Source: an uncultured virus (IMG/VR IMGVR_UViG_3300022867_000010) (taxonomy: Duplodnaviria > Heunggongvirae > Uroviricota > Caudoviricetes). Taken from it: DNA of 20,000 nucleotides. Below, piece by piece: positions 1 through 20,000 of this stretch; within the stretch, counting starts at the first letter, position 1, and every line of letters starts with the position of its first letter. A program made the position numbers and the translations under genes. Location of the stretch: IMG/VR virus record IMGVR_UViG_3300022867_000010; one strand, written 5' to 3'. Below the pieces are notes generated by a model. It was not told the origin of the DNA. It did not search any database and saw only the letters and a program-made list of their open reading frames with translations.

Positions 1-318
1 ATTAAGTTTTGGAATTCAGAAGAAGTGGTAATTCCTTATACATGTGCTACCGACCGGCGCAGGCATAGATATTTTGTCGATCTTTGGTTCGAGACCACGA
101 AAGGAAAGAAGTATCTAATAGAAATTAAACCAAACAAAGAAACTAAACCACCCAAAAAAGGGGTAAGACGTACTAAAAAATATATACGAGAATCAATGAC
201 GTATGCAAAGAATATGTCTAAATGGAATGCTGCCTCTGAATTTGCGTTAGACAATGACTGTGTATTCTTTATATGGACAGAGATCGAACTTAAGTCTCTT
301 GGCATTAAAATTATGTAG
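1..318 (+). CDS. gp4: Head completion nuclease (T4 gp4-like, TnsA N-terminal-type PD-(D/E)xK fold), 5'-truncated by the window edge
   Basis: Frame is open from base 1 (IKFWNSEEVVIPY...RYFVDL...LIEIKP...KW.AA...WTE.EL), matching gp4 family motifs; lies next to gp2. Confidence 0.88.
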   Translation: MKFWNSEEVVIPYTCATDRRRHRYFVDLWFETTKGKKYLIEIKPNKETKPPKKGVRRTKKYIRESMTYAKNMSKWNAASEFALDNDCVFFIWTEIELKSLGIKIM

Positions 319-350
319 CACATACCAACCTGCCTCGGCAGAACTTAATT

Positions 351-379
351 ATTATAACACAATAACTAACATTTGTCAA
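351..379 (-). promoter_or_regulatory. Sigma70-type early promoter pointing left, antisense to gp4
   Basis: Minus strand TTGACA (379-374), 17 nt spacer, TG-N-TATAAT (356-351); same layout as 11 other copies in the window. Confidence 0.75.
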
Positions 380-736
380 CCATTATCTGAAGCAAATTTC
401 TATAGTTTTAATGTCCAACCAGATCTGGTTTTATAATTAGGCCTGTTTAAAATTCTGCTAATCTGCCATTCCGATAGATTTAAATCTGCTACCATCTTCG
501 CTCTAGTGCCAGAAAATGAGGCACCCGATATATTGATTAATGTGTATATCTCTTCTGCTCTGCGCGCTATATACGCGATTCTGGCCATTGACATCTTTTG
601 TCTGGTTTCCTCTGATGCTTTTTTACCTTTCGATGCTATTGACATATTGCGCTTGGCTTCCTCAGAATGTCTTTTACCAGTTCTCGTTATCGACATTTTC
701 CGTTTAGTTTCGTCTGACATATTTAACGCAGCAGTC

Positions 737-843
737 CTCATACGAGCTTTTGTTTCGTCTGACTTGGCGTGGTGTAAACGCGCTTTTGTTTCGTCGGACA
801 TATTTAACTTAGCAATTCTCATACGAGCTTTTGTTTCGTCTGA
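737..843. repeat. 26-bp direct repeat encoding duplicated NUMOD3 units
   Basis: ctcatacgagcttttgtttcgtctga at 737-762 and 818-843, with a partial copy between them. Confidence 0.85.
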
Positions 844-1208
844 TCGCTTTCTACCTGTCCTTGATAATGACAGCTTTCTTTTATGTTCCACGGACTGAGG
901 TGTGCCCAAGGTATTAAACCCCGATGCAGTTGCTTTAGATCTATTATAAAATAAAGGATTTCTTGATACATTATGATCATTATGAAGATCTATTTCATTC
1001 TGGGAAGCTTCGTCTCTCGTATCAAATATTGAAATGATGATCTTTTCGAAAGATAACATACCTTGTATTGATATGGACTCATCAAGATATTTTGAAGAAC
1101 CCATATATGGATCATCTTCAGGTAAACATTTACAAGATCTGACACCGATGTAATATCGACATCTATCTGTGGGATGCAAATTAGTTATTAGATAGGTGTA
1201 GTGATAGG

Positions 1209-1216
1209 TATAAATA
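1209..1216 (+). promoter_or_regulatory. T4-type late promoter TATAAATA for the gp2 operon
   Basis: Exact TATAAATA upstream of late gene gp2, embedded antisense in the first codons of the endonuclease gene. Confidence 0.7.
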
Positions 1217-1295
1217 GAATTATGCATTTCAATATCTCAGTTATTGTGATGATAGAATCGGAAGGTTCTTCAACCACCTTCCGATTCGTTTCTAT

Positions 1296-1303
1296 TATTT
1301 ATA
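1296..1303 (-). promoter_or_regulatory. T4-type late promoter TATAAATA for the GIY-YIG gene
   Basis: Plus-strand tatttata about 70 nt upstream of the endonuclease ATG, followed by a 12-bp hairpin (1255-1287). Confidence 0.7.
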
Positions 1304-1348
1304 ACAAACCCATTTTGTGGACGATTACAATGGCAATAAAATAACAAT

Positions 1349-1936
1349 ATGAGTTCATTATTCGACAAACTACAATCCGCGGCCTTTAGAAAAGGAATCA
1401 CAGCGCGCACCAAAGAATCCAATGAGTGGTTTCGTGATCGTATCAAAGATATGGGCACGATTAATCGAAATCAATTGCTTAAGGATGAAAGATTGCAGAA
1501 ACGACAAAGATTTGGTGTAGGCAATCTTTATATGTTTTTCTATAATCCCAAACATCGTAAAACACTTCCTTATTATGATGCATTTCCTCTAGCAATTATG
1601 GTAGGGCCCGCACCAGACGGCTTCTACGGGCTTAATCTGCATTATCTACCACCTACGTTGCGTGCCAAATTGTTTGATGAGTTATTGACTATAGCCTCAA
1701 ATAAGAGATTCGACGAAACGACTAAGTTTAAGTTGACGTATGAATTATTGGCAGGAGTACAAAGGTTCAAATTATTCAAACCTTGTTTAAAGCATTATCT
1801 TACAAGTCAAGTACAGAAACCTGTGGCGTTGGTCGAGGCCAGTGAATGGGAATTAAGTATTTTCCTACCGACAGAAAGTTTCAAGAAAGCCAAGAATAGT
1901 AGAGTTTGGTCCGATTCGAGGAAAGCAGCAAAATGA
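1349..1936 (+). CDS. gp2: DNA end protector protein
   Basis: G.LYMFFYNPKH..TLPYYD.FPL...GF.GLNLHYLPP..R...KPCLKHYL...W...FLP motifs. Confidence 0.93.
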   Translation: MSSLFDKLQSAAFRKGITARTKESNEWFRDRIKDMGTINRNQLLKDERLQKRQRFGVGNLYMFFYNPKHRKTLPYYDAFPLAIMVGPAPDGFYGLNLHYLPPTLRAKLFDELLTIASNKRFDETTKFKLTYELLAGVQRFKLFKPCLKHYLTSQVQKPVALVEASEWELSIFLPTESFKKAKNSRVWSDSRKAAK

Positions 1937-2640
1937 GTATATTTAATCAGGTAAGAGATTATACAGGAGATGCAACAGGTCATTCAATCGATGCACTGAA
2001 ATCTGCTATAAGTAGGAAAGGTGGAGTTGCTCAGGCCAACATGTTTGGTATTTACATGAGTCAACCTTTTATCAATAGAGATCTTAACGCTATTGGGGCA
2101 AGTGTGCTTGCAGGTAATACAGACATAACACAAGTCTATAACGATCCACGGGATGTCTCATTTCTTTGTGAGTCGTGTTCTCTTCCTGGCAGAAGCATTG
2201 CAACTAACGATTATTCTACTTGGAATTCAAATGCAAAGAAAGTACCATACGGATTCATTAATGAAGATGTTACATTTACTTTTATTCTAACACAAGATTA
2301 TAGCATGAAGCGCTTCTTCGATAATTGGATGTCTAATATAATTGATTTTGATACAAGCAGAGCAAAATATCTTAATGATTTTGTAGAAGATGTTAATATT
2401 ATTCAAATGAGCAAGAATGGAACACCTATATACAATGTTCGTCTTATAGATGCTTATCCTATAACTGTGAATGCCATAGAATTAAGCACCGCATCAGAGA
2501 ACACGGTACAGAAATTGACCGTAACTTTAACTTACAAAAATTTTAAAGAGGAAGGATTGACAGACCTTGTTACCAACATTGGCAAATCATTAACCGATAA
2601 CACAAAAACATTGACTAACAGTGTGAAAGATTTATTTTAA
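1933..2640 (+). CDS. Tail tube initiator / tail-tube-like baseplate protein (gp54/gp19 family)
   Basis: CESCSLPG...KVPYG...V.FTF..D...FFDNWM...L.DAYP..V..I.L...LTVT..Y pattern. Start placed at ATG 1933 because it overlaps the gp2 stop (ATGA). Confidence 0.8.
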   Translation: MSIFNQVRDYTGDATGHSIDALKSAISRKGGVAQANMFGIYMSQPFINRDLNAIGASVLAGNTDITQVYNDPRDVSFLCESCSLPGRSIATNDYSTWNSNAKKVPYGFINEDVTFTFILTQDYSMKRFFDNWMSNIIDFDTSRAKYLNDFVEDVNIIQMSKNGTPIYNVRLIDAYPITVNAIELSTASENTVQKLTVTLTYKNFKEEGLTDLVTNIGKSLTDNTKTLTNSVKDLF

Positions 2641-2664
2641 ATAACTATATTTTGAGGATATATC

Positions 2665-3372
2665 ATGGCTTTACCAGTAATTACAGCACCAAAATACCAA
2701 TTGACAATACCGTCTACAGGTAAGAATATTGAATACAGACCATATTTGGTAAAAGAAGAAAAGATTTTAGTTCTGGCTCTTGAGTCTGAGAATTCTAATC
2801 AAATGATTAGAGCAATACGGGACATTATTAATATTTGCACCTTTAAAAATGTAGATGCAAACACACTCACAATATTTGATCTTGAATTTGTGTTTTTAAA
2901 ATTAAGAGCAGTGTCGGTAGGTGGTAGTACTTCTCTAAAGATAAAATGTGTTGACTGTGAATCATACACTGAAATAGATCTCAACCTCGATCATGTTAAA
3001 ATAAAAGGCGAAATGAAATCTGATGTAAAAATTCAACTCAACGATGATGTTGGCGTTATCATGAGATATCCAACAGTAAAAGGCACACTACTTGGTGCTA
3101 ATACCGCAGACACAGATGATTACTCTACAGCAATATCAACTATAGCCTCATGCATAGAGACCATTTATGATGCCGAGAATACTCACAGTGCGGATGCATC
3201 AACAAAAGAAGAACTTATTGATTTTATAGAATCGTTAAGTCAAGAACAATTTGCAAAAATTAACACATTTTTTAATGATATGCCTACATTGTCTCATGAT
3301 GTAGATTTTGATTGTAAATCATGTGGTACAAATAAGACAACTACGATTAAAGGCCTTCAGAGTTTTTTCTGA
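2665..3372 (+). CDS. gp26: Baseplate hub subunit / assembly chaperone
   Basis: MALP...P.Y.LTIPSTG..I.YRP.LVKEEK.L...FDLE..FL.LRA.SVG, CxxC pairs, C-terminal GLQSFF; GAGG RBS. Confidence 0.9.
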   Translation: MALPVITAPKYQLTIPSTGKNIEYRPYLVKEEKILVLALESENSNQMIRAIRDIINICTFKNVDANTLTIFDLEFVFLKLRAVSVGGSTSLKIKCVDCESYTEIDLNLDHVKIKGEMKSDVKIQLNDDVGVIMRYPTVKGTLLGANTADTDDYSTAISTIASCIETIYDAENTHSADASTKEELIDFIESLSQEQFAKINTFFNDMPTLSHDVDFDCKSCGTNKTTTIKGLQSFF

Positions 3373-3557
3373 TAGCCCTTTCTCATGAATCGTTAGTATC
3401 TTTATATAAAACAAATTTTGCTTTAATGCAACACCACAATTATGCATTAAGTGATCTAGATAATATGATACCATGGGAAAGGGAGATATATGTCACAATG
3501 CTTGCGGCACATATCGAAGCAGAAAATGAACGAATCGAAAAGGAAAATAGAAAATAA
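3369..3557 (+). CDS. gp51: gp51-like baseplate hub assembly catalyst, in the -1 frame relative to gp26; missing from the ORF track
   Basis: Translates LIALSHESLVSLYKTNFALMQHHNYALSDLDNMIPWEREIYVTML...RK*. MQHH.Y.L....NM.PWER.IY is the gp51 family motif. First ATG is at 3426 with no RBS. Confidence 0.8.
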   Translation: MIALSHESLVSLYKTNFALMQHHNYALSDLDNMIPWEREIYVTMLAAHIEAENERIEKENRK

Positions 3558-3844
3558 TGTCAATGCAAGATATGGACAATGACGGTAAAATTTCAAGCAA
3601 TGATCTTGAGTTAAATAAGATCATGCAAGAATTGGATAGAGCTGAAGAAAAAGCAAACGCGCAGATGATGATGGCGTGGATTGCTTTGATCATGACTGTG
3701 TTCTTCACGGGTATGCTTTTTACTCCTATTATATCAACTGACCGCATTGCCGCATTATCAAATGTTCTTGATTGGTTTTATATAACTCAGGCATCCATCG
3801 TGTGTGGATTTATGGGCGTTACTGCCTATGCAAATAGGAAATAG
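3557..3844 (+). CDS. Small two-TM membrane protein with an N-terminal EF-hand-like loop (possible holin)
   Basis: Two hydrophobic segments, basic C-terminus, DMDNDGKISSND loop; TAATG coupling to the gp51 frame. Confidence 0.6.
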   Translation: MSMQDMDNDGKISSNDLELNKIMQELDRAEEKANAQMMMAWIALIMTVFFTGMLFTPIISTDRIAALSNVLDWFYITQASIVCGFMGVTAYANRK

Positions 3845-3846
3845 AC

Positions 3847-5607
3847 ATGGCAGAATCAACATTAAAAGACATTTCAAAACAACTTGCTGAAGAAGGATCT
3901 CATAACAGAGAATCTTTAGAGTCCGTTAAAGAAGTAATTATGAAAAGCGCGGCCGCTACGTCTTTGGGCCCGTCCGCAAGTTCTCGCGCTATAAATGCAT
4001 TTATTACGGGTATGAAGCAGGACAACCTTGCCAACATCGAAAGAGCAAATGAATCTGCCAGAAGAGCAGAAGCTGTAGAAGATGCAGTTAAGGAGAACAC
4101 AAAAACATTATCTGAGGAAATTTCAAACATTGACACATCTTTTGATTTGGGGTTTGCCATTCCTACATTAATTGCAGGTATACTTGGTACACTAGTCGGC
4201 GTGTTGTCTGGCGCTCTTATAGGTGGAATATTAGGTGCATTTAAGGAAGCAAAGCTTTGGGGCAAACTTATAGACAAATTAACGGGTGGTGTTATTTCAA
4301 GAATGCTCGCTGCTTTTAAGATTCAAAACATTCGAATGGTGTTTATGGGTCAGATGGGCAAAATATCTACGGCACTTGGAAACGTTGGCGCTACTCTTAC
4401 TTCCATTGTAGATAAATTTAAAACCTTTGGTGCTAGCATAAAAGCATCTATAGGTAATAGCAAAATTGCAAAGTTTATTATGGGTGTCGGTGATTTTATA
4501 ACAAAACAAGCAACTGAAATTAAAAACACATTTGTAATAGCCAAGACTGCTATTACTGGATTATTTTCTGGCATTGGTGGCGGTGGTGGTGGCGGTATTT
4601 TCTCCACGATAAGCAAAGGCTTTGGTGTAGTAACAAAATTTCTTGGTGGTTTTGCCTCTTTGTTCAGTGGCATAGGAACAGTTGCAGGAAAAGTTGCAGG
4701 TTTTGTAGGCAAGATATTTTTACCTTTACGTGCTGTTATGGTATTATTTGATACAGTAATGGGTGCCTGGGATGGGTTTCAAAAAGAAGGTATACTTGGA
4801 GGCATCAAAGGAGCAATAAAAGGTTTGTTTAAAGGTTTAATTGGAAGTGTATTAGACTTAGTAAAAGACGGCATTTCTTGGGTTGCTGAAAAGTTTGGAT
4901 TTGGTGAGATTTCCGCAAGCTTGGATAGTTTTAGTTTTAGCGAGGAATTCGATAAAATTATAGACGCGGTTTTTGCCGTTGTTGGAGATGCTTTTAAATG
5001 GATATCTGGTATATTTAGCGGAGTTAGTAAATCCTTTATGGGTGCCGTTGATTCCTTTGTTGCATTTGATACAACAAAATTTCTGGCAGATATGGGTGCC
5101 AGTATTATGTCTGTTGTTAATAAACTTGTGGATAATGTTATTGGATTATTTAAAGGGTCGGGTAGCGCAATAATGGATGCAGTTGGTAACATCGGTGATA
5201 TGTATAGAAATTTTTATGCATCTATACTTAGATTTATATTACCAACCCCTAACGCAAATGCAGAATGGTACGACATTGGCAATCTTATATCAAAGGTAAT
5301 ACCAGAAAGTGTTTATAAGTTTGCAGGTCTAGACAAAACTACGGGAGAAAGAGTACCGATGGAAAGTATTATGGATATGGTACTTCCTAATACAGACATG
5401 GTACCTTCTCAGATTGCTGGAGATACAGTATCAACATTGTCAAGAAGCATGGCAAGCCAACAAGCACCGATTGTTGTCATAGAAGGATCTAAGGGTGCTA
5501 AGGCAGGCGATAATAATAGTGATAACAGCATCAACTCTTTTTATGGTTCTAGTGCTGCTTCGACAGGTAAGAATTTTACAGGGCGATCTTTAAACAGAAA
5601 ATACTAA
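3847..5607 (+). CDS. Tape measure / baseplate hub protein (gp29-like)
   Basis: 586 aa, Gly/Ala-rich amphipathic repeats with periodic F/W, located after gp26/gp51; length similar to T4 gp29. Confidence 0.7.
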   Translation: MAESTLKDISKQLAEEGSHNRESLESVKEVIMKSAAATSLGPSASSRAINAFITGMKQDNLANIERANESARRAEAVEDAVKENTKTLSEEISNIDTSFDLGFAIPTLIAGILGTLVGVLSGALIGGILGAFKEAKLWGKLIDKLTGGVISRMLAAFKIQNIRMVFMGQMGKISTALGNVGATLTSIVDKFKTFGASIKASIGNSKIAKFIMGVGDFITKQATEIKNTFVIAKTAITGLFSGIGGGGGGGIFSTISKGFGVVTKFLGGFASLFSGIGTVAGKVAGFVGKIFLPLRAVMVLFDTVMGAWDGFQKEGILGGIKGAIKGLFKGLIGSVLDLVKDGISWVAEKFGFGEISASLDSFSFSEEFDKIIDAVFAVVGDAFKWISGIFSGVSKSFMGAVDSFVAFDTTKFLADMGASIMSVVNKLVDNVIGLFKGSGSAIMDAVGNIGDMYRNFYASILRFILPTPNANAEWYDIGNLISKVIPESVYKFAGLDKTTGERVPMESIMDMVLPNTDMVPSQIAGDTVSTLSRSMASQQAPIVVIEGSKGAKAGDNNSDNSINSFYGSSAASTGKNFTGRSLNRKY

Positions 5608-6062
5608 GTAGATTTTGCTTTTTCAAAATGAGGGCCGTCTATAAATGGGCGGCGTCCTTGAGATACTCTTAATGAAATATACGCGAAGTGTTCATCTTCC
5701 ATCGAATTCGGAGATTTTGTGATATCGGGTAAATGCCAAGCACCGCCCCATCGTAATGGTTTCTTTGCCTTGATAGCCGCAGTTTTCATCGCTTCTGCTA
5801 TAGTCCAATAGGTGGACATCTCCCAAGAGACTTCTCCACCAATGTACCCGACAACATCAAATGCTTCGCCAACGATGTGTTTTGATTTCATGGTGGTTGA
5901 CGCACCACGCGCTACTAATTCCTTTTGACGTTGCTTCGTGCGAAGTCCTTCCGTGACCCCAAAATCTAATTCAGTAATCTTTATTGCATTCTTTACAACT
6001 TCTATTAGATCATCATCAACACCCTTAAGTTTGTCAAGTGATCGCTTCGATAGTTTAAACAT
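5604..6062 (-). CDS. Endolysin, M15 family L-Ala-D-Glu peptidase
   Basis: F.LS.RS...L.GV..DL...DFGVTEGLRT..RQ..LV..G.S.TM.SKH..G.A.D...LRWGG.W...F.DGPHFE; AGGAG RBS. Confidence 0.92.
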   Translation of the reverse strand: MFKLSKRSLDKLKGVDDDLIEVVKNAIKITELDFGVTEGLRTKQRQKELVARGASTTMKSKHIVGEAFDVVGYIGGEVSWEMSTYWTIAEAMKTAAIKAKKPLRWGGAWHLPDITKSPNSMEDEHFAYISLRVSQGRRPFIDGPHFEKAKST

Positions 6063-6075
6063 AATTGTCTCCTAT

Positions 6076-6101
6076 AAAAATGGGCCCCGTTTCCGAGGCC
6101 C
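6076..6101 (-). terminator. Intrinsic terminator after gp32
   Basis: Minus strand GGGCCTCG-GAAA-CGGGGCCC-ATTTTT. Confidence 0.85.
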
Positions 6102-6107
6102 TAGCAT

Positions 6108-7016
6108 TTAACTATTTGCTAATTTTGCAAAATAGTCCATTGTATCGTCATCATCGGCAGGATCATTATTGCTTGCCTCTGGTTTCGATTTTTGCTCTGC
6201 AGCTTCCTTTGATTTAGGCTCTGGAGCATCCATTTGATCTTCCGTTGAAATCGCTTCTGCGGTAGACATTGGAGCTGTTGCACCAAGAACACGAGCCAGT
6301 TTTGCCTTCAACTCAGCATATGGCTTGAAATTCGATGGGTCGGTGTATTTTGCCAACGGTTCAAGTTTACCATAAAACTCTTCAAGTTTTGCATCATCAC
6401 CCTTTAGAAAAGGTGACGCAGCAGCAAATTCTGACTTATCATAATTTACCCAACCTTCGACCTTTCGGATTTTGACTTTAAAATCCGCACCACCCCAGAA
6501 ATCAAATGGGTTAACCGCTTCTTCGTCATCAAATTCTGGTTGCATAGAATCCATGATCTTATCAAAGATTTTCTTGCCGAACTTGTATTGCATAATTTTG
6601 CCTTCGTTGGCAGGATTAGCAGCATCAGCAACTACGAAGATGTTTGCAACATAATGCAACCTACGTTTTTGCTTACGAGCAAGTTCTTTGTCGTCGTCAG
6701 CACCAGTTGCCCACAATCTAGAGTTGTGTTCGGAGACAGGGTCGTCTTCACCTAGTGTTGTACGAGAGTTTTCGATATACCATTGACCTGTAGGTCCTTG
6801 AAATCCGTGGTCCCAAAAACGCACCCATGGCAATTCTTCGCCTTCGGCAGCAGGGAGGAAACGAATAACCGCGTAACCATTGCCCGACTTATCTCGAGTT
6901 GGTTTCCAAATGTTATCATCTCCATAAGACTTCTTTCCACCACCAACATTTTCAGCGGCGGCGGTCATGGCTTTAAGTGCATCAGCACGAGACTTTTTCA
7001 TATTACTAAACGACAT
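6108..7016 (-). CDS. gp32: Single-stranded DNA-binding protein
   Basis: WKP..DK.GNGYAVIRFLP...HGFQGP.G.WYIENS...KFGKKIFDKI...NPFDFW.GA.F..KI...NYDKSEF; acidic tail ending YF.KLA. Confidence 0.97.
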   Translation of the reverse strand: MSFSNMKKSRADALKAMTAAAENVGGGKKSYGDDNIWKPTRDKSGNGYAVIRFLPAAEGEELPWVRFWDHGFQGPTGQWYIENSRTTLGEDDPVSEHNSRLWATGADDDKELARKQKRRLHYVANIFVVADAANPANEGKIMQYKFGKKIFDKIMDSMQPEFDDEEAVNPFDFWGGADFKVKIRKVEGWVNYDKSEFAAASPFLKGDDAKLEEFYGKLEPLAKYTDPSNFKPYAELKAKLARVLGATAPMSTAEAISTEDQMDAPEPKSKEAAEQKSKPEASNNDPADDDDTMDYFAKLANS

Positions 7017-7113
7017 TTAATTTACCTTTATTTTATTATTGCAGTGTATTACAGTGTATTATTCAATGTATCATTATATAGTGTATTATATATACAAATT
7101 GAGTAACAGTACT

Positions 7114-7142
7114 ATTATAACATAAACAGCACCGTTTGTCAA
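7114..7142 (-). promoter_or_regulatory. Sigma70-type promoter for gp32
   Basis: TTGACA (7142-7137), 17 nt, TG-N-TATAAT (7119-7114). Confidence 0.8.
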
Positions 7143-7154
7143 CATATAGTTAAG

Positions 7155-7739
7155 TCAAAAAATTTGAATAATATCTTTTTTTATCTTTTCAGATAATGTT
7201 TTGCTCATAATGAATGGAGTATAGTTCTTTATCTTTGCAGACAATTCTGGCCAGAGTATAGTATCAACCACTTTTTTGTTTGCGTGATCGACAAAGCCAG
7301 TCAGACTGTTTAAAACAACTACCGTCTCTAACAGCACTTCTTTCGACAAATATTCATGTATAATAGAAGGATAAGTTTTACCTTCCATACTTAAAACCGT
7401 GTCGAAGTTGGTGTATTTAGATTCCATCTTATATAAGTCTTGCTTGATATTATAACTCAATGACTCATTAACTTTTAACCAATTTTGATATTCCTCCTCG
7501 TTATTTAACATATCACCAACCCACTTGCAATCATTTACAAAGTGGGCCACATAGTATTTGATTAACTCTTCCTTATCATCAAAGCGCTTCGCAACCTTTG
7601 CAAAGAAATATTTGTCTTTTCTTTTCCAAAAAGACTGTTGTGTTGCACTAGTTTTAAATCGATACTTGATAGCATCGTATTTAGATGTAAAATGCAACTT
7701 CAGCGCGTTATGATAAGAATAAGCATCAAATGATTCCAT
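7155..7739 (-). CDS. gp59: Helicase loader
   Basis: FDAY....ALKLHF...YD..KY.......F.KRKDKYFF.K...LET.V.L...W......KI.NY.PF; syntenic between gp33 and gp32. Confidence 0.92.
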   Translation of the reverse strand: MESFDAYSYHNALKLHFTSKYDAIKYRFKTSATQQSFWKRKDKYFFAKVAKRFDDKEELIKYYVAHFVNDCKWVGDMLNNEEEYQNWLKVNESLSYNIKQDLYKMESKYTNFDTVLSMEGKTYPSIIHEYLSKEVLLETVVVLNSLTGFVDHANKKVVDTILWPELSAKIKNYTPFIMSKTLSEKIKKDIIQIF

Positions 7740-7975
7740 TAGACAGGTAATGTGTTACCGCCCTTGATGTAATTTAAACGCACCGCCTCACCTTCAAGTT
7801 TATCTTTAACAATATCAGATAAGAACTTGTTAGCATCCTCGGGATACAGTTCATGCTTTTCACATAACATTAGGATAGCATCCATATATCCCATTTTGTT
7901 TTTTGTGACCTCGTGTTCGACCATAGAAGAAAATTTCTTCTTGGTGATCATTTTTTCCTCTACGGCGGCTATCAT
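7739..7975 (-). CDS. gp33: Late transcription co-activator
   Basis: FS..VE..V......YMDAI...CE........K......K.KLE.EA..LNY.K....LP; synteny with gp59 and gp32. Confidence 0.9.
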   Translation of the reverse strand: MIAAVEEKMITKKKFSSMVEHEVTKNKMGYMDAILMLCEKHELYPEDANKFLSDIVKDKLEGEAVRLNYIKGGNTLPV

Positions 7976-8241
7976 TCAGGTAACATCGTAGAAAATTCAG
8001 TTACATTGTCAACCCTAAAGGATCTCCAATCTTCCGCTACAACGTCATAGACTGCAAGAACTTTATCGGTGCGCGCCGCCTTTTCCTTTTGTGGAGCTAT
8101 ATTGGGAGTTGGCGCAGGTGGAATTGAATCCGAGTTTAAGGTACATTCCATAACCCGAAGATCCCCATTAACTTTGGTGAATGTTACTTTGCAGTTTGAA
8201 CTTCTCAGTTCAGACACCATTTCTTCTCTTGTCATTATCAT
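7972..8241 (-). CDS. Small Sm-like / WYL_2-type domain protein
   Basis: V.FTKV.G..R.M.CTL...V.D.....WRSFR.D motif. Confidence 0.75.
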   Translation of the reverse strand: MIMTREEMVSELRSSNCKVTFTKVNGDLRVMECTLNSDSIPPAPTPNIAPQKEKAARTDKVLAVYDVVAEDWRSFRVDNVTEFSTMLPE

Positions 8242-8270
8242 TATATTGCCTATTTGTTTGTAGTGTAACT

Positions 8271-8299
8271 ATTATAACACAGATAGCATCAATTGTCAA
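8271..8299 (-). promoter_or_regulatory. Sigma70-type promoter
   Basis: TTGACA-17-TATAAT with extended -10 TG. Confidence 0.8.
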
Positions 8300-8302
8300 T
8301 CT

Positions 8303-8440
8303 TTATTTGAAATGTCTATTCAGATACGGCACTTTGCCATCTATTGTTATTATTTTTGTCACTTCGTTTGTGTGATTGTTGGGATGTTCTCTCAATGCAG
8401 GTATTCGGTCTTTGGATAATCGAATCTTTACATTACCCAT
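8303..8440 (-). CDS. Hypothetical protein (45 aa)
   Basis: GGAG RBS before ATG 8440; overlaps the end of the upstream ORF. Confidence 0.5.
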   Translation of the reverse strand: MGNVKIRLSKDRIPALREHPNNHTNEVTKIITIDGKVPYLNRHFK

Positions 8441-8663
8441 TATGTTTAACTCCTGTATTGAATTCTTGAGGGCCTTCGGTGGTGAATTCCATACCAGCAA
8501 TATTGCCGACATAAGTTTTACCATTCCACCGCATATGAATTTTGTTATGTGCAATGAATGCATTTAATGATTCACCCACCTTTACATTATCCACCTCTGC
8601 CTCAACCGCTTTATCATTGCGAGTGTTTATGATTATTGCTGTCTTTGCAAAATATGTGCTCAT
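8433..8663 (-). CDS. Hypothetical phage protein
   Basis: ATG 8663 overlaps the upstream stop (ATGA); co-oriented gene string. Confidence 0.7.
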   Translation of the reverse strand: MSTYFAKTAIIINTRNDKAVEAEVDNVKVGESLNAFIAHNKIHMRWNGKTYVGNIAGMEFTTEGPQEFNTGVKHNG

Positions 8664-8854
8664 AGAGAATTCATCGCTGTGTAACATAATGCAGTTGCAA
8701 ATGCACCTAACCAATGATAAATGTTAAGTTTATACCCACGGTCGTGAATAATCGATCTGATCAAAGTGGCGATAATTACAGGCACCAGTGAAAAGAAAAC
8801 CAACAGAACAACAATGTTGATAATATACGGAAGCAAAATTTCTAATAAACTCAT
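8660..8854 (-). CDS. Hypothetical membrane protein
   Basis: Hydrophobic segments; ATGA-coupled on both sides. Confidence 0.65.
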   Translation of the reverse strand: MSLLEILLPYIINIVVLLVFFSLVPVIIATLIRSIIHDRGYKLNIYHWLGAFATALCYTAMNSL

Positions 8855-9087
8855 AATTTAATCTCTTTAGTGGATATATCTTTTATTCGTCGAATTCTAA
8901 GATTGATATAATGATTATATTCAAGACCGATCATGTCTCCAATCTCAAGATGCGTCATAAATTTTCTAACACCTTCAGATGTTGTCATAACAAAATCGTC
9001 GGGATACATATCAAAGAACTCTTGGAGAGTTAGTATTTCATAATCTCCTTGATAATCAATGTCATATTTACGGACCTTGAATAACAT
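8851..9087 (-). CDS. Hypothetical protein
   Basis: Tightly packed ORF in the minus-strand operon. Confidence 0.65.
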   Translation of the reverse strand: MLFKVRKYDIDYQGDYEILTLQEFFDMYPDDFVMTTSEGVRKFMTHLEIGDMIGLEYNHYINLRIRRIKDISTKEIKL

Positions 9088-9088
9088 A

Positions 9089-9400
9089 TTATACGACTAC
9101 GATAGCGTTTTTCTTTTCGCGATATTCAACACCGCGAGCACGAATACATTTAAAACCATCGGCACCGCCAAATTCGATTTCTTCATTCGGATCAAGATCT
9201 AGATCATTCATCATCTCGTTTGTTACAAGAGAGTAACGACCCTTAAGCAAGGTATGAACCTTTGCAAATTTATATTCAACAGTGATTTCTTTAGAGTGTG
9301 ATATCAATGAACCTAGTCCACCTGACTTCAGGTTGTCCATACAGAATTCAGAGTAACGGCCGCCGTTTGAGTCAGTAGTTTGGAAAGCAGGATTGTACAT
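9089..9400 (-). CDS. Hypothetical early protein
   Basis: Start moved to ATG 9400 because it follows the shared GAAGAGACTAAA leader also seen before 9828 and 10717. Confidence 0.65.
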   Translation of the reverse strand: MYNPAFQTTDSNGGRYSEFCMDNLKSGGLGSLISHSKEITVEYKFAKVHTLLKGRYSLVTNEMMNDLDLDPNEEIEFGGADGFKCIRARGVEYREKKNAIVVV

Positions 9401-9432
9401 ATTTTTAGTCTCTTCAATTAATTTATACATAT

Positions 9433-9461
9433 ATTATACCATGGTTGGGGTATAATGTCAA
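9433..9461 (-). promoter_or_regulatory. Sigma70-type early promoter with upstream repeated motif
   Basis: TTGACA-17-TATAAT, extended -10. Confidence 0.8.
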
Positions 9462-9513
9462 CAACTAATTTCAGTTTAGTTATAATTAGTTGTTATATCG
9501 TTAGAATTAGTTG

Positions 9514-9828
9514 TTATACGATTGCATAATCAGCAGGAGAATTGTCTACTAATTGTCTCGCGGCTTCTTTCATGATACAAACCAAACCAGACAATGTCGG
9601 GCCGTCACCAGCTAATCTTAACAAGGCTACAGTAGAAGAAGAAGGATAGGCTATCGCATCCCAATGTTTGACCGATGTTATATCATTAAAATATTGGTCA
9701 TCACTTTTAAGCAACAATTCGATGGAAAATCGTTGCAGCACACGATTTCGAGTTTCCTCTGTGACAAATTGAGCATAATATTCGCGGTGATTGCATTTTC
9801 TGTTTAGATAATCATTTCTTGATAACAT
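9514..9828 (-). CDS. Hypothetical early protein
   Basis: Has its own promoter and the shared leader; 104 aa. Confidence 0.75.
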   Translation of the reverse strand: MLSRNDYLNRKCNHREYYAQFVTEETRNRVLQRFSIELLLKSDDQYFNDITSVKHWDAIAYPSSSTVALLRLAGDGPTLSGLVCIMKEAARQLVDNSPADYAIV

Positions 9829-9859
9829 AATTTAGTCTCTTCAATTAATTTATAGATGT

Positions 9860-9888
9860 ATTATATCATAGACTTATTATAATGTCAA
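9860..9888 (-). promoter_or_regulatory. Sigma70-type early promoter
   Basis: TTGACA-17-TATAAT, extended -10. Confidence 0.8.
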
Positions 9889-9975
9889 CAACTTTGTTAT
9901 AATTAGTTGTTATATCGATATAAGAAGTTCGTCAAGTGCAGTTATATAACTTTTTGCCTCGTTTCTTCGTTCTGC

Positions 9976-10533
9976 TTATGACACACCTTCTTTAAAGTCT
10001 ATGGCCATTTGTTTGGCATCTTCCATAGTTTTTGCTACCCATTCACCTCGCCCTAGATCTGATATACGATGCAAACAACCGCCAATAGTGTTATGAAGAC
10101 TTAAGTTTGGAGTAGTGTTCGTATACTCCCACTTGATATCGTAACATTTTTCGCCTTGCTCTTCAACGATGCCATCGCATCTGACGTTAATGTGGTATTC
10201 ATCCTTCCAAAAATCAATAGCGGCTTGTTTGTCGTCCTCTGGATTATTTGCTATATAATGACAATCACCTTTTACGCAAGTAGACCCAACTTTAAAGCCG
10301 TTCAGTGCACGATGACTCCAACCAAACCATTCTTTTTGTAGAGGACTATACCCAACACCATGTGTCAATTGTTCTGTGATTTCAAGCTTTGCAAGAATCT
10401 CAACCTGATCTTCCATACCAACGTGAGTAATATAAGACTCGTCAAAATTGCTAAAGTAGCAATCCATGTCTTCATCGCAAATATTATAGGGTTTGATATA
10501 CGCTACTTGTGCTAACCATTCTTTTGTATTCAT
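9976..10533 (-). CDS. Hypothetical phage protein
   Basis: 185-aa ORF with AGGA RBS; function not recognised. Confidence 0.75.
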   Translation of the reverse strand: MNTKEWLAQVAYIKPYNICDEDMDCYFSNFDESYITHVGMEDQVEILAKLEITEQLTHGVGYSPLQKEWFGWSHRALNGFKVGSTCVKGDCHYIANNPEDDKQAAIDFWKDEYHINVRCDGIVEEQGEKCYDIKWEYTNTTPNLSLHNTIGGCLHRISDLGRGEWVAKTMEDAKQMAIDFKEGVS

Positions 10534-10549
10534 AATTTAATCCTGTGTA

Positions 10550-10717
10550 TTATCCACCAAGAACCAGAGTGTTTTCTTCTGAGTTGTCGGCAATTAATAT
10601 ATGTTTTGGTTCAAAGTCTACATAACAACAAGCATCGGCGTCGAATGTTGACGCCTTTAAATCTCCATATAAAAGCAAGTCGGTTTCTAATTTGGCAATA
10701 ATTTCTGAAATCATCAT
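10550..10717 (-). CDS. Hypothetical early protein (55 aa), not in the ORF track
   Basis: MMISEIIAKLETDLLLYGDL...LVLGG*, directly after the shared promoter and leader repeat. Confidence 0.7.
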   Translation of the reverse strand: MMISEIIAKLETDLLLYGDLKASTFDADACCYVDFEPKHILIADNSEENTLVLGG

Positions 10718-10748
10718 AATTTAGTCTCTTCAATTAATTTATAGATGT

Positions 10749-10777
10749 ATTATACCACAACTATGATGTAATGTCAA
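10749..10777 (-). promoter_or_regulatory. Sigma70-type early promoter
   Basis: TTGACA-17-TATAAT, extended -10. Confidence 0.8.
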
Positions 10778-10819
10778 CAACATATTTAGAACTTGTAGTT
10801 ATATTGTTATAATTTTTAA

Positions 10820-11083
10820 TTATATCGCAAAATGCGCGCCGACACCCTCAGACCACACAAGCAATTTGTTTAACGCTTCTTTTGGTGTACCGCACGAATC
10901 AGCCGTACCTAGATGAGATATAACTAACGCCTCGTCAACCACATATTTCCATTCTTCAAGCTCTGCAACCTTTGCCCGTAGAATGTAAATTTCAGGATCT
11001 GTCCAATCAACGTTGCAACAACACTCACTGCTACTATATGCAAAGCATTTACATCCTTTTCCTGCGTAATAATCTTCATTCAT
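10820..11083 (-). CDS. Hypothetical protein with Cys-rich N-terminus
   Basis: GC.C.A....ECCC.VDWT motif followed by a short coiled coil. Confidence 0.65.
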   Translation of the reverse strand: MNEDYYAGKGCKCFAYSSSECCCNVDWTDPEIYILRAKVAELEEWKYVVDEALVISHLGTADSCGTPKEALNKLLVWSEGVGAHFAI

Positions 11084-11243
11084 AATAAAATACCAAACTT
11101 GATTTAATAAAAACTTTTAAAAATTGGGTCTGCACCTCGACTAGGTAACTCAGAATCCACGGTTCTTTTTGTCTCGCCACAAAACGTTGTTGGATGTCGC
11201 ACCAGAGTGAATTTTCATCACATAGGATATTTCTATTAGTTCA

Positions 11244-11591
11244 TCATCCATTATTTTTCTCTATATGTTTGCATTTGCGCCGAAATTTAAATCCAGGGCA
11301 AGTGCATGATAATTTTCCTTCAACATCAGACACAACATAATTAGTGCCTTTGCTGCCTTGGACAACCCAAGTGATACCTTCTGGTACAGCAGGGGCAGAA
11401 GCATCATTTCGACTACACAAAGTTCTGAACTTACGGCGGGACTTGCTGAATCTCTTCATCGGATTGATGAACTCTTTATATTCACCATTTGGCGGCTGGT
11501 ACCCTACAAGAGCACCGCTATCATTGACATGATACATACCGCCTGGGTATTCCCAATCAGTGATTTCTTCTAATACCGTAATTGATGCCAT
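11244..11591 (-). CDS. SWIM zinc-finger protein
   Basis: V.GSKG..Y.V......SCTCPGFKFRRKCKHI (CxC...CxH). Confidence 0.85.
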   Translation of the reverse strand: MASITVLEEITDWEYPGGMYHVNDSGALVGYQPPNGEYKEFINPMKRFSKSRRKFRTLCSRNDASAPAVPEGITWVVQGSKGTNYVVSDVEGKLSCTCPGFKFRRKCKHIEKNNG

Positions 11592-11622
11592 AATATAGTC
11601 AACCTTAATTTCTTATATAACT

Positions 11623-11651
11623 ATTGTATCATAATCTTTGTGTAATGTCAA
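11623..11651 (-). promoter_or_regulatory. Sigma70-type promoter
   Basis: TTGACA-17-TACAAT, extended -10. Confidence 0.7.
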
Positions 11652-11917
11652 CCAATAACTTCAAATAAATGAAGTACTAGGCCGCTATCGATATATGCTG
11701 TGGTCATGTATTTGTGTTCAACACCCATAATGTAGGGTATTTCCTCTCCTGTAAATATCACATCAAAATGTCTTATCTCTGTATATGCACTGGTATCGAT
11801 CTTGGCCCATAACACAAAACGATCATTTTCTATAGAAGCTGTCAATATCTCAGCACCGATGGGCAATTTTAATTCAGTTTTGCGATTTGTTAACTCATAT
11901 TTAAAAATTTTAATCAT
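11648..11917 (-). CDS. Hypothetical phage protein
   Basis: IFKY.L......LP.GA.IL.......LWA.......TG........T.....V.H.FE pattern typical of a small phage family. Confidence 0.75.
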   Translation of the reverse strand: MIKIFKYELTNRKTELKLPIGAEILTASIENDRFVLWAKIDTSAYTEIRHFDVIFTGEEIPYIMGVEHKYMTTAYIDSGLVLHLFEVIG

Positions 11918-11931
11918 CTAATTTGTCTCTT

Positions 11932-12120
11932 TTAATTGAAAACGTCTAATATAATATCTGTTATTACGATAGAACAAATGTCCTCGTAATCTTCTCCACA
12001 CAAGTCTTCTGCTAAATCCAACATATCCTCGATGGATGCATCCCCACTTGCTCTGGTTCCGTATTGTCGACCCGTTCCGTCTAATTTACGGGTTCTGAAT
12101 GTTATTTCATACGTTCCCAT
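11932..12120 (-). CDS. Hypothetical protein
   Basis: Starts 4 nt after the rtcB stop, same strand. Confidence 0.65.
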   Translation of the reverse strand: MGTYEITFRTRKLDGTGRQYGTRASGDASIEDMLDLAEDLCGEDYEDICSIVITDIILDVFN

Positions 12121-12124
12121 AGTA

Positions 12125-13312
12125 TTAACCCTTTACACAAAGCACTTGTTTAATTTCATGTACAATCTCTACCAAATCGGCCTGAGCTGCCATTACATCA
12201 TCGATAGGTTTATACGCACTTGGAGTCTCGTCTATAATACCTTCGTCTATTCTACACTCCACACCACGAACTGCTTCTTCGTGTTGCTGCATAGTTACTA
12301 ATTTCTTCGCTTGGGTTCTGGACATAACCCGACCGGCGCCATGACTACAACTGTGGAAAGATTCCTTGTTTCCCAAGCCTTTAACTATGAATGATCTCTG
12401 TCCCATGCTACTTGGAATGATACCATATTGCCCTTTCTTAGCAGAAACCGCACCCTTTCGAGTAACCCACACATTTTCGTTGTAATGGTTTTCTTTCTGT
12501 ACATAGTTATGATGACAGTCAACAGTCAACTCATCTACCGTAAAAGGTTGTGTATGTTTTTCAAGCACTTCTAAAACATTTTTCATCATCAAAGCACGAT
12601 TCATCTTCGCGAATTCTTGTGCCCAGTCAACGGCTTCGATATATTGATCGAAGTAGGTCGAGTTTTCTGGTAAATATGCCAAGTCCTCGTCTGGCAAAGA
12701 AATAAAATACTTCTCCATTTCCAACTTTGCTTTCTCAATAAAGTATCTGCCAATAGCATTACCCACACCACGACTACCTGAATGTAGCATTACCCACACC
12801 GAATTGTCTGCTTTCTCGATACACACTTCGATGAAATGATTTCCACCACCCAAGGTGCCTAGATGAGCAATATTGTTTGTCTTCTCGACAGGGGCAAATT
12901 CACGCAAATTATCAAAGCCTGAACTTAAATGTTTATTCCAAGTATCGATAACTTCCTTGGGTAATTTCTGGACGTTATGTTTCCCTTGTCCTACAGGAAT
13001 CACCGCTTCAATGTCTAATCTCATCGATTTTAGGTTAAAAGGCAAGTCAGACGCAGTTAAAGACGTTTTAACGGCTTGCATGCCGCAGCCAAGGTCAACG
13101 CCAACTGCAGACGGGATAATCGCTTTTTTGGTGGCCAGAACTGTTCCTATAGCGCAACCTTTACCTAAGTGGGCATCAGGCATAGACGCAATCCATTTGT
13201 GTATGAATGGCATATCAGCAAGGTTCATTAATTGTTCTTTTGTGTTTTCCGCAAAATCAACACCATCACACCAAGCCTTTACTACATGGCCGCGGCCAGT
13301 TAAAACTTTCAT
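12125..13312 (-). CDS. rtcB: RNA ligase RtcB
   Basis: MPDAH.GKG..IG, VGVDLGCGM, LGTLGGGNHFIE, HSGSRG.G, HHNY, RKGA, SCSHGAGR, DETP.AYK, C-terminal VKG. Confidence 0.97.
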   Translation of the reverse strand: MKVLTGRGHVVKAWCDGVDFAENTKEQLMNLADMPFIHKWIASMPDAHLGKGCAIGTVLATKKAIIPSAVGVDLGCGMQAVKTSLTASDLPFNLKSMRLDIEAVIPVGQGKHNVQKLPKEVIDTWNKHLSSGFDNLREFAPVEKTNNIAHLGTLGGGNHFIEVCIEKADNSVWVMLHSGSRGVGNAIGRYFIEKAKLEMEKYFISLPDEDLAYLPENSTYFDQYIEAVDWAQEFAKMNRALMMKNVLEVLEKHTQPFTVDELTVDCHHNYVQKENHYNENVWVTRKGAVSAKKGQYGIIPSSMGQRSFIVKGLGNKESFHSCSHGAGRVMSRTQAKKLVTMQQHEEAVRGVECRIDEGIIDETPSAYKPIDDVMAAQADLVEIVHEIKQVLCVKG

Positions 13313-13830
13313 TATTGTAACTCCTTTCCTATATTATTTTTGTTGAGACCTGCCGTATACCAAACAGGCACTGTATTAAATTTCCATGCAGCGAAGTAAC
13401 TTTTTTCTTCGACATAATACTTACGGTATGCATCGACAGCAGAAGTACCTTTGCAGTAATCTGGCATACACTGTGGCGGTTCGCGCCAACCTGCATCTGG
13501 AATACCTTTCGGTAATTTTCCAAGCAAGGTACCTAATTTTCTCCAAGACAAATGTACCTTGCCGTAACGTGCCGTGTATTGCTCCGAAAGGGATTGAAAC
13601 AAGTTATACATGTACATATATTGTTGCTTGTTTTCTCGCACCCATATAGTTGATGGGTGGTTTTTATGAGCGATTTTATATAGATCAGTTGATAATTCTG
13701 TACCTTCGTCGAGTATACGATGGGCAGTTGATAACATCTGTGCATATTCAAGAATCATTTTAACACAATGTTTGTCACAATGCATTGCTGCAGCAATCTC
13801 GTAATCATTGCTAAGATAAAATATATTCAT
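13312..13830 (-). CDS. Pyrimidine-dimer DNA glycosylase (DenV/PDG) superfamily protein
   Basis: MNIFYL......AA..HCDKH.VKMILE.AQMLSTAH...H.NHP...W...RYGK.H...Q.MP...AYR.YY. Confidence 0.8.
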   Translation of the reverse strand: MNIFYLSNDYEIAAAMHCDKHCVKMILEYAQMLSTAHRILDEGTELSTDLYKIAHKNHPSTIWVRENKQQYMYMYNLFQSLSEQYTARYGKVHLSWRKLGTLLGKLPKGIPDAGWREPPQCMPDYCKGTSAVDAYRKYYVEEKSYFAAWKFNTVPVWYTAGLNKNNIGKELQ

Positions 13831-13862
13831 AATTTAATTTGTTTCTCAATTTCAATACGTGT

Positions 13863-13891
13863 ATTATATCATAAGGTGGGGGTTGTGTCAA
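13863..13891 (-). promoter_or_regulatory. Sigma70-type promoter for the denV-like/rtcB operon
   Basis: TTGACA-17-TATAAT, extended -10. Confidence 0.8.
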
Positions 13892-13937
13892 CAACTTAGT
13901 TGTTATATCGATATAACTGATAGTTATATGGGGGAAT

Positions 13938-14012
13938 TGGTGGGCATGCTAGGGTTCGAACCTAGGATAGCAGATTCAAAATCTGCCGTGTTTCCTACTA
14001 CACTACACGCCT
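13938..14012 (-). tRNA. tRNA-Gln(UUG)
   Basis: Cloverleaf; anticodon arm GCAGA-TTTTGAA-TCTGC; encoded CCA; unpaired 1:72. Confidence 0.88.
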
Positions 14013-14031
14013 ATAATTAGAATATACAATT

Positions 14032-14104
14032 TGGCGCTCCCGATAGGACTCGAACCTATAAATTCCCAGCTTCGTAGGCCGAGTTGCATCCAGTTGCCGA
14101 GAGC
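14032..14104 (-). tRNA. tRNA-Arg(ACG), compact D-arm
   Basis: Acceptor GCTCTCG/CGGGAGC, loop CTACGAA, T-loop TTCGAGT, CCA. Confidence 0.8.
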
Positions 14105-14109
14105 ATAAT

Positions 14110-14274
14110 TTAATAATTTTCGAATTTGCATTTATTGCAGTGGACGTGATGCCTATGGTCTTCTTTGTTTTTCTGGTCACAATTGGTTAGATTACCGGAC
14201 AAGCAATGAGGGCATATTTTACCTGCCTTCAATTTGTCTCGGAACTTTCTATGTTTACCGCTTCTATTAGACAT
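14110..14274 (-). CDS. Small zinc-ribbon protein (54 aa), not in the ORF track
   Basis: MSNRSGKHRKFRDKLKAGKICPHC...HCNKCKFENY*; two CxxC pairs; AGGA RBS; fills the gap between two tRNAs. Confidence 0.7.
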   Translation of the reverse strand: MSNRSGKHRKFRDKLKAGKICPHCLSGNLTNCDQKNKEDHRHHVHCNKCKFENY

Positions 14275-14290
14275 TTCGTTTCCTATAAAT

Positions 14291-14380
14291 TGGCGGAAAG
14301 ATGAGGAGTCGAACCCCTAACGCTACTAACGTCACCACGGTATTCAACACCGTTTGCCGGCCTACCCAGCGGATCAATCC
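14291..14380 (-). tRNA. tRNA-Ser(UGA), 8/4-type
   Basis: Anticodon arm ACGGT-GTTGAAT-ACCGT, long variable arm, 4-bp T stem, G73, CCA. Confidence 0.8.
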
Positions 14381-14390
14381 ATAATTTAAA

Positions 14391-14488
14391 ACTGTCTCAG
14401 GATCGTGCCTGATTAACTGGGTTAAGGACCCATTGCATTATTGCTGTGTCATAGTGCACTAATCACAGAAATTATTATGCTAAACAGT
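14391..14488 (-). ncRNA. tRNA-like RNA with a hairpin inserted in the D-loop and no CCA
   Basis: ACTGTT/GACAGT terminal stem, GCAT/ATGC D stem enclosing a CTGTG/CACAG hairpin, TGGG/CCCA arm, TCAGG/CCTGA T-like arm. Confidence 0.45.
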
Positions 14489-14530
14489 GTGTTATAACAA
14501 GATTTTCTACTATATTCAGTAGATGTAATT

Positions 14531-14617
14531 TGGAAGAAGGTAGAGGTAACGATCCCCGAACGCTATAAACGATCCCTTGGGGTTCAAACCCAATTTGTGC
14601 CCAGCACGGTACCTTCC
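14531..14617 (-). tRNA. tRNA-Ser(UGA), 8/4-type, second copy
   Basis: 8-bp acceptor GGAAGGTA/TACCTTCT, loop TTTGAAC, long variable arm, 4-bp T stem, CCA. Confidence 0.78.
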
Positions 14618-14622
14618 ATTTT

Positions 14623-14696
14623 TGGTAGTCAATGTTGGAATTGAACCAACGTCTCAGGCATGTAAAACCTGTGCTAATCCCCTCAGCTAATCGACT
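14623..14696 (-). tRNA. tRNA-Val(UAC)
   Basis: Canonical cloverleaf, loop TTTACAT, CCA. Confidence 0.9.
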
Positions 14697-14701
14697 TTAA
14701 T

Positions 14702-14770
14702 TGGTGGGCCGAGAGGGTCACGATCCCTCTCTCTCCAAATTATGAGTTTGTTGCTTTCCCAGTTAAGCTG
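14702..14770 (-). pseudogene. tRNA with CAU anticodon lacking its 5' acceptor strand
   Basis: D arm, loop CTCATAA, T arm and TCGGCCC-A-CCA are present, but the 7 nt upstream of the D arm do not pair with the acceptor 3' strand. Confidence 0.65.
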
Positions 14771-14850
14771 TACCAGCCGAGGGATTGAACCTCGTATTGG
14801 ATATCAAAGTGACGCCTTGACAATAATATCCTAGCAAACCATGCGCTGGC
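14769..14850 (-). ncRNA. tRNA-like RNA with an oversized anticodon-arm loop
   Basis: GCCAGC/GCTGGT acceptor, CGAGG-TTCAATC-CCTCG T arm, GGATAT/ATATCC stem closing a ~20-nt loop. Confidence 0.5.
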
Positions 14851-14855
14851 ATTGA

Positions 14856-14926
14856 TGGTGGTGAGCCTAGGTATCGAACCTAACTGATCTGAGATATGAA
14901 CTCTGATTGGTCCCTGACCGCCCACC
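14856..14926 (-). tRNA. tRNA with CAU anticodon (Met or Ile2), compact D-arm
   Basis: Acceptor GGTGGGC/GCTCACC, D arm GGTC-AGG-GACC, loop TTCATAT, CCA. Confidence 0.75.
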
Positions 14927-14933
14927 ATAAAAG

Positions 14934-15023
14934 TGGAGGAAGACGCTGAAATTGAATCAGACACACATTTCTGGTGCGATTTGTTTAGCAAACAATCCTA
15001 GTCACCAGACTAGATCATCTTCC
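14934..15023 (-). tRNA. tRNA-Ser(GCU), 8/4-type with 6-bp D stem
   Basis: GGAAGATG/CGTCTTCC, CTAGTC-TGGT-GACTAG, loop TTGCTAA, long variable arm, CTGA/TCAG T stem, CCA. Confidence 0.82.
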
Positions 15024-15028
15024 GAAAA

Positions 15029-15099
15029 TGGCGACCCGATAAGGAATTGAACCTTACAAGACAACGTTTGGAGTGTCGTCACCGCCCAGCGGCCGAGCC
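15029..15099 (-). tRNA. tRNA-Trp(CCA), compact D-arm
   Basis: D arm CCGC-TGG-GCGG, loop CTCCAAA, G73, CCA. Confidence 0.78.
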
Positions 15100-15104
15100 A
15101 ATAT

Positions 15105-15180
15105 TGGAGGCAAATAAGAGAATCAAACTCTTCAATAACGAATTTGCAATTCGCACCCGTCATCAGCTGGGTCATCTGCC
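15105..15180 (-). tRNA. tRNA-Cys(GCA)
   Basis: GGC start, loop TTGCAAA, U73, CCA. Confidence 0.85.
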
Positions 15181-15187
15181 GTAAAAT

Positions 15188-15259
15188 TGGTGGAGAATAT
15201 CGGTAACGATCCGATCCATCGACATTGCAAATGTCAAGTCTATCCCATACAGATTCCCC
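15188..15259 (-). tRNA. tRNA-Ala(UGC), compact D-arm
   Basis: G3-U70 pair, loop TTTGCAA, A73, CCA. Confidence 0.83.
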
Positions 15260-15357
15260 AAATTTGGTGGACCTTTTAAGAAGGTAGCCGAACCTTTATT
15301 CTATCGCGTGTTCCATATTACACCACATGCCGGACTCGAACCGGATCTCTAAGAATT

Positions 15358-15443
15358 TGGTGGTAGTGGAAGGATTCGAACCCTCAATGACTAGCATACC
15401 TGCGGGTTACAGCCGCGTACCCTTCCTAATGGGTGTCACTACC
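15358..15443 (-). tRNA. tRNA-Tyr(GUA)
   Basis: GGTAGTG/CACTACC, loop CTGTAAC, long variable region, A73, CCA. Confidence 0.9.
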
Positions 15444-15977
15444 TTTGTTTCTTTTCAATGTTCTAGTTGCATTGGTCACCGTTGCGGCACAACTAGAACT
15501 ACAATATTTGTTCTTTCGTTTTTTATAAGATATAGCATCATGACAATATTCACATATCTTAGGAGATTCTTTATATATAGCTTGAGTCTTATAATGTCGG
15601 GCATTAGCTTTTTCTGATGCCCCATTTTCATTAGCTATGCGCATTGCCTTTTGATTTTTAAGTTTTCTCAATTTCTCATTAGAGTTGATATAGTCCCATC
15701 CACCAGAACCACCTAATTTTAGGTTATAGGTATTAGATTCAGCAATGAAATCAAGATTAACAATTTCAGATTCCTTGTTAAACATTTCCTCTGGGTTGTC
15801 ATAAACGAATAAGATTTCTTTTGTGAATTTGTCTAATCCATGTTTGTCCTGAGCGTATTTTAAGTATTTTCCAGAACCCATATAATTGTCGTTCAAATTT
15901 TTGGTCTTATGTGTTCCAATATAGAACTTGCCATTGATTTGATTTGAAATCTTATAAACAGTGTATTTTATTTCCAT
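15426..15977 (-). mobile_element. Free-standing GIY-YIG (Seg-like) homing endonuclease inside the tRNA array
   Basis: [26 protein letters not shown]...E...YNLK.GG.GG; C-terminal CxxC...CSxxC. Confidence 0.9.
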
Positions 15978-15982
15978 ACATC

Positions 15983-15990
15983 TATTTATA
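15983..15990 (-). promoter_or_regulatory. T4-type late promoter TATAAATA
   Basis: Exact match 5 nt upstream of the endonuclease ATG. Confidence 0.75.
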
Positions 15991-16017
15991 ATATTTCGAG
16001 TCTTGACTTCGACTCAA

Positions 16018-16091
16018 GGGAGCAGGTAGGGATAATCGAAATCCACTCAGCACGGCTTGGAAGGCCGGCGACTCACCTCGAGCTTACCTGC
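16018..16091 (-). tRNA. tRNA-Gly(UCC), 3' end reads CCC rather than CCA
   Basis: GCAGGTA/TACCTGC, U73, loop CTTCCAA; short D arm. Confidence 0.78.
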
Positions 16092-16101
16092 AAAAATAAA
16101 A

Positions 16102-16201
16102 CACACGACAGACAGAGGGCGATAACAAATGGGCTTTAACGATATATCAGCATCATCCCTGCCGCACCTCGACGGCTTTTCTCTACTTCATCTGTCGTGC
16201 A
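16102..16201 (-). ncRNA. Structured RNA candidate between tRNA-fMet and tRNA-Gly
   Basis: 11-bp terminal stem GCACGACAGAT/GTCTGTCGTGT with G-U pairs on the minus strand, plus internal GCCG/CGGC hairpin. Confidence 0.45.
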
Positions 16202-16205
16202 TATT

Positions 16206-16277
16206 TGGTAGCGGAAAGAGGACTTGAACCTCTGCTTCACAGGTTATGAGCCTGGAATGCAACCGTTGCGTTCCGCG
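16206..16277 (-). tRNA. tRNA-Met(CAU), initiator-like, compact D-arm
   Basis: C1:U72 mismatch, CGCGG start, loop CTCATAA; only two of the three G-C anticodon-stem pairs. Confidence 0.78.
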
Positions 16278-16283
16278 TTAAAA

Positions 16284-16349
16284 AGGTCGAGAGCGCAGGA
16301 CTTGAACCTGACTATGATTCCCGTATAGGGACTTAACATTGTACTCTCT
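16284..16349 (-). pseudogene. Degenerate tRNA-like element without a D arm
   Basis: GAGAGT/GCTCTC acceptor, CAGG-TTCAAGT-CCTG T arm, TCCC/GGGA hairpin, ends ACCT. Confidence 0.5.
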
Positions 16350-16417
16350 ATAAATTGGCGGCAAACTTTCCATTCGCCTTGCTGATCACCTTGTACAAAG
16401 TGGTAGCATCTACATGT

Positions 16418-16493
16418 TGGCGACCCTTACGAGTTTTGATCTCGTTGCCTCCACCTTGACAGGGTGGCGCTCTCCCGATTGAGCTAAAGGGTC
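16418..16493 (-). tRNA. tRNA-Asp(GUC)
   Basis: Canonical cloverleaf, loop CTGTCAA, G73, CCA. Confidence 0.9.
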
Positions 16494-16511
16494 TTAATTT
16501 AAAATATTCTG

Positions 16512-16671
16512 TCAGGATGGTTGGACTCGAACCATCCATCTAAAGCATTTAGTCAGGACGGCTGGATTCGAACCAGCGTCTCCGCGTTCCAAACGCGGTA
16601 CTAAACCAAGCTCAGCTACGCCCGGACTAAATGCTCTATAAACGTGACTTACCAAGCTAACCTACACCCTG
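16512..16671 (-). ncRNA. Outer tRNA-Pro-like shell enclosing a complete tRNA-Pro
   Basis: CAGGGTG/CATCCTG-A acceptor, D-like TAGGTTAGCTTGGTAAGTC, T arm GATGG-TTCGAGT-CCAAC; anticodon arm replaced by a 13-bp stem carrying the inner tRNA. Confidence 0.7.
16553..16625 (-). tRNA. tRNA-Pro(UGG), nested, no encoded CCA
   Basis: C1-G72, A73, anticodon arm CCGCG-TTTGGAA-CGCGG, T arm GCTGG-TTCGAAT-CCAGC. Confidence 0.88.
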
Positions 16672-16688
16672 ACACAATATTCTAAATT

Positions 16689-16764
16689 TGGTGCGTCCTC
16701 GAGGAATCGAACCTCGTTATCTGGTTCTTCAAACCAGCGCATTGACCACAACTGCCTAAGACGC
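16689..16764 (-). tRNA. tRNA-Phe(GAA)
   Basis: Loop TTGAAGA, canonical T arm, CCA. Confidence 0.88.
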
Positions 16765-16769
16765 GTAAT

Positions 16770-16844
16770 TGGAGCCCCTAGTCGGAATCGAACCAACTTA
16801 TCCGGATTACAAAACCGGTGCATCACCTTTTATGCTTTAGGGGC
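16770..16844 (-). tRNA. tRNA-Thr(UGU)
   Basis: GCCCCTA/TAGGGGC, loop TTTGTAA, CCA. Confidence 0.9.
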
Positions 16845-16848
16845 GTTT

Positions 16849-17003
16849 TGGCATTCCCGATAGGACTCGAACCCTGAACTTGACTTTAGAAGAATCGTGT
16901 GATTTCCAGTTTTACCATACACGCATTATTTGTTATCATGTAATATACACGTTACCTTATATCGACTTATTGCAACGTGCCTATCCAATTAGACTACGGG
17001 AAC
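16849..17003 (-). tRNA. Composite or interrupted tRNA-Arg(UCU), 155 nt with two D arms
   Basis: 5' GTTCCCG (17003) pairs with CGGGAAT-G-CCA (16849); about 80 extra nt lie between the first D arm and a second D arm; loop CTTCTAA. Confidence 0.6.
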
Positions 17004-17047
17004 ATTAAATTGCACAGTAACATTGCTGTTGTTACTGTTTTAAAAAT

Positions 17048-17124
17048 TGGCTCCAAACCTAGGCTACGATCCTAGCACGCTTGCATTAACAGTGCAATGC
17101 CCCCACCTAGAGGGCCCGTTTGGA
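17048..17124 (-). tRNA. tRNA-Asn(GUU) with 6-bp D stem
   Basis: TCCAAAC/GTTTGGA, loop CTGTTAA, G73, CCA. Confidence 0.87.
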
Positions 17125-17200
17125 ATAAATTGGCTCAACCGTATTTTTTTATAAGGCAGCTGAGTTCCTCCTTAGATGATTTACAATTTTTTTTCTACGA

Positions 17201-17446
17201 TCAAGAGTTCGAACTCAAAGAAAGTTTATAAAAATTGTTGCTGCAGCACTGACATCTCAGTTGAATCGTAAGAATACTTTTTGATGGTGATCTGCAAACC
17301 ATATGCAGCGTTATTACCATTAAAAAGTAATCTTTGATTGTTTTCTTAAAATTTGACTTACCCTTTCGAGTATAATCTTTTTTCTTGTCACGCATTACAA
17401 CAGACTTGTTATAAGTACGAGCATGTTTTGCCACTGGATTTTTCAT
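17201..17446 (-). CDS. Small basic protein, ArfA-like (alternative ribosome rescue factor candidate)
   Basis: AGGAGG RBS before ATG 17446; MKNPVAKHARTYNKSVVMRDKKKDYTRKGK resembles the ArfA core ending SYxRKGKH. Confidence 0.55.
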   Translation of the reverse strand: MKNPVAKHARTYNKSVVMRDKKKDYTRKGKSNFKKTIKDYFLMVITLHMVCRSPSKSILTIQLRCQCCSNNFYKLSLSSNS

Positions 17447-17637
17447 CCCGTTCCTCCTATGAAAGATTAATAAAGGCATCTGATTGGCTGCCCAGCAACT
17501 GAGCACTCGCACCAATCATATCCTCGCGGTGATTCTATCATCAAATAGTTAGCGAATCACCGCTTTGTATATTCTAATTTATTGAAGATCATTCATCAGA
17601 GGAACACCCCGATGTATTTCTTATTTCTTATACATGT

Positions 17638-17666
17638 ATTATAACATGGTTTTTCGAACTTGTCAA
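17638..17666 (-). promoter_or_regulatory. Sigma70-type promoter reading into the ArfA-like ORF and the left tRNA block
   Basis: TTGACA-17-TATAAT, extended -10. Confidence 0.8.
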
Positions 17667-17674
17667 TCTTTTTT

Positions 17675-17729
17675 CTTAATTTTCTTTATAATTAATTGTT
17701 ATATCGTTATAATTATAAAGAAAATTAAG
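17675..17729. repeat. Perfect 20-bp inverted repeat with 15-nt spacer
   Basis: cttaattttctttataatta (17675-17694) and taattataaagaaaattaag (17710-17729). Confidence 0.9.
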
Positions 17730-17857
17730 GCCTGATTTGCAGGCCTTAACCATATCTTATGTCGTCTTCTTCTATATTTTTCTATTTTTCAACTAAAGGA
17801 ATTCTTAATTCTTGATTCTTGATCAGCATTTACAAATTCCCAATTTCCTATACATTC

Positions 17858-17886
17858 ATTATAACAGGATTTAGTACCTGTGTCAA
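17858..17886 (-). promoter_or_regulatory. Sigma70-type promoter
   Basis: TTGACA-17-TATAAT, extended -10. Confidence 0.8.
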
Positions 17887-17923
17887 CAACTAATTGCAAT
17901 ATTCTTATAATTAGATTCAGTAC

Positions 17924-18091
17924 TTATCGTAGTGAACTAATGATATCAGCGATGGAAGCGGGTTTAGCTTGACTGTACGTCTTTACAGCATATTCATAAT
18001 TATTATCAAGCATTTTTGCTACATCATTCTCATTGTTTCCCCATTTTAATAACAATTTAGTTACCTTGGATTTGAATTTATTCTGTATCAT
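17924..18091 (-). CDS. Hypothetical early protein (55 aa), not in the ORF track
   Basis: MIQNKFKSKVTKLLLKWGNN...ISSLR*, directly downstream of the promoter at 18117-18145. Confidence 0.65.
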   Translation of the reverse strand: MIQNKFKSKVTKLLLKWGNNENDVAKMLDNNYEYAVKTYSQAKPASIADIISSLR

Positions 18092-18116
18092 AATATTTCT
18101 CAATTTCTATACATGT

Positions 18117-18145
18117 ATTATACCATAGTCCCGGCAATATGTCAA
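18117..18145 (-). promoter_or_regulatory. Sigma70-type promoter
   Basis: TTGACA-17-TATAAT, extended -10. Confidence 0.8.
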
Positions 18146-18192
18146 CAACTAATTTCAGTTTAGTTAGAACTTATGGTTATATCGATATAATT

Positions 18193-18266
18193 TGGTTCTC
18201 AATGATGGTAACGATCCACCGTCGTTCGGTTATCAGCCGAATGCTCTACCTTTGAGCTAATCGAGA
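18193..18266 (-). tRNA. tRNA-Ile(GAU)
   Basis: Cloverleaf, loop CTGATAA, A73, CCA. Confidence 0.9.
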
Positions 18267-18291
18267 ATAATTTCTCATTTCCTATACATTT

Positions 18292-18320
18292 ATTATAACA
18301 GGATTTTGTGCCTATGTCAA
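18292..18320 (-). promoter_or_regulatory. Sigma70-type promoter upstream of tRNA-Ile
   Basis: TTGACA-17-TATAAT, extended -10. Confidence 0.8.
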
Positions 18321-18345
18321 CCTTTATTTTTAATTTATTCAGTCC

Positions 18346-18379
18346 AAAAAAAACCCCAATCTGTGAAGAGTTGGGGTTT
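18346..18379 (-). terminator. Intrinsic terminator (candidate attenuator)
   Basis: AAACCCCAA-C-TCT-TCAC-AGA-TTGGGG followed by T8. Confidence 0.88.
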
Positions 18380-18409
18380 GGTATTCTTGAATATGGTTTT
18401 TATATCAAG

Positions 18410-18520
18410 TTATACTTTCCCCAAGCCAATATCGGCCATGCTCGCCCAATTGCCGCGATCATTGATCGTCGGATATTGAATCGATATAAACTGTTGTCTT
18501 AGGGAAGTCATTTTGCTCAT
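18410..18520 (-). CDS. Putative leader peptide (36 aa), not in the ORF track
   Basis: MSKMTSLRQQFISIQYPTINDRGNWASMADIGLGKV*; its last codons form one strand of an antiterminator; no clear RBS. Confidence 0.55.
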   Translation of the reverse strand: MSKMTSLRQQFISIQYPTINDRGNWASMADIGLGKV

Positions 18521-18568
18521 TAATTTTGGTTATGTATTATATATACAAGTTTTGTGCTTAATCTAAAT

Positions 18569-18898
18569 TTATTTTAAACTAAATGATTCACCACATCCAC
18601 ATGCCTGTCCTGCCAGTGGATTGTTAAATGTCAAGCCAGACTCGAATAGTTTCTTAACGTAGTCAACTTCCATTCCATCGATAAACAATATAGATTTCTT
18701 ATCAACAAATATAGACACGCCGTCATGAGCATCCGTGAACTTGTAATCATATTCATCAGGCGTCTCCACGAATTCAACCAGATATTGATAACCACCACAA
18801 CCAGCACCTTCTACACCAAATCGAACTCCTATAGTCTCGATTCCACGGTTATCAATCTCCCATTTGATAAATTGTGATGCATCTTTGGTTAATGTCAA
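18569..18898 (-). CDS. iscA: A-type Fe-S cluster carrier protein (IscA/HesB family)
   Basis: LT..A...I...GVRFGV...GC.G..Y...VD.KS..F.DG..VDY......G..F.NP.....CGCGESF. Start set at TTG 18898 (GAGG RBS, 109 aa) instead of GTG 19012. Confidence 0.92.
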   Translation of the reverse strand: MTLTKDASQFIKWEIDNRGIETIGVRFGVEGAGCGGYQYLVEFVETPDEYDYKFTDAHDGVSIFVDKKSILFIDGMEVDYVKKLFESGLTFNNPLAGQACGCGESFSLK

Positions 18899-18954
18899 AC
18901 CCACAACCTCAAGTTTTTGTGCAGGTATATTGAAATTTATGTCTGGCTCGATAT

Positions 18955-19176
18955 TCACGATATCTCTGCTTGCTTTGCGGACTGCAGCATAGTAATGTGC
19001 TTTCTGATCCACCTCATAAACATAATGGCCCGATCTGAGGCCATTAATGAAGCGCCGCCCACATCAGCAATAGGTACTGGGAAATTAAAACCACAAGCAG
19101 TAGAGTACCACAATTCCCCTTCTCTGTAATATTGGAAGGTTACTTGCTTGTTCTTGACCATGTCTTTGATATTCAT
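18955..19176 (-). CDS. Hypothetical phage protein (73 aa)
   Basis: MNIKDMVK...V.F.YYR.GELWY....GF.FPVP..D.G.A......A..FMRWIRKH. The track's longer start runs through two tRNAs. Confidence 0.8.
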   Translation of the reverse strand: MNIKDMVKNKQVTFQYYREGELWYSTACGFNFPVPIADVGGASLMASDRAIMFMRWIRKHITMLQSAKQAEIS

Positions 19177-19201
19177 AATATTTCCTGTTTCCTGTTTAAA
19201 A

Positions 19202-19278
19202 TGGTACGTCGAGCGGGAGTCGAACCCGCAACATCTGGATTTTAAGTCCAGCGCCTCTGCCAATTGGACCACCGACGC
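19202..19278 (-). tRNA. tRNA-Leu(UAA), short variable loop
   Basis: Loop CTTAAAA, D loop CAATTGGCAGA, A73, CCA. Confidence 0.9.
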
Positions 19279-19284
19279 ATAATT

Positions 19285-19362
19285 TGGTACCACCACTCGG
19301 ATTCGAACCGAGACATTAACTACTTTTGAAACAGTCCCCTCTGCCAATTGGGGTATGGTGGT
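19285..19362 (-). tRNA. tRNA-Leu(CAA), short variable loop
   Basis: Loop TTCAAAA, CCA. Confidence 0.85.
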
Positions 19363-19389
19363 ATTATTCTAACCTAAGTCAGATTAATT

Positions 19390-19464
19390 TGGTGTCTCTA
19401 GGGGGAATCGAACCCCCTACTCTTGGGTGAAAGCCAAGTGATCTAACCGGTAATCCATAGAGAC
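19390..19464 (-). tRNA. tRNA-Glu(UUC)
   Basis: GTCTCTA/TAGAGAC, loop CTTTCAC, CCA. Confidence 0.9.
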
Positions 19465-19470
19465 GTAAAA

Positions 19471-19546
19471 TGGTGGGTCCACAGAGATTCGAACTCTGAT
19501 AACCGGATTAAAAGTCCGGGATAATTGCCCTTTATATTATGGACCC
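19471..19546 (-). tRNA. tRNA-Lys(UUU)
   Basis: GGGTCCA/TGGACCC, loop CTTTTAA, CCA. Confidence 0.9.
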
Positions 19547-19582
19547 AGGTCCGCTTTGTTATCGTGTAGCGTTCACGCATTT

Positions 19583-19665
19583 TGGTACGAGGAGAGGGAC
19601 TCGAACCCTCAAAGGCCTGGTTTCTAAAACCAGTAGATCTGCCAATTCTCATTAGCCACCCTCGC
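19583..19665 (-). tRNA. tRNA-Leu(UAG), enlarged D region
   Basis: Loop TTTAGAA, canonical T arm, CCA; about 6 extra nt between acceptor and D loop. Confidence 0.82.
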
Positions 19666-19682
19666 ATTAAATCCTCAACTTA

Positions 19683-19910
19683 TTAAGTTGTTTTTCTTTT
19701 TCTATATCGTAGACGGTTGCGGCAAGCGTAAGCAGTCCCGCGGTTATTATCAACTCCCATCATCAAATTAGTGATCTCATTAAATACAGCAACTGGCACC
19801 TCGCCATTATCCATAATATGACTATTGGCAAGTTTACCTTTACCCATCTTACGAAGATGTTGCATTTTGACCTTAATCATAACGGGCATTGTTTTCCATA
19901 TAACCATCAT
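19683..19910 (-). CDS. Hypothetical basic protein
   Basis: 75-aa ORF filling the gap between two tRNAs. Confidence 0.55.
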   Translation of the reverse strand: MMVIWKTMPVMIKVKMQHLRKMGKGKLANSHIMDNGEVPVAVFNEITNLMMGVDNNRGTAYACRNRLRYRKRKTT

Positions 19911-19924
19911 ACTATTCTCTTATT

Positions 19925-20000
19925 TGGTACATCTGACGGGGATCGAACCCGCATTTCCCTGATTGAAAGTCAAGTTGCCTATTCCAGTTAGCAGACAGAT
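19925..20000 (-). tRNA. tRNA-Glu(UUC), second copy, 5' end cut by the window edge
   Basis: Loop CTTTCAA, GCGGG-TTCGATC-CCCGT T arm, CCA. Confidence 0.8.

Follow-up and report, generated by a model that had tools for sequence, protein, structure and literature searches.

A tRNA-Pro module with a leader-trailer helix, nested in a broken copy of itself within the tRNA array of an uncultured T4-like phage

The tRNA array and the nested locus

The window, that is the whole stretch of 20,000 nucleotides analysed here, belongs to an IMG/VR virus record of 198,785 bp that has terminal repeats, where it covers bases 28101-48100. It encodes homologues of gp32 and gp59, the RNA ligase RtcB, a Tad6-like protein and GIY-YIG-type endonucleases. 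The best matches of gp32 are found in the Methylophilales phage Melnitz (60%) and in cyanophages (52%), placing the phage as an uncultured T4-like myovirus. The stretch or part of it is contained in 24 metagenome runs, from salt-lake and sediment samples. According to ARAGORN, the genome carries 21 tRNAs, 15 of them inside the window, all on the minus strand. The array opens, just outside the window, with a tRNA-His that is preceded by a consensus sigma-70-like promoter and a hairpin. The features considered below are, from the 5' side of the minus strand, the following:

16689-16764, minus strand: tRNA-Phe(GAA) with an encoded CCA, the upstream neighbour in the array (ARAGORN, Rfam)
16672-16688, minus strand: outer leader of 17 nt, immediately adjoining the CCA of tRNA-Phe and forming the 5' strand of the basal helix (16 of 17 positions paired with positions 73 to 89)
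16639-16671, minus strand: 5' part of the shell, with acceptor strand CAGGGUG, U8 A9, a D-like arm, A26, the anticodon-stem strand CACG and UUU(A) (repeat family D19; alignment)
16626-16638, minus strand: inner leader of 13 nt, 5' strand of the inner helix (13/13 paired with positions 73 to 85, one G.U at -11:83)
16553-16625, minus strand: intact tRNA-Pro(UGG), the only confidently called tRNA-Pro of the phage (ARAGORN; Rfam RF00005)
16541-16552, minus strand: inner trailer (C74 to A85), forming together with A73 the 3' strand of the inner helix (pair count)
16512-16540, minus strand: 3' part of the shell, with a variable-loop remnant (A)GAUG, a T-like arm, acceptor strand CAUCCUG and A73 (repeat family D16; alignment)
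16496-16511, minus strand: outer trailer (C74 to U89), forming together with A73 the 3' strand of the basal helix (pair count)
16418-16493, minus strand: tRNA-Asp(GUC) with an encoded CCA, the downstream neighbour (ARAGORN, Rfam)
15426-15977, minus strand: free-standing homing-endonuclease ORF (GIY-YIG type) within the tRNA array (phrog_314 'homing endonuclease', E 2.1e-36)
12125-13312, minus strand: RtcB RNA ligase gene (PF01139, E 4.2e-124)

Two unpaired A (16494-16495) separate the outer trailer from tRNA-Asp. The phage genome also contains two ORFs of the PF09414 RNA-ligase family, for which no tie to the nested locus was found. Neither a CCA-adding enzyme (PF01743) nor an RNase III (PF00636) gave a match in the phage genome. 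A scan of 15900-17300 located, on the minus strand, a single promoter-like site, weak and far downstream of the nested unit (16017-15988), and neither a promoter nor a terminator inside the unit itself. With no promoter or terminator of its own in or beside it, the unit is probably co-transcribed with its neighbours. A reading of AAATGCTTTA, in the inner trailer, as a T4 MotA box was discarded by eye, as no -10 element stands at the correct spacing. The shared word TAGAATAT was dropped as a motif, with three matches where 1.4 are expected, a count reached by 34 of 200 shuffles.

The gap that separates tRNA-Phe from tRNA-Asp (195 nt; 16494-16688, minus strand) adopts a single concentric fold, as an earlier note on this DNA had proposed from the letters. 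Its minimum free energy is -88.7 kcal/mol versus -49.1 +/- 4.4 for shuffled sequences (z -9.08), none of 200 shuffles being as good, and the plus-strand RNA of the same gap folds much more weakly (-59.7 kcal/mol).

The centre of this unit is an ordinary tRNA. It scores 54.6 bits against RF00005, for a cut-off of 29, and covers model positions 1-71 of 71, as a canonical tRNA does. It displays the anticodon loop UUUGGAA (A37 A38), C1-G72, A73, and a C2.U71 mismatch in the acceptor stem. All 13 leader-trailer positions around it are paired, and the resulting helix runs uninterrupted into the acceptor stem, which bears out the 13-bp extension described previously. No CCA is encoded by this gene, nor by the layer surrounding it. 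This is also as first reported, and sets the locus apart from its neighbours, since, of the 21 tRNAs called with confidence in the genome, 20 encode a CCA and the inner tRNA-Pro is the sole exception. The inner gene is probably the working tRNA-Pro.

The surrounding layer, or shell, is built on the same plan but incompletely. In its basal stem, 16 of the 17 leader-trailer positions are paired, the exception being a G.G at -4:76. The stem runs unbroken into an outer acceptor stem CAGGGUG/CAUCCUG (7/7 pairs) followed by A73, in line with the basal stem of about 18 bp and the A73-bearing acceptor stem announced earlier. The D-like arm, GGUU/AGUC, contains 4 bp, two of them G.U, with a loop AGCUUGGUA, and the T-like arm, GAUGG/CCAAC, keeps 4/5 pairs (A50.A64) with a loop UUCGAGU. 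Both halves are direct repeats of the inner copy. Thus, the 3' half 16497-16534 repeats 16538-16575 with 79% identity over 38 nt (family D16), and the 5' half 16651-16684 repeats 16605-16638 with 76% over 34 nt (family D19), each repeat taking in the flanking stem and not the tRNA part alone. None of 2000 shuffles reaches these scores, and similarity to the inner tRNA amounts to 23 and 31 for the tRNA parts of the shell, compared with 8-19 for six other tRNAs of the array.

What remains of the outer copy is thus the leader with positions 1-34 (ending CACG-UUU), and positions 44-73 with the trailer. By alignment and direct reading, positions 35-43 (GGAACGCGG in the inner copy) are absent, the 5' part ending inside the anticodon loop, and 3 nt are lost in the D/anticodon region. 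Without positions 35-43 the shell lacks an anticodon, so that it cannot serve as a decoding tRNA. ARAGORN makes no call for it at default thresholds, at relaxed thresholds or in intron mode, and a cmscan of 16480-16700 does not list it, overlapping lower matches of the same clan being suppressed in that search. A complete cloverleaf including the anticodon stem-loop, as required of a canonical tRNA, is not found in it. In the nearest-neighbour model, a cloverleaf enforced on the shell gives -76.6 kcal/mol versus -88.7 for the rod-like pairing of its halves. The earlier note had described a tRNA-Pro nested in a tRNA-Pro-like shell. This layout is right, but the shell is not itself a tRNA. The same note had named a decayed duplication as the case that would refute its reading; the shell is indeed an incomplete paralogous copy, although its helices are not visibly decayed. 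Taken together, it appears to be a non-decoding remnant.

Leader-trailer helices and maturation

The repeated module consists of a leader, a CCA-less tRNA-Pro and a trailer, with flanks paired over 13 positions. A third copy stands in a metagenome contig (L053), where a tRNA-Pro(UGG) with A37 A38, no CCA and a leader-trailer helix of 12/13 pairs directly follows a canonical CCA-bearing tRNA-Pro. The leader of the L053 copy, AAAAUUUAAG..., and the outer leader are homologous, and that copy is located neither inside nor beside any broken tRNA; the ORF upstream of that array gave no match to Pfam. Since the module is found standing alone in L053, it is older than the nest.

Comparison of the three helices relies on in-register pair-counting scripts and on only three copies, two of which belong to one locus. 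All three are in register over positions -1 to -13 and are paired there, except for a single mismatch in the outer copy and another in that of L053. The compensatory changes expected of a leader-trailer stalk are found at 8 of the 13 pairs, which differ on both sides among the three copies and still pair (-3:75, -4:76, -5:77, -7:79, -8:80, -9:81, -10:82 and -13:85), whereas four pairs are invariant (G-2:C74, U-6:A78, G-11.U83 and A-12:U84). In the acceptor stem, pair 6:67 is U-A, C-G and U.G in the outer, inner and L053 copies, respectively. Cognate leaders and trailers form 12, 13 and 12 of 13 pairs, versus 6-11 with swapped partners and 3-8 in shifted registers. These compensatory changes substantiate the RNA-level selection on the long stems that had been suspected at first. 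The argument then drawn from G-U pairs also points in the stated direction, each long stem containing one G.U (-11:83) and no A.C, so that pairing is better in the minus-strand RNA. This asymmetry comes down essentially to a single inherited pair, and a single-stranded-DNA hairpin of the same strand may be compatible with it as well.

Such helices are uncommon. Among 424 distinct tRNAs of the collected loci, the flanks extend the acceptor stem by at most 7 pairs in 420 and by 13-14 pairs in four, namely the inner tRNA-Pro, the tRNA-Pro of L053, the tRNA-His of the phage and a tRNA-His of a viral contig (L149). The 13/13 and 16/17 pairs of the two layers thus stand well beyond the background of this set. 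In the phage, the tRNAs marked by long helices are the only one without a CCA and tRNA-His, which opens the array and whose 13-bp leader-trailer helix includes its encoded CCA. As read from these alignments and counts, long leader-trailer helices are a rare, recurrent and structurally maintained design, and it is the flanking helices that are the selected feature of the locus.

Phage tRNA arrays are usually read as independent genes in series, released by RNase P and exonucleases. The present comparison indicates that some phage tRNAs sit in long leader-trailer helices maintained by compensatory evolution. Such a long helix should block the usual RNase P route, implying another order of maturation, as for rRNA. 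The helices measure 13 + 7 = 20 bp for the inner copy and 17 + 7 = 24 bp for the outer one, two lengths included in the cutting range of RNase III. In both layers, U-1 is paired with A73 and the helix is unbroken over 13-17 bp, while L053 has an A.A at -1:73. A continuous extension of the acceptor stem is described as impairing RNase P (PMC8457004). A tRNA extended in this way being a poor RNase P substrate, its release would probably begin with a double-strand-specific cut. A role of RNase III in the maturation of T4 tRNAs is reported (PMC4810235, citing McClain 1979; Gurevitz and Apirion 1983), and since the phage encodes no RNase III, the cutting enzyme of the proposed route would be that of the host.

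The helices probably act at the RNA level as processing stalks, of an RNase III type. A host double-strand-specific cut would open the outer stalk first and the inner one second. The ends of the freed tRNA-Pro would then be trimmed and CCA added by host enzymes, with the shell coming along as a remnant. Cuts by RNase P and RNase Z leave 3'-OH and 5'-P ends, whereas RtcB joins 3'-P or 2',3'-cyclic-P to 5'-OH. This mismatch in end chemistry means that RtcB would not rejoin a shell freed by these enzymes, so that the rejoining of the shell by the nearby RtcB, suggested in the earlier note, is unlikely. The genomic context of RtcB points the same way, as the 8 kb upstream and the 8 kb downstream of the RtcB gene of its closest relative (L005, 75% identity) are free of tRNAs. 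No related tRNA array was found near RtcB in 25 of the 26 RtcB loci, the remaining one (L004), which is this strain's own contig, having been left out of the tRNA scan.

Occurrence and origin of the nest

An unusual arrangement of repeats calls for a check of the assembly. A collapsed or chimeric join of tandem tRNA-Pro copies could produce such a sequence, and some low-coverage short-read contigs do end inside the repeat (16522, 16598 and 16636). The same sequence is nevertheless present in the 198.8-kb record and in a second, separately assembled IMG/VR contig (20.9 kb), with 100% identity along 14,567 nt. From other runs, Logan contigs cover the nest and span both junctions without differences, one of them corresponding to 16508-16850, which includes both junctions, and another to 16350-16598. 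Across four DNA runs, whose contigs are fragmentary and of low depth, no variant letters, indels or joints were found. Moreover, the two layers are 21-24% diverged, which makes them too unlike to be confused by an assembler. An artefact is thus extremely improbable, and the check for misassembly that had been called for leaves the nest as a real arrangement.

The nest is found in one strain only, all its copies being 100% identical. A blastn search of GenBank phages with 16400-16780 yielded isolated matches to tRNA-Asp, tRNA-Phe and tRNA-Pro, none of them across the unit. Exact and degenerate DNA patterns run over viral and metagenome contigs recovered the nest only in the phage's own two records. 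With the T-arm/acceptor strand common to both layers as the pattern, 102 metagenome stretches were found and 80 + 22 loci inspected, and no second lineage with a nest emerged among about 130 related tRNA-Pro loci.

The reading favoured here, and considered more likely than not, is that a complete module became nested at the DNA level in an older paralogous one, the inner copy being the working gene, the shell a remnant and the helices processing stalks. Most likely, the nest is a DNA-rearrangement scar around a real flanking-helix signal and not a new kind of two-layer tRNA. A complete copy of leader, tRNA and trailer (16541-16638) would have been placed in the anticodon loop of the older copy. 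Because the copies are concentric and each leader best matches its own trailer, the transcript folds as a stalked tRNA inside a stalked tRNA-like shell. The outer copy occupies an ordinary position in the array, its leader beginning right after the CCA of tRNA-Phe, like that of L053. Its acceptor stem and the 3' strand of its T-stem match L053, and the 24-nt 3' strand of its T-arm and acceptor is identical to that of an intact tRNA-Pro of another locus (L143). From this relationship, the outer copy looks like the resident one. The T-stem of L143 being GTTGG/CCAAC, A50 in the shell (A50.A64) is a derived, disruptive change.

With L053 used to polarise 71 ungapped positions, the shell has 5 changes of its own, the inner copy 7 and L053 11, and all three differ at 4 sites. 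The inner copy is hence at least as diverged from L053 as the shell (7 vs 5 specific changes), which fits the insertion of a diverged copy better than an old duplication in place followed by free decay of the shell. A shell under constraint would account for it just as well. Two routes may be considered. In one, a whole diverged module would have been inserted into the resident anticodon loop with the loss of 9 nt, perhaps during repair of a break made by the homing endonuclease of the array. In the other, two partial duplications in tandem, one of 46 nt (5' side) and one of 41 nt (3' side), would have produced the nest, with microhomology at the borders of both. Both junctions lie at short shared motifs: on the 5' side, the outer anticodon loop contributes UUU(A) and adjoins the AUUUA with which leaders of this array start, and on the 3' side the trailer ends against the AGA of the variable loop. 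A free-standing endonuclease gene in the tRNA cluster, as would go with a SegB-like homing-endonuclease scar, is present in the form of the phrog_314 ORF, some 520 nt from the nest in the same array, its GIY-YIG/SegE matches in the profile search being weak and below cut-off. It is a possible source of DNA breaks in tRNA genes. In T4, the GIY-YIG endonuclease SegB of the tRNA cluster is described as cutting tRNA genes at the T-arm motif GGTTCRANTCC (PMC2330249). With this precedent and the ORF in the array, breaks in tRNA genes are a plausible trigger. Homologous repair alone would, however, replace the gene and not nest it.

The same facts can be taken as traces of a mobile unit. The inverted repeats would then be the DNA ends of a small self-compensating cassette and not RNA signals. 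By a cut-and-replace process linked to homing endonucleases, a hairpin-bounded replacement tRNA would be copied into its own target gene at the anticodon loop, the target here being a previous copy of the cassette. Such an event would leave what is seen at this locus, a broken gene whose anticodon loop holds a complete copy of that gene between inverted repeats. The endonuclease ORF of the array, the cutting of tRNA genes by SegB (PMC2330249) and an inner copy at least as diverged from L053 as the outer one, as expected of a diverged donor, are all in keeping with it. The repeat arms, however, keep their pairing and not their sequence, with 8/13 pairs covarying, which is the mark of a folded strand and not of a terminal repeat recognised by a protein. 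Direct reading reveals no target-site duplication, and no further copy of the repeat or unit occurs in the 198.8-kb genome, where the single match is the unit itself; a MITE-like or palindromic mobile element was rejected on the same grounds. In addition, the L053 copy is found apart from any broken tRNA, the tRNA-His genes of the phage and of L149 carry a similar 13-bp helix with no nest, and the repair of an endonuclease cut by homology meets the difficulty just mentioned. A cassette of this kind is consequently judged unlikely.

Another possibility is that the shell is itself a selected RNA element, in which the stalk and a tRNA-like elbow would serve as a release gate, as an insulator from the processing of tRNA-Phe and tRNA-Asp, or as a decoy or recruiter for tRNA-binding enzymes or host nucleases. 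Its helices are nearly perfect, the rod of 24 bp (17 + 7) containing a single mismatch (23/24 pairs), and its leader-trailer helix is 4 bp longer than those of the other copies, extending past the 13-bp module to fill the spacer exactly and abut both neighbouring tRNAs. Pair -9:81 went from G-C to A-U on the shell's own lineage, both sides having changed, and shell-specific substitutions are not in surplus. U8, A14, G18 G19 and the T-loop UUCGA are kept, so that the elbow could still form. The parts outside the helices are damaged, however (3 nt lost in the D/anticodon region, A50.A64, positions 35-43 absent), and thermodynamic folding favours the rod over the cloverleaf. The module of L053 sits in an array devoid of any shell, and the nest was found in no other lineage among the related tRNA-Pro loci. 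As far as the sequences go, intact helices and the lack of excess changes fit a young nest and, equally, selection on the shell; on the whole of the evidence, a selected shell is quite unlikely. The earlier note had proposed a gate or a nuclease decoy, and no positive sign of either was found. In a broader and more speculative form, which is rather doubtful, hairpin-bounded, self-compensating tRNA cassettes would form an undescribed class, insert into their own cognate anticodon loop and bring a working replacement, with one helix serving both as mobile-DNA end and as transcript stalk; here one of them would have entered a previous generation of itself, giving the two concentric layers. Alternatively, the shell would have been co-opted as a second gate. 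If the nesting does reflect a mobile replacement-tRNA cassette, it would represent a novel means by which tRNA genes spread and are renewed within phage arrays.

Comparison with known systems

Interrupted, split and permuted tRNA genes are found in archaea and some algae, as with bulge-helix-bulge introns and the half-tRNAs of Nanoarchaeum. As in these systems, two tRNA pieces of the nest are joined by a long helix at the anticodon position, but here the "intron" is itself a complete tRNA. No splicing endonuclease is known from bacteria or phages. A bulge-helix-bulge intron was rejected, both long helices being continuous and devoid of 3-nt bulges. A split or intron-bearing tRNA was likewise rejected, as the halves of the shell cannot make a whole tRNA, 9 nt (35-43) being missing however the insert is delimited. 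The insert is a 98-nt tRNA module, and no Rfam match to a group I intron was obtained at the gathering threshold or at E<=10. In the literature available outside subscription journals, neither a tRNA nested in a broken tRNA nor leader-trailer helices on phage tRNAs were found described. tRNA genes nested in broken paralogs can mislead annotation and be mistaken for split or intron-bearing tRNAs.

The closest functional analogy to the nest is the leader-trailer stalk of pre-rRNAs, and its closest biological setting is the tRNA cluster of T4. In the pre-rRNAs of bacteria and archaea, processed at RNase III stalks, complementary flanks enclose a stable RNA, the pairing is kept by covariation as the sequence drifts, and the length suits a double-strand-specific nuclease (PMC11404451, PMC10250234), all of which the nest resembles. 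It differs in enclosing a single 73-nt tRNA within a polycistronic phage array, in having a helix that enters the acceptor stem directly and in the concentric arrangement of two putative stalks. With the T4 cluster, the phage shares an array on one strand, a free-standing endonuclease gene of GIY-YIG type (PMC4810235, PMC2330249), a tRNA-Pro without encoded CCA and the reliance on host processing enzymes (PMC4810235). Long leader-trailer helices or nested tRNA genes were not found described in the consulted portions of the T4 sources cited. SegB repair in T4 replaces regions by homology (PMC2330249), and no nesting of genes is known to result from it.

Pairing between leader and trailer that affects RNase P is also described for the extended-acceptor pre-tRNAs of yeast and human and for the mascRNA of MALAT1 (PMC8457004). 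There, the extensions are short, and efficient cleavage depends on position -1 being bulged or mismatched (PMC8457004), in contrast to the unbroken 13-17 bp of the nest. Even if the nest is merely a scar, it remains a useful caution and offers a natural construct on how stalk length relates to tRNA release.

tRNA genes with terminal helices or inserts in this and other phages

The pairing of a tRNA 5' leader with the 3' trailer, which extends the acceptor stem, recurs as a design on tRNA-His across unrelated phages, namely this one and the viral contig L149. In the lines below, G000:C1 is the full phage genome record, L154 the stretch covering the start of its tRNA array, and L147 a contig of a jumbo phage.

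G000:C1:48123-48197 (L154:224-298), minus: tRNA-His(GUG), 23-97 nt past the window end
L149:290-366 (IMGVR_UViG_3300037762_000038): tRNA-His with a 13-pair leader-trailer helix
L147:502-619 and L147:4-131, minus: two interrupted tRNA genes, the same in L148

The tRNA-His(GUG), which is gene 1 of the phage's array, is flanked by a leader AAUAUAUUUUGGG and a trailer CCCAAAAUAUAUU forming a perfect 13-bp helix, into which the encoded CCA is absorbed, so that 20 pairs follow one another without a break (fold z -4.4). The L149 helix (GCUGUGCUUUGG/CCAAAGCACAGC) again includes the CCA, and its sequence is unrelated to that of the phage.

The jumbo-phage contigs L147 and L148 measure 476 and 296 kb. 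At 45.6 and 46.7 bits, both L147 genes exceed the Rfam cut-off, their anticodon loop region being replaced by inserts of 58 and 64 nt, and one of the two carries a Pro-type acceptor stem (CAGGACG/CGUCCUG-A). These inserts are not tRNAs, and 58 and 64 nt are too short for group I introns.

Duplicated tRNA-Pro genes and the extent of the array

In related environmental arrays, tRNA-Pro is often duplicated.

L053:352-524 (JACCDJ010454453.1): tandem tRNA-Pro(UGG) pair
L069:449-694: three tandem tRNA-Pro genes with CCA-AUUUA spacers between them
L097:438-526: tRNA-Pro of 89 nt whose variable region carries an inserted hairpin

The first gene of the L053 pair is canonical, with G37 and an encoded CCA; the second is devoid of CCA, carries A37 and A38, and has a 12-bp leader-trailer helix. 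The ORF preceding this array, ending in ...CANCHRKIHH, looks HNH-like by eye, but a Pfam search with it gave no match. The L097 gene sits behind a CCA-AUUUAGAAU spacer identical to that at the phage's tRNA-Pro nest.

The phage's own array is probably about twice its annotated size, the extra members being divergent or decaying. Many further tRNA-like genes falling under default thresholds occupy the minus strand at window 14004-16277 and 16849-16926: with relaxed ARAGORN settings they comprise Ser, three Met, Trp, Cys, Ala, Gly, Arg(UCU) and others, besides two model matches.

Window 14938-15023, minus: tRNA-Sec-model match, 45 bits against a cut-off of 47
Window 16210-16276, minus: tRNA match, 28.6 bits

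Other genes and promoter-like sites

Window 9976-10533, minus: ORF strongly matching Tad6, which inhibits type I Thoeris (PF25188, E 1.3e-31)
G000:C1:102127-102645, minus, and 152207-152542, plus: RNA_ligase-family ORFs (PF09414; 50.7 and 49.6 bits), ~340 aa each
L154 525-497, minus: sigma-70-like promoter, 12/12, with TG extension
Window 13842-13901, 17615-17680, 17835-17900, 18094-18159 and 18269-18334: repeated intergenic element of ~60 nt

A few kilobases separate the Tad6-like ORF from RtcB and from the tRNA array, with which it forms a predicted anti-defence neighbourhood. With two PF09414 ORFs besides RtcB, the phage putatively has a ligase for each of the two types of RNA end.

The sigma-70-like promoter lies upstream of tRNA-His(GUG), as does a GC hairpin followed by a U run. 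The intergenic repeat (TTTCTCAATTTC.ATACATGTATTATA.CA...TGTCAACAACTAATT) borders blocks of the array and, since it contains TATAAT-like and TTGACA-like words on the minus strand, may represent a repeated promoter.

Follow-up and report, generated by a model that had tools for sequence, protein, structure and literature searches.

When a short open reading frame (ORF) ends just before an intrinsic terminator inside a phage tRNA array, does it act as a leader peptide, so that transcription of the tRNA genes behind it follows the ribosome? The question was raised by a sequence-only reading of one stretch of viral DNA, in which a 36-codon ORF, an alternative hairpin and a terminator on the minus strand were proposed to form a sensor of tRNA shortage. 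Phage tRNA arrays are usually seen as codon-usage aids or as spares against host tRNA-cutting defences.

The analysed stretch (the window, 20,000 nt) corresponds to G000:C1:28101-48100 in a virus record of 198,785 bp that has direct terminal repeats. Pfam matches include gp32, gp59, a T4 baseplate protein, gp19, RtcB, an IscA-type Fe-S protein and GIY-YIG endonucleases. Based on this content, and as the gp32 homologue shares at most 60 % identity with that of any GenBank phage, the genome was considered to belong to a T4-type myovirus without close isolates. The lineage of this phage is thinly sampled.

Fifteen tRNA genes lie on the minus strand between 13900 and 20000. The whole genome contains 21, of which 16 form an array (genome 48197-42038) and four a cluster (140013-139580); the remaining one, a tRNA-Trp, stands alone. 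The locus in question, hereafter unit E, splits the array of 16 into seven tRNA genes upstream and nine downstream, so that the figure of about 20 downstream tRNA genes in the sequence-only reading has to be lowered to nine. The proposed reach of read-through to rtcB was overstated as well, since four consensus promoters within the first 700 bases and a further one before rtcB intervene. Perfect TTGACA-17-TATAAT promoters are frequent here: 11 were found on the minus strand of the window, four of them between 18320 and 17638. The lone tRNA-Trp belongs to a plain unit of promoter, gene, tRNA and terminator.

Layout and alternative folds of unit E

The features of unit E and its flanks, in the order of transcription, are as follows.

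18536..18566, minus strand: putative decayed copy of the early promoter of the phage (TTAGAT, 19-nt spacer, TATAAT), adjoining the stop of the IscA-like gene; read from the sequence
18410..18520, minus strand: 36-codon ORF MSKMTSLRQQFISIQYPTINDRGNWASMADIGLGKV (ORF36), candidate leader peptide; ATG start, TAA stop, 17 of the 20 amino acids
18498..18506, minus strand: region 1, UUCCCUAAG, codons 5-8; partner of region 2 in the minimum free energy (MFE) fold
18417..18425, minus strand: region 2, CUUGGGGAA, at the end of ORF36; pairs with region 1 or with the terminator 5' arm, by folding
18371..18424, minus strand: antiterminator hairpin UUGGGG/CCCCAA, GUAU/AUAC, CUUGA/UCAAG; -13.8 kcal/mol
18346..18379, minus strand: intrinsic terminator, stem AAACCCCAA.UCU/AGAUUGGGGUUU followed by U8; from sequence and folding
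18292..18320, minus strand: consensus early promoter TTGACA-17-TATAAT with TG, 12 of 12 matches, 25 nt behind the U-tract
18193..18266, minus strand: tRNA-Ile(GAT), the first gene downstream; from the tRNA search

ORF36 was found as it had been described, at 18520-18410 and with the same range of amino acids; 48 nt separate it from the IscA-like stop at 18571-18569. The terminator stem AAACCCCAA..UUGGGGUUU occupies 18379-18351 with the U8 at 18353-18346, and its first base is 30 nt past the ORF36 stop. The isolated terminator hairpin folds at -12.7 to -13.3 kcal/mol; it was missed by a simple terminator scan because of a bulged base. The element at 18536..18566 resembles both the promoter at 18320-18292 and the promoter of a second unit (unit A, see below) in flank and spacer, and the promoter scan made no call at that position.

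Three helices of the alternative hairpin proposed earlier (UUGGGG/CCCCAA, GUAU/AUAC and CUUGA/UCAAG) were recovered, and the fourth (TAT/ATA) is not in the MFE structure. The stop codon of ORF36 (18412-18410) lies inside this antiterminator hairpin, with UUGGGG 6 nt before the stop. In the case of the upstream structure, the inner CGAUC/GAUCG hairpin is present in the MFE, where the outer helix is UUCAAU/AUUGGG and not the proposed CAATATC/GATATTG. A large hairpin (18510-18415, -31.6 kcal/mol) carries the pairing of region 1 with region 2 at its base. This helix, which the sequence-only reading had missed, gives unit E the layout 1:2, 2:3 and 3:4, so that the trpL-type geometry claimed for the locus is present.

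When the full unit E transcript was folded, the MFE structure contained the 1:2 helix and the terminator (-53.1 kcal/mol). When the 3' arm of the terminator was left out, as in nascent RNA, the MFE structure was the antiterminator (2:3), with the arm paired at a probability of 0.70-0.98. With a ribosome-sized block placed over the ORF36 stop the terminator stayed in the fold. The 196-nt stretch of unit E, at -53.1 kcal/mol, has a z-score of -4.4, and none of 200 shuffles was as good. Contigs of four DNA runs across 17000-19100 contained no variant inside unit E. An Rfam covariance search of 17000-20000, and also of L033 and L034, with E-values up to 1 gave only tRNAs and chance matches, and T-box and leader families were absent.

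By these folding calculations, unit E is a real bistable terminator, and it is probably an attenuator. We estimate the probability that the predicted switch between terminator and antiterminator is functional at roughly 0.6.

Competing hairpins before the tRNA genes

The strength of the competitor was expressed as a gain, that is, the ensemble free energy obtained when the terminator 5' arm may pair with the 100 nt upstream in an RNA without the 3' arm. The null was obtained by dinucleotide shuffling of this upstream stretch. For unit E the gain is -9.0 kcal/mol against a shuffle mean of -2.5, a value reached by 4/500, 1/500 and 0/150 shuffles. The mutual exclusion of the two folds over CCCCAA, proposed earlier, is thus real and above chance. 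By a cruder measure (mean arm-paired probability) unit E ranks 9th of 25.

When the gain was calculated for all 25 clean terminators of the genome (hairpin at least as stable as -8 kcal/mol, T tail of at least six), the first, second and third ranks were taken by unit A (genome 48249), unit E (46479) and a third unit, unit B (140089). Their shuffle-normalised z values are -4.4 (A), -3.9 (E) and -7.2 (B), each reached by 0/150 shuffles; among the remaining 22 terminators one has z -2.5 (3/150) and the rest lie between -1.3 and +2.2. Exactly the same three units have a tRNA gene on the same strand within 90 nt downstream, at distances from the terminator of 18-27 nt (A), 85 nt (E) and 40-47 nt (B). 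A competitor was therefore found at 3/3 tRNA-preceding terminators vs at most 1/22 elsewhere. The terminator at 17751-17723, which lies inside the array with a promoter behind it, is without a competitor (gain -2.7). In a permissive set of 227 candidates, mostly weak intragenic hairpins, the three units are merely in the top eighth.

Unit A is located just beyond the edge of the window, at the equivalent of window position 20149. There, a consensus early promoter is followed by a 24-codon ATG ORF, 34 nt, a terminator and tRNA-His, with which the array begins. In unit B, a 22-codon ATG ORF, 38 nt and a terminator lead up to tRNA-Asn, which opens the second cluster. A promoter between terminator and tRNA is absent from both. 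In all three units the last codons of the ORF pair with the terminator 5' arm and the stop codon is inside the competing hairpin. The two states of unit A are close (terminator -29.0 vs -25.7 kcal/mol, with an overall MFE of -30.2 that is antiterminator-like); those of unit B (-33.0 vs -25.6) and unit E (-53.1 vs -37.0) are wider apart than in A. When the antiterminators of the units were compared, no shared conserved sequence motif was seen. Searches with the proteins encoded beside units A and B returned just unrelated contexts or identical copies.

The ORFs were also compared with chance. An ATG ORF of at least 20 codons ending 20-45 nt before the arm occurred in 243/2000 shuffles for unit E, 100/2000 for unit A and 92/2000 for unit B, and such an ORF was present at 32/398 random genome positions. 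A 36-codon ORF at such spacing is by itself not rare (243/2000 shuffles). The units have in common a motif TG(G/T)..GAATA behind the U-tract; it is also found behind many unrelated terminators and was given no weight for that reason.

Relatives, leader codons and rival explanations

Unit E has no homologue among GenBank phages by blastn. Identical copies alone were recovered when 32 fetched loci were searched by blastn and nhmmer, a single identical copy was found in the L002-L004 records, and a motif scan gave nine matches of which the phage's own copy is the only related one. A metagenome scan with an alignment of the IscA-like protein gave 75 loci; the four close ones were already known, and the others share at most 49 % identity. 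In the nearest diverged relatives, L003/L004 (IscA-like protein 77 % identical), unit E is absent, and directly behind the IscA-like gene come the homologue of the 17666 promoter, the gene for the ArfA-like protein and tRNA-Asn. From this direct junction, 18569-17678 was taken as an indel. Unit E is also absent from L009 (RtcB 75 % identical), in which a promoter abuts the first tRNA. The sequence-only reading had named loss of the ORF and of the pairing in relatives as evidence against itself. Both are lacking in L003/L004, the only diverged relatives found, so that conservation speaks against the proposal as far as this copy is concerned.

Unit A gave a different picture. Its homologue in L003/L004 lies directly before the IscA-like gene and not before tRNAs. 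The 24-codon ORF (ORF24) has 20 of 75 nt changed with no indel and the same start and stop, and its flanks have several indels; the probability that the frame survives random substitution is 0.046. The codon changes are 12 nonsynonymous vs 2 synonymous, and thus no selection on the ORF24 peptide is evident. The terminator stem is identical, the inner stem differs by U-A to U-G, and the upper hairpin persists with a loop shortened by a 13-nt deletion. In a comparison of helices made by eye on an alignment (A2) of two distinct sequences, the partner strand of the arm appears shifted in register, from GCGGG/CCCGC to GGGUU/AACCC. The unit A competitor in L004 is weak, being reached by 31/500 shuffles.

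A third lineage was found by motif scan, consisting of G006 (a 49-kb contig with 23 tRNAs) and its near-identical twin L398. The order in G006 is promoter, AGGA Shine-Dalgarno, an unrelated 35-codon ORF, 26 nt, a homologous terminator, 20 nt and tRNA-His. Its 10-bp antiterminator has a gain of -13.7 kcal/mol (0/300 shuffles), with the stop codon in the apical part of the hairpin. A blastn search of this unit against GenBank phages gave no match. Unit A, which is paralogous to unit E, is thus kept in two other lineages.

Other tRNA contexts were also surveyed. Of 109 terminators scored at 24 loci that carry RtcB relatives, two lie near tRNAs, and these were rejected because both are tRNA T-arms. 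A scan for the stem AACCCGC..GCGGGTTTTTTT gave a tRNA within 300 nt for 1/82 among the matches listed. No such unit is present at the tRNA cluster heads of T4, L009 and E. coli pheV and pheU; at those of T4, pheV and pheU the promoter abuts the tRNA. A Phe-rich leader for the E. coli tRNA-Phe genes was considered and rejected, as in MG1655 a promoter abuts both pheV and pheU.

ORF36 has no Shine-Dalgarno sequence at either ATG, in agreement with the caveat of the sequence-only reading: the duplex energies are +1.8 and -1.9 kcal/mol vs a gene median of -3.8, and 1.2 % of 163 genes are as weak as +1.8 or weaker. The Shine-Dalgarno sequences of the unit A and unit B ORFs are weak too. The CAI of ORF36 (0.513) is below that of all 163 long genes (minimum 0.553), and its GC3 is 0.51 vs 0.28. 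A tblastn search for ORF36 homologues in phages gave one record at an E-value of 2, and an exhaustive peptide search gave five matches at E-values up to 0.001. Three of these were inspected and rejected, as they are long, internally repetitive proteins aligned in 3-5 stretches.

The leader codons were then compared with the tRNAs of each unit, defined as those up to the next clean terminator. The block of unit A (His, Glu, Leu x3, Lys) reads 13/23 codons of its leader against a background of 0.21 (P = 2e-4), and 6/6 specificities are present (P = 0.015). In G006, 19/34 codons are read by its tRNAs (background 0.39, P = 0.03) and all 11 of 11 specificities, including Trp, Cys and His, are present (P = 0.002; 0/265 spurious ORFs of similar length). 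The unit B leader has 6/21 such codons (P = 0.06) and 2/4 downstream specificities. The unit E leader shows no enrichment (15/35 codons, P = 0.26; Ile 4/35, P = 0.24), and it contains 9/9 downstream specificities (P = 0.03; 2/265 spurious ORFs). Swapped pairings of leader and tRNA set gave no enrichment. The leader codons of unit A and G006 thus match the tRNAs downstream; since these statistics were devised post hoc on data already seen, the match is suggestive and no more. With its missing Shine-Dalgarno sequence, atypical codon usage, lack of codon enrichment, the promoter directly behind it and its absence from the nearest diverged relatives, unit E is the weakest member of the class.

Several other explanations of unit E were weighed. 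It could be a plain cassette boundary, in which the terminator of the IscA-like unit is followed by the next early promoter, ORF36 is untranslated, and the competitor is a fixed leak or the relic of a duplicated unit-A-type module with a decayed promoter. We consider this possible and on the doubtful side. The terminator, an AT-rich stretch and the consensus promoter lie within 90 nt, and just such composites are the PeSLs of T4-type phages, which are described as consisting of a stem-loop (terminator or attenuator), an AT-rich stretch and a sigma-70 early promoter (PMC2839356, PMC4122927). In addition, the window has 11 perfect promoters of the same type on its minus strand, the indel 18569-17678 relative to L003/L004 is bounded by such modules, what looks like a decayed promoter of the same family stands upstream of ORF36, and ORF36 has atypical codons and no Shine-Dalgarno sequence. 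However, a fixed leak leaves unexplained that an ATG ORF ends in the competing hairpin in 4/4 independent units (chances 0.12, 0.05, 0.046 and 0.11) and that competitors are confined to tRNA-preceding terminators, and the other terminator/promoter junction of the array (17751-17666) has no competitor.

The strong fold (z -4.4), the G+C content of the unit E core (0.44 vs 0.36 for the phage), the codon usage of ORF36 unlike that of genes, and the comparable position of rnaC and rnaD beside the tRNA genes of T4 (T4 annotation) would all suit a structured non-coding RNA of 190 nt, or a 3' UTR of the IscA-like mRNA, acting in stability, in processing (RNase III or RNase E) or in trans. Such an RNA is improbable, as it has no Rfam match at E-values up to 1, no strong promoter was detected for it, unit E is not conserved, and the partner of the terminator 5' arm would be left unexplained. 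If the switch were set by a factor other than the ribosome, for example by a phage or host RNA-binding protein or by a tRNA that binds the leader (protein-dependent or T-box antitermination), the supported bistability and the weak signs of translation in the units of this genome would be accommodated together. The ORFs would then be a coincidence, the searches showed neither a T-box nor another known leader family, no conserved motif was seen in common among the antiterminators, and we hold this to be quite improbable. That ORF36 is an ordinary small protein gene with incidental hairpins is very improbable: an open frame with an ATG start does lie between gene and terminator, but it lacks a Shine-Dalgarno sequence, its CAI is below that of every long gene, no credible homologue exists among the matches, and ORF36 is absent in relatives.

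Proposed mechanism and known systems

We read unit E as an attenuator of the unit A type that now gates transcripts coming from the first tRNA block and the IscA-like gene. It would be a two-state intrinsic terminator between these genes and the remaining array. In the incoming RNA, region 2 would pair with region 1, or with CCCCAA, in which case the terminator would be blocked. A ribosome at the ORF36 stop would cover region 2, and transcription would end at the U8. A ribosome held on the early codons would cover region 1 instead, leaving region 2 free to form the antiterminator and allowing read-through into the tRNA genes. That ORF36 is translated, that the switch answers to tRNA supply and that it has any effect on tRNA levels are inferences. 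A ribosome on ORF36 is the most likely reader of the switch and a plausible one; this is a tentative view, which we place somewhat short of even odds.

The downstream effect of unit E is limited by the early promoters that the genes have of their own. Of the downstream sigma70 promoters that the sequence-only reading had listed as a caveat, one proved to be a perfect TTGACA-17-TATAAT directly behind the U-tract. Thus, tRNA-Ile is independent of read-through, and read-through could matter mainly when the early promoters are off.

As the same design stands before both tRNA clusters, it may be a sensor that tunes tRNA transcription to the state of translation. In an extended form of this idea, which we regard as speculative and rather unlikely, the units would form a homeostat of tRNA supply, each tRNA block being headed by a leader ORF that samples the codons of the tRNAs behind it. 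If any of these tRNAs were short, leader ribosomes would lag, the antiterminator would form and the block would be transcribed; under good supply transcription would terminate. The shortage might arise from a host pool unfit for the codon usage of the phage or from a host anticodon nuclease. Unit E would then be the second gate of the array, before nine tRNA genes, the ArfA-like gene and, further on, RtcB. If true, a leader-peptide attenuator before tRNA genes would provide direct feedback from decoding capacity to tRNA transcription. The units are small (about 150-190 nt) and could be tested in reporters without the host, and the three units in one genome together with two further lineages are natural variants for comparison.

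Leader-peptide attenuators are known from the leaders of amino-acid operons and of pheST (trpL, hisL, leuL, pheL, thrL and pheM). Unlike these, unit E precedes phage tRNA genes and not biosynthetic or synthetase genes; its leader has no run of a single codon, no Shine-Dalgarno sequence and no Rfam leader match; and a strong promoter stands between its terminator and the first gene, which is not the case in units A and B. The general mechanism follows the account of leader-peptide attenuation in PMC3082878 and textbook descriptions. As in trpL-type attenuators, a short ORF is followed by a terminator whose 5' strand can pair with the end of the ORF, an upstream segment sequesters segment 2, and the position of the stop codon is such that segment 2 would be masked by a ribosome terminating there.

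Unit E and the promoter at 18320-18292 form the same composite as a PeSL, also in a T4-type phage (PMC2839356, in part), and like PeSLs they are repeated in a variable region and located at indel boundaries between relatives (PMC2839356 and PMC4122927, as far as available). Unlike PeSLs as described in those portions of the two papers, unit E has a competing upstream hairpin, an ORF ending in it and a link to tRNAs; the word tRNA has no occurrence in the main text of PMC2839356. The stem-loop of unit E is also located about 30 nt upstream of the -35 box, which differs from the PeSL description in the part available. In the full-text literature searched, in which subscription journals and older work on T4 tRNA transcription have short coverage, no account of tRNA genes or phage tRNA arrays controlled by leader-peptide attenuation was found.

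T-box leaders bind uncharged tRNA directly, carry the conserved T-box sequence and precede synthetase and amino-acid genes. Unit E is like them in that a switch between terminator and antiterminator would be tied to the status of tRNA, and unlike them in having no T-box match. In the leaders of some antibiotic-resistance genes, general inhibition of translation flips the choice between terminator and antiterminator via a stalled leader ribosome, and these leaders answer to drug-bound ribosomes at defined peptide motifs. The idea behind unit E is the same in kind, as the signal would be any slowing of a ribosome on the leader and not the shortage of one amino acid.

Two-state terminators preceding tRNA genes

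Outside the window, the genome of this T4-type phage carries two further terminators that precede tRNA genes and have a competing hairpin built on the terminator's 5' strand (units A and B), and a comparable unit was found in a third phage lineage (contig G006).

G000:C1:48424-48197 (window-equivalent 20324-20097; L033:198-425), minus strand: unit A
G000:C1:140196-140013 (L034:714-897), minus strand: unit B
G006:C1 about 43250-42900 (L179 160-430, reverse strand): G006 unit

Unit A heads a 16-gene tRNA array. It opens with a consensus early promoter, and a TATAAATA motif lies 5 nt upstream of the start codon (ATG) of a 24-codon leader ORF in which Leu, Lys and Glu are abundant; the two-state terminator follows, and then tRNA-His, with no promoter between them. 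As a candidate attenuator, unit A is clearer than the flagged unit, the 36-codon ORF and two-state terminator inside the array (window 18520-18346, minus strand). Unit B belongs to the second tRNA cluster and has a leader ORF of 22 codons, among them three Asn and three Gln. Its antiterminator is a perfect 8-bp pairing (GUGGAGGU/ACCUCCAC) and is followed by the terminator and then by tRNA-Asn, Gln, Met and Ser. In G006 the homologous terminator lies 20 nt upstream of tRNA-His; a Shine-Dalgarno sequence is present, and the 35-codon leader is unrelated in sequence and has codons matching all 11 downstream tRNAs.

ORFs and a short transcription unit near the flagged unit

18955-19175, minus strand: ORF of 73 codons after tRNA-Leu, preceded by a good ribosome binding site
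17886-17723, minus strand: short transcription unit that runs from a consensus promoter through an ORF of 15 codons (MLIKNQELRIPLVEK) to a strong terminator
17201-17515, minus strand: ArfA-like gene (Pfam DUF7230, E-value 1.9e-10)

The 73-codon ORF overlaps the GTG listed as the start codon of the IscA-like ORF; in relatives the IscA-like protein begins at residue 19. Within the 73-codon ORF lies the terminator-like hairpin at 19046-19023, which probably does not act as a terminator. The short unit spans approximately 130 nt without a long gene, its terminator lacks a competing hairpin, and it could represent a small RNA. As for the ArfA-like gene, its Pfam match is to DUF7230 and not to a family under the ArfA name. 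Its true start is probably the ATG yielding MKNPVAKHARTYNK, as in the nearest diverged relatives (L003/L004), where GGAG lies upstream of it.

tRNA variants and other genes

19583-19652, minus strand: tRNA-Leu(TAG); the ARAGORN call is just 70 nt long and places the anticodon at position 27

As the Rfam match (34 bits) spans 19586-19665, the 5' end of this short tRNA call is uncertain. In tRNA-Ile (18205-18231), contigs from two salt-lake DNA runs depart from the window sequence, either by 18205 A>G and 18230 T>C plus a GA insertion following 18231, or by 18224 G>T together with 18226 T>G. No variant was listed over the portion of the adjoining flagged element that these two runs cover.

Elsewhere in the window, the protein at 9976-10533 (minus strand) matches Tad6, the type I Thoeris inhibitor family of Pfam (E-value 1.3e-31). 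GIY-YIG / NUMOD3 homing-endonuclease-like genes are located at 15426-15977 and 400-1227 (minus strand), and one of the two lies within the tRNA array, as segB does in T4.
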